A stretch of DNA of 64,000 nucleotides from an uncultured Gemmatimonadaceae bacterium. Lineage in GTDB: Bacteria; Gemmatimonadota; Gemmatimonadetes; Gemmatimonadales; Gemmatimonadaceae. The stretch is from NCBI GenBank assembly GCA_963761305.1, contig CAVXGK010000001.1, forward strand, positions 992,001-1,056,000, in the 5' to 3' direction. A program made the position numbers and the translations under genes. Positions 1 through 64,000 of this stretch are shown one piece after another. Each line of letters begins with the position of its first letter. Within the stretch, counting starts at the first letter, position 1. The notes under the pieces were generated by a model. The model ran no database searches. It saw nothing but the letters and a program-made list of their open reading frames with translations, and was not told where the DNA came from.

Positions 1-910
1 GGTACTTGCCCATCCGCTGAACCGCGGCGCCCGACGCGCCGCGGCCGGTGGATGTCGACTCGCCGACCGTGAAGCCGAGGTCGCGCGACGCGGAGACCCA
101 CGCGAATACCGGCTGCCGCACCAGCGACGATTGGGCGGCGCGCGCGTTGAGGAATTCCTCGATGGCATCGGGGCCGATGACCAGCTGCGGATCGCCGAAG
201 ACGATGCCCTCCGGATCGACCGTGTTCGAGAATGCGAACGCGACCCCCATGCGGTACGAGAGGTCCGAGAAAACGCTGTCGGCGGCGCGGAGCTTAGCGC
301 GTTCCTCGGCGTCGGCCTTCGACAGCCGTGTAGGCGGTGCTTCCGGCGGCGCGACGTCGCCGTCTCCACTTCGCGCCGCGTGCTCACGCGTCGGCGGCGA
401 CGATGTGGGACCGTTCACCTCCGAGTAGGCGGCGATCCGCCACGGCCCGCGGCGGTCTCGCTCCCAGAATGCGATATAGCGACCGACGCGGGGCGTCGCG
501 GCGGGCGTGGCGCGGACGGCGACGCCGAACGTGTACGCCGCGCGGAGGTCGTCCGATATGCCGCCGCCGAGCGGCTGCCATGACAATCGCGCTCCGGCCG
601 GCTCGACGGTAGCGCTGAAGACGGCGCGCGCCGCGTCGATTCCGACCGCGATCGGCGCCCCGGCGCGGAGATACACGACGTTCGTGTCGAGCAATGAAGT
701 GATTCCGTCCGGGAAGCCGTGCACGGCGACGCTGTCGGTGCGCGCTTCGTCGATGCGGAACAGACTGTCGCGAGCCGGCGCGCGCGCCGGCTCGGGGGTC
801 GTGTTTCCGCCGTGAAGAGTGCATCCGCACAACGCGACGGACGCGATCGCCGTGGTTGCCCGCATTGCCAAGACGCTACGGCGACCGGTCGTCACCCGCC
901 AGACCTGCAT
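1..910 (-). CDS. Lipoprotein with two NTF2-like/SnoaL (DUF4440-like) domains; partial, 3' end lies outside the window
   Basis: Absent from the ORF track because its stop is outside the window. Manual translation gives an open frame from ATG 910 (alternative ATG 865): MRATTAIASVALCGC lipobox-like leader, then LSWQP..GISDDLRAAYTFG..GRYIAFWERD..WRI, then a second copy VRQPVFAWVSASRDLGFTVG..GKY. Confidence 0.7.
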   Translation of the reverse strand, partial: MQVWRVTTGRRSVLAMRATTAIASVALCGCTLHGGNTTPEPARAPARDSLFRIDEARTDSVAVHGFPDGITSLLDTNVVYLRAGAPIAVGIDAARAVFSATVEPAGARLSWQPLGGGISDDLRAAYTFGVAVRATPAATPRVGRYIAFWERDRRGPWRIAAYSEVNGPTSSPPTREHAARSGDGDVAPPEAPPTRLSKADAEERAKLRAADSVFSDLSYRMGVAFAFSNTVDPEGIVFGDPQLVIGPDAIEEFLNARAAQSSLVRQPVFAWVSASRDLGFTVGESTSTGRGASGAAVQRMGKY

Positions 911-950
911 CGGCTCGTCACAGCGTGCGCTGCGGCGACGCCGGCTTGCG

Positions 951-1319
951 TCAGGTCGTTGCGTCGCCACGTCGCAAGCGTGGGGCGACTCGAACCGCCG
1001 TGCCATAACAGAGCACCTCGGTCACGCCGTCCATGATTTCCGTCGCGTCGTAGCGCACGGCGATCATCGCATTGCCTCCCATCGCGCGACAATGGTCGAT
1101 GGCCGCCGCGAATGCGTCGGCTCTCGCTCGCTCGCACAGGTCCGTGAGTATCGAAATGTCTCCACCCAAAAGCATCTGAAGCTTGGCCCCGAGGCGGCCG
1201 ATCACCGACCGAGACCGCACGATGATACCCCGGACGACACCGAACGTCTGCGTCACGTCGTAGCCGTCGATGACGTTCGACGTGGTCGTGATGAAATCGA
1301 CGCCTGGCAAGCTTGGCAT
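951..1319 (-). CDS. YbjQ/UPF0145 family protein (putative heavy-metal binding)
   Basis: FITTT..IDGYDV..TFGVVRG..GGDI..LCERARADA..GGNAMIAVRYD..EVLCYGTAV is the UPF0145 pattern. ATG 1319 is preceded by GAGGAA; the ORF track extends the start to 1346. Confidence 0.85.
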   Translation of the reverse strand: MPSLPGVDFITTTSNVIDGYDVTQTFGVVRGIIVRSRSVIGRLGAKLQMLLGGDISILTDLCERARADAFAAAIDHCRAMGGNAMIAVRYDATEIMDGVTEVLCYGTAVRVAPRLRRGDATT

Positions 1320-1433
1320 GACGTTCCTCTGGTTGTGGGCGCGCACGAATCAGCAACCGACACCGCGAGCGGACAAGACCCTATCCCGTGCGGCGACCAG
1401 AGCTTAGCTTCGTGGGACGTGTTTCCCGCCTGA

Positions 1434-2435
1434 ATGGACCTGCTCGAACGCCTTCAACTCTCGCTAGGTGACGCCTACCGCATCGAGCGCGAGCTCAAGG
1501 GTGGGGCGATGTCGCGCGTGTTCGTCGCGAGCGACACCACGCTCGGCCGAACGGTCGTCATCAAGACGCTGCCGCCGGCCCTCACAGCGGGTCTGAGCAC
1601 GGAGCGTTTTCGCCGGGAGATCCGGCTGCTGGCCGCCCTGACGCACCCGAACATCGTGCCGATTCTCTCGGCGGGTGAGCGCGACGGGCTGCTGTACTAC
1701 ATCATGCCGTACATCACGGCCGAGTCGCTGCGAGCGCGGCTGATTCGCGAGCCGACGCTCGCCCTGCCCGATGCGCTCAACGTGGCGATCGAGATCGCCG
1801 AAGCGCTCGATTACGCGCACCGGCAGGGCATCGTCCACCGCGACATCAAGCCCGAGAACATTCTTCTCGCCGACAACCACGCGATCATCTCCGACTTCGG
1901 CATCGCGCGGGCCATCTCGCGCGCCGGCGAGGGCGAGCGGCTCACGGCGATGGGCATGTCGGTCGGCACGCCGGGCTACATGAGCCCCGAGCAGGCGGCC
2001 GGTGAGCTCGACGTTGACGGCCGCGCCGACACGTACGCGCTCGGCTGCGTCCTGTACGAGATGGTCGCGGGTTCGCCGCCGTTCACCGGAAAGAGCGCCG
2101 CCGCTGTGATCGCGGCGCACATGGCGACGCCGGTGCCGTCGGTGCGCGCCGTTCGCTCGACGGCGCCGCAGAAGCTCGACGAAGTGCTCAACCGGGCGAT
2201 GGCGAAGTCACCCGAGGAGCGCTACGCGACCGCCGCGGCGTTCGTGCAAGCGCTGCGCGCCGTCGAAGCGCGGACGCGTCGCCCCGTCATCTCGCGGACG
2301 CCGGTCCCCGCGCCGACGCCGACGGCGATGCCCGTCGTGCAGGCGCCGGCGAGCCGGACGCCGTGGTACTTCGTTGCCGGCGCCGTCGTCGTGATCGCCG
2401 CGCTGGTGGCCGCGCTCGCGATCCGATCCCGCTGA
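1434..2435 (+). CDS. Hanks-type Ser/Thr protein kinase with C-terminal membrane anchor
   Basis: VVIK, HRDIKPEN, DFG and GTPGYMSPEQ motifs; C-terminal hydrophobic helix WYFVAGAVVVIAALVAALAI; no extracellular domain. Confidence 0.93.
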   Translation: MDLLERLQLSLGDAYRIERELKGGAMSRVFVASDTTLGRTVVIKTLPPALTAGLSTERFRREIRLLAALTHPNIVPILSAGERDGLLYYIMPYITAESLRARLIREPTLALPDALNVAIEIAEALDYAHRQGIVHRDIKPENILLADNHAIISDFGIARAISRAGEGERLTAMGMSVGTPGYMSPEQAAGELDVDGRADTYALGCVLYEMVAGSPPFTGKSAAAVIAAHMATPVPSVRAVRSTAPQKLDEVLNRAMAKSPEERYATAAAFVQALRAVEARTRRPVISRTPVPAPTPTAMPVVQAPASRTPWYFVAGAVVVIAALVAALAIRSR

Positions 2436-2447
2436 GCGGCGCGAGCC

Positions 2448-3623
2448 TTATTGCGACGCCGTGACCGGCGCCGCGAGCACCGTCCGGAACACGTCGACCG
2501 CCTTCTTCATCTGCGGCATCGTACCGACGGAGATGCGCGCGTAGTTCGCGAGTGACGGGAAGGCGCGGCCGATCGCCACCTTGTGCTTCACGCACTCGAG
2601 CTTGAACGCGTGTGCGTCGCGCCGGATGTCGACCATCATGAAGTTGGCGTCGGCGGCAGGCACCGTGTACCCGGCGCTCTCAAAGAACGAGCGCGTGAAG
2701 GCGCGTGCCTCCTCGTTCCGGTGCTGCTCCGAGGCCACGTGTGCGCCGTCGCCGACCGTCGCCGCGATGGCGGCGAGCGCGAGTTGGTTGACGTTCGAGC
2801 CGAGGAGCCACCGCCCCATCAACTTGAGCGTGTCCGGCTGGCCGATCGCGTACCCGGCGCGGAGCCCGGCCATGCCGAAGACTTTCGAAAATGTACGCGT
2901 GACGACGACGCGCGGATTGGCCAGCGCGATGGGGATCGCTGTCCGGTAGGACTTGGACGCGACGTATTCGTGATAGGCTTCGTCGACCAGAATCACGGTC
3001 TCCGGCGACGCGCGATTCACTGCCTCGACGAACGACGCCACGTCGTCCCCGCCATGCACGCTCGCCGTGGGGTTGTTCGGATTGCAGAAGTACACGAGTC
3101 CGGCGCCGCGCGACGCGGCGACGATGGCGTCGAGATCGAGCCTGAGCTTGCCGTCGACGGGAGGCGCAACCACGGGATGCTGGAGGAACCGCGCAAAGTT
3201 GGTCGGCGCCTCGAAGGTCGGTTCTGGGGCAACGAGCGCCCGATCGGGGGTCGTGAACGCCATGACGGCCGCGCGAAGCAGCTCGCCGGACCCGCATCCG
3301 AGTATGACGCTCGACGGCGCTACGCCGCGCGCCTTGGCGATCATCGCGATGGCGTCGTCTTCTTCCTTGACCGGGTATCGGTTGGCGTGGCCGAACGCGT
3401 TCGACACCGCGTCGAGCGCGCGGCGGCCGGGGCCATTCGGGTTCTCGTTGCTGTCGATCCGGATCATTCCCGGTGCCGAGGCGAGCAAGCGGTCGGCGCG
3501 TCGCTCGGGTTGGCCTTGAGCCAGGAGCGCCTCGTGGCCCTGCCACCGAATGAGTGGCGCCGTGAGCAGACCGGCGGTCCCTGCTCCGAGGCTGGCGACG
3601 AACGAACGGCGCGACACGGACAT
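2448..3623 (-). CDS. PLP-dependent class I/II aminotransferase, HisC-like, with twin-arginine (Tat) signal
   Basis: SNENP, GCGSGELL, CNPNNPT, VDEAY and TFSKVFGMAGLRAG (PLP lysine); N-terminal SRRSF followed by a hydrophobic stretch. Confidence 0.85.
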   Translation of the reverse strand: MSVSRRSFVASLGAGTAGLLTAPLIRWQGHEALLAQGQPERRADRLLASAPGMIRIDSNENPNGPGRRALDAVSNAFGHANRYPVKEEDDAIAMIAKARGVAPSSVILGCGSGELLRAAVMAFTTPDRALVAPEPTFEAPTNFARFLQHPVVAPPVDGKLRLDLDAIVAASRGAGLVYFCNPNNPTASVHGGDDVASFVEAVNRASPETVILVDEAYHEYVASKSYRTAIPIALANPRVVVTRTFSKVFGMAGLRAGYAIGQPDTLKLMGRWLLGSNVNQLALAAIAATVGDGAHVASEQHRNEEARAFTRSFFESAGYTVPAADANFMMVDIRRDAHAFKLECVKHKVAIGRAFPSLANYARISVGTMPQMKKAVDVFRTVLAAPVTASQ

Positions 3624-3885
3624 GGCGAGGCTCCCGATGGAGGCTTGGCCGAGTATAGCGCGGTTCGGCCGCCTGCACCACGGGCGGGCGAATCGACCGG
3701 ATTTCGGCGGGTAGTATGCGTATCGGCGACGTCGTGTTGCAGTTCCGATGTGTGCCTTGGATCACTCTTTTGCAGGGCACGACTTCTGCGGCCGATGAGT
3801 CCGCGCAACAGGGTAGACTCCTGCAGTGCGAACGTGTATTTCACTACAGTTGCGTTGGGTTTCTCTCGGGAGTCGTCGCGGAGTC

Positions 3886-4578
3886 ATGTTCGGTGCCCTC
3901 GTCGTCGGTCTGCTGGTTTCCGCGCTCGCGGCCGGAGCGATCGCCATCGTGAGAGCCTGGTATCAAAGCCGGGGGGCGCGCGCGCGTGACGTTTTCCCGT
4001 TGCTCGTGATCCCTCATTCGACAACGCACGTGGAGCCGATGATCGGCCCCGACACGTTTTCGCCGGTGCAGGCCGCGCCCGTGCGTGCCGCGAACGGCTC
4101 GCGCCCGCTGCGTTCGCCGGGACGTCCGGCCGCTGGTGAAACGCTCGTGTTCGACGACGCGCGCTTCGCCGACGTCAATGCCGTGCCGGTGCGCGGCGCC
4201 AATTCCGAGACGGTGAGGTTCCTGCGGCCCGGCGAAGAACAGATTCAGATTCTCCCCGGGCGTCTGGAAGTGCTGGCGGGCGAGCCGGGCCATCGCGAGA
4301 TCCGATTCGTGCGCTCCCCCGGCGAGCCGGCGGAGCTCATCCTCGGACGCGACCCCGGCCCGTCGCCGCATGCGATCGCGCTGCACTCCGACACAGTCAG
4401 CCGCCGCCATGCGCGATTCGCGTTTGCTGATGGGCGCTGGTCGGTGACGAACCTGTCGCGCACCAACCCGGTGGTCGTGAACGACGAACGAATGCACGAC
4501 GACTCGATCGAACGTCCGCTCGCCGACGGCGACCGCCTCGAACTCGGCGAAGTCGTCCTGCGGTTCCGCGCGCGGTAG
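3886..4578 (+). CDS. Membrane-anchored FHA-domain protein
   Basis: ATG 3886 after GGAG; N-terminal TM helix; C-terminal FHA motifs ILGR, VSRRHA, SRTNPVVVN and LADGDRLELG. Confidence 0.88.
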   Translation: MFGALVVGLLVSALAAGAIAIVRAWYQSRGARARDVFPLLVIPHSTTHVEPMIGPDTFSPVQAAPVRAANGSRPLRSPGRPAAGETLVFDDARFADVNAVPVRGANSETVRFLRPGEEQIQILPGRLEVLAGEPGHREIRFVRSPGEPAELILGRDPGPSPHAIALHSDTVSRRHARFAFADGRWSVTNLSRTNPVVVNDERMHDDSIERPLADGDRLELGEVVLRFRAR

Positions 4579-4627
4579 CGCGCCGTCCGCCCATGAACGT
4601 GGCCGTCGTCCCCGCCCTTCGCGATCG

Positions 4628-7342
4628 ATGACCAACGACCGTGCTTCGCCAGGCCTGTCGGCCCTCGAACCCGCCTACGAGATCATCCGCGAGATCGGAC
4701 GCGGCGGGACGTCGGTCGTGTACCTCGCGCAGGAGCGCGCGACGCGGGCCGAGGTGGCGATCAAGCTCATTCGCGCGAAGTACGTCGCTGATGAAGAGGC
4801 GCTGGGCCGCTTCGCGCGCGAAGCCCGATTCCTGGAGCGCCTGGTGCATCCCAACATCGTGCGCGTCCGCGACGTGCTCGAGCTCGGTGATGCCGGGCTC
4901 GCCATCGTCATGGCGCACGTGCCGGGGCGCACGCTCAAGGAATTGATTCGCCAGGAAGGCCGGCTCACGGCCGAACGCACGGAACGGTTCACGCGCGACA
5001 TCGCCCGAGCCCTCGGCGCCGCGCACGCGATGGGAATCGTCCACCGCGACGTGAAGCCGGAAAACGTATTCGTGGACGCCGACGACCGTCCGCTGTTGGC
5101 CGACTTCGGCCTGGCGCGGTCGATGAGCAGCGATTCACAGCTCACGATGGCGGGGGTCGCGATCGGCACGCCGGCGTACATGCCGCCGGAACAGATCGAG
5201 GGCGCGACGCTCGACGCGCGCGGCGACGTCTACAGCCTCGGGCTCGTCGCGTGGGAGATGCTTTCGGGCCGTCGGCCGTGGGAGGGTGAAAGCCTCTACG
5301 CGGTGCTCTACCACCAGCGGTACGAGCAGTTGCCCGACGTGCGGGATCTCCGCGATGACGTTCCCGATTCGCTCGCTGACACCATCGCGGTGGCAATCGA
5401 AAAGCATCCGTCGATGCGCTGGCAGAACGCGACGCAGATGATCGAAGCGCTCGACGGCGCCGCGCCGCCGCAACGCTCACCGCGCCGGCCGCAGCCGTCG
5501 TCCGACACTGTGCGCTTCATGCGCCCGTCGGCCGCGGCGCTCAAGGTCGACTCCTGGATCAGCGAGCCGCCGCCGGCCGCCACGGCGCATCCACCGCCGC
5601 CGCTTTCGCCGCCGCGCGGCACAGCACCCGTCGCCGGGCGCGGCGCCGTTCCGGTCGTCGAGCTCGGCCCCGCCTCGTTTCCGCCGGGAGCGGCGCGGCC
5701 GCGGCATGACACGGTCACGCCGAACACGTTCGCCGCGCTCGCGGCGGAGCTCGACGCGCAGGACGAAGTGCCGGTCTCGCGGTCGCGACGACGCTACGTC
5801 ATCGCCTTCGGCGGAATCGCCGCACTGGCCACGCTCGGCGTCGTCGCCGTCAACGTGCAAGGCCGCTCGAGCGATGCTCACCGCTTGCCGGTTCTCGTCC
5901 AACGCGACTTCGCGATCAACGATTCCGCCGGCAGGGCGCTGCCCCAAACGAAACCGGCCGTCACGCCGCCGGCCGATTCGGTCGACTCGAGCGCAATGGC
6001 TCCGCAGGTCGCTCCGGCGCCGAGCGTCGCGTCGTCGAATGAGGCGCCGCCACAACTGCCCGAAACGCGGAAGTCGCCGCCGCCGACGCATCTCCCGGCG
6101 TCGACGTCCGACCGGCCCGGCAAGACTGTCGCGACGGCGGCGACCGACACGAAACCCGCGGACAAGAAAACGGCGACGACGTCCGGCGAAACCGTCCGAG
6201 ACAAATCGACCCCCAAGCCGCCCGACAAGCCTGTCGCGAAACCGATCGACAATCCGGCGCCGGCGGTCGATCCGCCGGTCGTCAGCCCGCGAGTGACCGT
6301 CGCCGCGGGCGGATTGCATTCGTGCATGCTCAACGCCGACGGCCGCGCCTACTGCTGGGGTGGCAACGATCGCGGACAACTCGGCGCCGGCGGAGCCAAT
6401 TCGGTGGCGACGCCGCTGGCGGTGTCGGGAGACGTCCGATTCACGATGATCGCGACCGGACTCTCGCACAGTTGCGCCGTCGCGCGCGGCGGCGGTGCGT
6501 GGTGCTGGGGCGAGAACGAGCGCGGCCAGCTGGGCGACCGGACGACGATGGCACATCAGGCGCCGATGCGCGTGGCGGACATTCGCATGTTCACGGCGAT
6601 CAGCGTCGGCGCGGCGCACAGTTGCGCACTCGACAGCCAAGGCGAGGCGTGGTGCTGGGGCTCGAACGCCCACGGACAGCTGGGGTCCGACGGCACGACC
6701 GTCGAGATCGGCGCGTCGACGCTCACTTCCGGCGACCATCACTTCAACAGCATTTCGCTCGGTTGGAATTTCAGCTGCGCGCTCGACACGGGCCATGCGT
6801 ACTGTTGGGGCGAGAACGCCAACGGACAACTCGGCGATGGGTCGATCACCGAGCATCGCGTTCCGACCGCGGTGGCGGGCGGGCTGACGTTCAAATCGAT
6901 CGCGACCGGCGCCACGCATGCCTGCGGCATCACGCAGAGCGGCGAAGCGTATTGCTGGGGGAACAACGTCGGCGGGCAGTTGGGCGACGGCACGCGCGTG
7001 GGCCATGAGACGCCGGCCGCCGTGAAGACGTCGCTCCGATTCGTGACGATCGCCGCGGGCGCGCTGCACACGTGCGCGCTGACGGCGGACGGCGGGGCGT
7101 TTTGTTGGGGACGGGACAACTACGGCCAGCTCGGCAACGGGGCGATGTCCCAGGACTCCATGGAGCCGGTGCGCGTGGCCGGCGACCACGCGTTCGCCAC
7201 GGTGCACGCGTTCGGATCGCACACCTGCGGAACGACGGCAGCCGGCGATCTGTTTTGCTGGGGCTACAATCTCGACGGCCAGCTGGGCGACGGCTCGCGG
7301 GTGAATCGGTCGAAGCCCGCGTACGTCGAACCGCCCGGCTGA
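4628..7342 (+). CDS. Receptor-type Ser/Thr kinase: kinase - TM - Pro/Thr/Lys linker - RCC1-repeat beta-propeller
   Basis: GRGG loop, VAIK, HRDVKPEN, DFG, GTPAYMPPEQ; TM YVIAFGGIAALATLGVVAV; seven H-[ST]-C...CWG.N..GQLG RCC1-type repeats. Confidence 0.92.
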   Translation: MTNDRASPGLSALEPAYEIIREIGRGGTSVVYLAQERATRAEVAIKLIRAKYVADEEALGRFAREARFLERLVHPNIVRVRDVLELGDAGLAIVMAHVPGRTLKELIRQEGRLTAERTERFTRDIARALGAAHAMGIVHRDVKPENVFVDADDRPLLADFGLARSMSSDSQLTMAGVAIGTPAYMPPEQIEGATLDARGDVYSLGLVAWEMLSGRRPWEGESLYAVLYHQRYEQLPDVRDLRDDVPDSLADTIAVAIEKHPSMRWQNATQMIEALDGAAPPQRSPRRPQPSSDTVRFMRPSAAALKVDSWISEPPPAATAHPPPPLSPPRGTAPVAGRGAVPVVELGPASFPPGAARPRHDTVTPNTFAALAAELDAQDEVPVSRSRRRYVIAFGGIAALATLGVVAVNVQGRSSDAHRLPVLVQRDFAINDSAGRALPQTKPAVTPPADSVDSSAMAPQVAPAPSVASSNEAPPQLPETRKSPPPTHLPASTSDRPGKTVATAATDTKPADKKTATTSGETVRDKSTPKPPDKPVAKPIDNPAPAVDPPVVSPRVTVAAGGLHSCMLNADGRAYCWGGNDRGQLGAGGANSVATPLAVSGDVRFTMIATGLSHSCAVARGGGAWCWGENERGQLGDRTTMAHQAPMRVADIRMFTAISVGAAHSCALDSQGEAWCWGSNAHGQLGSDGTTVEIGASTLTSGDHHFNSISLGWNFSCALDTGHAYCWGENANGQLGDGSITEHRVPTAVAGGLTFKSIATGATHACGITQSGEAYCWGNNVGGQLGDGTRVGHETPAAVKTSLRFVTIAAGALHTCALTADGGAFCWGRDNYGQLGNGAMSQDSMEPVRVAGDHAFATVHAFGSHTCGTTAAGDLFCWGYNLDGQLGDGSRVNRSKPAYVEPPG

Positions 7343-9288
7343 TGCAGGCCAGCGTCGCCGGTAAGGCTTCCATCACGCCTGCCGTTCGACGAGCCGCCAC
7401 GTGGCTCGTCGGAATCGTGGTGGCCGGTTGCACGAGTGTGCAGACCGACACCGTGAACGGCGGCACGGTCGCTTCCGTTTCGGTCGCGCCGCCGACGACC
7501 ACGTTGTCGCTCGGATCGCAGGTCCCACTGCAAGCCGTGGTGCAGGACGCATCGGGCAACCCGGTCACCGGGGCGGACGTCTTCTGGTCCGTCCGCGATC
7601 CGAACATCGCGACGGTTTCCAGCGTGGGCGTCGTGACCGGCCTCGCGCTCGGCTCGACGCAGGTCGCGGCCAGCTCGAACGGCAAGTCGGGCATCGCCAC
7701 GATCACCGTGCAGAAGACGCCGGTGGCGAGCGTCGTCGTCACGCCGCCCCACGTCGACGCCGCGCCGGGCGTGCACACGCCCCTCACCGCGACGGCGTAC
7801 GACGCGGCGCAGAATCCGTTGACCGACCGCGTGATCACGTGGAGCACGAGCAGCGCGAGCGTCGCGACGGTCGACGCCAACGGCATGATGATCGCCGTCG
7901 GCCCGGGCAACGCGACGATCACGGCGACCTCGGAAGGCAAGAGCGGCACGGCGACGGTGACCGTGTCGCAGGCGCCCGTGGCGACGGTGGCGGTGACGCC
8001 AAGTCCGCTCTCGATGTCGGTGGGTCAATCGACGCAGCTCACGGCCACGCTCAAGGATGCGCAGGGCAACATCCTGAACGGCCGCGCCGTCACCTGGTCC
8101 AGCTCGAACTCCGGGGTCGCGACGGTGTCGGCCCAAGGTCTGGTGACAGCGGTCGCCGCGGGCGCCACGACGATCACGGCGACCAGCGAAACCAAGACGG
8201 GCAGCGACGCGGTGACGATCTCCAACGTGGCCGTCGGCTCGGTCGTCGTGCAGCCGCAGGGGCCGACGATCTTGCAGGGCACGAACGTGCAGCTCAGCGC
8301 GACGGTCCGCGACGTCAACGGCAACATCGTCACGGACCGCGTCGTGACCTGGACGTCGGCCAACACCTCAGTGGCGACGGTTTCGACGTCCGGAGTCGTG
8401 ACTGGCATAGGTTCCGGACAAGTCACGATCACCGCCACCAGCGAGGGCAAATCTGGAACGACGTCGGTCACCGTGACGCCGATCCCGGTCGCGAGCGTCG
8501 CGATTCAGCCGCCGAGCCCTGATACAGTGTTCATCGGCTACACGGCGCAGCTGACCGCCGTGACGAAAGACTCGGCGGGGGCAACCCTCCTCGGTCGGAC
8601 GATCGTCTGGCATTCCGACAACCCCGCGATCGCGACGATCGACGCGACCGGTCTCGTTACGGGTGTCGCCGCGTCGACGACGACGATCACGGCGACGAGC
8701 GAAGGCAAGACTGGATCCGCAACGCTAGTTTCCATGAAGGCGCCCGTAGGAAGCGTGGTCATCGCCCCGACAGTCGACTCGGTGACCGCCGCGGTCACGG
8801 CGCAGTTCACGGCCACCATCCGGGACGCGAAGGGCACGATCGTGACTGACCGGGCGATCAGCTGGAGCAGCAACCAGCCGACGCTCGTCAACGTCGCGCC
8901 GAACAACAATCCGACGGTGGTCGTTTCCGCAAGGAACAAGTCTCTGGGGCAAGTACTGATCATCGCCGCATCCGAGACGAAGGCCGATACGGCAACGGTG
9001 AACGTCATCGACGCCGTGGCGACGGTTCAGGTCACACCGATGAACCCGAACCTCAGTCTTGCGAGCAATCCGACCGTCCAACTCACCGCCACGTGCAGGG
9101 ACATGGCCAATACCGTCGTGACGGGTCGCACGATCAAATGGAGTTCGGCCAATCCAGCCATCGCGACGGTCGACGCGAATGGGCTGGTGACGGCGAAGAG
9201 CGTGGGCATGGTGCAGATCACGGCCACCCCTGTCTTCGACGTCGCCGGCGTGGCATCTCCGCCGGTCACGGTCAAGGTCACACCCTGA
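7342..9288 (+). CDS. Lipoprotein of about 7 tandem bacterial Ig-like (Big_2) domains
   Basis: ATG overlaps the kinase stop (TGATG); lipobox IVVAGC; repeated ~85-aa units with V.W.SS...ATV...G.VTAV..G.ATITATSEGKSG. Confidence 0.88.
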   Translation: MQASVAGKASITPAVRRAATWLVGIVVAGCTSVQTDTVNGGTVASVSVAPPTTTLSLGSQVPLQAVVQDASGNPVTGADVFWSVRDPNIATVSSVGVVTGLALGSTQVAASSNGKSGIATITVQKTPVASVVVTPPHVDAAPGVHTPLTATAYDAAQNPLTDRVITWSTSSASVATVDANGMMIAVGPGNATITATSEGKSGTATVTVSQAPVATVAVTPSPLSMSVGQSTQLTATLKDAQGNILNGRAVTWSSSNSGVATVSAQGLVTAVAAGATTITATSETKTGSDAVTISNVAVGSVVVQPQGPTILQGTNVQLSATVRDVNGNIVTDRVVTWTSANTSVATVSTSGVVTGIGSGQVTITATSEGKSGTTSVTVTPIPVASVAIQPPSPDTVFIGYTAQLTAVTKDSAGATLLGRTIVWHSDNPAIATIDATGLVTGVAASTTTITATSEGKTGSATLVSMKAPVGSVVIAPTVDSVTAAVTAQFTATIRDAKGTIVTDRAISWSSNQPTLVNVAPNNNPTVVVSARNKSLGQVLIIAASETKADTATVNVIDAVATVQVTPMNPNLSLASNPTVQLTATCRDMANTVVTGRTIKWSSANPAIATVDANGLVTAKSVGMVQITATPVFDVAGVASPPVTVKVTP

Positions 9289-9289
9289 G

Positions 9290-12200
9290 ATGAGCTCCCG
9301 TCCGCGGGTGCATCAGCGTTTTCTGAAGCCCGCGGTACGACGGGCCGCCGCGTGGGCCGTGCTCATCGCGGTCGCCGCGTGCAGCCTCACGACGGAAGCC
9401 GTCCCCACGACCGACGTCGCGTCCGTCTCGGTCACGCCACCGACGATGACGCTGTCGGTCGGAGGGCAGGTTCCGCTGCAGGCGTTCGTGGAAGATGCGT
9501 TGGGGAAGCCGGTCGCGGGAACCAGCGTGTTCTGGTCCGTTCAGAATCCGACCATCGCCACGGTTTCGAGCACCGGCGTGGTGACCGGCATGGCAGTCGG
9601 ATCCACCGAGGTCTCGGCGAGCGCGAACGGCAAGTCGGGCATCGCGACGATCACCGTGCAGAAGGCACCGGTGGCGAGCGTCGTCGTCACACCGCCCCAC
9701 GTCGACGCCGCGCCGGGCGTGCACACGCCGCTCACCGCGACGGCGTACGACGCGGCGCAGAATGCGTTGACCGACCGCGCATTCACGTGGAGCACGAGCA
9801 ACGCGAGCGTCGCGACGGTCGACGCCAACGGCGTGATGATCGCCGTCGGCCAGGGCAGCGCGACGATCACGGCGACGTCGGAAGGAAAGATCGGCACGGC
9901 GACTGTCACCGTCTCGCAGGCGCCCGTGGCGACGGTGGCGGTGACGCCAAGTCCGCTCTCGATGTCGGTGGGTCAATCGACGCAGCTCACGGCCACGCTC
10001 GAGGACGCGCAAGGCAACGTCTTGAACGGACGTGTGGTGACCTGGTCCACGTCCAACTCCAACGTCGCCCTCGTCTCCTCGCAAGGAATGGTGACGGCCG
10101 TGGCGCAGGGAGCGGCGACGATCACCGCGACGAGTGAAGGCACCAGCGGCACGGCGTCGCTCACCGTCTCGAACGTGGCGGTCGGCTCGGTCACGGTGCA
10201 GCCGCAATCTCCGTCGATCCAGCAAGGGTCGAACGTGCAGCTCAGCGCCACGATTCGCGACGTGAACGGCGTGATCGTCACCGATCGCGTCATCACGTGG
10301 ACGTCGGGCAACGCGGCCGTGGCGACCGTGTCGAGTACCGGCGTCGTGACGGGAACAGGCGCGGGATCGGCGACGATCACCGCGACATGCGAAGGCAAAT
10401 CCGGCAGCTCGACGGTGACCGTGTCGCTGGTCCCCGTCGGAAGTGTGAGCGTGGCGCCGACGCCGGTGACGATTCGCATCAGCGGGACGACGACGCTCAT
10501 CGCCACCGTCAAGGACGTGAACGGCCTCGTCGTCACGAATCGCGGCGTGACCTGGTCGTCGAGCACTCCGGGTGTGGCGACTGTGTCGGCGGCGGGTGAA
10601 GTGACAGGCGTCGCGCTGGGCACGACGACGATCACGGCGACGAGCGAGACGAAGAGCGGCACGGCGTCCGTCACGGTGACCAACATTCCGGTCGGCAGCA
10701 TAACGCTGGCGCCGCTCACGAAGGGCTTGCTCGTCACGCAGACGGTGACGCTCACACCAACGGTCAAGGACAGTACGGGCGCCGTGGTGACCGACCGCCC
10801 GTTGACGTGGGGCTCGAGCGCGACGGGCGTGGCGACTGTATCGTCGGCCGGCGTGGTGACCGCGATCGCGCCGGGCACGGCGACCATCTCCGCGACGGCC
10901 GAAGGAAAAAGCGGGTCGAGCACGATCACCGTGTCGCCGATCCCAGTCGGCATCGTCGTCGTCACGCCGCCGTCTGACAGTCTCGCGGTCAACGGAACCA
11001 TTCAGCTCACGGCGACGACGGAAGATTCGGTCGGCGGGGTGCTCACCGGTCGCGTCGTGACATGGGGATCGAGCAACCCGGCCGCGGCCACTGTTTCGGC
11101 GACCGGACTGGTCACCGCGACAGCGAACGCCGGCGCGACGACGATCACCGCGACGAGCGAAGGCAAGAGCGGCACGTCGGCGATCACCGTGTACGTGCCC
11201 GTGGCGACGGTGACGGTCGCGCCACCGACGGCGACGATCTTCCTGGCGCAGACGCAGGCGTACACCGCGACGACGAAGGATGCGGGCGGGAACGTCCTCA
11301 CCGGACGGAAGGTGACGTGGGCCTCGGGCAATCCGAGCGTCGCCGCGGTGAACAGCACGTCGGGCGTGGCGACGGCGGCCGGACCGGGAACAACCACGAT
11401 CACGGCGACGAGCGAAGGCAAGTCGGGAACGGCGTCGCTCACGGTGCTGGTGCCGGTGGCGAACGTTCTCGTCGCTCCGCCGAGCGACAGCCTCGTGGTC
11501 AACGGAACCATTCAGCTCACGGCGACGCCGGTGGATTCGGTCGGTGGCGTGCTCACCGGTCGGACGGTCACGTGGGGATCGAGCAACCCGGCGGCGGCCA
11601 CGGTCTCGGCGACCGGCTTGGTCACGGCGGGCGCGAACGCCGGCACGACGACGATCACCGCGACGAGCGAAGGCAAGAGCGGCACCTCGGCGATCACGGT
11701 CTACGTTCCGGTGGCGACGGTCACGGTCACACCGACGCCAGTGAACCTGTTCGTGACGCAGACGCAGCAGTTCACCGCGACGACGAAGGACGCGGGCGGG
11801 AACGTCCTCACCGGCCGCAAGGTGACGTGGGGCTCGAGCAGTCCGCTCGTCGCGAGCGTGAGCACGTCGGGGCTCGCGACGGCGCTGCTCGTCGGGACGA
11901 CGACGATCACCGCGACGAGCGAAGGCAAGTCGGGCACTGCGACGCTGAACGTGGCGCTCGTGCCAGTGGCTACCGTGCACGTCAATCCGACGACGGACAG
12001 CCTGGTGGTCAACGGAACCATTCAGCTCACCGCGACGACGCTGGATTCGGTCGGCGGCACGCTTACCGGTCGCACGATCACGTGGGGATCGAGCAACCCG
12101 GCGGCAGCCACGGTCTCGGCGACAGGCCTCGTCACGGCCGGTGCGAACCCCGGCACGACGACGATCACGGCGACGAGCGAAGGCAAGAGCGGGACGTCGG

Positions 12201-13777
12201 CGATCACGGTGTACATCCCTGTCGCTTCGGTGACGGTCGCGCCGCCATCGGCGACCATTCTTCCGACACAGACACAGACGTTCACGGCGACAACGAAGGA
12301 CGTTGGCGGGAACGTCCTCACGGGCCGGCTCGTGACTTGGGGCTCGAGTGTTCCAGGTGTCGCGACGGTGAACTCGTCGGGAGTCGCGACGGCGGTCGGT
12401 CAGGGAACGACGACCATCACGGCGTCGAGCGAGGGCAAATCAGGAACGGCGTCGCTGACCGTGCTCGTACCGGTGGCGAACGTTCTCGTCTCTCCGACGA
12501 GTGATAGCCTCGTCGTCAACGGCAGCATTCAGCTGACGGCGACGCCGGTGGACGCGGGCAACAATCCGCTGGCCGGACGCACCGTGACGTGGGGCTCGAG
12601 CAACCCGGCCGCGGCCACGGTCTCGGCGACGGGCGTCGTCACCGCGACGGGAAACCCCGGCACGACGACCATCACCGCGACGAGTGAGGGCAAGAGCGGG
12701 ACGTCGGTGATCACCGTGTATGTCCCCGTCGCATCCGTGACCGTCGCGCCGCCCACGTCGAGCGTGACGGTCGGGAACACGACGACTCTCACGGCGACGA
12801 CGCTGGATGCGTCGAGCAACCCACTCACGGGACGGCTGATCACGTGGAACTCGCTGAACCCGACCGTGGCGACTGTTTCACCGACCGGGCTCGTCACCGT
12901 CGTGGGCCGAGGGACGGCGACGATCACGGCGACGAGCGAGGGCAAGTCGGGATCGGCGACGGTCACCGGCACCGCGGCGAGCGTGACGGTTGCTCCGGCG
13001 CCAACGACAACTTTCGTCACCGGCACCGTGACGTTGACGGCGACGGCGCTCGACGCTCACGGCGTGGCGCTTCCAGGTGTTCCAGCAACGGCGTTCGCCT
13101 GGTCGTCGGATGGTCCCGGATTCGCGACGGTGTCGACGAGCGGCGTCGTGACTGGCGTGGCGCTCGGCAGCGCGAACATCAGCGCGCAGATCGACGGCAA
13201 ATCCGGCGCGTCGACAGTGACGGTTCTCGCACCGCCGGTTGCGAGCGTGACCATCTCACCCCACGGCGCGACGATCTTCACAGGCGGCTCCGTTCCACTC
13301 ACCGCCGTGGTGAAAGACGTCAACGGGACCGACGTCACCGCCGGTCACCCTCCGGTGTGGTCGTCGACGGTTCCATCGGTCGCCTCGGTGACGGCGGCCG
13401 GCGTCGTGTTTGCGGCCGGACCGGGAACGACACAGATCACCGCCACGACTGACGGAAAGAGTGACACAGTGACCGTCACGGTTCTTGCGACCGTGGCAAG
13501 CATCACGATCACGCCGGCCGGCGACGTTACCATCGGTACGCCTGTGACACTCACGGCGAACTTGTTCGACGCGGCGCACAATCCGATCACCGGCCGATCC
13601 GTGACGTGGTCGATCAGCGTTGGCAGTACAATTGCGACGCTCACGCCGAGTGGGAACACCGCGCAAATCGCCGGCATTCTCGCGCAGACGGGGGTGACCA
13701 TCACGGCTTCATTGGTACCGCTCACCGGCGAGACCCCGCCGCCGCCCGGAACCCTCTCAGTCAACATCGTACCGTAG
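9290..13777 (+). CDS. Lipoprotein of about 17 tandem Big_2 Ig-like domains
   Basis: Starts 1 nt after the previous stop; lipobox AVAAC; about 17 Big_2 units counted by eye. Confidence 0.9.
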   Translation: MSSRPRVHQRFLKPAVRRAAAWAVLIAVAACSLTTEAVPTTDVASVSVTPPTMTLSVGGQVPLQAFVEDALGKPVAGTSVFWSVQNPTIATVSSTGVVTGMAVGSTEVSASANGKSGIATITVQKAPVASVVVTPPHVDAAPGVHTPLTATAYDAAQNALTDRAFTWSTSNASVATVDANGVMIAVGQGSATITATSEGKIGTATVTVSQAPVATVAVTPSPLSMSVGQSTQLTATLEDAQGNVLNGRVVTWSTSNSNVALVSSQGMVTAVAQGAATITATSEGTSGTASLTVSNVAVGSVTVQPQSPSIQQGSNVQLSATIRDVNGVIVTDRVITWTSGNAAVATVSSTGVVTGTGAGSATITATCEGKSGSSTVTVSLVPVGSVSVAPTPVTIRISGTTTLIATVKDVNGLVVTNRGVTWSSSTPGVATVSAAGEVTGVALGTTTITATSETKSGTASVTVTNIPVGSITLAPLTKGLLVTQTVTLTPTVKDSTGAVVTDRPLTWGSSATGVATVSSAGVVTAIAPGTATISATAEGKSGSSTITVSPIPVGIVVVTPPSDSLAVNGTIQLTATTEDSVGGVLTGRVVTWGSSNPAAATVSATGLVTATANAGATTITATSEGKSGTSAITVYVPVATVTVAPPTATIFLAQTQAYTATTKDAGGNVLTGRKVTWASGNPSVAAVNSTSGVATAAGPGTTTITATSEGKSGTASLTVLVPVANVLVAPPSDSLVVNGTIQLTATPVDSVGGVLTGRTVTWGSSNPAAATVSATGLVTAGANAGTTTITATSEGKSGTSAITVYVPVATVTVTPTPVNLFVTQTQQFTATTKDAGGNVLTGRKVTWGSSSPLVASVSTSGLATALLVGTTTITATSEGKSGTATLNVALVPVATVHVNPTTDSLVVNGTIQLTATTLDSVGGTLTGRTITWGSSNPAAATVSATGLVTAGANPGTTTITATSEGKSGTSAITVYIPVASVTVAPPSATILPTQTQTFTATTKDVGGNVLTGRLVTWGSSVPGVATVNSSGVATAVGQGTTTITASSEGKSGTASLTVLVPVANVLVSPTSDSLVVNGSIQLTATPVDAGNNPLAGRTVTWGSSNPAAATVSATGVVTATGNPGTTTITATSEGKSGTSVITVYVPVASVTVAPPTSSVTVGNTTTLTATTLDASSNPLTGRLITWNSLNPTVATVSPTGLVTVVGRGTATITATSEGKSGSATVTGTAASVTVAPAPTTTFVTGTVTLTATALDAHGVALPGVPATAFAWSSDGPGFATVSTSGVVTGVALGSANISAQIDGKSGASTVTVLAPPVASVTISPHGATIFTGGSVPLTAVVKDVNGTDVTAGHPPVWSSTVPSVASVTAAGVVFAAGPGTTQITATTDGKSDTVTVTVLATVASITITPAGDVTIGTPVTLTANLFDAAHNPITGRSVTWSISVGSTIATLTPSGNTAQIAGILAQTGVTITASLVPLTGETPPPPGTLSVNIVP
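10945..12725 (+). repeat. Intragenic tandem repeat of a ~510-bp two-domain unit (about 3.5 copies)
   Basis: AACGGAACCATTCAGCTCAC recurs at 10991, 11501 and 12011, with a variant at 12518; the protein alternates two domain types A-B-A-B-A-B-A. Confidence 0.85.
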
Positions 13778-13782
13778 CTGTC

Positions 13783-14877
13783 ATGAGTATTCGATCATTG
13801 GCCGCGCTCGGCGCGACGCTCGTTCCTCTCGCCATCCAGGCGCAGGCGCCGATTCCCAAGGAGCCGCTCAAGCAGCGGCCCGTCGTCGTGCGAATGCGCT
13901 CCGCGTGCAGCGGTGCCGTCGCCCAAACGTCATCGCCGACGGACGCTCAGCGTCGCGAAGCTCGCGACATGGCGCAGGCGGCGCGACAGTCGGCGATCCT
14001 CGGCGACACGGCCGCTGCGCTCAGCCAATTGCGCGGCGCGGCAGGCCTCGATCCCACCGACGCGAATCTCGCCTTCGAGCTGGCGCGCGCATACGAGAGC
14101 GCGGGCGCTCTCGCGAACGCCGCGTCGGAGTACTGCCGATTTCTGTCGCTTGCGCCGAACGCTTCCGAAGCATCCGAGGTCCGCACGCACGTCGCCGCGA
14201 TCGCGCCGCCCAAGCCCGACACGATCGTCACCGTCGAAGGGAACGCGTTCAAACGCGGCGTCGACGCGTACGGCAAGGACCAGCTCCCCGAAGCCGAGGC
14301 GTCGTTCGGCACGGTGATCAAGATCGATTCCACCTCGGCCGACGCGTTTTACGATCGCGCGGTCGTCCGCGCGGCACAGGAGCGGCGCGGCGACGCTGCC
14401 GACGACTTCGAACACTATTTGCGGATTCGCCCGGAAGCGGCCGACCGTGCCGGCGTCGTGGCGCGCATCAACGAGTTGCGCGCCGTGGGCCTCTCGGCCT
14501 CGGAAGCGTTCGGACTCGGCGTCGTCCTTCCGGGCGGCGGCCAGTTCTACACCCGGCGCCCGATCCGCGGAATGCTGTCGCTGATCGCGGTAGGCGGAGC
14601 GGCGGGGATCGCGCTGGTGTCCAAGACGACGACGACGACGAAGACACTGTCGGCCACAGACCCGTTCGGCAACCGCTACAACTACACGGTTCCCGTGCCG
14701 AACAAGTCGCGACCATACCTCATCCCGGGCCTGGCCGCCGCCGGCGGCATCGCGTTGGCCAGTGCGATCGACGCGGCCCTCTACGCGCACAACGTGCGTG
14801 CGGGCACCGGCTTGTCCGTCTCGCTCGTGCCGAGTGCCGGCGGCGTCGGCGTGTTCGCGTCGCTCAGGGTTCCCTGA
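13783..14877 (+). CDS. Exported TPR-repeat protein with C-terminal membrane segments
   Basis: ATG 13783 with signal peptide ending AIQAQA; TPR-like helices (LDPTDANLAFELARAYE, IDSTSADAFYDRAVV, YLRIRPEA); LPGGGQFY motif, two hydrophobic helices and an amphipathic strand-like C-terminus. Confidence 0.75.
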   Translation: MSIRSLAALGATLVPLAIQAQAPIPKEPLKQRPVVVRMRSACSGAVAQTSSPTDAQRREARDMAQAARQSAILGDTAAALSQLRGAAGLDPTDANLAFELARAYESAGALANAASEYCRFLSLAPNASEASEVRTHVAAIAPPKPDTIVTVEGNAFKRGVDAYGKDQLPEAEASFGTVIKIDSTSADAFYDRAVVRAAQERRGDAADDFEHYLRIRPEAADRAGVVARINELRAVGLSASEAFGLGVVLPGGGQFYTRRPIRGMLSLIAVGGAAGIALVSKTTTTTKTLSATDPFGNRYNYTVPVPNKSRPYLIPGLAAAGGIALASAIDAALYAHNVRAGTGLSVSLVPSAGGVGVFASLRVP

Positions 14878-14990
14878 CGCGCGTCCCGCGGCGGTCTCGT
14901 CAGTTAGGCGATCGCGTGGAGCGAATCGTCAACGACGACGAGGGATCGCCGTAAACTGGATCAGCTCTTGCGGAGGGGTCTTCTCCTTCT

Positions 14991-17660
14991 GTGAGGGAGA
15001 AGAGCTTGCCTCGGGCGCGGCGCGGAATGGTTTGGATCGCGGCGACGATCGTGGCGGCGTGCAGCGCGGCAACGGACGTCGCGACTACGGCCAACGTCGC
15101 GACCGTGTCGATCGCGCCGCCGTCGACCACTGTGTCGATCGGCTCGCAGATTCCGCTTCAGGCGCTCGTCCAGGATCCCGGCGGGAAGACGATCCCCGCG
15201 ACGGACGTTTTCTGGTCCATCCAGGACTCCAGCATCGCGACGATCTCCAGTACCGGGGTCGTAACCGCGGTCGCACTCGGATCGACGCAGGTCGCGGCGA
15301 GTGTGAATGGCAAGTCGGGAATCGCCACGATCACCGTCGAGAAGACCCCGGTGGCAAGTGTGGTCGTCGCGCCCCCGCACGTGGATGCCGCGCCGGGCGC
15401 GCACACGCAGCTCGCGGCTGTCACGTATGACGCCGCGCAGAGTCCGCTCCCCGGCCGCGCCGTCACGTGGAGCACCAGCAACGCCGCCGTCGCCACGGTC
15501 GATGCGAATGGCATGGTGTCCGCCTTGAGTCCGGGCACCGCGACGATCACCGCCATGTCGGAGACCAAGACCGGTCTCGCGATCATTACGGTCTCGCAAG
15601 CCGCCGTCGCGAACGTGGCGGTGACGCCGAGTCCGCTGTCGATGTCGGTCGGCCAGACGACGCAGTTGACGGCCACGCTCAAGGACACCGTGGGCAACGT
15701 GCTGAATGCACGCGTGGTCGTGTGGTCCAGCGCCAACCCCGCGGTGGCCACGGTTTCATCGCAAGGCGTGTTGACGGCGATCTCGACCGGTCGTGCGACG
15801 ATCACCGCCACGAGCGAAGGCCGGAGCGGTACCGCCGACGTCACGATCACGAACGTGCCCGTCGGCTCGGTGACGATTCAGCCACAGGCACCATCGGTCG
15901 TGATCGGAACGAACGTGCAACTCAGCACGATCGTTCGCGACGCGAATGGCGACATCGTCACCGATCGCGTGGTGACGTGGGCGTCGAGCAATCCTGCGTC
16001 GGCGACGGTGTCGACGTCCGGCGTCGTGACGGGTGTTTCCGTTGGCAGCGCCACCATCACGGCGACGAGCGAAGGAAAATCCGCGACGACCATCGCCACG
16101 GTCATTCCGGTGCCGATCGGCAGCGTCACCGTCTCGCCGGCGACGGCGAGCACGCACATCGGATCGACGACGACTCTCACGGCCACCGTCAAAGATCAAA
16201 ACGGGACGGTGGTGACGAATCACATAGTCACCTGGACATCGAGTAACCCAGCCGTCGCCACGGTCGCGGGCGGTGTCGTCACCGGCGTCGCGCTCGGCAC
16301 CGCGACGATCACCGCGACGAGCGACGGAAGAAGCGGGACGGCGTCGGTGACCGTAGCGGGATTGCCCGTCGGCAGCGTGACCGTCGCACCGGCGAGCAAG
16401 GCGATGCTCGTCGCGCAGAATTTCGCGCTGTCCGTGACCGTGAAAGATTCAATCGGCGGCGTCGTCACCGATCGGCCTGTGTCGTGGAGCTCGAGCAATG
16501 CGAGCGTCGCGACCGTGTCGGCGTCGGGCGTCGTGACGGCCGTTGCCCCTGGCTCGGCGACGATCACCGCCACGAGCGAGACGAAGAGCGGCACCAGCGC
16601 GATCACAGTGTCGCCGGTGCCGGTGAGCTTCGTCGTCGTTCAACCGCCGCGCGATACGATGTTCGCCAGCACGACGTTCCAATTGACGGCGCAGACACAG
16701 GATTCCGTTCACGGTGTTCTCACCGGCAGAACCGTGACCTGGACGACGAACAACGCGTCGGTCGCCACCGTGTCGTCGACAGGAGTCGTCACCGCGACGT
16801 CCACCGGCGGCAACGCCACGATCACGGCCACCAGCGAGGGAAAGAGCGGCACGTCGGCGATCACCGTAGTCGTTCCGATCGCGACGGTCGCTGTCACGCC
16901 GGCGACCAAGAGCATCCTCGCCGGGGACACCGCGCCGTTCGCGGCGACGGTCAAGGACGCGCTGGGCAACGTTCTCAACGGCCGCGTCCTGCTCTGGAGC
17001 TCGAGCAACCCCGGTGTCGCCACCGTCTCGCCGACCGGAACAGCGACTGGCACCGGCGTCGGCGTCACGACCATCACCGCCACGGCGCCGCTCGAGGGGA
17101 AATCGGGCAGCGCGACGCTGACCGTCAACGCCGCTTCAGTCAGCGTGACGCCGTCACCGGACTCCGCGTACATCGGGCAGACGGCGACGCTGACTGCGAC
17201 GGCCAAAGACAAGAACGGGAATCCGGTGCCGGCGCAGGGCTTCAGCTGGAGTTCGACCAACTCTGGCGTCGCCACCGTGTCGCAAGCGGGGCTGGTGACC
17301 GCTGTAGCCGCGGGCTCGGCGAACATCGTCGCCACGCTCACCGGTCAATCCGGCCAAGCCACCTTCAAGGTCCTCGCGCCGGTGGCAACCGTCACCGTGT
17401 CTCCGTCGAATCCACCGGCGATCGCGACCGGCAAGAACGTGGCGCTGCAAGCGGCGCTCAAGGATGCGTCGAACGCCCCTATTGGCCCGGGTCGCGTGGT
17501 CACGTGGTCGACCAACGACACCAGCGGCATCGTCACCATCACACCGACGGCGGGGACCTACAACGCGACGGTGAGAGGCAACAAGGTTGGTACCGTCACC
17601 ATCACGGCGACCAGCGAGGGCAGGACGGGAACGGCGACCGTTACCGTGACGAAGAACTGA
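14991..17660 (+). CDS. Lipoprotein of about 10 tandem Big_2 Ig-like domains
   Basis: GTG start after GGAGGGG; lipobox IVAAC; about 10 Big_2 units, the first ones colinear with the two upstream paralogs. Confidence 0.88.
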   Translation: MREKSLPRARRGMVWIAATIVAACSAATDVATTANVATVSIAPPSTTVSIGSQIPLQALVQDPGGKTIPATDVFWSIQDSSIATISSTGVVTAVALGSTQVAASVNGKSGIATITVEKTPVASVVVAPPHVDAAPGAHTQLAAVTYDAAQSPLPGRAVTWSTSNAAVATVDANGMVSALSPGTATITAMSETKTGLAIITVSQAAVANVAVTPSPLSMSVGQTTQLTATLKDTVGNVLNARVVVWSSANPAVATVSSQGVLTAISTGRATITATSEGRSGTADVTITNVPVGSVTIQPQAPSVVIGTNVQLSTIVRDANGDIVTDRVVTWASSNPASATVSTSGVVTGVSVGSATITATSEGKSATTIATVIPVPIGSVTVSPATASTHIGSTTTLTATVKDQNGTVVTNHIVTWTSSNPAVATVAGGVVTGVALGTATITATSDGRSGTASVTVAGLPVGSVTVAPASKAMLVAQNFALSVTVKDSIGGVVTDRPVSWSSSNASVATVSASGVVTAVAPGSATITATSETKSGTSAITVSPVPVSFVVVQPPRDTMFASTTFQLTAQTQDSVHGVLTGRTVTWTTNNASVATVSSTGVVTATSTGGNATITATSEGKSGTSAITVVVPIATVAVTPATKSILAGDTAPFAATVKDALGNVLNGRVLLWSSSNPGVATVSPTGTATGTGVGVTTITATAPLEGKSGSATLTVNAASVSVTPSPDSAYIGQTATLTATAKDKNGNPVPAQGFSWSSTNSGVATVSQAGLVTAVAAGSANIVATLTGQSGQATFKVLAPVATVTVSPSNPPAIATGKNVALQAALKDASNAPIGPGRVVTWSTNDTSGIVTITPTAGTYNATVRGNKVGTVTITATSEGRTGTATVTVTKN

Positions 17661-17677
17661 GGCCGTGCGAGCAATTA

Positions 17678-17696
17678 CGAAGCGGACGGCGCTTCG
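17678..17696. terminator. Possible hairpin between convergent genes
   Basis: CGAAGCG-gacgg-CGCTTCG, a perfect 7-bp stem; no U-tract, so a weak call. Confidence 0.3.
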
Positions 17697-17704
17697 CTCG
17701 GCGC

Positions 17705-18826
17705 TCAGGGGCGGACGTCGGGATGGAGCGTGAGGCGCTGCACGCGCCAGTTGAGCAGCTCGGCGACGTACAGCTCGTTCTCCGACGGACACGCGATCTC
17801 GTGAATCCATCCGAATTGCTTCGGCGCCTTCCCCGCTTCGCCGAGCACGCCGAGGACCTTGCCGTCGAGTGAGAGTTTGTAGATACGGCCAGGCACGGCG
17901 TCGGCGCTATAGAGCACCTGATTCGGACCCGGCGTGATGCAGATCGCCCATGGCGCACCCGACACGGCGAGCGGATTCGAGTTCGGCGACGGCATGGCGC
18001 CCAACATTACGTTGGGCGTTTTATCGAACGGCACATCGATCGTGAATTGGCGCTGGAAGTTGCCGTCCGAGTCGAACACCTGGATGCGGCGGTTCGTGCG
18101 GTCGGCGACGTACACGTTGCCGTGGTCGTCGCTGGCGATGGAATGCAGGACGTTGAACTGTCCCTGCCCCGACCCGCGCTCGCCCCACGTTTTCACCCAG
18201 CGTCCGTCCTTGTCGATTTTCACGACGCGCGAGTTGTTGTAGCCGTCGGCGACGAAGATGTCGCCGGCCGCGTCCCAGGTGACGTCGGTCGGACGGTTGA
18301 ACGTTCCCCACCCCGGGCGCGGGATCGCGCCGGGGGCGGTCTCCGTCGGCGCCTCGACGGCTTCGGCGCGGCGGCCGAGCACCATGAGCACGCGTCCCGC
18401 CGGGTTGAACTCCATGATCATGTTCGAGCCTTCGTCGGTCGCCCAGAGGTTGCCGCTCTTGTCGATGCGGACCGTATGGGCGAACGCGAATCCGTAGAGA
18501 TCCTTGCCGATCTCCCGGATGAACGCGCCGTCGGGACCGAACTCGAACAGTTGCGACGCGGCCTCGCCGCGCAGTGTGCTCCGACTCCCGGTGCGCGAGA
18601 AGACGTAGAGGTGCTTGCGCGCATCCATCGTCACGCCGGCGACTTCACCGAGGTAGAAATTCGGCGGCAGCTTGAGAAAATCGGTGCTGGCGTCGAAGCG
18701 GATTTCGGGAACGGGCTGCTGGGAGTTGGCGACGTTCGGCATCGCGTCGAGACCGGACAGCACGCTCAGCGCGGCGGCGGACCGCAGAGTCATCGAGAGG
18801 GATAGGGGGCGCATGGGAGCTATCAT
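17705..18826 (-). CDS. NHL-repeat beta-propeller, peptidyl-alpha-hydroxyglycine alpha-amidating lyase (PAL)-like, exported
   Basis: FAHTVRID..NLWATD, FNRPTDV..GDIFVADGYNNSRVVK and FNVLHSIA..NVYVADRTNRRIQVFD; N-terminal signal-like region. Start uncertain (18826/18814/18793). Confidence 0.8.
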   Translation of the reverse strand: MIAPMRPLSLSMTLRSAAALSVLSGLDAMPNVANSQQPVPEIRFDASTDFLKLPPNFYLGEVAGVTMDARKHLYVFSRTGSRSTLRGEAASQLFEFGPDGAFIREIGKDLYGFAFAHTVRIDKSGNLWATDEGSNMIMEFNPAGRVLMVLGRRAEAVEAPTETAPGAIPRPGWGTFNRPTDVTWDAAGDIFVADGYNNSRVVKIDKDGRWVKTWGERGSGQGQFNVLHSIASDDHGNVYVADRTNRRIQVFDSDGNFQRQFTIDVPFDKTPNVMLGAMPSPNSNPLAVSGAPWAICITPGPNQVLYSADAVPGRIYKLSLDGKVLGVLGEAGKAPKQFGWIHEIACPSENELYVAELLNWRVQRLTLHPDVRP

Positions 18827-18907
18827 GCGGGCATCCGTACTTGCCGGTCAAGCGAGGTAGTTCTTCCTCCCTCCCCAAGAACAACGAAACGGAGACAACA
18901 GCCCCTC

Positions 18908-19101
18908 TACTTGGGTCTTATCGCCGACCCGTGTTTCGGGTACCTCGGCAGTTTCGGGAAACACCCGAAAACGTCATGCGAGCGTCATTCATGACGCTCG
19001 CATGACGCGGCTTGTCGATAAACGCTCTCGATTGAGAGTTTACAAAACGTATCAGAACGACACTGGTACCCGAAATGGCAGTCGGCGATAAGACCCAAGT
19101 A
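18908..19101. mobile_element. Putative MITE / structured inverted-repeat element (~190 bp) flanked by TA
   Basis: CTACTTGGGTCTTATCGCCGAC (18907-18928) is the perfect reverse complement of 19081-19102. After a 5-nt mismatch the stem continues with TTTCGGGTACC (18934-18944) / GGTACCCGAAA (19065-19075). Three internal hairpins; no credible ORF. Confidence 0.6.
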
Positions 19102-19221
19102 GGAGGGCTCGCGTCGCCAAAGTCCTCGCTGGTCGCCGGGCCAATGCGAAAGGGGGCGAATTGAGGGGATGCGAGCCTCGCCATCTGGGTCCCGTTCCTG
19201 ACGCCGTCGTCTTGAGCTTTG

Positions 19222-19560
19222 AGCGACCGTTTTTTCGGTCACCCGACATTTCCAACCGGCCACCGCACTTTTCCATTCTCGCGCGACGGCCCGAGTTCGC
19301 CCGCCAAACGCCGTTTCCTCTCGCCGACGCGACAATTCCGGCCGGCCACCGCAATTTGCCGATCGCGTCAGGCGAGTTTGCCCAGACGGGCAGCCGACTT
19401 TACCGACTGGTCAACGAACCGGTCGTAGTACGCGGCGAACGGGTCACAACGGACGGCGAACCCGACGCACCGACCTCTCATCGTGAGGCCGGGTCGGACG
19501 ACTCGTCGCCCCGGCCAACTGACCTGACGCAGGGCACAGCTCAGTGGTCGTCCCGCCCCT
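19222..19560. repeat. Degenerate tandem array with ~21-bp periodicity
   Basis: 19244-19274 versus 19330-19360 match at 26/31 positions; CGGCGAAC at 19433 and 19454; T-rich triplets recur about every 21 nt. Confidence 0.5.
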
Positions 19561-19941
19561 TCGGCCGCACTGATCGGCCAGTTCGCCCCCGCGCGCGTCA
19601 AGCGAATTGCAGACCTGTCATGGATTTGCTTTTTCTCCCGCTCCACCTGATGCGTCGTTCCGGAAAGCGCAGCGTACGGCTCGCGCGCTCGCGTTGTCTC
19701 GCGGGCATTTTGACCAGGCCGAAGGGCAATCCATCCAACGACTCGGCAGGATGACGCGCCCACATAAGCGCTTTTCTTCTCCCGGTTAACAGGCGACCGA
19801 CCCTGACGATCGGCCGGCGGAGAATGGCTGCCCGAGCTGTTGGCCGTAGCGGAGTAGTGTTAGCCATCGACAGTCGGCCGTCAGCGGCAGGCCGTCGCCC
19901 GCGGAGGATCTCCCGTCAGCCAAAGGCCGAGGATCTTTCAG

Positions 19942-20595
19942 ATGAAGGTTGTCGTATTCGGTGCTACAGGAATGATCGGCCAGGGTGTTCTACGCGAGTG
20001 TCTGCTCGACCCCGGCTTGGATCACGTGTTGACCATCGGCCGCACGCCGACCGGACGGCCGGAGGCGAAACTCCACGATCTCGTCGTGCCGAATCTCCAC
20101 GACCTCTCAGCCGTCGAGTCCCAGCTCGCCGGATTCGATGCGTGCTTCTTCTGCCTCGGCGTCTCGGCTGTTGGCATGACGGAGGAGCAATACTCGCGGA
20201 TCACGTACGACCTCACGCTGTCGGTCGCGAACCTGCTGGCTCGTCTCGATCCGGCGATGACGTTCATCTACGTCTCCGCGGCGGGCGCGTCGTCGAGCGA
20301 GCAAGGCGCGATGTGGGCGCGCGTGCGCGGCCGCACGGAGAACGCGCTCTTCCGCTTGCCGCTTCGCGCGTACGTGTTCCGGCCGGCCCTCATTCGGCCG
20401 CTGCACGGCATCAAATCGCGGACGCGGCTCTACAACGCGGTCTACGTGACGATGGCGCCGGTGATGCCACTCCTCGGCCGGCTCTTTCCCGCGCACGTCA
20501 CGACGACGGAGCAGATCGGACTCGCGATGCTACGCGTGGCGCGTGAGGGATTTCCGCGAAAGATTCTTCACACGGCGGACATCAACTCGCTCTAG
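19942..20595 (+). CDS. NAD(P)-binding Rossmann-fold protein (atypical SDR/epimerase-like)
   Basis: MKVVVFGATGMIG nucleotide-binding motif; DACFFCLG; FIYVSAAGA. Confidence 0.85.
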   Translation: MKVVVFGATGMIGQGVLRECLLDPGLDHVLTIGRTPTGRPEAKLHDLVVPNLHDLSAVESQLAGFDACFFCLGVSAVGMTEEQYSRITYDLTLSVANLLARLDPAMTFIYVSAAGASSSEQGAMWARVRGRTENALFRLPLRAYVFRPALIRPLHGIKSRTRLYNAVYVTMAPVMPLLGRLFPAHVTTTEQIGLAMLRVAREGFPRKILHTADINSL

Positions 20596-20605
20596 CGCCG
20601 CGGCG

Positions 20606-21145
20606 TCAGACCTCTTCGCTCTGGCGCCGCGTCGACCCGCTGGCGCGCGCGGTCTCCGAGCTGCGCCAACTGTCGGGCGTCGGTGGGATCATGTGTTTCG
20701 CTTCCATGCGACCCACGATCAACAGCGTGAAATACGTGAAGGCCGCCAGCACGATCGCGATCTCGGCATGGCCCAGTCCCACGCAGGCGCCGATCGCGGC
20801 GGTGGACCAGATGCTCGCCGCCGTCGCCGTGCCGCGAACCCGGTCGTTGGCCTTGAGGATCGTGCCGCCACCGATGAAGCCGACGCCCGTGACGAGACCT
20901 TGAATGACGTACATCACCGCCACGGAGCCCGGCGGAAACTCGGACGTCGCGAGGAGCACCAGGCCGCACGCGCCGAGCGCGACGATCGGAAACGTGCGCA
21001 GCCCCGCGCTCATGTCGTGCAACTCGCGCTCGCGCGCGATGGGCAGCGTCAACGCCAAGGCCAGCGCCATCCGCACCACGGCGGCGAGCATCAGCGAGAG
21101 ATCGAAACTCATTCCAATGGACATGTCGGCGGGGTTGAACCGCAT
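20606..21145 (-). CDS. MgtC/SapB family membrane protein
   Basis: ERE..SAGLRTFPIV and GVGFIGGGTILK..VRGTATAASIWSTAAIG signatures. True start may be 21124 or 21112. Confidence 0.88.
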   Translation of the reverse strand: MRFNPADMSIGMSFDLSLMLAAVVRMALALALTLPIARERELHDMSAGLRTFPIVALGACGLVLLATSEFPPGSVAVMYVIQGLVTGVGFIGGGTILKANDRVRGTATAASIWSTAAIGACVGLGHAEIAIVLAAFTYFTLLIVGRMEAKHMIPPTPDSWRSSETARASGSTRRQSEEV

Positions 21146-21250
21146 TCAACCTGTTCCGCGAGGGCGGACCAAGGAAGGGCCCTGTTCGGAGGTCGTCGCG
21201 GTGCCTATCGTAGAGTCATGATTGCCATGTACAAGGTGTTGCAACGCGGG

Positions 21251-21457
21251 ATGACGCGGGAAAACAAGCTCGGAGCCTTGTTGGCCATCCTGACTTGTCC
21301 ATGTCACGTCGTAATGCTCGGGTTCGTACTGACCGGAACGGTCGTCGGTACCTGGCTTCTCGCGGTCCGCGCCTATGTCATTCTCGCGTTCTCGCTGCTT
21401 TTCCTGCTTGGACTCTGGCTCATGATGCGGCCGGATCCTGCCTGTCGTCTCGACTAG
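21251..21457 (+). CDS. MerE-like small membrane metal transporter
   Basis: 3' end of ORF-track frame 20543..21457. GALLAILTCPCHVVMLGFVLTGTVVG resembles the MerE LAVLTCPCHL..LAGT motif; two TM helices. Alternative starts 21218 and 21227. Confidence 0.7.
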   Translation: MTRENKLGALLAILTCPCHVVMLGFVLTGTVVGTWLLAVRAYVILAFSLLFLLGLWLMMRPDPACRLD

Positions 21458-21467
21458 ACCCCTCGAC

Positions 21468-24400
21468 ATGACCACCATTCGCCGACTTCTCCGCCCGGCC
21501 GCGGTGTCAGTTGCCGCGCTCACGTTCGCCGGTTCCGCCCGTGCCCAAACCGGCGGCGGTCCGGTCGACCCACGGGTGTACTCCGCGCTAACCTGGCGAA
21601 ACCTCGGGCCCTTCCGTGGCGGACGAGTCGCGGCGGTGAGCGGCGCGATCGGACAGCCGGGCGTGTTCTACATCGGGTTGCCCGCCGCGGGTGTGTGGAA
21701 GACCACGAGCGCGGGGCAGACCTGGTTCCCGATCTTCGACGCGATCAAGGACGTCTCGTCGATCGGCTCCGTCGACGTCGCGCCGTCCGATCCGAACATC
21801 ATTTACGTCGGCACAGGCGACATCATCACCGGTGGATCCATCAACGAGGGCAACGGCGTCTACAAGTCGACCGACGCCGGGCGAACCTGGCGTCACCTGG
21901 GGCTCGACGCAACGAAGCAGATCCCGTCGATGTCCGTGGACCCGCACGATCCGAAGGTCGTGCTGCTGGCGGCGCAAGGGAACGTGCACGCAAAGACGCA
22001 TGAGCGCGGCGTGTACCGTAGCACCGACGGCGGGACGACGTGGACGCAGACGCTCTTCGTCGACGACAGCACCGGCGCGCAGAAGATCTCGCGCGCCTTC
22101 GACACGCCGAACACCGTCTTTGCGACGACGGTCGCGCACTACGCTCCGCCGCCGCCGGCGACTGGCGCAGGAGGAGGAGTCGGCGGCGGCGGGCGCGGCG
22201 GTCCGCAAGCGGGACCGACGAGCACGAAGCTCTTCAAGTCGACCGACGGCGGCGCCACGTGGACCGAGATCTCCGGGAACGGGCTTCCGGCGCGCCTCAC
22301 CGGGAAGCTGTGGGTCGCCGTCGCCAACAACTCCAACGCGCAGCGCGTGTACGTGATCGGCGATGCGGGCCTCTACCGCTCCGACGACGGCGGCGCGACG
22401 TGGCACCAGATGGCTGCCGACGATGAGAGAATTCGTAACGGGCAGGGTGGCTACAACTGCGGCGTCTACGTCGACCCGCAGAACCCCGACGTCGTCTACA
22501 CGCTCAACACGGCAAGCTACAAGTCCACCGACGGCGGCAAGACGTTCACTGGTTTCAAGGGGGCGCCGGGCGGGGACGATCCGCAGCAGATGTGGATCGA
22601 TCCGACCAACGGCCAGCGCATGCTGTTCGGCTACGACCAGGGCGCGATCGTCTCGCTCGACGGCGGCGGTACGTGGAGCTCGTGGTACAACCAATCGACC
22701 GAGCAGATCTACCACCTGTCGATCGACAACTCGGTTCCCTACTGGGTCTATGGCACGCAGCAGGACGCCGGCGCCATCCGCACCCGTATCCGCGGCAACC
22801 TGGGCGCGATCACGCCGCTGGACTGGAACCCCGTCTCGGGCTGGGAATGGGGCACGATCGTCCCCGACCCGCTCGACCCGAATACGGTCTACGCCAGCGG
22901 CTCGGGCATTTTGAAGATCTCGTATCCGGGCGAGCAGTGGATCAACGTGAGCCCGGCAATCGATGCCTCGCGGCAGCTGCGTACGACGAGCGACCAGCCG
23001 CTCGTGTTCGCGCCATGGAACAAGCACATGCTCATCGCCGCATTCCAGTCGGTGTGGACGACGATCGACGGCGGCGCGCACTGGACCTCGATCAGCCCCG
23101 ACCTCGCCATGCGCTCCGACGCGCCGCGCCCGGCGAACGGCGGACCTCCGGTGGGCGGCGCGATTCAATCGATGCGCGCGTCGACCGTGGGCACGGGCAC
23201 GATCTGGGTCGGCACCAACAATGGACTCATCAAGGTCACGCACGACGGCGGCAAAACCTGGTCGGACGCGAGCATTCCGGGAATTCCCAGCGTGCAGCGC
23301 GCCGAAGTGCTGAGCGTCGAACCGTCGCACTTCGACGCCGCCGAAGCGTACGCCGTGCTCGGCCTCTATCGCCTCGGCGACTACACACCGTACGTCTTTC
23401 GCACGCGCGACTCGGGGAAATCGTGGACCCGCATCACCGAGGGACTCGCGACCAATCAGCCGAGTGGCAGCTTCGCGCGCGTCGTGCGGAACGACCCGCA
23501 GCGCAGAGGGCTGCTGTTCGCCGGCACGGAGAGCGGCATGTACGTGTCGTTCGACGACGGCGACCATTGGTCGACGCTGTCGCTCAACCTGCCGACGACG
23601 TCCAATCGCGATATCGCGCTCAAGGACAACGACATCGTCGTCTCGACCTACGGTCGTGGCTTCTGGGTGATCGACGACTACTCGATGCTTCGCCAGGTCT
23701 CGTCGAACACGGCGAGCGAGGCCGCGCACCTGTTCAAGCCGGGTGACGTGATTCGCGCGCGGCGCAACGTCGGCGCCGACACGCCCTTCCCGCCCGAGGT
23801 GCCGCACGCGCTCAACCCGGCGGAAGGCGTGCAGATCGACTACTGGCTGGCGCAGGCAGCGCGCGGCGACGTCACGCTCGACGTGCTCGACGCGTCGGGC
23901 GCTCTCGTGCGCCACATGACGAGTGCGGCGGTGGCCCCCGTGTCCGAAGCGGCGCGTCCTCCCGAGCCGAACTTCTGGATCGCTCCTCCGACGTCGATTC
24001 CCGCGATCGTCGGCGGCAATCGCACACATTGGGATCTCCGCTACGATCCGCCCAACTCGTTCGCGCACTCGTTCGAGATCAATGCGAATCCCGGTCAGAC
24101 ACCGCCATCGCCCGAGGGTCCGGTGGCGATTCCGGGCACGTACACGCTCAAGCTCACCGTCGACGGCAGGAGCTATTCGCAGACCGTGTGGATCAAGCCC
24201 GATCCGCACTCTCCGGCGCCCGTCGCGGCGATCGCCGCGCAGCACGCGCTGCAGATGAAGCTCCTGCAGGGAATCAACGTGTCGTTCGACGGGCGGCGCA
24301 CTGCACAGGAGCTGCGCGACGCCCTGCATCCGCCGGCCAGCAGCACATCCGAAGCCGCGGCAAGAGCCAACGCACTCGCCGCGCAGCTCGACACGATCAT

Positions 24401-24680
24401 CGGCGGGAACGGTGGCGGTCGGGGACGTGGACGCGGCGGTCAGGGCGGACTGCCGAACTTCCAGGCGCTCAATGGCGCGTTCGTCGCGCAGCTCAACGCG
24501 CAGGACCTCGGCGACTTGGCGCCGACATCGGCGACGCTCGCGGCGTTCGGCGCGAGCTGTCGCGACTTGTCGAAAGCGGTGGCTACACTGGAGAAAATCG
24601 AGGCTGGGGCCGCGGCGCTGAAGACAGCCGCGGATGCGATCGATATTCCTCGCGGCGGCCTCAAGCCGCCTGTGTGCTAG
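21468..24680 (+). CDS. Exported VPS10/sortilin-like (BNR/Asp-box) beta-propeller protein, glycosyl-hydrolase-like
   Basis: Signal peptide; WRNLGPFRGGRV start; many S.DGG.TW Asp-boxes; C-terminal PGTYTLKLTVDG domain. Confidence 0.85.
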   Translation: MTTIRRLLRPAAVSVAALTFAGSARAQTGGGPVDPRVYSALTWRNLGPFRGGRVAAVSGAIGQPGVFYIGLPAAGVWKTTSAGQTWFPIFDAIKDVSSIGSVDVAPSDPNIIYVGTGDIITGGSINEGNGVYKSTDAGRTWRHLGLDATKQIPSMSVDPHDPKVVLLAAQGNVHAKTHERGVYRSTDGGTTWTQTLFVDDSTGAQKISRAFDTPNTVFATTVAHYAPPPPATGAGGGVGGGGRGGPQAGPTSTKLFKSTDGGATWTEISGNGLPARLTGKLWVAVANNSNAQRVYVIGDAGLYRSDDGGATWHQMAADDERIRNGQGGYNCGVYVDPQNPDVVYTLNTASYKSTDGGKTFTGFKGAPGGDDPQQMWIDPTNGQRMLFGYDQGAIVSLDGGGTWSSWYNQSTEQIYHLSIDNSVPYWVYGTQQDAGAIRTRIRGNLGAITPLDWNPVSGWEWGTIVPDPLDPNTVYASGSGILKISYPGEQWINVSPAIDASRQLRTTSDQPLVFAPWNKHMLIAAFQSVWTTIDGGAHWTSISPDLAMRSDAPRPANGGPPVGGAIQSMRASTVGTGTIWVGTNNGLIKVTHDGGKTWSDASIPGIPSVQRAEVLSVEPSHFDAAEAYAVLGLYRLGDYTPYVFRTRDSGKSWTRITEGLATNQPSGSFARVVRNDPQRRGLLFAGTESGMYVSFDDGDHWSTLSLNLPTTSNRDIALKDNDIVVSTYGRGFWVIDDYSMLRQVSSNTASEAAHLFKPGDVIRARRNVGADTPFPPEVPHALNPAEGVQIDYWLAQAARGDVTLDVLDASGALVRHMTSAAVAPVSEAARPPEPNFWIAPPTSIPAIVGGNRTHWDLRYDPPNSFAHSFEINANPGQTPPSPEGPVAIPGTYTLKLTVDGRSYSQTVWIKPDPHSPAPVAAIAAQHALQMKLLQGINVSFDGRRTAQELRDALHPPASSTSEAAARANALAAQLDTIIGGNGGGRGRGRGGQGGLPNFQALNGAFVAQLNAQDLGDLAPTSATLAAFGASCRDLSKAVATLEKIEAGAAALKTAADAIDIPRGGLKPPVC

Positions 24681-24743
24681 GGAGCGGCGAGTAAACGGCG
24701 AACCCCGAATCTCAGAACGTCATGTCGATGCTCAACGCTGAGA

Positions 24744-26222
24744 CTACCGCCAGGTCCCCCCGAGCGCCTTGTACAACTCCACCGCCGCCGTCAGCTCGCC
24801 GAGCTGCGCCTGACTCAGCGCCAGCTCGGCGCTGAAGAGGCTTCGCTGCGCGTCGAGCAGATCGAGATACGACGACAATCCGGCGTCGTACCTCGACTCG
24901 GCGAGGCTGAGCGCCTGCCGCAACGCGCGCGCCTGGGTCGCTTGCGCCACGGCCTCGTCACGCGCGAAGCGGACGCCGGCGAGCGCGTCGTTCGCTTCGC
25001 GCACGGCGTTGAGCGCGGTTGACTCGTACGACGCACGCGATTGATCGGCCCGCGCCCGTGCCTGCGCCGACTGGTTCGACAGCCGGCCGTTGTCGAACAA
25101 CGGAAATGAAACTCCGGCGAACAGCTGGTAGACGTGCGTATTGTCGGCGAACACGTTGTTCGGCAGACCCGCCTGTGTGCCGAGCGACCCGACGATGCTG
25201 ACCGTCGGCAGGCGAGCCGCGTCGGCCACCCCGATGCGCGCATGCGCCGCGGCGTAGTTGCGCTCGGCCTGTTGCACGTCGGGTCGGCGCGCGAGGAGAC
25301 CGGCGGGAATCGAGTCGGGGATCTGAAGCGCCTCGACCGCCGCGGCCAGCGTGCCGCGCCGCGGAATCGCCGTCGGGCCTTCGCCGAGGAGCACGTTGAG
25401 ATTGTGCTCGGTGACGGCGGTGGCGCGCTCGCTCTGCGCGAGCGTCACTGCAGGCGCGGCAACCTGCGCCTCGAACTGACGTACGTCGAGCTCCGAGGTG
25501 AGTCCTTCCGAGTATCGCGCACGCGCCACGTCGAGCGTGGATTGGCGCGAGCTGAGCGTCCGCTCGGCGATCAGCCGCTCCTGATCCAACTCGAGCAGCT
25601 GGAGATAGCTCGACGCCACGTTGCTGACGAGCGACAGCACCGTCGCGCGCTCCGCCGCTTCCTCGGCGCCGAGGTCGGCGGAAGCAGCGCGAACGCCGTT
25701 CCGGAGTCGGCCCCAGAAGTCGAGCTCCCATGCGAGATCCGAGGTGAAGCGCGCCGCGCGATAGGCGGTCGGCGGAAACGATCCGATCACGACCTGGTTC
25801 GTGCTCTCGGAGCCGTTGAGCGTGAGCGACGGAGCGAGCGGCGACCTGGCCACGCCCACCGCCGCTCGAAATTCGCGAACGCGCGCCTCGGCCACCCGGA
25901 GGTCGCGATTCTGTTCGAGCGCGACGTGGACGAGCCGCACGAGCGTCGTGTCGCGAAGAAGATCGAGCCAGGCGACCGCCGCCGTCGAGTCGGTCACGGC
26001 AAGACGGCGCACCGCCGGTACCGCGGCGATGCGTGCCGTGTCGGCGCGGCGCGCCGCGGCGAGCGAATCGAAGAACGCGCGCGACGAGTCGCTCGTTCGC
26101 GCGACCCCGATCTTGTCCTTCGAACTGACGACGGTCTCGGGCACGTAGCGCGGGCCGGCAAGGCAGCCCAGACCGAAGACCATGGGCACCGTCGCGAGAA
26201 CTACCCCGACGCGGCGCTTCAT
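24744..26222 (-). CDS. RND efflux outer-membrane factor (NodT/OprM/TolC-family lipoprotein)
   Basis: Lipobox LGLGC-like (FGLGC); WELDFWGRLR, LLARRPDV and LYKALGG motifs. Confidence 0.92.
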   Translation of the reverse strand: MKRRVGVVLATVPMVFGLGCLAGPRYVPETVVSSKDKIGVARTSDSSRAFFDSLAAARRADTARIAAVPAVRRLAVTDSTAAVAWLDLLRDTTLVRLVHVALEQNRDLRVAEARVREFRAAVGVARSPLAPSLTLNGSESTNQVVIGSFPPTAYRAARFTSDLAWELDFWGRLRNGVRAASADLGAEEAAERATVLSLVSNVASSYLQLLELDQERLIAERTLSSRQSTLDVARARYSEGLTSELDVRQFEAQVAAPAVTLAQSERATAVTEHNLNVLLGEGPTAIPRRGTLAAAVEALQIPDSIPAGLLARRPDVQQAERNYAAAHARIGVADAARLPTVSIVGSLGTQAGLPNNVFADNTHVYQLFAGVSFPLFDNGRLSNQSAQARARADQSRASYESTALNAVREANDALAGVRFARDEAVAQATQARALRQALSLAESRYDAGLSSYLDLLDAQRSLFSAELALSQAQLGELTAAVELYKALGGTWR

Positions 26223-29200
26223 GCGCGCTCCGTCGTCGGCGCGGCGACGGGCTCTCGTTCCGCTGCACCGGACCGTCCTTCCGCCAACCCGCGAATGATT
26301 CGGAAGAAGAGCGGGATGAAGAAGATGCCGACCGTCGTGGCGAACAACATGCCCGCGAACACGCCCGTGCCGATCGAGTGGCGGCTCACCGCGCCCGCAC
26401 CGCTCGCCAGCATCAGCGGCAGCACGCCGAGGATGAACGCGAACGACGTCATCAGAATTGGCCGCAGTCGTTCGCGCGCCGCTTCGACCGCCGCCTGTCG
26501 TATGCTCATGCCGTGCGCGCGCAACTCGTTCGCGAACTCGACGATCAGAATCGCGTTCTTCGCCGCGAGACCGACGACGGTGATCAAGCCGACCTGGAAG
26601 TAGATGTCGTTCGGCTGGTGTCGGACCCAGATGCCGAGCAGCGCGCCGAGCACACCGAACGGAACGCCGAACAAGACGGCGAACGGCACCGACCAGCTCT
26701 CATACTGCGCCGCGAGCACGAGGAACACGAGCACGAGGCCGAGCGCGAACACGAGCGCCGCGTCGCCGCTCGACGCGCGTTCTTGAAAGGACTGGCCGGA
26801 GTACGACACGCCGAGGCCCGCCGACCCGAATTGGTTGGCGATGAGATCGTCGACCTGGTGCAACAGCTCGCCGGTACTGTGCCCGGCCTTGGGCGTTCCC
26901 GTAAACTGAGCCGAGGTGAACCCGTTGAACCGCGGCACCACCGTCGGCGCGCTACGGAAGCTCACCGTCGTCACGGCCGACACCGGGACCATCGTGTTGT
27001 TTGCGCCGCGCACGTAGAGCTTTCCGATGTCGGTCGGCGTCTGGCGGAATTGCGGCAGCGCGAGCGCCTGCACGCGATACGTCTTGCCCTGAAGGTTGAA
27101 GTCGTTGATGTAGAGCGACGACAGGTTCGCCTGGAGCGTCGCGAACAAATCGGTGAGGTTGATCCCGCGCGCCTTGGCCGCCGTGCGATCGACGGTCACG
27201 TAGACCTGCGGGACCGCGGCGCGGAACGTCGTGTTGAGCGCACCCGCCGCCGGCAGTTGGTTCACCGCCTGCCGGAATTCGTTCACGTGCTGTGCGAAGG
27301 TGCGAATGTCCTGCCCGTTCCGGTTCTGCAGATTGATTTCGACGCCGGCGGTGATGCCGAGTCCCGGCACCTCCGGCAAGTTGAAGCCGAACGCGTTGGC
27401 ATCGGGCAGCCCGAACAGCTTGCGGTTGATGCGGCCAGCGAGCGAATCCAGCGCGTCGTGCGGCGAGCGTTCGTCCCACGGCTTCACGTTGAGAAAGACC
27501 GTCGCGCCGTTGGTCGCGTTCGACTGCGTGAGCAGATCGAGTCCGACGAGCGCCACGATGTTCTTCACCGCCGGCTCGGCGCGCAGGATTTTTTCGATCG
27601 ACGCGACCGTGGCTTCCGTACGCTGCAGCGACGCCGCGTCGGGCAGCTGCACCGAGAGCGCCATGTAGCCCTTGTCTTCCGTCGGAATGAACGCCGTCGG
27701 AATGCGGCGCCAGAAGACGCCCGCCAGCCCGACGATGATCAGAAACACAGCGACCCAGATCGGCGGACGCCGAATCACGGAACTCACCGCCCCGACGTAA
27801 CCGTTCGTCGCGCGCGTGAACAGGCGGTTGAACCACCCGAAGAATCCGGTCGTATGCGTCACCTCGGACTCCGTGAGCAGCAGCGCGCAGAGCGCCGGCG
27901 TCAGCGTGAGCGCGACGATGCCCGACAGCACGACGGCGATCACGATCGTCATCGCGAACTGCTTGAATAGCTCGCCCGTCACACCGCCGATGAATGCCAC
28001 CGGCACGAACACGGAGCACAGCACGAGCACGATCGCGACGAGCGCGCTGCCCACCTGACGAATCGCCTTGTCGGCAGCGAGTCGCGGCGGAAGGCCCTCG
28101 CTCGCCATGATGCGTTCGACGTTCTCGATCACGACGATCGCGTCGTCGACGACGATGCCGATCGCCAGCACGAGCCCGAACAGCGTGAGCACGTTGATCG
28201 ACATCCCGAAGGCGAGCAGACCGAGGAACGTACCGATGACGCTCACTGGCACGGCGAGCATCGGGATCAACGTGGCGCGCCAGCTCTGCAAGAACAAAAA
28301 GACGACCAGCGTCACGAGGATCATCGCCTCGACGAGCGTGATCGTGACCTCGTGAATCGACGCGCTGACGAACGGCGTCGTGTCGAACGGCAGGGCCCAG
28401 TGCACGCCCTTGGGAAATCCGGTCTGCATCTCGTTCAACCGATCGACCACAGCCTCCTTCACCGCGAGCGCGTTGGCGCCGGGCCGCATGTACAGCAGCA
28501 CGAATGCCGTCGGCACGCCGTTGAGCCGGCCCTCGAGGTCGTAGCTGCGCGCGCCGAGTGAGGCATGCCCGACGTCCCGTAACCGTATCACCGAACCGTC
28601 CGGCCGCGCGCGGATCACGATGTCGTTGAACTCGTCGGGCGTCTGCAATCGGCCGATCGTCGTGATCGGCAGCGTAAGCTGCGTGCCCGGCGGCGACGGC
28701 TCGGCGCCGAGTCGGCCCGCCGGATTCGTCGCGTTCTGCTCGCGCACCGCAGCGGCGATGTCGCTGACCGTGAGGCCCAACTGTGCCATCTTGTCGGGGT
28801 CGAGCTGGAGAAGCATCGAGAAATCGCGCGCCGGGAACGGCGTCGCGTCGCCCACGCCCGTCACCCGCTTCAGCTCGTCCACGACGTTGACCTTCATGTA
28901 GTTCGCGAGATACGTCGCGTCGTAACGCGGATCGTCCGACTGCAGCGCGACCACGGCGAGGATGTCGGTGTTCGCCTTGAGGATCGTGATGCCGTTCGTG
29001 CGCACCGCGTCGGGCAGCTGCGGCTCGGCCAGCTTCTCGGCGTTCTGCACGTCGACCGCGGCGAGATCCTGGTTGCGCGAGACGTCGAACGTCACGTTGA
29101 TCGTCGTCGAGCCGTCGCTGGCGTTCGACGACGCGTAGTAGAGCATGCCCTGGAGTCCGGCGAGCTGTTCCTCGATCGGCGCGGCCACCGCCTGCGCCGC

Positions 29201-29377
29201 GTCTTCCGACGACGCGCCGGGGAAATTCGTCTGGATGCGCACGGCCGGCGGCGTGATCTGCGGATACCGCGTCACCGGCAGCAGGTGAATCGCGAACAGG
29301 CCGAGCAGCGTGATGACGATCGAGATCACGGCGCCGAAGATCGGGCGCCGGATGAAGAAGTAGCGCGGCTCCGTCAT
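26219..29377 (-). CDS. RND efflux permease (HAE1, AcrB/MexB-like)
   Basis: True start MTEPRYFFIRRP at 29377 (ATGA overlap with the adaptor stop); GIVVDDAIVV, GLAAKNAILIVEFA and RLRPILMTS motifs. Confidence 0.95.
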   Translation of the reverse strand: MTEPRYFFIRRPIFGAVISIVITLLGLFAIHLLPVTRYPQITPPAVRIQTNFPGASSEDAAQAVAAPIEEQLAGLQGMLYYASSNASDGSTTINVTFDVSRNQDLAAVDVQNAEKLAEPQLPDAVRTNGITILKANTDILAVVALQSDDPRYDATYLANYMKVNVVDELKRVTGVGDATPFPARDFSMLLQLDPDKMAQLGLTVSDIAAAVREQNATNPAGRLGAEPSPPGTQLTLPITTIGRLQTPDEFNDIVIRARPDGSVIRLRDVGHASLGARSYDLEGRLNGVPTAFVLLYMRPGANALAVKEAVVDRLNEMQTGFPKGVHWALPFDTTPFVSASIHEVTITLVEAMILVTLVVFLFLQSWRATLIPMLAVPVSVIGTFLGLLAFGMSINVLTLFGLVLAIGIVVDDAIVVIENVERIMASEGLPPRLAADKAIRQVGSALVAIVLVLCSVFVPVAFIGGVTGELFKQFAMTIVIAVVLSGIVALTLTPALCALLLTESEVTHTTGFFGWFNRLFTRATNGYVGAVSSVIRRPPIWVAVFLIIVGLAGVFWRRIPTAFIPTEDKGYMALSVQLPDAASLQRTEATVASIEKILRAEPAVKNIVALVGLDLLTQSNATNGATVFLNVKPWDERSPHDALDSLAGRINRKLFGLPDANAFGFNLPEVPGLGITAGVEINLQNRNGQDIRTFAQHVNEFRQAVNQLPAAGALNTTFRAAVPQVYVTVDRTAAKARGINLTDLFATLQANLSSLYINDFNLQGKTYRVQALALPQFRQTPTDIGKLYVRGANNTMVPVSAVTTVSFRSAPTVVPRFNGFTSAQFTGTPKAGHSTGELLHQVDDLIANQFGSAGLGVSYSGQSFQERASSGDAALVFALGLVLVFLVLAAQYESWSVPFAVLFGVPFGVLGALLGIWVRHQPNDIYFQVGLITVVGLAAKNAILIVEFANELRAHGMSIRQAAVEAARERLRPILMTSFAFILGVLPLMLASGAGAVSRHSIGTGVFAGMLFATTVGIFFIPLFFRIIRGLAEGRSGAAEREPVAAPTTERA

Positions 29378-30513
29378 CGTGAGACTGCGGCTGATTTGGT
29401 GCTGTCGGCGAGCGGCATCGGTTTCACGACGCGTCCGGGCGCCACTTTCTGCGTCCCCTCGACGATCACGCGATCGCCGGCCGACAAGCCGGAGTCGATG
29501 ATCCAGAGCGAGCCGCTCCACGGTCCTGTCTGTACGTCGCGCGCGGTCACCGTGTCGCCAGTGCCGACGACGTACACGTACTGCCGACCCATTCCCTGCA
29601 TCACCGCACGCTGGGGCACGGCAAGCGCCGCGGCGCGAGTGAATCCCTCGAGCCGCACGCGCACGAACTGACCCGGCAACAGGCGGCGATCCGGATTGGC
29701 GAACGTGGCGCGGAACTCCTCCGTGCCGCTCGCCGAATCGAGCGACGGCGCGATGAAGTCGAGGCGACCGGTGCGCGGCAACAGCGAGCTGTCCGGCATC
29801 ACCACGCGCACGGCGAGGTTGCTTCCGGGACGAATCAACGCGCCGGCGCGCGGATCGCGCTCCCACGTCGCCAACTGTTGCGACGACGGATGAAAAGTCA
29901 CGTAGACCGGATCGAGCTCGTCGATCGTCGTCAGCAGGTCGCCCGCGCCCGTCACGCGCGCACCCAACTCCAACCGCGCTCGCCCGACCTGTCCGTTGAT
30001 CTCGGCGCGGATCACGCAGTCGTCGAGATCTTTCTTGGCGGCGTCGACCGCCGCCTGCGACGACTCGAGCTCCGAGCGCGCATTGTCCACGTCCTGCTGC
30101 GCCACGGCGTGCTTCGGGATGAGCGGTTCGAGTCGCGCGACGGTGCGCTTCGCGTTGTCGAGCCGCGCCAGCGCGCTCCGATACGCGGCGTCGTACTTCA
30201 CCGTATCGAGCTTGTAGAGGATTTGGCCCTTCGCGACGACGGCGCCTTCGGTGAACGCGCGTTCGACGATGATGCCCTCGACGCGCGAGCGAACCTCGAT
30301 GCGACGATAGGGCTGCACCTGCGCGCCCAGCTCGTACGGTTCGGCGATCGTCGCGGGAGAAACGGTGACGATGCTGACCTGCGGTGGGGGCGGCGCGGCC
30401 TGACCTTGCTGCTGTACGCCTGGACCGGCGGCCTTCGTGCAACCGCCGAGGAACACAAGACCGATGAGGATCGAAGCGAGCGTGCTCGCTCGCCGATTAT
30501 GCGCAATGATCAC
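29374..30513 (-). CDS. RND efflux periplasmic adaptor (membrane fusion protein, AcrA-like lipoprotein)
   Basis: Lipobox LGGC; EVRSRVEGII..F.EG..V.KGQ.LY; LLPGQFVRV; GLSAGDRVIVEG. Confidence 0.93.
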   Translation of the reverse strand: MIIAHNRRASTLASILIGLVFLGGCTKAAGPGVQQQGQAAPPPPQVSIVTVSPATIAEPYELGAQVQPYRRIEVRSRVEGIIVERAFTEGAVVAKGQILYKLDTVKYDAAYRSALARLDNAKRTVARLEPLIPKHAVAQQDVDNARSELESSQAAVDAAKKDLDDCVIRAEINGQVGRARLELGARVTGAGDLLTTIDELDPVYVTFHPSSQQLATWERDPRAGALIRPGSNLAVRVVMPDSSLLPRTGRLDFIAPSLDSASGTEEFRATFANPDRRLLPGQFVRVRLEGFTRAAALAVPQRAVMQGMGRQYVYVVGTGDTVTARDVQTGPWSGSLWIIDSGLSAGDRVIVEGTQKVAPGRVVKPMPLADSTKSAAVSR

Positions 30514-30607
30514 TGCACCAAGGGCTGGCGTCGGGGAGACCTACAGGGAGTACCTGTAAGATGAACCCCGACACCAGCCCAAGGGAGCGCGCTGGGACGA
30601 ACGGTTC

Positions 30608-32686
30608 CTACCAGATCCTGGCGCGGAGGTTGTCGGGCCGAACCATCGTGTCGCCTTCCTTACAGCCCCACGCGGCCTTGAACTCCGGCATGTTCGACAG
30701 CGGGCCGTCGACGCGCCATTTGCCCGGCGAATGCGCGTCGGTCTTGATCTGCTGAAGCACCGCTTCGTCGCGCGACAGGCCGCGCCAGATCTGCGCCCAC
30801 GCCAGGAAGAACCGCTGCTCCGGCGTAAACCCGTCGATCTTCGCGTGCGGCTTGCCGGCAATCGCCTTCTCCATCGCGTAGTACGCGACAGTCAGGCCGC
30901 CGAGATCGGCGATGTTCTCGCCGAGCGTCTGCCGGCCGTTCACGTGCGACGCGCTGTCGACGACTGTATATGCGTTGAACTGGTCGACGACGAGCTGCGC
31001 GGCGGCCTTGTACTTGGCCGCGTCCTCCGGCGTCCACCAGTCACGCAGATTGCCCTGCCCGTCGAACTGACGGCCCGAGTCGTCGAAGCCATGCGTCATC
31101 TCGTGGCCGATCACCGCGCCGAGGGCGCCGTAGTTCACGGCGTCGTCGGCGTTCGGATCGAAGAACGGCGGCTGGAGAATGCCTGCCGGGAACTGGATCT
31201 GGTTGAGCGTCGAGCTGTACGACGCGTTCACCGTCGGCGGCGTCATGCTCCACTCGGTGCGATCGGGCGCCTTCCCCAATCGCGCCCACGTACGCGCCGC
31301 GTTCCACTCGGCCACGGCGTGCTGGTTGGCGTAGAACGAGCCCGCGTTGACGGAGAGCGTCGAGTAGTCGCGCCACTTGTCGGGATACGCGACCTTGCGC
31401 ATGAAAGCGTTGAGCTTGGCGACGGCCTGCGTCTTCGTCTCGCTGCTCATCCAGTCGAGCCCGTTGATTCGGTCGCGCAGCGCCGAAACGAGGTTGTCGA
31501 CCATCTTGGCGGCGCGGGCCTTGGCTTCGGGAGAGAAGTTGCGCTTGATCCAGTCCTGGCCGACCGCTTCGCCGAGCGCGCCGTTGGTGCCGGTCGCGCA
31601 CTGCTTGCCGCGCCTTTCCTGTTGCTTGACGCCCGTGGTGACCTGTTGCCAACGGAACGCTTCGTTCCGGAACGGCGTGCTCAGTGAACCCATCGCGCCG
31701 CTCTCGACGTGCCAGCGGAGATACGCCTTCCAGTCGTCGACGGGCGTGGCCGCCACGAGCGAGTCGAGCGCTTTGAAGAAGCTCGGCGCGCGGACGTTCA
31801 CGTCGCCCGCGTAGCTCGCGCGGCGCTGCTGGAGGTAGCGCGCCCAGTTCAAGTGCGGCGTCGTCGTCTGGAAATCGGCCACGGACATCTTGTGGTACGT
31901 CGCGACCGGGTCGCGCATGTCGGCCTGCGGAATGGTGATCTTGGCGATCGCCGTCTCGAGGGCGAGGATCGAGTGCGCGTTCGCCGACGCCTGCGCCGAG
32001 CTCTCACCGAGGAGCGCCAGCGACCGCGTGACGTGCTCCTCGTAGTCCGCGCGGCGCTTCACCGCGCGATCGTTCGTGCCGAGGTAGTCGTCGCGGTTGA
32101 GCGACAACCCGCCCTGGTTCGCGGAAAGGATGATGATCTTGCTGTTTCGCGGATCGGTGCCTGGGCCAAGCGAGAAGGGCGCGATGCCCCCGCCGCCTCG
32201 TCCACCGCCACCACCTCCGCCGCGACCGCCCGCGGTGCCGAACAGCTTCACGATGTCGTCGGTCGTCTTCGCCGCCGCGACGGCGTCGAGCGTCGGCTTG
32301 ATCGGCTTGAACCCGGCCTTGTCGAGGGCGACGGTGTCCATGCAGGCGAGGTAGTACGTGCCGATCTTGTAGTCGTTCGATCCGGCTTTGGCTTCGCCGT
32401 CGTTGACCAGGTTCGCGTCATCGACGACGATCTTCTCGACGACCTCCTGATTCTTGTCGCCGAGCATGCCGAAACTGCCGAGGTTGGTTTTCGTCGGCGG
32501 GATGGTGTGAGTCTTGAGCCACGTGCCGTTGGCGAATTCATAGAAGTCGGTGCATGGCGCGCAGGTCGTGTCGAGATTGGCGCGGTCGAGCACGTGCGAC
32601 GCGCCGGGTTTCTGAGCGACGGCGACGGATGACGCGACGGCTGCGAGCAGGATCGCGCCAAGGTGAAGGCGGGAACGAACGAGCAT
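30608..32686 (-). CDS. M13 family zinc metallopeptidase (neprilysin/PepO-like), exported
   Basis: PCTDFYEFANG.W, VNASY, GHEMTHGFD (HExxH), GENIAD and HSPGKWRV; signal peptide. Confidence 0.95.
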   Translation of the reverse strand: MLVRSRLHLGAILLAAVASSVAVAQKPGASHVLDRANLDTTCAPCTDFYEFANGTWLKTHTIPPTKTNLGSFGMLGDKNQEVVEKIVVDDANLVNDGEAKAGSNDYKIGTYYLACMDTVALDKAGFKPIKPTLDAVAAAKTTDDIVKLFGTAGGRGGGGGGGRGGGGIAPFSLGPGTDPRNSKIIILSANQGGLSLNRDDYLGTNDRAVKRRADYEEHVTRSLALLGESSAQASANAHSILALETAIAKITIPQADMRDPVATYHKMSVADFQTTTPHLNWARYLQQRRASYAGDVNVRAPSFFKALDSLVAATPVDDWKAYLRWHVESGAMGSLSTPFRNEAFRWQQVTTGVKQQERRGKQCATGTNGALGEAVGQDWIKRNFSPEAKARAAKMVDNLVSALRDRINGLDWMSSETKTQAVAKLNAFMRKVAYPDKWRDYSTLSVNAGSFYANQHAVAEWNAARTWARLGKAPDRTEWSMTPPTVNASYSSTLNQIQFPAGILQPPFFDPNADDAVNYGALGAVIGHEMTHGFDDSGRQFDGQGNLRDWWTPEDAAKYKAAAQLVVDQFNAYTVVDSASHVNGRQTLGENIADLGGLTVAYYAMEKAIAGKPHAKIDGFTPEQRFFLAWAQIWRGLSRDEAVLQQIKTDAHSPGKWRVDGPLSNMPEFKAAWGCKEGDTMVRPDNLRARIW

Positions 32687-32879
32687 GGAGTCCTCGGGAA
32701 GGGCGGAACGAATCGATCTCTCTCTTTGAGCTTACGCGCCCGCACGCTCCGCTGCTGCGCGCCTCCCGGCGCCCTGCTTCGCCTTTGCGACCTGGATCCC
32801 GGGATCGCCCCGCTGCTGCGTCCCCGCGGCGCGCCAGGGCCGCCTCGACACCGGCGCGGCGAGCGACGCATCCTAGTAG

Positions 32880-34109
32880 ATGCCCGCGCCCCAGACATCG
32901 ACGGTCGCCGATCGAATCGCCGCGTACAACGCCGGCCGAAACCCGCGGCGGCTCGACCGAAAGTATCGCCTGATGCGCCTCGATCCGTTCATTTTCTATC
33001 GCGGCACGGCACACCTCTACTGGGAAGACTGGGGGCAGCGCGCGTCGCGATTGCCGAAGAGCCCCTCCACCTGGGCTTGCGGCGATCTTCACCTCGAGAA
33101 CTTCGGCAGCTACCTCGGCGACAACCGCCTCGTCTACTTCGATCTCAACGATTTCGACGAGGCGGCGCTCGCGCCGGCGACAGCCGACCTCACTCGTCTC
33201 TTGGCGAGCCTTCGGCTCGCCGCCGGCGCCCTGCACCTCGACGACCCCGAGGCTGCTGAGCTGAGCGAAGGGCTGCTCGTCGCGTACTGCGACGCGCTCG
33301 CGTCGGGGAAGGCACGCTGGGTCGAGCGGCCGACGGCACGCGGCATGGTGCGCGACCTTCTGCTGACCGCGCGCGAACGCGGGCCGACCTCGCTCCTAGA
33401 GCGCCGCACGATCGTCGAGGACGGCCGTCGCCGGCTGCGCATCGACGACGAACGCGCCGAAGCGCTGGCGCCGCGGGAGCGCGCGGCGGTGACGCAGCAT
33501 CTCGCCGAGTTCGTGGAGTCGATGGCCAAGACGCAGGACCAGGCGAAGTTCTACCGCCTCATCGACGTCGCCGCGCGCATCGCCGGCACGGGCAGTCTGG
33601 GTCTTCGCCGCTACGTGGCGCTCGTGCGTGGCCGCGGCGGAGAAGACGGCCGCGTGCTGCTCGACCTCAAACAGGTGCGTCCCTCCGTCATGGCGAAGTA
33701 CGTCGGCGTGCCGCAGCCGGCGTGGAAATCCGACGCGCACCGCGTGGTCGAGATCCAATGGCGGATGCAGGCCATCTCACCCGCGCTGCTCGCACCGGTG
33801 AGCTTCGGCAAGACCAACTACATCCTGCGCGAGCTTCAACCCACGGAGGACCGCCTCGCGCTCGCGCACTGGAATGGAAAACTCTCGCGGCTGCGAAAGG
33901 TGGTCGTGACGATGGGAGAGACGCTGGCGTGGGCGCAGCTGCGATCGGCCTCGCGGCAGGGCGCCGACGGCATCGACGCGCTCATCACGTTCGGCCGCGC
34001 GCACAACTGGCGCGAGTCGGTGCTCGAATACGCGAGGTTCTACGCCAACAGGACGGTCCGCTACTGGCGCGAATTCAAGCGCTCGAGCCTCGGCGCCGAG
34101 TCCGGTTGA
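32880..34109 (+). CDS. DUF2252 family protein (kinase-like fold)
   Basis: PFIFYRGTA, CGDLHLENFG, FDLNDFDEA and GTGSLGLRRY motifs. Confidence 0.88.
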   Translation: MPAPQTSTVADRIAAYNAGRNPRRLDRKYRLMRLDPFIFYRGTAHLYWEDWGQRASRLPKSPSTWACGDLHLENFGSYLGDNRLVYFDLNDFDEAALAPATADLTRLLASLRLAAGALHLDDPEAAELSEGLLVAYCDALASGKARWVERPTARGMVRDLLLTARERGPTSLLERRTIVEDGRRRLRIDDERAEALAPRERAAVTQHLAEFVESMAKTQDQAKFYRLIDVAARIAGTGSLGLRRYVALVRGRGGEDGRVLLDLKQVRPSVMAKYVGVPQPAWKSDAHRVVEIQWRMQAISPALLAPVSFGKTNYILRELQPTEDRLALAHWNGKLSRLRKVVVTMGETLAWAQLRSASRQGADGIDALITFGRAHNWRESVLEYARFYANRTVRYWREFKRSSLGAESG

Positions 34110-34136
34110 CGTCCTGGCGGGCCCTATTGGCTCTCA

Positions 34137-34170
34137 CATCTTGACGTTCAAGATGACGACGGGCTATCGT
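34137..34170 (+). promoter_or_regulatory. Candidate sigma70 promoter with overlapping palindromic PadR operator
   Basis: CATCTTGA-cgt-TCAAGATG inverted repeat (34137-34155) overlaps TTGACG (34141-34146); TATCGT at 34165-34170, 18-bp spacer. Confidence 0.6.
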
Positions 34171-34196
34171 GGAGGCACACGCCACCGGACGCGATC

Positions 34197-34535
34197 ATGG
34201 ATCAGCCGCCGAACACGGACGTCATCCAGGGCACGCTCGACCTGCTCATCCTGAAGACGCTGAGTCTCCAGCCGATGCACGGTTTCGGGATCGCGCGGCG
34301 CGTCGAGCAGATCTCGCGCGGCGTGTTCAAGGTGAATCCGGGTTCCTTGCTGGTCGCGCTGCAACGTCTCGAGCGACAGGGTTGGCTCGACACCGAGTGG
34401 CGGCAGACGGAGAACTCGCGACGCGCGAAGTTCTACGAGCTCACGCGCGCGGGCCGCAAACAGCTCGAGCTCGAGGCGGCGGATTGGCGCCGTCGCGCCA
34501 CCGCTGTCGCGCGTCTCCTCAACGCGGAGGGCTAG
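34197..34535 (+). CDS. PadR family transcriptional regulator (acidobacterial type)
   Basis: QGTLDLLILKTL..MHGFGI..GSL..ALQRLE..ENSRRAKFYELT..G. Confidence 0.93.
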   Translation: MDQPPNTDVIQGTLDLLILKTLSLQPMHGFGIARRVEQISRGVFKVNPGSLLVALQRLERQGWLDTEWRQTENSRRAKFYELTRAGRKQLELEAADWRRRATAVARLLNAEG

Positions 34536-34537
34536 CC

Positions 34538-37189
34538 ATGTCCCTCTGGCGACAACTGACCCGCGGACTGCGGGCGCTCGCGCACCGCCGGAAGACCGAC
34601 GCCGAGTTGAGCGACGAGGTGCGCGACTATCTCGACCGCGCCGCCGACGCGAACGTCGCGCGCGGCATGTCGCGCAGCGCCGCGTATCGCGCGGCGCGCG
34701 TCGAGGTGGGAAATCCGACCGTCGCGCGCGAGCGCGTGCGCGACGCCGGATGGGAACGCTCCGTCGAGACGTTGATGGCCGACCTGCGCTACGGCCTGCG
34801 GCGATTGCGCACGAACCCGGGCTTCACCGCCGTCAGCGCGATCACGCTCGCCCTCGGCATCGGCGCGACGACGGTCATCTTCAGCGCGATCAACCCGATC
34901 CTCTTCAAGTCGCTGCCGTATCCGAACGCCGAGCGCGTGCTCCTGGTGTCCGACGCGGCCAACAACGGCACGCCCGAGCCGATCACGTTCGGCACGTACC
35001 GCGAGATCTTGCTGCGCAACCACTCGTTCACCGCGCTCGCGCCGTTCAAGCCATGGCAACCAACGCTCGAAGGCGGCGCCGAACCGGAGCGACTCGTCGG
35101 GCAAGCCGTGGGCGCCGACTATTTCAAGACGCTCGGCGTGCTCCCGGTTCGTGGACGCGACTTCACCGCGGCGGACGATCGCGACGGCGGGCCGCGGCTC
35201 GCGATCATCAGCGACGCGCTCTGGCGTCGCCGGCTCGGCGCGGATCCGTCCATCGTCGGACGCACGGTCAGACTCGACGACGATCCGTATCTCGTGGTCG
35301 GCGTGATGCCGCCGAGGTTCGAGAACGTTCCGGACGCGAACGTCGAGATCTGGTGTCCGCTTCAATACAGAACGGCGTTCACGCCCGACTCGCGGGAGTG
35401 GGGACACCATTTGGCGCTCGTGGGAAGGGCGCGACCGGGCGTCGATCTCGCGGCGGCGCGGGCGGATCTCAGCGCCATCGCTCGCGCACCGCGAGCCGAC
35501 ATGCCACGGGTGCCGTGGGCGTCGCTCACGGCGGGGCTCCTCGTCACGTCGCTCCAGGACGGCGTCGCGCGCGACGTGCGGCCGGCGCTGCTCGCCGTGT
35601 TCGCGGCGGTGCTCGTGCTTCTCATCATCGCGTGCGTCAACGTGACGAATCTTCTCCTGGCCCGCGGCGCGCAACGGCGCGGCGAGTTCGCGCTGCGCGC
35701 CGCGCTCGGCGCCGAACGCTCGCGGCTGGTGCGACAGTTGATCACCGAGAGCATGATGCTGTCGCTCTTCGGCGGCGCGCTCGGCATGCTCGTGGCGGTC
35801 GTGGGATTGCGCGCGTTCGTCGCGTTGAGCCCCGTCGGGCTGCCTCGCCTGGCGACGATGCACGTCGACGCGACGGCGCTCCTGTTCGGCGTCGTCGTGA
35901 CGAGCGTCATCGGCCTCGTGGTCGGTGTGTTGCCGGCCATCCACGCGTCGCGCGAGGATCTGCACGCCGGGATTCAGGAGACGTCGCGTCGTTCCGTCGG
36001 TGATCACCACGTGACACGTCGAGTGCTCGTCGTGGCCGAGGTGGCGCTGTCGCTCGTGCTGCTCGTGAGCGCGGGGCTGCTGCTGCGAAGTCTCGAGCGC
36101 GTGTTCGCGGTGAACGTCGGCTTCGATGCGTCCCACATCGTCACGATGCAGGTGCAGCTCACCGGCCATCGATTCGACGACGACGCGGCCAGAATGCGGT
36201 TCCTCGACGATGCGCTCGCCGCCGTTCGCCGCGTGCCCGGCGTGAGCGCCGCGGGCTTCACGCAACAGCTGCCGCTGAGCGGCGACATGGACGTCTACGG
36301 TGTGCATCTCGAACGCACCGCCGACCCCAAGGATGACGGCGCTGCTCTTCGCTACGGCGTGACGCCAGACTATTTCGCGACGATGCGCATTCCGCTCGTG
36401 CGCGGCCGCTTGCTCGACGCGCACGATATTGCCGGAGCGCCGCGCGCGGTGGTGATCAACGAGAGCTTCGCGCGCGCGGAGTTCGGCAAGGACGACCCCA
36501 TCGGGCAGCGCATGCAGATCGGCCCGAAGGAAGGTCAGCCTTATACGATCGTCGGTATCGTGGGGGACGTGAAGCAGCAGATCGACGCGCTCGACAATCG
36601 CTACGCCGTGTACACGACGCCGTCGCAGTGGCATTGGGTGGACAACCTCGTGTCGCTCGTCGTGCGCACGCAAAGTACGAACGACGCGGCGACGCTGGCG
36701 ACCTCGGTGCGCGGCGCGATCTGGTCTGTTGATGGGAATCAGGCGGTCGCGCGCGTAGCCACCATGTCGGCGCTCGTGTCGACGGCCACCGCGGGACGCC
36801 GGTTCGCGCTCGTGCTGTTCGAGGTGTTCGGCGTCGCCGCGCTCGTGCTGGCGGCGGTGGGGATCTATGGCGTGCTCTCCGGCAGCGTGACCGAACGCAT
36901 TCGCGAGATCGGCGTGCGGGCCGCGATGGGCGCGTCGCCGCGCGACATCGTCTCGCTCATCGTCGGCCAAGGTCTGCGGTTGACGTTGGTCGGTGTCGCG
37001 ATCGGATTAGCCGGAGCCGCGGTGGCGACGCGGGGACTCGTCACGATGTTGTTCGGTGTCACCCGCCTCGATCCGGCGACATACGGCGCCGTCATTGTCT
37101 TGCTGGTCGCGGTCTCGGCAGTCGCGTGCTCGGTGCCCGCGTGGCGAGCCGCCCGCATCGATCCGTCGATCACACTCCGCTCCGAGTAA
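34538..37189 (+). CDS. ADOP-type duplicated MacB/FtsX-like ABC permease
   Basis: ATG 34538; N-terminal prefix domain; DLRYGLRRL..PGFT..TLALGIGA; LIIACVNVTNLLLAR; REIGVRAAMGA. Confidence 0.92.
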   Translation: MSLWRQLTRGLRALAHRRKTDAELSDEVRDYLDRAADANVARGMSRSAAYRAARVEVGNPTVARERVRDAGWERSVETLMADLRYGLRRLRTNPGFTAVSAITLALGIGATTVIFSAINPILFKSLPYPNAERVLLVSDAANNGTPEPITFGTYREILLRNHSFTALAPFKPWQPTLEGGAEPERLVGQAVGADYFKTLGVLPVRGRDFTAADDRDGGPRLAIISDALWRRRLGADPSIVGRTVRLDDDPYLVVGVMPPRFENVPDANVEIWCPLQYRTAFTPDSREWGHHLALVGRARPGVDLAAARADLSAIARAPRADMPRVPWASLTAGLLVTSLQDGVARDVRPALLAVFAAVLVLLIIACVNVTNLLLARGAQRRGEFALRAALGAERSRLVRQLITESMMLSLFGGALGMLVAVVGLRAFVALSPVGLPRLATMHVDATALLFGVVVTSVIGLVVGVLPAIHASREDLHAGIQETSRRSVGDHHVTRRVLVVAEVALSLVLLVSAGLLLRSLERVFAVNVGFDASHIVTMQVQLTGHRFDDDAARMRFLDDALAAVRRVPGVSAAGFTQQLPLSGDMDVYGVHLERTADPKDDGAALRYGVTPDYFATMRIPLVRGRLLDAHDIAGAPRAVVINESFARAEFGKDDPIGQRMQIGPKEGQPYTIVGIVGDVKQQIDALDNRYAVYTTPSQWHWVDNLVSLVVRTQSTNDAATLATSVRGAIWSVDGNQAVARVATMSALVSTATAGRRFALVLFEVFGVAALVLAAVGIYGVLSGSVTERIREIGVRAAMGASPRDIVSLIVGQGLRLTLVGVAIGLAGAAVATRGLVTMLFGVTRLDPATYGAVIVLLVAVSAVACSVPAWRAARIDPSITLRSE

Positions 37190-37207
37190 CTGCACCAAGA
37201 CTGTAGG

Positions 37208-37395
37208 AACTGCAACTGGTTCGACGCAGAGACGCAGAGGATGCAGAGAACTGCGAAGGGCCTTTTTGAGGAACGCCCTCGGGACGCCACTACGTAGCAG
37301 GCCCGAGGTCTTTCCCAAGAGTCTTTTGCCGTTGGCAGTTGGGTTTTCTCTGCGTCTCTGGGGTCTCTGCGCCTCTGCGTCGAGCAGTTCCAGTT
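37208..37395. repeat. Intergenic long-hairpin repeat, family copy 1
   Basis: TCGACGCAGAGACGCAGAG (37221-37239) pairs with CTCTGCGCCTCTGCGTCGA (37365-37383) with 1 mismatch; outer AACTG / CAGTT arms. Confidence 0.8.
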
Positions 37396-37588
37396 GCCAA
37401 TCGAAGAGCGCGGCACGCTCCTAAGGGAACCCGTATGAGTTCTCTCGGGCTGTTTGTGTCGCCGGCAACCTCCGCGCGAGTCGGCGTGTCCAACCGTCCA
37501 ATCTGAAACAAGAACGCGTCTCGCACGGTATGGCCGGTGTGAGTCTGGCGCGGTCCGCTGGCGACGCAACCCTCACTCGTCCCCTCAA

Positions 37589-40500
37589 ATGCCCCTCTGG
37601 ACCGCAGTGCGGCGAATGTTCGCCTCTGCTACGCTCGTGCTGGCCGCAATTGCGCCGTCGGTCGCCGCCCAGCAGCAGACGGAGACGCTGACGGGAACGG
37701 TTCGCAGCGACAGCGGGGGCGTCATCGGAAATGCGGTCGTCACGGCTACGCCGGCGGGCGCCGGTGCCACGGCATCGGTCACCACGAGATCGAACACCGT
37801 TGGCCGCTGGACGATCGTGATGCCGGCCCGCGCCACCGACTACTACGTGACGGTGAGCGCGATCGGTTGGATCCAGCAGCGCCTCGACCTGAAGTCGAAT
37901 GGGGGGACTTCGCCGATCGTCGCCGACGTTTCGCTCAAGCGCGCGCCGGTCCGCCTCAATCCTGTTCAGGTCACTGCGGCGAAACGGCCTCCCGCGCAGC
38001 GTGAGTTTCTGATTGGAGCCGACGTTGCCGGCACGGAGAAAGGAGTGCTCGCCTCCTCCGAGGTGTTCGCCGTTGCGGATCAGGGCGATCTCATGGCGAT
38101 GATCTCGCAGGTGCCGGGCATCACGGTCACTTCCGACCCGAGCACCGGACTCCCGACGTTCTCCGCGCTCGGGTTGTCGGGGTCGCAGAACAACATCGTG
38201 CTGAACGGACTGTCGTACGGCGGCAGCGACATTCCACGAGACATCAACGGCGCCGTTCGCGTGACGGCCACGCCGTACGACGTGTCGCGCGGCGGATTCA
38301 GCGGCGCGCAGCTCTCGGTCACCCAAGCGCCGGGCAGCAACTTCTCACAGCGCCTCGCGCACGTCACGCTCGACGGTCCGGAGATGCAGTTCACCGACCA
38401 CGTCGGGCAGCAGCTTGGCCAGCAATACTCCAACGTGCAGCTGAGCGGCAACGTCACCGGTCCGATCGTGTATGATCGCGTCTTCTACAACGTGTCGTTT
38501 CAGGGCGGCCGGCGATCGAGCGACCTCGCGTCATTGCTGAGCAGCGACCCATCGACATTGCTCCGACTCGGACTCGCGCAGGACTCCGTGCGCGAGGTGG
38601 TAGCCGGCGCGCAGGACGCCGGCATTCCCATATCGAACGGCGGCATTCCCGACCATCGGCAGACGGAGAACGGATCCGTCCTCGCGCGATTCGACTGGAC
38701 TCCGTCCGATGCCGCGCAGGGCAGCCTCGTCACGTCGCTGCGCACGAACCGAACGGTTGCGAATTTCGTCGGGCCGACCGCGGTGCCGGGACACGGCGGC
38801 GACCAGACTCGAAACGGCGGCGACGTCACCGGCGAATTCTCGGCGCTGATTCACTCGGCGATCCTGAACGACACGCGCTTCGGGGCGCACGCCGACGTCA
38901 CCAATGCGACGCCGTACACGAACTTGCCCGACGCGCAGGTGCTCGTGACCTCGCAGCTGGCCGACGGGACGACCGGACTCACGTCGCTGCTCGTGGGCGG
39001 AAACTCGTCGTTGCCGCGCGACACGCGCGTCTCGGGCGGCGAATTCTTCAATCAGACGTCGTGGAATTCCATCGACGGCGCGCACCATTGGCGCGCGACG
39101 GTGAACGGCCGGCTGGATCACCTGTTTCAGAATTCCGGATTCGACACGCGCGGCAGCTTCCAGTACAACTCGATCGCCGATCTCGACGCGAATCACCCCG
39201 CCGCGTTCTCGCGCGCCTTCGTCTCGCACGGCATCGGCGCCGACGTTCAGACCGGCGCGCTCGCCTTGGGCGATCAGTGGACGGCGCTCGATCGATTGCG
39301 CCTGACGTACGGCCTGCGCCTCGACGCGAATCGCATTCCGACGTCGCTGCCGTACAACGGCGCGGTGGACAGCGTCTTCCACGTTCGCACCGACTTCGCG
39401 CCCAGCGGGGCGGCGGTGAGTCCGCGCGCGAGTTTTCAGTGGGGGTTCGGTAACAACGGCACGACCGGCATCCCCGGCTACGGAGCACCCTGGGGACTTC
39501 TCACCGGCGGCTTCGGCGAATTTCGTAACGATCTGCGTCCCGGCCTGATCACTCCGGTTCTCGCCAACGACGGTCTCGCCGACGGCACGAGTCAGTTGCT
39601 CTGCATCGGCGCCGCGGTGCCGACACCGAACTACGCCGCCTACATGCAGGATCCGTCGTCCATTCCCACGTCGTGCGCGGCCGGAACGAATCCGTCGTTC
39701 GTGAGCAGTCAACCGAACGTCTGGCTCATCGATCCGAGTTTCCAGTCGCAGCGAAGCTGGCGCGGCAACCTGGGCTTGCGCGGTCCGTTCATCACGAAAC
39801 TCTTCCGCTTTTCCGCCGACGTGACCTACTCGCTCAACGTGCACCAGCAGTCGGCCGTCGATCTGAACTTCGTGCCGGCGGTCCGCGGGGTGCTGGCATC
39901 CGAAGGAGACCGGCCGGTCTTTGCGTCGTCGTCCAGCATCGTGACCGCGACCGGGCAGGTGACCAACGTAGACTCTCGGTTCTCGCCGCAGTTCGGCAGC
40001 GTGAACGCGCTGCGTTCGGATCTCCAGTCGCACAGCACGCAGTACACGTTCGCCATCAACCCGATCGGGTTGAGCACGCAGCGCGTGCGGTGGTCGGCGT
40101 CATACACGTACGCGGACAATCGCGAGCAGACCCGCGGCTTCAGCAGCACGACCGCCGGCAATCCGTTGACGGTGGAGTGGTCTCCGAACGGAACGCAGCC
40201 GCGGCACGCCGTCAACATCAATCTCTACACGCGGATCCACGATCTCTTTTCGATCGCCGTCACGGGACGCGCCGTGTCCGGCACGCTGTTCACACCCGTC
40301 GTCGCCGGCGACATCAACGGCGACGGCCTGTCGAACGACCGCGCGTTCATCTTCAATCCGGCGACGGCGTCGCCGAGCCTCGCGGCGGGAATGAATTCAC
40401 TGTTGGCGAACGCGTCGCCGCGCGTGCGGTCGTGTCTCACGCGGCAGTACGGCGCGGTCGCCGGCCGCAACAGCTGCGCGGGACCATGGACCGCGACGGC

Positions 40501-41266
40501 CGCCGCGTCGCTCGTGCTCAATCCGGAGAGGCTCGGCTGGGAGAACCGCACGAGCATCTCGCTGAACGTTTCGAATCCGCTCGCCGGCGTCGACGAACTC
40601 CTCCATGGCGCGTCGCACATGCAGGGGTGGGGGCAGCCGGCGAGTCCCGATCCGACGCTGCTTCGCGTGAAGGGCTACGACCCGACGACGGCGTCGTACA
40701 TCTACGACGTGAACCAGCGCTTCGGCGACACGCGGCTTTCGACGTCCAGCATCCGGCTTCCGTTCATCATCAGCCTCGAGGCGCGCGTGCTCCTCATGGC
40801 GGATCAGGACCACCAGGGCGTGGACCAGATCGTCGGCGCGGGACGCGTTCACAAGGGCACCAAGCTCACCGGCCCGCAGCTGCGCGCCCGGCTTGGGAAC
40901 ACGGTGTTCAATCCGCTGCGGGGCATCCTCCAGGTGAAGGACTCGCTCAGCGTGTTGAGCCAGGCGCAGATCGATCGACTCACGCTCCTGCAGCGACGGC
41001 TTCAGGCCCGGCAGGACACGATCTGGGCACCGATCGTCGCATGGATCGATTCACTGCCCGAGGTCTACGACCGTGAGGCCGTGGTCGTCCGCGTGCGAGA
41101 CGGCCGCATCGCCGCGTACGACGTCATGGTCGACGCGATGGTCGAGGTTTCGAAGATTCTCACGCCCGAACAGATCGACGATTTCCCGCCGGCGCTGCGA
41201 TCGTCATTCGACCTCGAAGCGCTCAAAGCGAACCGACCGACGAAAGGGTTTTTCCCGAACTACTAG
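37589..41266 (+). CDS. TonB-dependent-receptor-like outer-membrane protein (carboxypeptidase-regulatory-like N-domain, plug, Oar-like barrel) with helical C-terminal extension
   Basis: Signal peptide; LTGTVRSD..IGNAVVT; plug-like VPGI..QNNIVLNG..YDVSRGGFSG; NVTGPIVYDRVFY; LTYGLRLD; GDINGDG..ND. Confidence 0.75.
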   Translation: MPLWTAVRRMFASATLVLAAIAPSVAAQQQTETLTGTVRSDSGGVIGNAVVTATPAGAGATASVTTRSNTVGRWTIVMPARATDYYVTVSAIGWIQQRLDLKSNGGTSPIVADVSLKRAPVRLNPVQVTAAKRPPAQREFLIGADVAGTEKGVLASSEVFAVADQGDLMAMISQVPGITVTSDPSTGLPTFSALGLSGSQNNIVLNGLSYGGSDIPRDINGAVRVTATPYDVSRGGFSGAQLSVTQAPGSNFSQRLAHVTLDGPEMQFTDHVGQQLGQQYSNVQLSGNVTGPIVYDRVFYNVSFQGGRRSSDLASLLSSDPSTLLRLGLAQDSVREVVAGAQDAGIPISNGGIPDHRQTENGSVLARFDWTPSDAAQGSLVTSLRTNRTVANFVGPTAVPGHGGDQTRNGGDVTGEFSALIHSAILNDTRFGAHADVTNATPYTNLPDAQVLVTSQLADGTTGLTSLLVGGNSSLPRDTRVSGGEFFNQTSWNSIDGAHHWRATVNGRLDHLFQNSGFDTRGSFQYNSIADLDANHPAAFSRAFVSHGIGADVQTGALALGDQWTALDRLRLTYGLRLDANRIPTSLPYNGAVDSVFHVRTDFAPSGAAVSPRASFQWGFGNNGTTGIPGYGAPWGLLTGGFGEFRNDLRPGLITPVLANDGLADGTSQLLCIGAAVPTPNYAAYMQDPSSIPTSCAAGTNPSFVSSQPNVWLIDPSFQSQRSWRGNLGLRGPFITKLFRFSADVTYSLNVHQQSAVDLNFVPAVRGVLASEGDRPVFASSSSIVTATGQVTNVDSRFSPQFGSVNALRSDLQSHSTQYTFAINPIGLSTQRVRWSASYTYADNREQTRGFSSTTAGNPLTVEWSPNGTQPRHAVNINLYTRIHDLFSIAVTGRAVSGTLFTPVVAGDINGDGLSNDRAFIFNPATASPSLAAGMNSLLANASPRVRSCLTRQYGAVAGRNSCAGPWTATAAASLVLNPERLGWENRTSISLNVSNPLAGVDELLHGASHMQGWGQPASPDPTLLRVKGYDPTTASYIYDVNQRFGDTRLSTSSIRLPFIISLEARVLLMADQDHQGVDQIVGAGRVHKGTKLTGPQLRARLGNTVFNPLRGILQVKDSLSVLSQAQIDRLTLLQRRLQARQDTIWAPIVAWIDSLPEVYDREAVVVRVRDGRIAAYDVMVDAMVEVSKILTPEQIDDFPPALRSSFDLEALKANRPTKGFFPNY

Positions 41267-41277
41267 GACTCTTAAGA

Positions 41278-41547
41278 AACTGCAACTGCATTGACGCAGA
41301 GACGCAGAGGACAACCACAAGCTGTCGCGCAACGAGCCGGGATGTTTTTGTGAACAGCCGCTCAGGAAGCTACGACGGGCCGGCAAAGCCCGCTTGCTTC
41401 GTGATGCACCCCGACCGGCAGTTCCCCCAAGAATCCCGGCTCGTGGTGCAATGGACCCCTCTCCGTTGTTGTTCTCTGCGTTCTCTGCGTTCTCTGCGTT
41501 CTCTGCGTCTGCGTTGAGCGGTTGCAGTTGTAGTTGCCGTTGCGGTT
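41278..41547. repeat. Intergenic long-hairpin repeat, family copy 2
   Basis: AACTGCAACTGC..GACGCAGAGACGCAGAG left arm; inner stem ACGAGCCGGGAT (41332-41343) / ATCCCGGCTCGT (41433-41444); (GTTCTCTGC)x4 at 41471-41506; right arm ends GCAGTT. Confidence 0.8.
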
Positions 41548-41563
41548 GTGAGCGGAGTCGTCC

Positions 41564-44242
41564 TCAGGTGTCCTCGTTGAGCGCGACGCGCGGATCGACA
41601 CTCGCGGCGCGGCGGGCGGGGAGAAACGCGGCGACGGCGCTCGTCGCGGTGAGCACGAGGATCGCCGCGCCGTACGACATCGGGTCGCGAGCCGTGACTC
41701 CTACCAGCAGCGTCGACAACAGGCGCGACGAAAGCAGAGCGGCGGGCACGCCGATGACGATGCCGATCGCGGCGAGCGTGAGTCCTTGCCGCACCACGAG
41801 CCGCAGCACGCGCGAACGTTGCGCGCCAAGCGCCATGCGAATGCCGATCTCGTGGCGGCGACGGCCGACGACGTACGAGAGCACCGAATAGATGCCGCCG
41901 ACGGCGAGGGCGAGCGCGATCGCGGCGAACGCCGACAGCGCGAGCGCGATCGTCTTCGCCGAGACGAACGACTGCTCGATCGCCATCTCGGCCGTCCTCA
42001 GGTCGGCGACCGGCACCTCCGGGTCGAGCGCGTGCACGGCGGTGCGAATCTCGGGGAACAGCGACGTCGGTTCGGCCTTGCCGTGGACGACGAACGCGAA
42101 CGTGTCGAACTCCGACGAGCTGTCGATGCGCGTCGTCGGGAAGTAGAGACCGGGAATCATCTCACGGCCGAGTCCATAGTGCTTCACGTCGTGCACGACG
42201 CCGACGACGGTCGACCAGTTCGCCGACGTGTCGCCCTCCGACGCGAGACGCTTGCCGGTGGGATCGGAGATCGTCGGCCAGAGCCGGCGAGCGAGCTGCT
42301 CATTGATCACGACGGGACGATATCCGCTTCGAACGCTCCCTTCGTGTTCGGCGTACGGCCGCCCGTGCACGAAGTGAACTCCCATCGTCGCGAAGTAGCC
42401 CGCCGACGCGTAGCGCGTGAGCGTCACGGGATTCTGTTCGTTGGGACGGAGCGCGCGAGCGCCTTCGGCTTTGTAGAAGTTGCCCCAATGGCACCCGAGC
42501 GGTGGACAGGTGATGAGCGCGACGTGGTCCACACCCGGCTGCGTCTCGAGCCTGCCCAGGAGCGCGTCGTAGAACGCCATCTGCTCCGTCCCGTTGCGGT
42601 ACGTGGCGCTCGGCAGCGAAACGCGAAACATCGCCACGCCGGCAGGATTGAATCCCGGATCGGTGTTGCGGAGCGAGCGATACGCGCGAAGCAGGAGACC
42701 GCCGCCCGTGAGTAACACGATCGCTAGCGCGACCTCGATGACGACCAGCCCGTCGAGCAGTCGGCGGTCGCGATGCGCCGTCGTCGTGCGAGTCACGGCG
42801 GCGGAGATCGTGGCGTGGACGTCGTCACGGCGCAGTTGTAGAACCGGAACGAGCCCGAACAGCAACGCCATCGCGATGACCACGCCGGCCGCGAAGAGCA
42901 TCGTACGCGGTCCGGCCGTCGCCAGCGCCCATGTCGGCACGAACGCAGAATCCATCGCCAGGAACGCTCTCAAACCGATCGCGCCGGCGACGGCACCGAC
43001 AACGCCCGCCACGCTGGCGAGGACGATGCTCTCGGTGAGCAACTGACGAGCGACGCGCCGCGTGCCGGCGCCGAGCGCCAGGCGGATCGCGATCTCTCGG
43101 CGGCGAAATACCGATCGCGCGAGCATCGCGCCAGCCACGTTCGCGCACGCGATCAACACGACGAGCACCGCGCCGAGCGTCAGCGCACGCGCCAGTCCCC
43201 TGAAATCTTCGACGTAGCGGTCGCGCAGCGGCATCACCAGCGGCGACACGGTGTGGGTCGAGTCGCTCGCCAGCCACACGGGCACGTGCGCTTCGTTCAG
43301 GTCCTTCGCCGCCGTGGCGAGCGACACGCCCGGCTTGAGCCGCGCGATTCCGTCGAGATAGTACGAGTGATCCGTCGACTTGGGATTCTCGTCGAGCGGA
43401 AGCCAGAGTCTGGCGCCGTCGGGGAACTCGGCCTCGCGCGGCAACACGCCGACAATCTCGTAGGCCGCGCTGTTGATTCGCAGCGTCTTGCCGAGCACGT
43501 CCTTCGTTCCGCCAAAGCGAGTCTGCCAGAGATCGTATCCGATCGCGACGACGTTGGGTCCCTTCGGCTTGTCCTCGTCGGCGCGGAAAAACCGGCCGAT
43601 CACCGGACGAATTCCCAACACGTCGCCGAGGTCGTAACTGACAGTGGCGCCTTGAACACGCACGGCCGTGCCTTCGGACGCCAGGTTCACGTGCGACATG
43701 CTCCACACCGCCATGCCGGCGAACGAATGCGCGCGGCCGCGCCAGGTGAGGTAGTCGCGGTAGTCGATTCCGGTGTACGTGAGATTCCAGCGCGGCGCTT
43801 TCTCGTTCAAGTACACGAGGCGACTCGACTCCGGAAACGGAAACGGCCGCAGGAAGATCGCGTCGAGCAGCGAGAAGACCGCCGTGTTCGCGGCCACGGC
43901 GAGCGCGAGGGTGCAGACGACGAGCGCCGTCGATCCAGGCTGGCGAGCGAATGACCGAACCGCAAACCGTACGTCCGAAGTCAGTGATGACATGCGCTCA
44001 CCTCGCTGCTGCTTTGGTTGTTGAACTCCGCGACGGTGTTCACGCCACCGTTCGTACGAGATTCGGCGTGCGAGATCGAGCAGCGCCGCCGAACACACGC
44101 GAGCGGACGCGACGAGACCCTGGCGCCGCGCTTCGGCAAGCTCTTCGTCGAACGCGGACTCCATGGCATCGCCGTAGCGCGCGTCGATCGAGCCGGGCAT
44201 GAGGCGGCGCAGCAAACGGAACGCGGGGAGGCCGAGTCGCAT
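41564..44242 (-). CDS. ADOP-type duplicated ABC permease
   Basis: ATG 44242 overlaps the PadR stop (TGATG); DVRFAVRSF..TLALAVAANTAVFS; LIACANVA; HEIGIRMALGA. Confidence 0.92.
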   Translation of the reverse strand: MRLGLPAFRLLRRLMPGSIDARYGDAMESAFDEELAEARRQGLVASARVCSAALLDLARRISYERWREHRRGVQQPKQQRGERMSSLTSDVRFAVRSFARQPGSTALVVCTLALAVAANTAVFSLLDAIFLRPFPFPESSRLVYLNEKAPRWNLTYTGIDYRDYLTWRGRAHSFAGMAVWSMSHVNLASEGTAVRVQGATVSYDLGDVLGIRPVIGRFFRADEDKPKGPNVVAIGYDLWQTRFGGTKDVLGKTLRINSAAYEIVGVLPREAEFPDGARLWLPLDENPKSTDHSYYLDGIARLKPGVSLATAAKDLNEAHVPVWLASDSTHTVSPLVMPLRDRYVEDFRGLARALTLGAVLVVLIACANVAGAMLARSVFRRREIAIRLALGAGTRRVARQLLTESIVLASVAGVVGAVAGAIGLRAFLAMDSAFVPTWALATAGPRTMLFAAGVVIAMALLFGLVPVLQLRRDDVHATISAAVTRTTTAHRDRRLLDGLVVIEVALAIVLLTGGGLLLRAYRSLRNTDPGFNPAGVAMFRVSLPSATYRNGTEQMAFYDALLGRLETQPGVDHVALITCPPLGCHWGNFYKAEGARALRPNEQNPVTLTRYASAGYFATMGVHFVHGRPYAEHEGSVRSGYRPVVINEQLARRLWPTISDPTGKRLASEGDTSANWSTVVGVVHDVKHYGLGREMIPGLYFPTTRIDSSSEFDTFAFVVHGKAEPTSLFPEIRTAVHALDPEVPVADLRTAEMAIEQSFVSAKTIALALSAFAAIALALAVGGIYSVLSYVVGRRRHEIGIRMALGAQRSRVLRLVVRQGLTLAAIGIVIGVPAALLSSRLLSTLLVGVTARDPMSYGAAILVLTATSAVAAFLPARRAASVDPRVALNEDT

Positions 44243-44568
44243 CACGCGTCTCCCGATCGCGCGAGGCGCGTCGCGACGGTTCGCGCCGTGGCGTGAAGAC
44301 GCTCGCCCTCCGCCGCGAGAGCGCGCCGACCAGCCGCCGTGACATGGAACCATCGTTCGTGCGAGCTCGCGGGCGCCTCGTCGGCAGGGCGCTTGTCGAG
44401 CGTTCGAATCCAGCCGTGCTCCTCGAGCTCGTCGAGTGAGCCGTAGAGCGTCGCCGGCCAAAGCTTGAGCTCGCCCTCGGTGAGCTCGAGGACGTCGCGC
44501 ATGATGCCGGAACCGTGGCGGTCTCGTCCGGCAAGGGAAATCAGGATGTACAGCCAGTTTCGTTTCAT
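44242..44568 (-). CDS. PadR family transcriptional regulator
   Basis: MKRNWLYILISL..RHGSGIM..LWPATLYGSLDELEEHGWI..VTAAGRRAL. Confidence 0.88.
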   Translation of the reverse strand: MKRNWLYILISLAGRDRHGSGIMRDVLELTEGELKLWPATLYGSLDELEEHGWIRTLDKRPADEAPASSHERWFHVTAAGRRALAAEGERLHATARTVATRLARSGDA

Positions 44569-44590
44569 AGGGCCGAGGATCGGAGGCGAT

Positions 44591-44614
44591 CCATTATAGT
44601 CGACAGTATAATGG
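44591..44614. promoter_or_regulatory. Palindromic operator candidate containing TATAAT on both strands, upstream of padR
   Basis: CCATTATA-gtcgacag-TATAATGG, a perfect 8-bp inverted repeat ending about 22 nt upstream of the padR ATG. Confidence 0.6.
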
Positions 44615-44627
44615 TGCGAAAGGTTGG

Positions 44628-44869
44628 AACGGCACCAGCAAAATGCTCGACGCAGAGACGCCGAGAACGCAGACGAACACTTGAAGTCCGTCCCACCACG
44701 AGCCGGAATTCTTTGGGAACTGCCCCGGGATGCTTCGTGGCATTTCAACTGCACCGGGGCGTCCCGAGCGGTGGTTCCACAGAAAAATCCCGGCTCGTCG
44801 CGGGACGGACTTCTCAAGAGCCTCTGCGTCTCTGATTTCTCTGCGTCCCTGCGTCGAGCAGTTGCCGTT
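44628..44869. repeat. Intergenic long-hairpin repeat, family copy 3 (core inverted relative to copies 1 and 2)
   Basis: TGCTCGACGCAG / CTGCGTCGAGCA arms; GAAGTCCGTCCC / GGGACGGACTTC stem; inner ACGAGCCGG / CCGGCTCGT stem. Confidence 0.8.
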
Positions 44870-44940
44870 AGCCTGCGCACCGCGGAAACTCCGTGGCCTG
44901 GCTAGTTTCCAACTCGACTCGCGCTCTGGAGAACGCTCCG

Positions 44941-45276
44941 ATGGGACTCTTTGACGGCGTATTGGGTGGCATCGTCGGCGCCGGGATGGTGTCGGTCGTC
45001 GGCGACATCCTCGAGAAACACGGCGGAGTGAGTGGCGTCGTGAACCAGTTTCAGAGGCAGGGATTCGGCGACACCGTCAAATCCTGGGTCGGCACGGGAC
45101 AGAACATGCCGATCGCGCCCGACGATCTTCATAGGGCCCTCGGTCCCGACACGATGAATCAGCTCGCGGCCAAGCTCGGCATGACGCCGCAGGAATTGGC
45201 AGCCAAGCTCTCCACCGTGCTGCCGCAGGCGATCGACAAGCTCACGCCGCAGGGCGTCGTCCCGCCCGGACAGTAG
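44941..45276 (+). CDS. YidB/DUF937 family protein
   Basis: MGLFDGVLGG..HGGVSGVV..F...G.GD.VKSWVGTGQN.PI..LP.AIDKLTPQG. Confidence 0.9.
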   Translation: MGLFDGVLGGIVGAGMVSVVGDILEKHGGVSGVVNQFQRQGFGDTVKSWVGTGQNMPIAPDDLHRALGPDTMNQLAAKLGMTPQELAAKLSTVLPQAIDKLTPQGVVPPGQ

Positions 45277-45282
45277 AACAAA

Positions 45283-45365
45283 GGGAACAGCCACTGCTGG
45301 CCTTTTCGCAGTTGGTTTGCTCCGCGAAATCCGTCCCGTCCGCAAGATCGTTGCCGTACAGTTGT
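45283..45365. repeat. Degenerate half-copy of the hairpin repeat family
   Basis: GGCCTTTTCGCAGTT is near-complementary to copy-1 AACTGCGAAGGGCC; GCAGTTGGTTTGCTCCGCG resembles the copy-1 right arm; GAACAGCC as in copy 2. Confidence 0.4.
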
Positions 45366-45392
45366 TCGACTGTCAGCCGACGGCGCGAGAAG

Positions 45393-48053
45393 TCAGAGAC
45401 GGCGCAGCGCCTCGACCGGATCGGCGCGCATCGCGCGGCGCGCCGGGACGAGGCTGGCGAGAATCGCGACACACATTAGCGCGAGCGCCGCGAGGGCGAA
45501 TGTGGTCGGGTCTGTGGCCGACACACCGAAGAGCAGCGACCGAATGCCGCGCGTCGCGATGAGCGCCAACACACAGCCGACGGCGGCGCCAGCAGCGGCG
45601 ACCGTCGCCGCGCGGCCCAGCACATCTCGAGCGATATCGGCGGACGTCGCACCCAACGCAGCGCGCACGCCCATCTCGTGCGCGCGCTGGCTGACGACGT
45701 AGCTCATCACGCCGAAGATTCCGATCGCGCCGAGCAAGAGCGTGATCAGAGCAAAACCGCCGACGATGAGTGTCGTGAACCGCGGCTTGGCGACCGACTG
45801 GGAGATGACGTCGTCCATCGGCCGCACGGCGCTCACCGGCACGGATCGATCGATGGACGAGACGATCTCGCGCAGCTCTCGTCCGATCGCCGACGGATCA
45901 GCGCTCGTGCGAACGACGACCGACATCTCGGCCGGCGCGAAGGCGGTGCGCTGGCTGAACGGGATGTAGACCGCCATCGCCGACGTGTCGCGCAGACTGT
46001 CGAGCCGCACGTCGGGCACGACGCCGACGATCGTGATCCACGGACTCGCCCATGGATAGCCGATGCGTTTGCCGACGGCACTCTCGTTGGGCCAGAACCG
46101 GTGCGCCAGCGAGCGTGAGACGAGTGCGACCGGCGGCGCGCCGTCGCGGTCGTCGCCGGTGAACGTGCGCCCGTCCACGATCGGAATGCCGAGCGATGGG
46201 AAGTAGCCGGGCGTCACGGCTTGCACGTGATTGGCCGTCGGCAGTTCGTGCGTCGCGTCCTCGAACTGCCCCTGCACTCGCACGCCCATACCATAGACCG
46301 GTGCGGCGATCGGCAATCGATTGGCCAGTCCGACGCTGCTCACGCCAGGCGTCGCGGCGAGTCGGTCGAGCACCGTCGAGTAGAGCGCCGACGTGCGCGC
46401 TCGGTCGCCGTAGCTCGCCGCCGGCGGACTCACCCTCGCCGTCACCACTCGCTCGGCCCGGAATCCCGGCGAGAGATCACTCAGGTGTTGGAACGACCGC
46501 GTGAGCAATCCGGCCGTGATGGCGAGCAGCACCGCGAGCGCGACCTCACCGGCGACGAGCGTCGACGCCAATCGATGGTGAGCCACTCCGGTGCGAGTCA
46601 GATGCGCCGCGTCGATCGCCGTGCCCCCGCCTGGAGCGCCGCGCGCCGCTCGCAGCGCGGGCAGCAACCCGAACGCGATTCCGGTCGCGATCGCGAGGCT
46701 CGCCGTGAAGGCGAACACGCCGGCGTCCATTCGAATGTCGGTGGTGCGCGGCAAATTCTGCGGCAACGCGGCGATCACCCAACGTGTGCCGGCGACGGCG
46801 AGCGCGAGGCCGAGCGTCGCACCGGCGAGCGAGATGATCACGCTCTCCGTGAGCAGCTGACGCACGAGTCGCCCGCGCCCGCCACCGAGCGCGGCGCGCA
46901 CGGTGAACTCGCGCTCGCGGGCCGTGACACGCGCCAGCATCAGGTTCGCGAGATTGACGCACGCCACGAGCAGCACCACGCCGACGCACGCGAACAGGAG
47001 CAGCAGGGCCGGCCGCCCTTCGCCGACGAGACTCTGCTGGAGAAGATGCGCGCCGACCGTTCGCCCGTAGTCGGCGCCGGGATCCCACAGCGGATTCAAG
47101 CGACGGAACGAGGGAAGAACGCCGGCGAGCATGGTCGCCGCGCGCGCCGATGACACGCCGGGCGCGAGGCGCGCGATCCACCGGCCATTTCCTACGGCCC
47201 ACATCTGCCCCTGATTCGTCGCGTCGTACGTGAGCGGCGTCCAGAATCGCGCGCTCGTGGACGGAAACGCGAACGACGCCGGCATCACGCCCACGACCAT
47301 CGACTGCACTCCGTCGACGAGCACGTATCGGCCTACGATGCGCGAGTCGCCGCCGTAACGCTCCATCCAGAGCGAATGCGAGAGGAGAATCGCGCCGCGG
47401 GCGCCGGGACGGTTCGCGTCGGCGTCGAACGCGTGACCGATCTCGGGTGCGACGCCGAGCATCGAGACGAGATTCGGCGTGATGAAGAATCCGTCGAGCC
47501 GGGCGGCCTCGCGATCGTCGCTGTACGTGACGCTGCGCGGACGAATCATCGCGAGGTCCGACAGCCCGACGTTTCTCTGTCGCAGCGCGAGCATCTCGCC
47601 GATCGATCCGACGACGTTGGCGTCGATCGTCACCAGGTTCTGCGGCTCGCGGTACGGGAGCGGCTCGATCAGCAGCGCGTTGACGAACGAGAAGATCGTC
47701 GCGTTCGCCGCGATCGCCACCGCCATCGTGGCCAGCGCCGTGACGGCGAAGCTCGGCGCCCGGCGCAACGAGCGAAGGGCGAAGCGTGCGTCCTGCCCAA
47801 CGTCGGAGAGCCATTCGCCGCGAACCCGCCGGCGTTCGCGAGTTCGGTCGATCGCGCGCAGCTCGGCGACGACGCCCTCGACGTCACCGAATCGTTCGCG
47901 CGCTGTGTCGCGCGCGAGGTTCGGGTCGAGTCCGGCGCGCAGCGCCTCCTGCTCGCGCATCTGCAGGTGGTGGCGGACTTCGTCCTGAACGTCCTCGGTG
48001 GATCGGCGGCGCACGAGATCGCGGTAGCGGCGCCACATCGGTTCCCTGCTCAT
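45393..48053 (-). CDS. ADOP-type duplicated ABC permease
   Basis: ATG 48053 overlaps the PadR stop (ATGA); prefix domain EVRHHL..RERFGD; DARFALRSLRRAPSF; LLVACVNLANLMLAR; HEMGVRAALGA. Confidence 0.92.
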   Translation of the reverse strand: MSREPMWRRYRDLVRRRSTEDVQDEVRHHLQMREQEALRAGLDPNLARDTARERFGDVEGVVAELRAIDRTRERRRVRGEWLSDVGQDARFALRSLRRAPSFAVTALATMAVAIAANATIFSFVNALLIEPLPYREPQNLVTIDANVVGSIGEMLALRQRNVGLSDLAMIRPRSVTYSDDREAARLDGFFITPNLVSMLGVAPEIGHAFDADANRPGARGAILLSHSLWMERYGGDSRIVGRYVLVDGVQSMVVGVMPASFAFPSTSARFWTPLTYDATNQGQMWAVGNGRWIARLAPGVSSARAATMLAGVLPSFRRLNPLWDPGADYGRTVGAHLLQQSLVGEGRPALLLLFACVGVVLLVACVNLANLMLARVTAREREFTVRAALGGGRGRLVRQLLTESVIISLAGATLGLALAVAGTRWVIAALPQNLPRTTDIRMDAGVFAFTASLAIATGIAFGLLPALRAARGAPGGGTAIDAAHLTRTGVAHHRLASTLVAGEVALAVLLAITAGLLTRSFQHLSDLSPGFRAERVVTARVSPPAASYGDRARTSALYSTVLDRLAATPGVSSVGLANRLPIAAPVYGMGVRVQGQFEDATHELPTANHVQAVTPGYFPSLGIPIVDGRTFTGDDRDGAPPVALVSRSLAHRFWPNESAVGKRIGYPWASPWITIVGVVPDVRLDSLRDTSAMAVYIPFSQRTAFAPAEMSVVVRTSADPSAIGRELREIVSSIDRSVPVSAVRPMDDVISQSVAKPRFTTLIVGGFALITLLLGAIGIFGVMSYVVSQRAHEMGVRAALGATSADIARDVLGRAATVAAAGAAVGCVLALIATRGIRSLLFGVSATDPTTFALAALALMCVAILASLVPARRAMRADPVEALRRL

Positions 48054-48397
48054 ACGGCCACCGGCCGAGTCGTCGACTTGAGCACCTTGCCGACGGCAGC
48101 CGCGTAGCGCCACCAATCACGAGCGTCGGTTGCGAGCTGTTCGCGCCCCTTGGCGGTGAGCTGATAGAACTTGGCGCGGCGATTGTTCTCGGAGGCCCCC
48201 CACGTCGCCTTGACCCATCCTTTGTCCTCCATCCGATGCAGCGCCGGATAGAGCGACCCTTCCTCGAGACGCAGGACGTCGTCGGCCGCATCCTGGATCC
48301 AGCGGGCAATGGAGAATCCGTGTTGCGGTCCCCACGAAAGTGCCTTGAGCAGGAGGAGCTCGACCGCTCCGTGGCGGAACTCGATCGTCGTCGGCAT
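48050..48397 (-). CDS. PadR family transcriptional regulator (acidobacterial type)
   Basis: ATG 48397 after AAGGAGAGG; GAVELLLLKAL..HGFSI..EEGSLYPALHRME..SENNRRAKFYQLT. Confidence 0.93.
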   Translation of the reverse strand: MPTTIEFRHGAVELLLLKALSWGPQHGFSIARWIQDAADDVLRLEEGSLYPALHRMEDKGWVKATWGASENNRRAKFYQLTAKGREQLATDARDWWRYAAAVGKVLKSTTRPVAV

Positions 48398-48408
48398 TCG
48401 GCGGCCTC

Positions 48409-48462
48409 TCCTTGGCATGTCTATGGGAATCGACGTGCTGGTTCCCTAGAGTTGACTAGTGA
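48409..48462. promoter_or_regulatory. Two imperfect palindromes, candidate PadR operators
   Basis: TCCTTGG-catgt-CTATGGGA (48409-48428) and TCCCTAG-agttga-CTAGTGA (48443-48462) directly upstream of padR; the first overlaps its RBS. Confidence 0.5.
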
Positions 48463-48498
48463 GACACCGGCTGCCGGCGAATGGTTGGGTCGCTACGG

Positions 48499-50805
48499 CT
48501 ACCGGCGACGCCGAAACACGAACGCGACGTCCTGATGTCCGTGCTCGGCGCACGGACCGTCGATCGTTCCCCCGCCCTCGAGCAGGGTCCCGGCGTTCCA
48601 GAGCTCGAGGTCGAGGGCGATGGTCGCCGTGCAGTTGTTCTTCGGCGGGTATACGATCGGGAACGCGATGTGAACCGCGCGCCCGTTGCGCGTCGCGGTC
48701 ACGGGACCGGCAACTCGAAGCGAGTCGATGCTCAGCGTGGCCGACGGCTTCGTCGCCACGTTGCGGAGCGTGACGGCCATGCCGAAATGAGCACCGCCGA
48801 TTCGCGCCTCACCCGCCCAATTTCCGTCGAGCGTTCCTGCGGTCGTGTCCGGCACGGGCGCGCCCCTGCCTGGGAGCGTGAACGCGAGAACGTAGTCGCC
48901 CGACGTCGTGTGCAGCCGATCGTGTCCGCCCGCGGCGATCACGACGTACTGGCGCCCGTTTGCGACGTACGTCATCGGCAGCGCGTTCCCGGCGGCGGGA
49001 AGCGGCGCGCCCCACAGTTCCTTCCCGTTCTCGACGTCGAACGCGCGCAAATGCTGGTCGTAGGTGCCGGCGATGAACGCGAGGCCACTCGACGTCAGCA
49101 GCGCGCCGCCAAGATTGAACGAGCCCAGTCCATGCGGCTCGCTCGAGCCGCGAACGCGGAGTTCCGAAATCGTCCTGCCTTGCCCGGGAAGCGGTGGCAA
49201 ACTGCCAAGCGGCACCCACCACTTCACGCGCCCGGCGTTCAGGTCGATGGCGGTGAGCGCGCCCCACGGCGGCGGTGTACAAATTCTCAAATCCTCACGG
49301 ACCATCGCGTAGGGCGTCCCGGTTTGACGCCCATATTCGACTTCCGGCCGGGCGCTGGCGATGGCATGCAGACTGTCGCGCGGAAACAGGCGCACGACCA
49401 TCGCCAGGCGATTCGTTGGCGCGATGAGCAGGCCGCGGCGTTCGTCGATCGACACGCCCGACCAATTCACGCCACCGAGGTTCCCCGGCCAGATGATCGT
49501 CCCCTGTTGCGACGGCGGTGTGAAGACTCCGTGATAGCGGAGCGACGCGATTCGCCGACGGCAATCGGCAGCGGCGGAATCAGTCACGCCGAATGCGTCT
49601 TTGGCAGAAAGGCTCTCCGGCACGAGTCGAAACGCGGGCGGCGGAAACGGCTGCGTCGGCGACGCTTTCTCTCCCGGCACGTCGCTCGGCGGCACCGGTA
49701 GCTCTTCGACCGGGAACAGCGGCTTGCCGTCGCGACGGTCGAGCACGAACACGTGGCCCATCTTCGTGCCGATCGCGACGGCGGGAATCGACGCGCCGCC
49801 GCGGTGCAGCGTGAACAACACCGGCTGCGCCGGCACGTCGTAGTCCCACAAATCGTGGTGCACGACCTGGAACGACCACAGGAGCGCTCCGGTCGAGGCA
49901 CGCAGCGCGACCACCGAGTTCGCGTACCGATTGTCGCCGAGCCGCTCACCGCCGTAGAAGTCGGGGCTCGCGCTGCCGACCGGTATGAAAACGAGATCGC
50001 GCGCCGAATCCGCGGAGAAAATACTCCAGGCGTTCGCGGCGCCGGTATCGTGCGCCTTCGGTCCGATCCACGTCGCGTAGGCCGGATCGCGTGCGTCGCG
50101 CGGAACGGGATCGAACGACCAACGCAGCGCGCCGGTGCGCACGTCGAAGGCGCGAATCACGCCGTCAGGTGCGTCGATTCTGTGATTGTCCGGCACCGCC
50201 GAGCCGACGATCACCAGATTGCCGACGATCGTCGGCGGCGACGTGACGCCGTACTCCCAGTGAAACTCCGGCTTGTGGCGGAGCCCGACGGTGAGATCGA
50301 CGACGCCCTTGTCGCCGAAGTCGGTGCACGGCGCGCCGGTCTTGCCGTCGAGCGCGATGAGCTGAGCGCTGACCGTCGCGACGAAAATGCGCACGGCACA
50401 ACGCTCGTTCGTACGACCGCCCGTCCAGGCGCCGACGCCGCGGTTGGCGAAATCGCCGAAATCGCCTCCGAAATCCACCGGCCCATCGTACTTCCACCGC
50501 TCGGCGCCCGTCGCGGGGTCGAGGGCCAGCACACTGCCAAGCGGAGTCGACACGTAAAGCGTACCGCGCACGAGCAGCGGCGTGGCCTCGAAACGGCCGC
50601 GTTCACCGAGAAAATCTCCGGTGCGCATGACCCACGCGAGCCGAAGGTCTTTGACGTTCGCGGACGTGATCTCAGCCGCCGGCGAGTAACGTGTTCCGCC
50701 TGCGTCGTTGCCGTACGCGGGCCACTCGGTGGCGCGCGGCGATTGCGCGCCAACCGCGCTGCCCGCCACGAGAAGAGCGACGACGACGCAGATCGCGCGG
50801 TTCAC
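48499..50805 (-). CDS. Soluble periplasmic PQQ-dependent dehydrogenase (glucose/quinate type) with an extra C-terminal beta-rich domain
   Basis: GTG 50805 next to the upstream stop; W.AYGND.GG.RYS, FEATPL, NRGV, HHDLWDYD and PPWGAL motifs. Confidence 0.9.
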   Translation of the reverse strand: MNRAICVVVALLVAGSAVGAQSPRATEWPAYGNDAGGTRYSPAAEITSANVKDLRLAWVMRTGDFLGERGRFEATPLLVRGTLYVSTPLGSVLALDPATGAERWKYDGPVDFGGDFGDFANRGVGAWTGGRTNERCAVRIFVATVSAQLIALDGKTGAPCTDFGDKGVVDLTVGLRHKPEFHWEYGVTSPPTIVGNLVIVGSAVPDNHRIDAPDGVIRAFDVRTGALRWSFDPVPRDARDPAYATWIGPKAHDTGAANAWSIFSADSARDLVFIPVGSASPDFYGGERLGDNRYANSVVALRASTGALLWSFQVVHHDLWDYDVPAQPVLFTLHRGGASIPAVAIGTKMGHVFVLDRRDGKPLFPVEELPVPPSDVPGEKASPTQPFPPPAFRLVPESLSAKDAFGVTDSAAADCRRRIASLRYHGVFTPPSQQGTIIWPGNLGGVNWSGVSIDERRGLLIAPTNRLAMVVRLFPRDSLHAIASARPEVEYGRQTGTPYAMVREDLRICTPPPWGALTAIDLNAGRVKWWVPLGSLPPLPGQGRTISELRVRGSSEPHGLGSFNLGGALLTSSGLAFIAGTYDQHLRAFDVENGKELWGAPLPAAGNALPMTYVANGRQYVVIAAGGHDRLHTTSGDYVLAFTLPGRGAPVPDTTAGTLDGNWAGEARIGGAHFGMAVTLRNVATKPSATLSIDSLRVAGPVTATRNGRAVHIAFPIVYPPKNNCTATIALDLELWNAGTLLEGGGTIDGPCAEHGHQDVAFVFRRRR

Positions 50806-50806
50806 A

Positions 50807-51721
50807 CTACGGCTGGTTGCCCGCGACCACCGGCAGTTTGCGCCGAGCCCAATCTTCATAGGATCCGTCGTACAACTTGGCGGTGTAGCCGAGCGAGCGG
50901 GCGACGAGATACGTCATGCTCGCGCGCAAGCCGATCCAGCAGTATGTGACGACCGTGTCGCTCTTCGCGGCTCGCGCGCCATACACCGACGCCAGGGTGC
51001 TTGCATCCTTGAAGATCCCAGCGTCGGGGTCCTGAAAGAATTCCTGCCACTGGAGCTGGCGCGCTCCGGCGACGTGCCCGGCGCTCGGCATTCCATGATG
51101 ATCTCCGCTGCCCGTGTACTCGCCGTCCGTGCGCGTGTCGATGAGCCGGACATTCGGTGACTTGGCGTGCGCCATGATCCAATCCGCGTCGGCGACAAGC
51201 TCCGGGTGCGGGTGCACGACGAGATGTCCTGGTGCGACTGTCGCGACGGCGTCGGAGAGTTGATGTCCCGCGGCGAGCCACGCCGCCGCGCCGCCGTCGA
51301 GCACGGAGACGCGATCGAGTCCCGCGTAGTCGAGCGTGAAGAACGCGCGCGACGCGAGGAGCGGCGTCGCGCCGTAGATCACTACGCGACTGCCGTTGGA
51401 GATTCCCACGCGCGCCAGCACCGTCTGCAACGCATCGGGGCTCGGCAGCTCGGCGTTGTTGCCGTCGCGTTGAATGGCGATGTCGTCGTAGCGCAGGTAT
51501 CGCGCGCCGGGAATGTGGGCGCGGCGGAACGCTGTGTCCGAACGGTCGACGTCGAGGACGACGAGGGAGGGATCGGATGTACGTGCCGCGAGCCACTTCG
51601 CCGAGACGATGATCGAGTCGCGCGGCGGGTGTTGGGCGGCGACGGTCGATGCCGACGCGAACACGATCAGTGCGCTGCTGATCGACTGGACGACACCACG
51701 AAGCGACGGCTCGACGCGCAT
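50807..51721 (-). CDS. Exported tandem-domain rhodanese/sulfurtransferase
   Basis: Signal peptide; HIPGA, VLDGG..AW, GHVAGA, active-site loop YCWIGLRA, LYDGSYEDW. Confidence 0.88.
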   Translation of the reverse strand: MRVEPSLRGVVQSISSALIVFASASTVAAQHPPRDSIIVSAKWLAARTSDPSLVVLDVDRSDTAFRRAHIPGARYLRYDDIAIQRDGNNAELPSPDALQTVLARVGISNGSRVVIYGATPLLASRAFFTLDYAGLDRVSVLDGGAAAWLAAGHQLSDAVATVAPGHLVVHPHPELVADADWIMAHAKSPNVRLIDTRTDGEYTGSGDHHGMPSAGHVAGARQLQWQEFFQDPDAGIFKDASTLASVYGARAAKSDTVVTYCWIGLRASMTYLVARSLGYTAKLYDGSYEDWARRKLPVVAGNQP

Positions 51722-51815
51722 CCATTCATCCTGTTGGCGAATGCCAACGAAGATGCGGCGCGGCGGGCGGCCCGTCGAGTGGCCGAAACCGTGGGCGAGT
51801 CGTCAATTCATCGCC

Positions 51816-52469
51816 ATGACCGAGTACAAGCCGACGCTGTTCGACCGCCAGGGACCCGACGCGACCCACTTCCTCGAGGCCTGGGGATACGGGGTGCTGA
51901 TTTTCGGGCTGGTGACCGGCGTCTTGATGGCTCGGATCGGGTTTCACTGGTGGGAGCCGCTGGTCGGCGCCGGCTTTGGAGCAATGGGCGGCGGAGCTGG
52001 CTGGTTCATCGGGAATGGATTCGGAGTCGCGTGGAAGGCCGTCGCCGTAGACGGGTCGAGCACGCCGTACGAACGACAGTTCTCATACGAGCAAGCGCTC
52101 GTGATGCAGGGACGCGTCGACGATGCGCTGACGTCGTTCGAGGCGGTGATCGCGGCCGAGCCGGCGCTGGTCGGCGCGCGCATCAAGGCGGCGGAGCTCT
52201 ACGTCAAGGAACGGGCGAACTACGTCCGCGCAGCCGAACTGTTCCGCGAGGTGTCGCGCCTGCCGTCGCTCACGAGCGGCGACGACGTCTACGTCACGAA
52301 TCGGCTCGTGGACCTCTACCTCGGGCCGCTGAACGATCCGGGCCGAGCGATGGTCGAGCTGGCCCGTCTCATCGACCGGCGGCCGGGATCGGCTGCCGCC
52401 GACCACGCCCGGCGGAGTCTTGCCGATCTCAAGTCGCGTCTGAAAGTTGAGTCGGGCAAGGAGACGTAA
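51816..52469 (+). CDS. Membrane protein with C-terminal TPR-like domain
   Basis: ATG 51816; two N-terminal hydrophobic helices; helical TPR-like region (ALVMQGRVDDALTSFE..ARIKAAELY). Confidence 0.7.
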   Translation: MTEYKPTLFDRQGPDATHFLEAWGYGVLIFGLVTGVLMARIGFHWWEPLVGAGFGAMGGGAGWFIGNGFGVAWKAVAVDGSSTPYERQFSYEQALVMQGRVDDALTSFEAVIAAEPALVGARIKAAELYVKERANYVRAAELFREVSRLPSLTSGDDVYVTNRLVDLYLGPLNDPGRAMVELARLIDRRPGSAAADHARRSLADLKSRLKVESGKET

Positions 52470-53494
52470 TGCACAGAATTCGAATCGCGATCGGAGCCGC
52501 GACGGTTGTCGGGTTTCTCGCCGCGTGCGCGGCGGTGGCCCAGACGCCGGGACGCGTCGTGCGAGGCACGGTGCGCGATTCGTCGTCGGGACAGCTCTTG
52601 AGCGGAGCAATCGTCGAGTTGGTCGGAGCCGCGACGCGCGCGACGACGCGCAGCGACCAGCAGGGCGAGTTCCAGTTTGCGCGTCTGCAGGGTGGCCAAT
52701 ACCGTCTGACGGTGCGCCAGATCGGCTTCGTCGAGACGAGCCGCGATCTCGACGTTTCGACGCGAGACGCCTCGGTCTCGATCTCGCTGAACCCGACGTC
52801 GCAAAGACTCGACACGGTGCGAGTGCGGGCGCACGTCACCGCGGTGTACGGTGTCGTCGGTGCGACAGCCGGGCTGCGCCTCATTCCTGACGCGACCGTT
52901 CAGATCATCGGCGCGCAGCAGAAAGCGACCACCGACACTGCGGGACGATTCTTCGTTGCGCTCAAGAAGGGCGGTTCCTACTTCGTGCGCGTTCGCCACG
53001 CGGGGTTCGCCGATCAATTCATCCCGGTCGAGGTGCCGAACGATCACGCCGTCGAAACGTTCGTCTTGCTCGACTCCGGCACGGTCGCCACCGGCGCCGA
53101 CGCGCTATGGGACGAGTTCGACGAGCGGCTGCGCTGGGAAGGACAGCACGGTGCGCTCGTTCCCGGCGAGCAAATCACGCGATGGGGCGGCTCGGCGTCC
53201 GACGCGATCCGGGGCTCGCAGGCGTTCGTAAGAAAGGGACTTCAGCTGACTTCAAACGTCTGCTTGTTCGTGAATGGCGTGCCAAAGCCGGGCTGGCCGT
53301 TGGACGCCATTCCGCCCGAGCAGATCGCGACGGTCGAGCTCTACACTGCAACCGGTGACGAAACGAACACGCTCTTTTCGAGATGGCCCCCACACGCGCA
53401 GTGCGGCATCAGCTCTGGGGGCGCGTCCTCGCCGCTCAGCCCGTTCGAGCGGAAATCAGTCATCCGATACGCCGTGATCTGGCTGAAGCAGTAG
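52469..53494 (+). CDS. Exported protein with two carboxypeptidase-regulatory-like domains and a TonB-plug-like C-terminus (no barrel)
   Basis: TAATG overlap; VRGTVRDS..LSGAIV..SDQQGEF..YRLTVRQIGF, repeated once; CLFVNG..LDAIPPEQIATVELY. Confidence 0.7.
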   Translation: MHRIRIAIGAATVVGFLAACAAVAQTPGRVVRGTVRDSSSGQLLSGAIVELVGAATRATTRSDQQGEFQFARLQGGQYRLTVRQIGFVETSRDLDVSTRDASVSISLNPTSQRLDTVRVRAHVTAVYGVVGATAGLRLIPDATVQIIGAQQKATTDTAGRFFVALKKGGSYFVRVRHAGFADQFIPVEVPNDHAVETFVLLDSGTVATGADALWDEFDERLRWEGQHGALVPGEQITRWGGSASDAIRGSQAFVRKGLQLTSNVCLFVNGVPKPGWPLDAIPPEQIATVELYTATGDETNTLFSRWPPHAQCGISSGGASSPLSPFERKSVIRYAVIWLKQ

Positions 53495-53519
53495 AGCGCC
53501 TCAGCCTCCGCCCGACGAG

Positions 53520-54662
53520 CTATTTGCCGATCAAGAGAATCGTGAACGACCCCGGGATCGCCGGGGCCTGACCTCCCCGCCCGCCGCCCGGCGGAGGCGG
53601 CGGAGCCGCTCCGCGCTCGACGCTCATCGTCAGGATGTGATTCGTCTTGGAGTCGAACGCGATCGTCCGTGCGCCGAGCATCGTCGGCAGGTTCTCTTCG
53701 ACCACGAAGTCCGTCGGCGAATTCTCCTTCACGACGGTGAGCGTGCCGTTGCCGTTGGTGCTGAACGCCTCCATCGTCGCCGAGTTGAACGTCGCGCCGT
53801 CGGAGCCGCCGGCAAGCGGCAGCGTCGCGAGAATCTTGCCGTCCGTCGCGCTCATCACGACGAACTTGGGTGCGGCCGGCTGCGCCGGCGGATTCCCCGA
53901 CGACGCGCACGCGGCGAACAGCACGTGGTTCTTGGCGTCCAAGGCGAGACCATTGCAGCTGCCGATGTCCGGGAACGGGTAGAACGCCGTCTTCTTCATC
54001 GTCTTGACGTCCACGACGGTGACGCCGCCTGCCGGCCGCTCCTGCATCACGACATACATCGTCCCCTTCCCGTCCGCCACGGCCTGTTCAGGCGTGCCGC
54101 CGAGGTCGATTCGACCGAGTACGGTGCCGTCCTTGGAGTCGATGACGGTGGCGTCCTTCGTCGGATGGCTGAAGATGTAGACGCGATCGTTGAACGAGTC
54201 GAAGAGGATGCCGTCGGGGCCGACGCCGGAGTCGATCGGGATGCTCTTGAGCACCGCCAACGATTTCGTGTCGAACATCGTGATTTGCGGCCGGCTGCTC
54301 GAGAAGCCGTGTCCCGATTTCGGATCGACCGCGACGCCTTGCCCCTGCGTGTTCGGCGCCGTCGGGATCTCGCCGACCAGCGTCAGCCGATCGAGGTCGA
54401 ATACGCTGATGCGCGCCACGACCGCGGGACGCTCGGGGCTCGAGTCGGTCGCCGGCACCGCGCGCACGGCACCGCGTGGGATGTAGAGACGGCGCCCCAC
54501 CGCGTCGGCGAAGATGTAGTCGGTGCCGCCTTCACCGCCGACCCGCGCCCTCGTGAGCACCTTGTACGGACCGTCGGTCGACGGCGCTTGCGCCGTAGCG
54601 GAGGCGACGGCGCAAATCGCGAGCGGCGCGGCGATCGCGAAGGCGAATACGACGTGTTTCAT
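53520..54662 (-). CDS. YncE/YVTN-like exported beta-propeller protein
   Basis: Signal peptide; GGEGGTDY..D...RRLY; GPDGILFD..NDRVY; T..GARTIAFD. Confidence 0.8.
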   Translation of the reverse strand: MKHVVFAFAIAAPLAICAVASATAQAPSTDGPYKVLTRARVGGEGGTDYIFADAVGRRLYIPRGAVRAVPATDSSPERPAVVARISVFDLDRLTLVGEIPTAPNTQGQGVAVDPKSGHGFSSSRPQITMFDTKSLAVLKSIPIDSGVGPDGILFDSFNDRVYIFSHPTKDATVIDSKDGTVLGRIDLGGTPEQAVADGKGTMYVVMQERPAGGVTVVDVKTMKKTAFYPFPDIGSCNGLALDAKNHVLFAACASSGNPPAQPAAPKFVVMSATDGKILATLPLAGGSDGATFNSATMEAFSTNGNGTLTVVKENSPTDFVVEENLPTMLGARTIAFDSKTNHILTMSVERGAAPPPPPGGGRGGQAPAIPGSFTILLIGK

Positions 54663-54786
54663 CGGCGAATTCCCGGACGGGGAGGCAGAAGCGCGAGCGC
54701 AGGCATCCGGGCACGGTGCGGCGGCGGCGCCCCGCTGTCAAGCACGCGCGGTGGCGCCGGACAGATTGTCAGGTGGAGGACAGCCG

Positions 54787-55668
54787 CTAACCGACGCTGC
54801 GTCGCACCAGTTCGTAGTACTCGCGATCCGCGCCGACGTCACGACGCACAGATACGACGCGATAGTCGTTCGCCAGCGCCCACTGAAAGTGCTCGCGCAC
54901 CGCGAGGCGCCATCGCCGCGCCGTCGCCGGCGACAGTCGAGTCAACCCAAGAATGTCCGAGGGGACTTCGATCAACACCGCGTCCGGGTGGCGATCGCCG
55001 GGCGCAATCACGTCATCGCCCTCGCGCGGGAACGGGGAGAGGAGCGGCAGCGCGCCGTCGCCGGCCGGATGTCGCTCGACGCCGATCGGAGACGTGGGCG
55101 TGGTTACGACGAGACGATCCGTCGGCAGACCGAGGTGCAGCGGGCTCGCGGTCGTGCCGTACATGTCGGGGACGTACTCCACCACTGACGCGCCGAGCCG
55201 GTCGAAGTTGAAGTACGCGTTCTTGGCCATGAGTGGGTCGAACGACCACGAGAGGCGTCGAATCCCGAGCTTGGCCAGGGCGGACCGCTGGTACTCCTTG
55301 AGCATCCGCCCCAGCCCGAGGTTCCGAGCCGACTCGCGCACGGCGAGCATGTGCGACCAATGCGCGAGCTCACCATCGCGGACGCCGCTCACGCCGAACA
55401 CGAATCCGACGAGCGTGCCGGAGGCGTCGAACGCGCCCGCCGCGAGTCCGCCGACGTGGTCGACCACGTGCAGCAGCGTGGCCGGCACGACGTCGGCCTC
55501 GCCGAACCCCCACACCTGGCGCTGCAACTCGACGCAGTCGGCACACTCCGACATCGTGCGCAGCGGACGGATGTCGACGACCGGGCGTGCCGTCGCGTTG
55601 AGCGACGACGTCTCCGCCCCGGTGGACGATCCGGCGACGGGCACCGACAACGGCGATGAGCGGGTCAT
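54787..55668 (-). CDS. GNAT-superfamily acyltransferase (COG3375-like; possible amino-acid N-succinyl/acetyltransferase)
   Basis: ATG 55668 overlaps the upstream stop (ATGA); LQRQVWG, HWSHMLAV..RNLGLGRMLK.YQR, WSFDPL.AKNAYFN..LGA, YG..L..GLPTDRL. Confidence 0.8.
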   Translation of the reverse strand: MTRSSPLSVPVAGSSTGAETSSLNATARPVVDIRPLRTMSECADCVELQRQVWGFGEADVVPATLLHVVDHVGGLAAGAFDASGTLVGFVFGVSGVRDGELAHWSHMLAVRESARNLGLGRMLKEYQRSALAKLGIRRLSWSFDPLMAKNAYFNFDRLGASVVEYVPDMYGTTASPLHLGLPTDRLVVTTPTSPIGVERHPAGDGALPLLSPFPREGDDVIAPGDRHPDAVLIEVPSDILGLTRLSPATARRWRLAVREHFQWALANDYRVVSVRRDVGADREYYELVRRSVG

Positions 55669-57920
55669 TGACTGCTCACCGCTTCGTTGCGAAGGAAGCG
55701 GCGGAAGAACGTGTCCATGCGGCCGAAGACGTAGAGCCAGCGGCTGTGCACGAGCGTCTCGTGCGTGTCGTCCGGATTCACGATCAGCTCGTAGTACACG
55801 TTGCGCGCGCGCAGCAGGTCGACGAGACCGATCGTCTGCGAGAACTCGACGTTGCGGTCGTCGTCGTTGTGCCAGATGAGCACGGGCGACTTCCATGAAT
55901 CGATCGCCGCGATCGTCGACGACTTGAACGACACGTCGGCCGTGTCGAGCGAGTTGCCCCACAGGTGCACGCCGGCCATGTCGACGCCCGCCGCGAACAC
56001 GTCGGAGTTGCGCGCCAGCGCTTGCGACGTGAGCACGCCGCCGTACGAGAGGCCCCAGATCCCGACGTGCGAGGCGTCAACGTCGGCCCGCGTCTGCAAG
56101 TATTTTCCCGCCGCGATCACGTCGCGATACTCGGCGTTGCCGCGGCCGCCAACATTCGGCGCGGTGCGGAACGACTTCCCGTAGCCGATACCGGACCGGT
56201 AGTTCACCGACATCACGACGTAGCCCTGGCTCGCCAGCCACTCGTTCACCGCGTACGCCGTGGCGTAGAAATCCATGTAGTGGTAGCCCAGCAGCATCTG
56301 ACGGACCGGACCGCCGTGCACGAAGATGATCGCCGGCCGCTTCTCACCCGGTTTGAGATCCTTCGGCAGGAAAAGCTGGTTGTGGAACTCGAAACCGTCG
56401 TCGGCCTTGAGCACGACGGCCGTCGGCGCGACTTGCGCCGCCGTCGGGAACTCGGCGGGCAGCGTCGGGAAGATCACGCGGCGTGGGCTCGTGCCGCTCG
56501 AAGTACCGACGTCGGTCGACACGATGCCGACTCCCAGCGGCCTTGTGCCGGCCGACGTCAGTACCGCGACCTGCTTGCCCGACGAGAGCGGCGCCGGATA
56601 CATCTCGATCTCGTCGCCGGTGGTGATCTGCACGGCCGGACCGCCCGCGGTCGGCACCTTCCATAGATGTCGGCGATCGATGTCGCCGGCGTTGGTCGCG
56701 TAAAAGAGCGTGCCGCCATCGCGCGACAGCGCGGTGGTCTCGACGGCGCCTTCGCCCGGCGTGAGCTCGACCGGCGTCGTCGTGTTCCCGTCGACGGCGA
56801 CCGAGTACCAGCGGATCCACTCTTCCGGCTCCTGCTGGAAGATGACGTGCGTGCCCGCCCAGGCGATGCCGGCGATGTTCGGGAATCCCTTGTCGTTCGG
56901 CTGGTTGTGCCAGAACTCGTGCGCTTCGCAGCCGCCGGCCGGCGTCGGACACCCGGCGATGTCGGCGACCATGAGAGAAATCGTATATCCACCCGTGAAC
57001 GCGGCGCGGTACATGCCGTCGGCGCGACCTTCTCCGCCGCCTGCACCACCGGCACCGCGACCGCCGCGCCCGGCACCGCGTCCGCCGCGACCCGCTGCGC
57101 CGGGACCGCCCGGGTTGCCGAGGCTTCCGTCGCCTATTTGCGCCTGCTGACCGAACGGCAGACCCGGGCGTCGCACGAAGGCGAGGCGCTTGCCGTCCGC
57201 CGACCACGTCGGGCTCGCATCGATGTCGACGCTCGGCGCGACGTAGTGGAGCTTGCGACTCCGCACGTCGTACACGCCGATGAGGGCGTGATTGTCGCGC
57301 GCGCTGACGAACGCGAGCTTGGATCCGTCGGGCGACCAGCGGGGGTTCGCGTTGCGCCCCCATTCCTTTATATAGGGCTGCTGGTCTTTCTCGGCCGGCG
57401 CCGTGGTGCGCGGAACGACCTGATACCTATATATCTCGCCGTCGCGCGAGAACACGACCGCGTGACCATCCGGCGAGAGCGCGGGACCCGCGCCGGAGCC
57501 CAACCGCCACGTGCCGCTTCCGTTCGTGTACGCCGCCCAGATCGCGCGATCCGGTCCTTGCGGGTCGCTGCTCGGATTGGCGAGCCAGCCGACGCGATTC
57601 GGTTCGCTGCCGCGCACGAAGGTGACGAGCGATCCGTCGTCAGAAATCTCAAGCTCGGAGAGAATGACGCCGTCGTCGTCGGTGAATTTGGTGAGACGCA
57701 CCGGCTTGAAGTCCGGCGCCGCGGCCGTGTAGATGTTGCGGAGTCCCTTCTCGTACGAGATCCAGGCGATGCGGTCGGCCTTCTTCGCCGATACGAGCTC
57801 GGACGGATACGCGGGCGACAGAAACTGCCCGATCGTCGGCTTGGCTTGCGCGCCGAGCGAAACCAGCGGCGCGACGACGAGTGTCGTCGCGAACCAAGCG
57901 CGAATGTGGGACCGCCGCAT
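55665..57920 (-). CDS. S9 family (prolyl oligopeptidase / dipeptidyl aminopeptidase-like) serine peptidase, exported
   Basis: PD40-like WSPDG repeats; HGGP; nucleophile motif GLSYGG; D.NV and H positioned as the catalytic triad. Confidence 0.92.
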   Translation of the reverse strand: MRRSHIRAWFATTLVVAPLVSLGAQAKPTIGQFLSPAYPSELVSAKKADRIAWISYEKGLRNIYTAAAPDFKPVRLTKFTDDDGVILSELEISDDGSLVTFVRGSEPNRVGWLANPSSDPQGPDRAIWAAYTNGSGTWRLGSGAGPALSPDGHAVVFSRDGEIYRYQVVPRTTAPAEKDQQPYIKEWGRNANPRWSPDGSKLAFVSARDNHALIGVYDVRSRKLHYVAPSVDIDASPTWSADGKRLAFVRRPGLPFGQQAQIGDGSLGNPGGPGAAGRGGRGAGRGGRGAGGAGGGEGRADGMYRAAFTGGYTISLMVADIAGCPTPAGGCEAHEFWHNQPNDKGFPNIAGIAWAGTHVIFQQEPEEWIRWYSVAVDGNTTTPVELTPGEGAVETTALSRDGGTLFYATNAGDIDRRHLWKVPTAGGPAVQITTGDEIEMYPAPLSSGKQVAVLTSAGTRPLGVGIVSTDVGTSSGTSPRRVIFPTLPAEFPTAAQVAPTAVVLKADDGFEFHNQLFLPKDLKPGEKRPAIIFVHGGPVRQMLLGYHYMDFYATAYAVNEWLASQGYVVMSVNYRSGIGYGKSFRTAPNVGGRGNAEYRDVIAAGKYLQTRADVDASHVGIWGLSYGGVLTSQALARNSDVFAAGVDMAGVHLWGNSLDTADVSFKSSTIAAIDSWKSPVLIWHNDDDRNVEFSQTIGLVDLLRARNVYYELIVNPDDTHETLVHSRWLYVFGRMDTFFRRFLRNEAVSSQ

Positions 57921-57933
57921 CTACCCTCCCCCG

Positions 57934-59124
57934 TTAGGGAACGCGAATCAACTCGTTCTGTAATGGAACGCCGCCCTTGACCGCGACGGGCGGTGTGTGT
58001 GCGCATTTGATGACGGCCTGACCGCTGTTCGCGGAGATGCCGCACCGGCCGACGACGTCGAAGTTCATCGCGTAGGGAATGCCCTCCGACGAAAGAAACG
58101 TCGGACCGTCTGCAATCTGAAAATGGACGTGCGGCTCCGTGGAGTTCCCGGAGTTGCCGAGCAGCGCGATGACCTGCCCGCGCTTGACGTGGTCGCCGAC
58201 CTTCACGCGCAGCGATCCGGGCTGGAGGTGCGCGTACAACGCGTAGCGCCCATTCCCGATGTCGATCGCCACGTAATTTCCGCCGACGGTGACCATCGTG
58301 ATCGGCACGGCACGCGAGTTGGCGCCCGGTACGTTCTGCGGAATGCTGTCCTTGGTCGCGGCGATCACGCCGTCGGCCACGGCCATCAACTGCGTGCCGT
58401 AGGCGTAGTAATTCTCGTTCTTGGCCGGATCGCCGTGGTGCGAACTTCCCGTCGAATCGAGTTGCAGGAAGTCGATCGCGAAGCGCTGGCCGATCGCCGT
58501 GTGTCCGTCGAGGCCGAGCACGAGCCGCCGGTGGCCCGACGAGTTCGACGGTCCGTTGAACGCCGCCCACTCACCGTGAAACGGCGCCGAGATCTGCGCC
58601 AGCCCGGTGAAAACGGGAATCGTGGTGCCCTCGAGGACAACGTCACTCGAATCGGCGCCGACTCGACGCAGGGTGAGCCGGTGGCTCAGCGTCTCCGGCG
58701 GACGATTCGCATGGACGGGCATCCATATGTAGACGTACGCGCGAACGCCGGCCGGGAGCTGCAAGCGCTCCGACGTCGGCAGGCATTCGACGGCCGGCCG
58801 GTCTGTTTGCTCCTTGCGACACGTCGGCGGTGCGACGCGCCCGAACGCCGGCACGAGCGCGCTGTCGGCGATGCTGAACATGACTGCGTGACTGCTCGCG
58901 TCGAGAACGTCCACGCGACGCAAGTACATCGCCGTCGGCGTGAGATTCGTGACGTGCAGCTCGTACGACAGGAACGCGCCCGAGTCGCTCATCGCGACCG
59001 TCGGCGGCTTGGGCACGCTGAACTCGATCGACGGCGGGATCTGCGTCTGTGCCGCGGCGAGTGCCGGCGCGACGGCGCCGGCGACGACGAGCACCAACGC
59101 CGAACCGAGCCCGGCTCGGCTCAC
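57934..59124 (-). CDS. M23 family metallopeptidase, exported
   Basis: GTG 59124 overlaps the upstream stop (GTGA); AVADG.I, GNYV.I..YAHL..GS..VKVGD.V.RGQ.I..LGNSGNSTEPHVHF. Confidence 0.9.
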   Translation of the reverse strand: MSRAGLGSALVLVVAGAVAPALAAAQTQIPPSIEFSVPKPPTVAMSDSGAFLSYELHVTNLTPTAMYLRRVDVLDASSHAVMFSIADSALVPAFGRVAPPTCRKEQTDRPAVECLPTSERLQLPAGVRAYVYIWMPVHANRPPETLSHRLTLRRVGADSSDVVLEGTTIPVFTGLAQISAPFHGEWAAFNGPSNSSGHRRLVLGLDGHTAIGQRFAIDFLQLDSTGSSHHGDPAKNENYYAYGTQLMAVADGVIAATKDSIPQNVPGANSRAVPITMVTVGGNYVAIDIGNGRYALYAHLQPGSLRVKVGDHVKRGQVIALLGNSGNSTEPHVHFQIADGPTFLSSEGIPYAMNFDVVGRCGISANSGQAVIKCAHTPPVAVKGGVPLQNELIRVP

Positions 59125-60725
59125 GGTGTGCCGCCTCGACCGCCACGCCCTGCTCCGCCCCGACCGGCGCTCTTGCGATTGAGCAACGTCACGTCGCCGC
59201 CGATGCCGAACCACAGGCCGGTGACCGTGTTGTCGGGCGCAATCTCGAACTTGATGTTGATCTGTCCCGCCGGTGAGCCGGGCGGCAGCAGCCAGCGGAA
59301 GTTGTTGGCGTTCCAGAATTGAAGCGGCCCGTGCCACTCGCCTCGCGTCAGCTCGAGCTGGCCTTCGATGAGCGACACCGTCGCGTCACCGTACAAGCTG
59401 TCCGTGTACGTGCCGACGAACGCGTTGATCGGGAGCGGCGGCTTGGCGTCCTTGGGATGCTCGGTGGCCTGGGCGGCCGCGACCGAATCGGCGCGTTTCC
59501 GCTGCACGGCGTAGCGCGCGTACGATTCGGCGCTGAGATCCTTGTTCGGCAAGCCGAGCGCGCGGTCGAAGATGTAGTGCATGACGATCGCCGGCAGTTG
59601 CGCGCTTTGCATGTTGCTCAACACCGCGACGCCGACGTGCTGCTCCGGCAGCATCCCGACCGCGGCCGTCATGCCGGTTGTGTTCCCGCCGTGCTGCCAC
59701 ATGAGCTGCCCGTGATAGTCCTCGACGAACCAACCCATGCCGTACGAGCTGAAGTGCGTCACCGGAATCGTGTCGCGCGCGGCCGCGGGATCGCCGCCTC
59801 CACCACGCCCGGCCGGCGGAGCGCCAGACACGGCGAGGATTTGCGGTGAGTGTATCTCACGAAGCGCCGTGGAATTGACGAGACGCTTTCCGTTGACGAC
59901 GCCGTCGTTCAACTGAAAGCGCAGCCACTGCGCCATGTCTTTCGCATTGGAGAGAATCGCGCCAGCCGGTCCGATGTTGTCGCCGTCGAACATCGGTTCG
60001 ACGAGCGCCGTGTCGTGATCCAGCGTGTGCGGCCGGGCCACGTTCGTCGTGGCGAGGCCCTTCGACGTCGTGACCGACGACGTCATGCCGAGCGGACCGA
60101 AGATGCGCTGCGGGATGAGCGCGTCCCACGTACTGCCGGCCGCCTTTCCGGCCGCTTGGCCGGCCGCCAGGAACATCATGTTCTGATACGAATACTTGGA
60201 TCGGAACGGCGACTCCGGCTTCAGGAACCGGATCCGGTGCAGAATCTCGTCGCGATTGAAGCCCGAGCCGAGCCAGACCAGCTCACCACGCGCGATGCCG
60301 CTGCGATGCGTGAGCGCGTCGCGAAGCGTCACCTCGGCGTTCGCCTCCGGGTCGTACAGCCTGAAGCCCGGCAAGTAGTCGGCGAGATGGGTGTCCCAAT
60401 TCATCTTGCCGTCGGTGACCATCATCGCGACCAGCGTCGCGGTGAACGCCTTGGAGCTCGACCCGATCTCGAACAGCGTCTGGTCGTTCACCGGCGTGTG
60501 GTTCTGGGCCGACAGCGTGCCGAATCCCTTGGTGTAGATGACGGTGTCGTTGCGCACGATCGCCACGCTCATCCCCGGGATCTTCCAGGTCTGCACGGCT
60601 TTCGCGATGTACGCGTCGAGTCCCGCGTACGGCTCCTGTGCTCGGGCGAACGACGCCGCCCCGAGCGTGACGAACGCCGCGGCGAGAGTCGCTCTCGCCG
60701 GGCGCATGGATGGAAACGTGGTCAC
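59121..60725 (-). CDS. Serine hydrolase, class C beta-lactamase / D-aminopeptidase-like, with DUF3471-like C-terminal domain
   Basis: GTG 60725 overlaps the SusD stop (alternative ATG 60707); SxxK (SSSK), YxN (YQN) and HGG motifs; GTY...YG C-terminal domain. Confidence 0.9.
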   Translation of the reverse strand: MTTFPSMRPARATLAAAFVTLGAASFARAQEPYAGLDAYIAKAVQTWKIPGMSVAIVRNDTVIYTKGFGTLSAQNHTPVNDQTLFEIGSSSKAFTATLVAMMVTDGKMNWDTHLADYLPGFRLYDPEANAEVTLRDALTHRSGIARGELVWLGSGFNRDEILHRIRFLKPESPFRSKYSYQNMMFLAAGQAAGKAAGSTWDALIPQRIFGPLGMTSSVTTSKGLATTNVARPHTLDHDTALVEPMFDGDNIGPAGAILSNAKDMAQWLRFQLNDGVVNGKRLVNSTALREIHSPQILAVSGAPPAGRGGGGDPAAARDTIPVTHFSSYGMGWFVEDYHGQLMWQHGGNTTGMTAAVGMLPEQHVGVAVLSNMQSAQLPAIVMHYIFDRALGLPNKDLSAESYARYAVQRKRADSVAAAQATEHPKDAKPPLPINAFVGTYTDSLYGDATVSLIEGQLELTRGEWHGPLQFWNANNFRWLLPPGSPAGQINIKFEIAPDNTVTGLWFGIGGDVTLLNRKSAGRGGAGRGGRGGTP

Positions 60726-61999
60726 GGGGTTTTCGAGATGTTCGGGTTGTTGATACGCTCGACGTCGGGAAGCGGGAAGCAGGTCTCCGTTCCATACGTC
60801 GCGCCACCGGGATACGCCGTACCGGTGGCCGGGGTGAACGCCAGGTTGTATCGCCGCAGATCGCCGAGGCGATATCCCTCGAGGAAGAGCTCGCGTCGGC
60901 GCTCTTCGATGATTTGGGTCTTGAGCGTCGCGGCCGTCTGACCAGTTCCGTCGAACGCGGGAAGCCCGGTGTGCGTCGCGCGCGCCGCGTTGATCGCCGC
61001 CACCGATCCCGTGAGATCGTTCGCCGCCGCCTTTGCCTCGGCGACGATCAACTGCGCTTCGGCGTAGCGCGCGATCGGCATGACCGTTGTCAACGCCGGA
61101 TACTTGTCGGGCGTGAAGATCGGCGAGCTCGGGGCCGTGCCGGTCTTGCCTGTGTTCGTGACGGCCACGCGAGGATCCGGAGCGCCATTCACCGTGAGGC
61201 CGCGGAAGCTCGCGTCGACGGTGGCGAAGTTGCTGTTGTTGATCGTGAAGAACGAAAAGTTCTCGCGACGGATGTTGATGCCGTCGGTGGACATGTTGAC
61301 GACGAATCCGGGTTGAATCGTCGCGGCGTCTGTTCCGGCCGCGGCGACATTGCCGAGGTCGAGTTGGGCGCGCGCCCGGCCGAGCGTGGCGAAACTGACG
61401 GTCGTCGGATCCGATGCGCTCGTCGCGGCGACGATCGCCGAGTCGAAACGGGACTTGGCTTCGGCGAAGACCTGCGCCGGCTGAAGCTCCGGGCCCAGGT
61501 TGATTGCGGCGGTGCACATGCCTTCGCCCATCAGCACGAGGCTGTAGCCGGCGTACGCATAAGACTGCCCGATCAGCTTCGTCCGGTTCACGCCGGTGGG
61601 CATCTGGGCATCGGTCCAGCCCTTCAGATACCCGATCGCGGTGTCAGCCGAGCGGCGCGCCACGGAGAGTGGTGTGTAGATCGCCGGCTGTTGGTTCGCG
61701 GCGCAGGTGCCGGTCCCGTAGGACGCGCCGGTCGTCAGTGTGCGGCGGTCGTAGTCGAAGTTGGCGGCGTTGGAGATGGCGTCGGCCAACTCGTCCGTCA
61801 GGATGCCGGAGCCGACGACGTACCGAGAGAAGGCGCATTCGAAATCGCTGATCGCGCCATTGACGACGAGCTGGGCGTTGAGGGGCGTGTAGACGGTCGC
61901 CGTCGACAACGCGCCGGGGTTGGACTGTGTGAGCGTGGTGAGATCGCTGCAGGCGGCGACCGCCACCAGCGTGATGCCGAAGGCCAGTGTTCGTCGCAT
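60722..61999 (-). CDS. RagB/SusD family nutrient-uptake outer-membrane lipoprotein
   Basis: Lipobox VAAC; RYAEAQLIVAEA, ERRRELFLEG.RL.DLRR and P.P..E...NPN motifs. Confidence 0.92.
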   Translation of the reverse strand: MRRTLAFGITLVAVAACSDLTTLTQSNPGALSTATVYTPLNAQLVVNGAISDFECAFSRYVVGSGILTDELADAISNAANFDYDRRTLTTGASYGTGTCAANQQPAIYTPLSVARRSADTAIGYLKGWTDAQMPTGVNRTKLIGQSYAYAGYSLVLMGEGMCTAAINLGPELQPAQVFAEAKSRFDSAIVAATSASDPTTVSFATLGRARAQLDLGNVAAAGTDAATIQPGFVVNMSTDGINIRRENFSFFTINNSNFATVDASFRGLTVNGAPDPRVAVTNTGKTGTAPSSPIFTPDKYPALTTVMPIARYAEAQLIVAEAKAAANDLTGSVAAINAARATHTGLPAFDGTGQTAATLKTQIIEERRRELFLEGYRLGDLRRYNLAFTPATGTAYPGGATYGTETCFPLPDVERINNPNISKTP

Positions 62000-62002
62000 G
62001 GG

Positions 62003-64000
62003 TCACCAGGAGAAGTTGAAGGTCACGAGGAAACGCGTCAGCGGCGGAATCACGCCCTGATCGATCGCGGTGGGGCCGCCGTTCGTAGCCGCCGATTGCG
62101 CCGCGGCTTCGGGATCGATCCCGCCGTAGTTCGTCCACGTGTGGAGCTCGCGCGCGGCGAAGGTGATCGACGGGTTCGTGACCCGGAGGAAATGGGTCGG
62201 AATGAAGTATGTGGCCGAGAGCTCGCGCAGCTTCACGAACGACGCGTCCTCCATGAACTGGTCGACGTAGTTCCCGACCGCCGCGTTGAGCGAGGCGGCA
62301 GCGAGATACGTCGGCGAGTACTCGAGCGGGTAGTAGTTCGCGCGGCAGAGCGGCGCACCGGCCAGACCGTCGCAGCGAATCTCCTCGTTCTGATTCCACA
62401 GCTTGTTGCCCCGCCGTCCGTCGACCAGCGCGTACAGGCGCAGCGACTTGCCGATCATGAACGTGTTGCCGAGCGAAAACGTGGTCTTCGGCGTCGGCGT
62501 TCCGATGAAGACGAACGGCGCCGACGCGCAGGCGATGGCCGGCTTTCCGGCGCCTCCATCGCACAGCACGTTGGTCGCCAGGTTGGTGGTCGGATCGCGA
62601 TCGGCCGAGACGACGCGGCGCGACCAGAGCCCCCCGATCGGATAGCCCACGATGTTGTATTGTCCCGCGGCCGTGATCACGCTGGTGATGTTGCTCTTGA
62701 CCACGTCGTTGACGGTCGTGAGGTTGCCGTCGATCTCCCAATTGAAATTGCGCCGCGTGACGGCTTGCAGCCTGGCCTGCAACTCGATGCCGTCGTTGGT
62801 GACCTTGCCGAGGTTGATCAGCTGGCTTCCGGAAAACCCGGTCGACGGCGCGACCGGCTGGCTCACGATCTCGTTCTGGGTCGTCTTGTTATAGTACGTG
62901 AAATCGAGGCTCAAGCGATTGAACAGGCCGGCCTCGAACCCGAGCTCGGTCTCCGCCCCGCGTTCCGGTCGCAGATCCGGGTTGCCGAGACCGCCCGGCG
63001 TCACCGCGTTGGTGCCGTTGGGGCCGACCACCGGCGTGAACGTTTGTAGCGCCGAAAAGGCCGACGGCTGTCGCCCGGCCGCGCCGTACGCCGCGCGGAG
63101 ACGGAGCGTGTTGAATCGGTCGCTCCACTTCCAGAACGGCTCCTCGCTCACCACCCACGAGGCGCTGGCCTTGGGGTAGGTCACCCATTTGAAATCCTGG
63201 CCGAACGCGCTGTTGTTGTCTACGCGCACCGCGCCGGTGAGGAACAACCGATCGCGCCACGCGAATTCCTCCTGCGCGTAGCCGCCGATCGTCGTGTTGA
63301 TCGTCTGCGTTTGCGTCGCGGCAACCTGCGTCGCGGCAGCCGACACCGTTTCGACGCCCGACGCGGGGAAGCCCTGGCCGCCGAGGAAGCTCTGGTCGGC
63401 CTCCGAGTTGTTGTATTGACCACCGACCGACGTCGACGCAACCAGCGCGGATGTCAGTTGGGCTTTGGCGGTTCCTGAATAGTCCGCCGTAAACATCGTC
63501 GTGCGTCGCAACGTTTGACCGATGCTGCCGCCGGCCGCGGCGGGCGACAGGATCGCGGCCAACTGCGGCGGCGCGAAATGTTCGATCGCGCGGTCGTCCT
63601 GGTCGGTGTAGTCGATTCCCAACACGCCGCGCTGCGTGAACCAGCGCGTGAGCTGGTTGTTGACCGTCGTGCTCCCCGTGAACCGGTTGAGCCCCGTCGC
63701 GTTGTCGTAGAGCGTCTGGGGCACCGTGGCGGGAAAACCCGGGTAGAAACCCAGCGCCGCGCCGGGGAAGAGCAAAGAGTGTCCCGCCATGGCACCGAGC
63801 AAGGCGGAAGCACCGACATCCGCGCCCAGGTGCGTCGACATGTCGATGTAGTTGAGGCTCGTCGACACGTCGGTCGTCGTGCCGATCGGCGCGCTCAGGT
63901 TCACGTGCGCGTTGAGGTCGCGCTGCAGGTTGTTCGGCTCGACGCCGTAGTCGTTCTCGTAGCCGAGCGACGCGTAATAGCGGAGCTGATCGCCGCCACC
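62003..64000 (-). CDS. SusC/RagA family TonB-dependent outer-membrane transporter; partial, 5' end lies outside the window
   Basis: R.DNNSAFG..YPKASASW, LRLRAAYG, GNPDLRPE, EDASFVKLREL and WTNYGGIDPE; aromatic C-terminus FSW. Confidence 0.93.
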   Translation of the reverse strand, partial: GGGDQLRYYASLGYENDYGVEPNNLQRDLNAHVNLSAPIGTTTDVSTSLNYIDMSTHLGADVGASALLGAMAGHSLLFPGAALGFYPGFPATVPQTLYDNATGLNRFTGSTTVNNQLTRWFTQRGVLGIDYTDQDDRAIEHFAPPQLAAILSPAAAGGSIGQTLRRTTMFTADYSGTAKAQLTSALVASTSVGGQYNNSEADQSFLGGQGFPASGVETVSAAATQVAATQTQTINTTIGGYAQEEFAWRDRLFLTGAVRVDNNSAFGQDFKWVTYPKASASWVVSEEPFWKWSDRFNTLRLRAAYGAAGRQPSAFSALQTFTPVVGPNGTNAVTPGGLGNPDLRPERGAETELGFEAGLFNRLSLDFTYYNKTTQNEIVSQPVAPSTGFSGSQLINLGKVTNDGIELQARLQAVTRRNFNWEIDGNLTTVNDVVKSNITSVITAAGQYNIVGYPIGGLWSRRVVSADRDPTTNLATNVLCDGGAGKPAIACASAPFVFIGTPTPKTTFSLGNTFMIGKSLRLYALVDGRRGNKLWNQNEEIRCDGLAGAPLCRANYYPLEYSPTYLAAASLNAAVGNYVDQFMEDASFVKLRELSATYFIPTHFLRVTNPSITFAARELHTWTNYGGIDPEAAAQSAATNGGPTAIDQGVIPPLTRFLVTFNFSW

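Follow-up and report, generated by a model that had tools for sequence, protein, structure and literature searches.

Tandem arrays of Big_2 domains are known from the leptospiral proteins LigA and LigB, which are surface lipoproteins. In the TagQ/TagR-PpkA-Fha1-PppA pathway of the P. aeruginosa H1-T6SS, lipoprotein and extracytoplasmic partners act on a Hanks kinase of the membrane, with FHA as reader and PP2C as phosphatase (PMC13713981). Slam (type XI secretion) combines an N-terminal TPR part with a C-terminal membrane domain and is encoded beside lipoprotein genes (PMC7857515). In plants, the receptor kinase CRINKLY4/ACR4 carries a disulfide-stabilised seven-bladed propeller outside (10.1101/2020.08.10.245050). 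Here we describe a gene set that shares traits with all of these and that, judging from its sequences, likely forms an undescribed bridge, by which changes in the predicted rods at the surface would be signalled across the two membranes. A literature search, covering mainly the main texts of non-subscription literature, found no published account of it.

The window analysed is a stretch of 64,000 nucleotides from an uncultured Gemmatimonadaceae bacterium (contig CAVXGK010000001.1), whose genome is called G000 below. Six ORFs with checked coordinates, all on the + strand, span positions 3886-17660 (Table 1). Pfam assigned FHA (1.8e-12), Pkinase (2.9e-50) with seven RCC1 repeats, TPR_9 (8.7e-11) and, in all three lipoproteins, Big_2. 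The six co-oriented genes and their domains are as given in the preliminary description. The tight coupling that it reported in the middle of the locus was also verified, with a TGATG overlap at 7340-7344, a 1-nt gap at 9289 and a 5-nt gap before 13783. Further out, the FHA and kinase genes are 49 nt apart, and 113-149 nt separate the TPR gene from the last Big gene. A further kinase at 1434-2435 was dropped as a member of the module, because an opposite-strand aminotransferase lies between and this kinase was found only in loci of the same genus.

Table 1. Features of the locus, in window coordinates; residue numbers refer to the proteins, and Ig domains were counted with a custom HMM.
Feature	Position	Strand	Description
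Sigma54-like promoter site (GG-N10-GC), predicted	3776-3789	+	Upstream of FHA gene
FHA protein	3886-4578	+	230 aa; membrane-anchored; hydrophobic TM helix 4-22, Pro-rich linker, FHA 152-221
T109 motif, FHA-protein linker	4210-4221	+	Candidate phosphosite
Kinase-RCC1	4628-7342	+	904 aa; type II membrane Hanks kinase 17-271, hydrophobic TM helix 390-408
Kinase-RCC1, outer part			~145-residue Pro/Ser/Thr linker, then RCC1 propeller 554-904
T294 motif, juxtamembrane, kinase	5507-5518	+	Candidate phosphosite
Big_2 lipoprotein A	7342-9288	+	648 aa; Cys30; 7 Ig domains, the first bearing the aromatic signature
Big_2 lipoprotein B	9290-13777	+	1495 aa; Cys31; 17 Ig domains, the first bearing the aromatic signature
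TPR-hairpin protein	13783-14877	+	364 aa; signal peptide-like N-terminus; TPR array; hydrophobic helix 261-279; predicted outer-membrane
TPR-hairpin protein, C-terminal part	14530-14544; 14560-14613; 14623-14709; 14719-14802; 14812-14865		PGxGQ; helix; long beta-hairpin; helix; C-terminal beta-hairpin
Big_2 lipoprotein C	14991 or 15027 to 17660	+	889/877 aa; 10 Ig domains, the first bearing the aromatic signature

The consensus of sigma54 promoters is GG-N10-GC. Of 49 loci, 23 have a site of this kind 5' of the first FHA gene at a preset score, against 6.2 in shuffles; a pattern tuned afterwards gives 20 of 49 against 1.5. An RpoN box was detected in G000. The sigma70 promoter scan gave 0 sites, and terminator-like sites stayed at chance level. 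An RNA search listed no holder.

The preliminary description depended on the genes staying together in related genomes, and they do so across 20 genera of the family and, permuted, in another order. Their co-occurrence exceeds chance, since the full order FHA, kinase-RCC1, Big_2 lipoprotein(s), TPR is kept in 30 of 40 FHA-anchored relative loci of the window's own family (f1), which were hand-picked and, as kin, are not independent. In 6 of the 10 loci of f7, a family of another order, the complete set is found in a permuted arrangement that also includes PP2C; once these loci were extended, we dropped the idea that kinase and FHA had been added to the set in a single family. PP2C genes are encoded at 4 of the 40 f1 loci and 6 of the 10 f7 loci but not at the window locus, all four PP2C genes of G000 lying elsewhere. 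FHA is fused to PP2C in four f7 loci, a parallel to the KAPP phosphatase (PMC2553837). The parts are separable, because five of the 40 loci hold FHA and kinase-RCC1 without Big/TPR genes, two hold FHA alone, and L214 and L217 encode an RCC1 stalk protein without a kinase. The link between Big and TPR genes is seen in the Big domain located within 1.8 kb of 67 of the 72 hairpin-domain genes, in the joint duplication of Big-TPR pairs in L043 and L044, and in a Big gene 3' of the TPR gene also in L031, L041-L044 and L060. A search of genome contigs with the single TPR protein as query returned no relative.

The kinase retains intact catalytic residues in its sequence motifs, and the pThr-binding motifs of the FHA domain are present in 48, 48 and 44 of 49 homologues. 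A Thr-x-x-Phe motif is common to the kinase and the FHA protein, and it occurs in 32 of 48 kinase homologues, compared with 0.4 in shuffled sequences and none of the 54 other kinases of G000, which has 55 Hanks kinases in total. It is missing in all six f7 kinases, and its strict form is found in only 14 of 59 FHA linkers. The relay from kinase to FHA protein predicted in the preliminary description gains support from the shared motif.

Such a kinase-FHA pair could be the equivalent of the T6SS threonine-phosphorylation pathway, whose logic of lipoprotein, membrane kinase, FHA and PP2C is the same; by its sequence motifs, the Hanks kinase of the module is of the active type, and like that of the pathway it is a membrane protein paired with FHA. 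Besides, the five loci without Big/TPR genes are all in TssC-positive genomes, compared with 5 of 30 full loci, and L054 encodes TssM/TssL/TssK about 7.5 kb off. However, a search of G000, which is 93% complete, did not find the sheath protein TssC (PF05943), which was detected in only 21 of 70 FHA-positive genomes, and the FHA protein reaches 31.7 bits where the TagH profile TIGR03354 calls for 120.25. We therefore regard this pathway as largely refuted for G000 and as extremely improbable overall, being possible only for the truncated variant. The module also differs from TagQ/TagR-PpkA-Fha1-PppA in having an RCC1 propeller as sensor, Ig rods and a TPR-hairpin protein as partners, and a membrane-anchored FHA protein. 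Nor is the kinase of the PASTA type, as it scores 278.8 bits against the cut-off of 450 of profile NF033483 and its ectodomain is RCC1.

The propeller matches that of 7a0j at 2.2e-28. In contrast to ACR4, the kinase domain of the module is N-terminal (reverse topology) and there is no cysteine-rich domain; the likeness to ACR4/KAPP is probably convergent. In f7 and f4 the propeller is carried by Big_1 stalks, whereas the kinase fusions L162 and L169 have Big_2 stalks for it.

Each of the three Big proteins has a lipobox-type Cys 10-11 residues ahead of its first domain, followed by tandem Big_2 domains as in Lig proteins (8gyr match 5e-19). They differ from LigA/LigB in being encoded with a kinase and in having a module-specific first domain, and their host lineage is free-living, unlike the Lig hosts. 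At the DNA level, the 5' 1.1 kb of the lipoprotein B gene shares 80% identity with the gene of lipoprotein A. The aromatic signature of domain 1 is found in 47 of 64 first domains of f1 loci, compared with 5 of 378 internal domains and none of 15 control lipoproteins.

This signature bears on a possible direct binding of Big domain 1 by the RCC1 propeller, for example on a lipoprotein still in the periplasm. The kinase would then keep watch over how the rods are trafficked or retained, a role that NlpE has for Cpx. Big and RCC1 are joined in one chain in many Gemmatimonad proteins, the first Big gene comes immediately after the kinase gene (in the window with the TGATG overlap), and the signature, at its inferred position, would face outward. 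On the other hand, it does not follow the presence of RCC1: only 1 of 25 non-f1 first domains has it, despite the kinase-RCC1 of f7, for which reason a specific proposal that the aromatic patch binds RCC1 was dropped. Furthermore, L120 has a kinase and a TPR gene without a Big gene in between, and the Big genes of f7 and f4 have the TPR gene next to them on their 5' side. We think that direct binding is rather improbable, and the sensing of the rods by the RCC1 kinase that was claimed earlier stays a proposal where contact between propeller and rod is concerned.

The TPR-hairpin protein gave structure models with mean pLDDT of 85.9 and 88.1, both with four strands in two hairpins plus helices. 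Searching the PDB with the full model yielded generic TPR matches only, and for the C-terminal domain no fold at E<=0.001, with neither a new nor a different fold being shown; its best match (Z 6.4, rmsd 3.0, 53 aligned) was to generic helical hairpins, and its sequence found nothing in the PDB better than E 0.33. The domain weakly resembles DUF5683 and Borrelia P13. Window protein scores are below the gathering cut-offs (DUF5683 13.9 against 26.7 bits, DUF6677 17.6 against 24.3), with 25.1 bits for DUF6677 in the relative L086, and weak matches at the start of the PGxGQ-helix at E<=1 are given by 42 and 40 of 72 members. P13 was not among the 25 of 29 Pfam families listed. Atlas scores, at lead level, span 0.88-0.92, among them 0.91 where DUF5683 is found on 44% of a cluster and 0.88-0.89 where P13 is found on 80%, with 140-168 shared features. 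Unlike DUF5683/DUF6677/P13, the module protein is fused to TPRs, has a long inserted beta-hairpin and is in fixed linkage to Big lipoproteins and kinase. One DUF5683 protein appears in a P. gingivalis vesicle table (PMC13744359).

Four natural proteins hold 3-4 tandem copies of the helical unit, which suggests that the TPR-hairpin protein is oligomeric. C42 and C118 are invariant in the TPR part, and a hairpin Cys pair is present in all 19 non-f1 members and in none of 53 f1 members; these pairs argue for an outer-membrane location. A Phe/Trp in last or next to last place, to be compared with the beta-signal (PMC13067283), ends 18 of 19 non-f1 and 26 of 53 f1 members, the window protein having no Phe at its end. 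Among f1 variants, the C-terminal hairpin is missing in three and the long hairpin in one.

By default, a signal peptide followed by two hydrophobic helices would suggest an inner-membrane protein, and with it a wholly periplasmic set in which periplasm-facing rods act as envelope spacer or integrity sensor; the smallest lipoproteins, of two domains (L053, L058), would suit this. But an inner-membrane two-helix topology is unfit because the TPR part and the hairpin both look extracytoplasmic, and the hairpin Cys pair would sit in the cytoplasm. Ig domains are about 4 nm long, so that rods of up to 17-21 domains would far exceed the width of the periplasm; a roughly tenfold spread in the number of domains is not what a ruler would show, and the payloads are typical of surface proteins. 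A periplasmic set is, in our opinion, very unlikely.

The f7/f4 lipoproteins have in common only the tether and one Big_2 domain, with a Cys-to-domain spacing of exactly 8 in 22 of 25, and then carry DUF11, Big_1, fn3, TIG or RCC1 payloads. This would fit an export signal made of tether and domain 1, with the TPR-hairpin oligomer as a surface-lipoprotein translocon, a Slam analogue with a helical pore that the kinase gates or monitors. The Slam-like layout beside lipoprotein genes favours it as well, and so does the P13 look-alike, a porin-active helical homo-oligomer according to PMC6879480. Against it, a 14-strand barrel is lacking, the module protein having a helix-hairpin-helix unit with a single beta-hairpin at its end, and the likeness to P13/DUF5683 is below Pfam cut-offs and at lead level in the Atlas. 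The module also differs from Slam in the kinase part attached to it. As a further point against a translocon, the genomes of L191 and L198, which lack the TPR-hairpin family, have Big_2 lipoproteins of eight domains all the same, and beside its one hairpin-domain gene G000 encodes 16 further Big proteins, so these rods need no TPR-hairpin partner or use another route. We consider the translocon unlikely; a general Big exporter was dropped on account of the L191 and L198 lipoproteins, and display or assembly of rods with help from the TPR protein, as first proposed, is weakened as a general role for the same reason. A three-chain complex prediction (RCC1, TPR protein and Big domains 1-2) scored 0.44, with 0.02 and 0.00 in partner-replaced controls and 0.53 in the RCC1-replaced control, and is counted neither for nor against any reading.

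The reading that we prefer, and to which we give an even chance, is an envelope-spanning bridge, in which a predicted outer-membrane TPR-hairpin oligomer anchors likely surface Ig rods, the inner-membrane RCC1 kinase contacts the oligomer, and FHA/PP2C read and reset. The genes would be co-transcribed from a sigma54-type promoter; the lipoproteins would reach the outer membrane, where tether and domain 1 dock on the TPR-hairpin protein, and the propeller, on its long linker or Ig stalk, would bind the periplasmic TPR side. Occupancy, contact or load on the rods may then cluster the kinase, leading to autophosphorylation including T294; the membrane-anchored FHA protein would bind pT294 and be phosphorylated at T109, forming a local phospho-scaffold, and PP2C, where attached or encoded, would reset the kinase. 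Because neither a transcription factor nor a secretion machine is conserved next to these genes, the output probably stays local, as a focus of adhesion or contact. A bolder version, which seems to us decidedly unlikely, would make the TPR-hairpin protein the founder of helical oligomeric outer-membrane translocons of DUF5683/P13-like type, which would recognise the lipoproteins to be exported by tether and first Ig domain; with its physical coupling to the RCC1 kinase, it would form an integrin-like outside-in touch receptor that has an ACR4/KAPP-like pair of kinase and phosphatase.

Gemmatimonadota are abundant in soil and sediment, and they have dozens of Hanks kinases whose inputs are, to our knowledge, unassigned. 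The module ties one of these kinases to defined envelope partners and offers T294 and T109 as candidate phosphosites. It also sets a domain of outer-membrane type, with likeness to DUF5683/P13, in a functional context for the first time. Since the surface-lipoprotein translocons of Bacteroidetes and spirochetes are still undiscovered according to the review PMC7857515, even a partial role in export or anchoring would matter beyond the phylum. If the combined translocon and receptor reading were true, the module would be a pointer to the lipoprotein flippase still sought in Bacteroidota and spirochetes.

The six open reading frames of the set were confirmed with the junctions and domains of the preliminary description. 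Lipoproteins A, B and C carry 7, 17 and 10 Big_2 domains, respectively, and A and B are paralogues, since they share 80% DNA identity across their first 1.1 kb. Close homologues of the TPR protein carry the label Gemmatimonadaceae. The window's own genome (G000) encodes 55 Hanks kinases, 8 RCC1 proteins and 19 Big proteins, together with a single gene for the C-terminal (hairpin) domain of the TPR protein and a single FHA protein of the module type. In a genome so rich in kinases and Big proteins, adjacency of both could be due to chance and, therefore, conservation needed testing.

Within the Gemmatimonadaceae, a homologue of the FHA protein is present in 70/151 genomes and 38/77 genera. Forty loci anchored on it were taken from the 69 other positive genomes, with preference for higher scores and longer contigs. 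The order FHA, (PP2C), kinase-RCC1, Big, TPR was found in 30 of these loci, from 20 genera, which upholds the proposal that the genes stay together; the PP2C gene lies between the FHA and kinase genes in 4/40. Of the other ten, three run into the end of a contig or stretch, five have FHA and kinase-RCC1 only, and two have FHA alone. Big-TPR pairs are repeated in L043 and L044. A sigma54-like site 5' of the first gene is commoner than chance. No flanking gene is common to the nine loci scanned, except for the BipA neighbourhood of one lineage; thus, the set is not accompanied by an output gene. One lineage (L055, L057, L060-L063, L066, L067, L070) has two tandem FHA paralogues 5' of the kinase. 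L071-L074, L076 and L109 encode a long form of the TPR-hairpin protein of about 660-700 aa (Big_1 domain in both members scanned), whose gene is convergent with a Big_2 lipoprotein gene and stands apart from the FHA gene. In L064 and L056, a truncated module (FHA and kinase-RCC1) in antisense orientation is flanked by a 16S rRNA gene and tRNA-Ile(GAT), and in L057 Big/TPR genes take the place of the 16S gene; a divergent tRNA-Ile is found upstream of the module in 12/35 scanned loci.

All five loci devoid of Big/TPR genes (L049, L054, L056, L064, L065) belong to TssC-positive genomes, versus 5/30 full loci, and L054 has TssM/L/K close by, as might be expected if the set controlled a T6SS. However, TssC was detected in only 21/70 FHA-positive genomes and went undetected in G000, and we consider this function of the set very improbable. 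Co-option for T6SS control is possible in the loci lacking Big/TPR, which come from only three genera. These loci appear to have shorter kinase linkers, of 41-100 residues with uncertain boundaries.

The set also occurs outside the family. The hairpin domain was detected in 56/401 genomes of the phylum: 36/95 in the Gemmatimonadaceae, 14/70 in a family (f7) from the same class but a different order, and 4/7, 1/2 and 0/166 in families f4, f5 and f2. A profile search raised the total up to 96/401, the 40 added genomes appearing only at E>=4e-12; both tallies, like 70/151 and 21/70, take in the unpublished genomes G007, G134, G225 and G299, on which none of the other results depend. Of 72 hairpin-domain genes, 67 have a Big domain no further than 1.8 kb away (37/40 in loci anchored on the hairpin domain), and two of the other five adjoin a long gene with more distant Big_2 domains. 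Six of ten extended f7 loci hold the co-located set in permuted order (TPR, Big, FHA, PP2C, kinase-RCC1), four of them with an FHA-PP2C fusion. The remaining four have a membrane-anchored RCC1 stalk protein without kinase (two), an RCC1 at the contig edge (one) or no RCC1 (one). An RCC1-anchored scan covered 8/64 parts of the collection, and its best 80 of 606 loci were 38 Gemmatimonad and 42 other loci; HMMs found no kinase-RCC1 fusion, Big domain or hairpin domain in these 42. The locus sets partly overlap and related genomes give non-independent counts. We think that the module genes very probably form one functional unit.

In two models of the TPR-hairpin protein (mean pLDDT 85.9 and 88.1), a TPR array leads into a PGxGQ motif and two helices, the first of them hydrophobic. 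A beta-hairpin of 29 residues separates the helices, and another beta-hairpin ends the chain and is the lowest-confidence part. C42 and C118 are invariant across 33 sequences, and a Cys pair occupies the hairpin tip in 19/19 members from other families versus 0/53 of the Gemmatimonadaceae. Should these Cys form disulfides, the helical pair would have extracytoplasmic surroundings on either side, an arrangement suggestive of the outer membrane. Phe or Trp is last or next to last in 18/19 and 26/53 members, respectively, and is absent from the window's own protein; in the other families this end resembles the BAM beta-signal described in PMC13067283. The outer-membrane placement is weakened by the lack of the Cys pair and the partial occurrence of the aromatic end in the Gemmatimonadaceae, and by a few members missing one of the two hairpins. 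The hairpin domain counts 531 representatives at E<=1e-10. Among the best 150 matches, four proteins, chosen for many matched stretches, repeat the helical unit three or four times behind one TPR array, which would suit lateral packing of the unit into an oligomer. The domain has weak likeness to DUF5683, DUF6677 and P13; according to PMC6879480, P13 has porin activity and is predicted to be a helical homo-oligomer with a mass of about 300 kDa.

Complete lipoprotein genes of the module encode 2 to 21 Big_2 domains, some continuing with Big_1-type repeats. The constant part in f7 and f4 is limited to the tether and a single Big_2 domain, with a Cys-to-domain spacing of 8 in 22/25, after which come payloads of DUF11, Big_1, fn3, TIG or RCC1. 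An aromatic residue precedes the core Trp in 47/64 first domains of Gemmatimonadaceae loci versus 5/378 internal domains, and this signature was found in 0/15 control-locus lipoproteins and 0/15 scored non-module Big proteins of G000. Because it is largely confined to module lipoproteins, their N-terminus may be a module-specific docking site. Its type tracks the family's hairpin type, not RCC1 presence; direct binding of RCC1 to Big domains seems unlikely to us. Tandem Big_2 proteins, including 8-domain lipoproteins, occur in 19/20 genomes picked as module-negative, one of which (G067) has a weak hairpin homologue adjoining a Big gene. The TPR-hairpin protein is thus not a general Big exporter, and its being a dedicated translocon for the module lipoproteins is improbable.

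Kinase motifs are intact in 34-37/38 homologues and those for pThr binding in 44-48/49 FHA proteins. FHA domains are selective at the +3 residue. Kinase (T294) and FHA protein (T109) have in common a Thr-Val-Arg-Phe motif, from which a strict pattern was derived in the window and then counted in homologues: it occurs C-terminal to the kinase domain in 32/48, versus 0.4 shuffled and 0/54 other G000 kinases. The corresponding position of the FHA linker carries it in 14/59, versus 0.2 shuffled. A loose pattern occurs in 42/48 kinase homologues versus 7/54 other G000 kinases; the motif is absent from 6/6 f7 kinases. Recognition of pThr on cognate kinases by FHA domains is described in PMC4238996. 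The propeller is in every case spaced off the membrane, in full Gemmatimonadaceae loci by a linker of ~105-165 residues and elsewhere by Big_1 domains (f7) or four Big_2 domains (fusions L162, L169), which would fit a reach to the outer membrane. That the set is a periplasmic spacer appears distinctly improbable. The RCC1 stalk proteins of L085 and L217 suggest swappable cytoplasmic modules.

Positions of the module genes and of related features
Feature	Position	Remarks
FHA protein	window 3886..4578 (+)	T109 motif 4210-4221
Kinase-RCC1	window 4628..7342 (+)	T294 motif 5507-5518
Lipoproteins A; B; C	window 7342..9288; 9290..13777; 14991..17660 (+)	
TPR-hairpin protein	window 13783..14877 (+)	
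Short Hanks kinase	window 1434-2435 (+)	C-terminal membrane anchor, no ectodomain; near module only in same genus
Unrelated Big_2 lipoprotein	G000 C1:738103-741327 (beyond window)	8 domains, no module first-domain signature; apparent polysaccharide gene cluster
Hairpin-domain fusions	L082:14183-15250; P0175; P0245; L090:4315-5400	to caspase-like (Peptidase_C14) domain or straight to Big_2 domain
16S rRNA flank of truncated module	L064:6334-7858; L056:11643-13175	
tRNA-Ile(GAT) flank of truncated module	L064:2234-2307; L056:17129-17202	
Gemmatimonadales kinases	L162:5084-9973; L169:2186-5992	Big_2 both sides of membrane helix (kinase side: 5; 2), terminal RCC1 propeller
RCC1 stalk protein	L085:4621-7701 (-)	full DnaJ instead of kinase
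RCC1 stalk protein	L217:8087-10879	extra N-terminal part and second hydrophobic segment instead of kinase

We give about even chances to a bridge in which the surface rod would act through an outer-membrane TPR-hairpin oligomer on the RCC1 kinase and, from there, on FHA/PP2C, every physical link of which we infer. Its logic resembles that of the TagQ/TagR-PpkA-Fha1-PppA pathway (PMC13713981), and it has plant parallels in ACR4 (bioRxiv 10.1101/2020.08.10.245050) and KAPP (PMC2553837), but by their defining tests the module falls outside the T6SS pathway, Slam and PknB. The module is real and conserved; no description of it was found in the literature searched, with respect to which it is a hitherto undescribed, likely case of trans-envelope kinase-FHA signalling.
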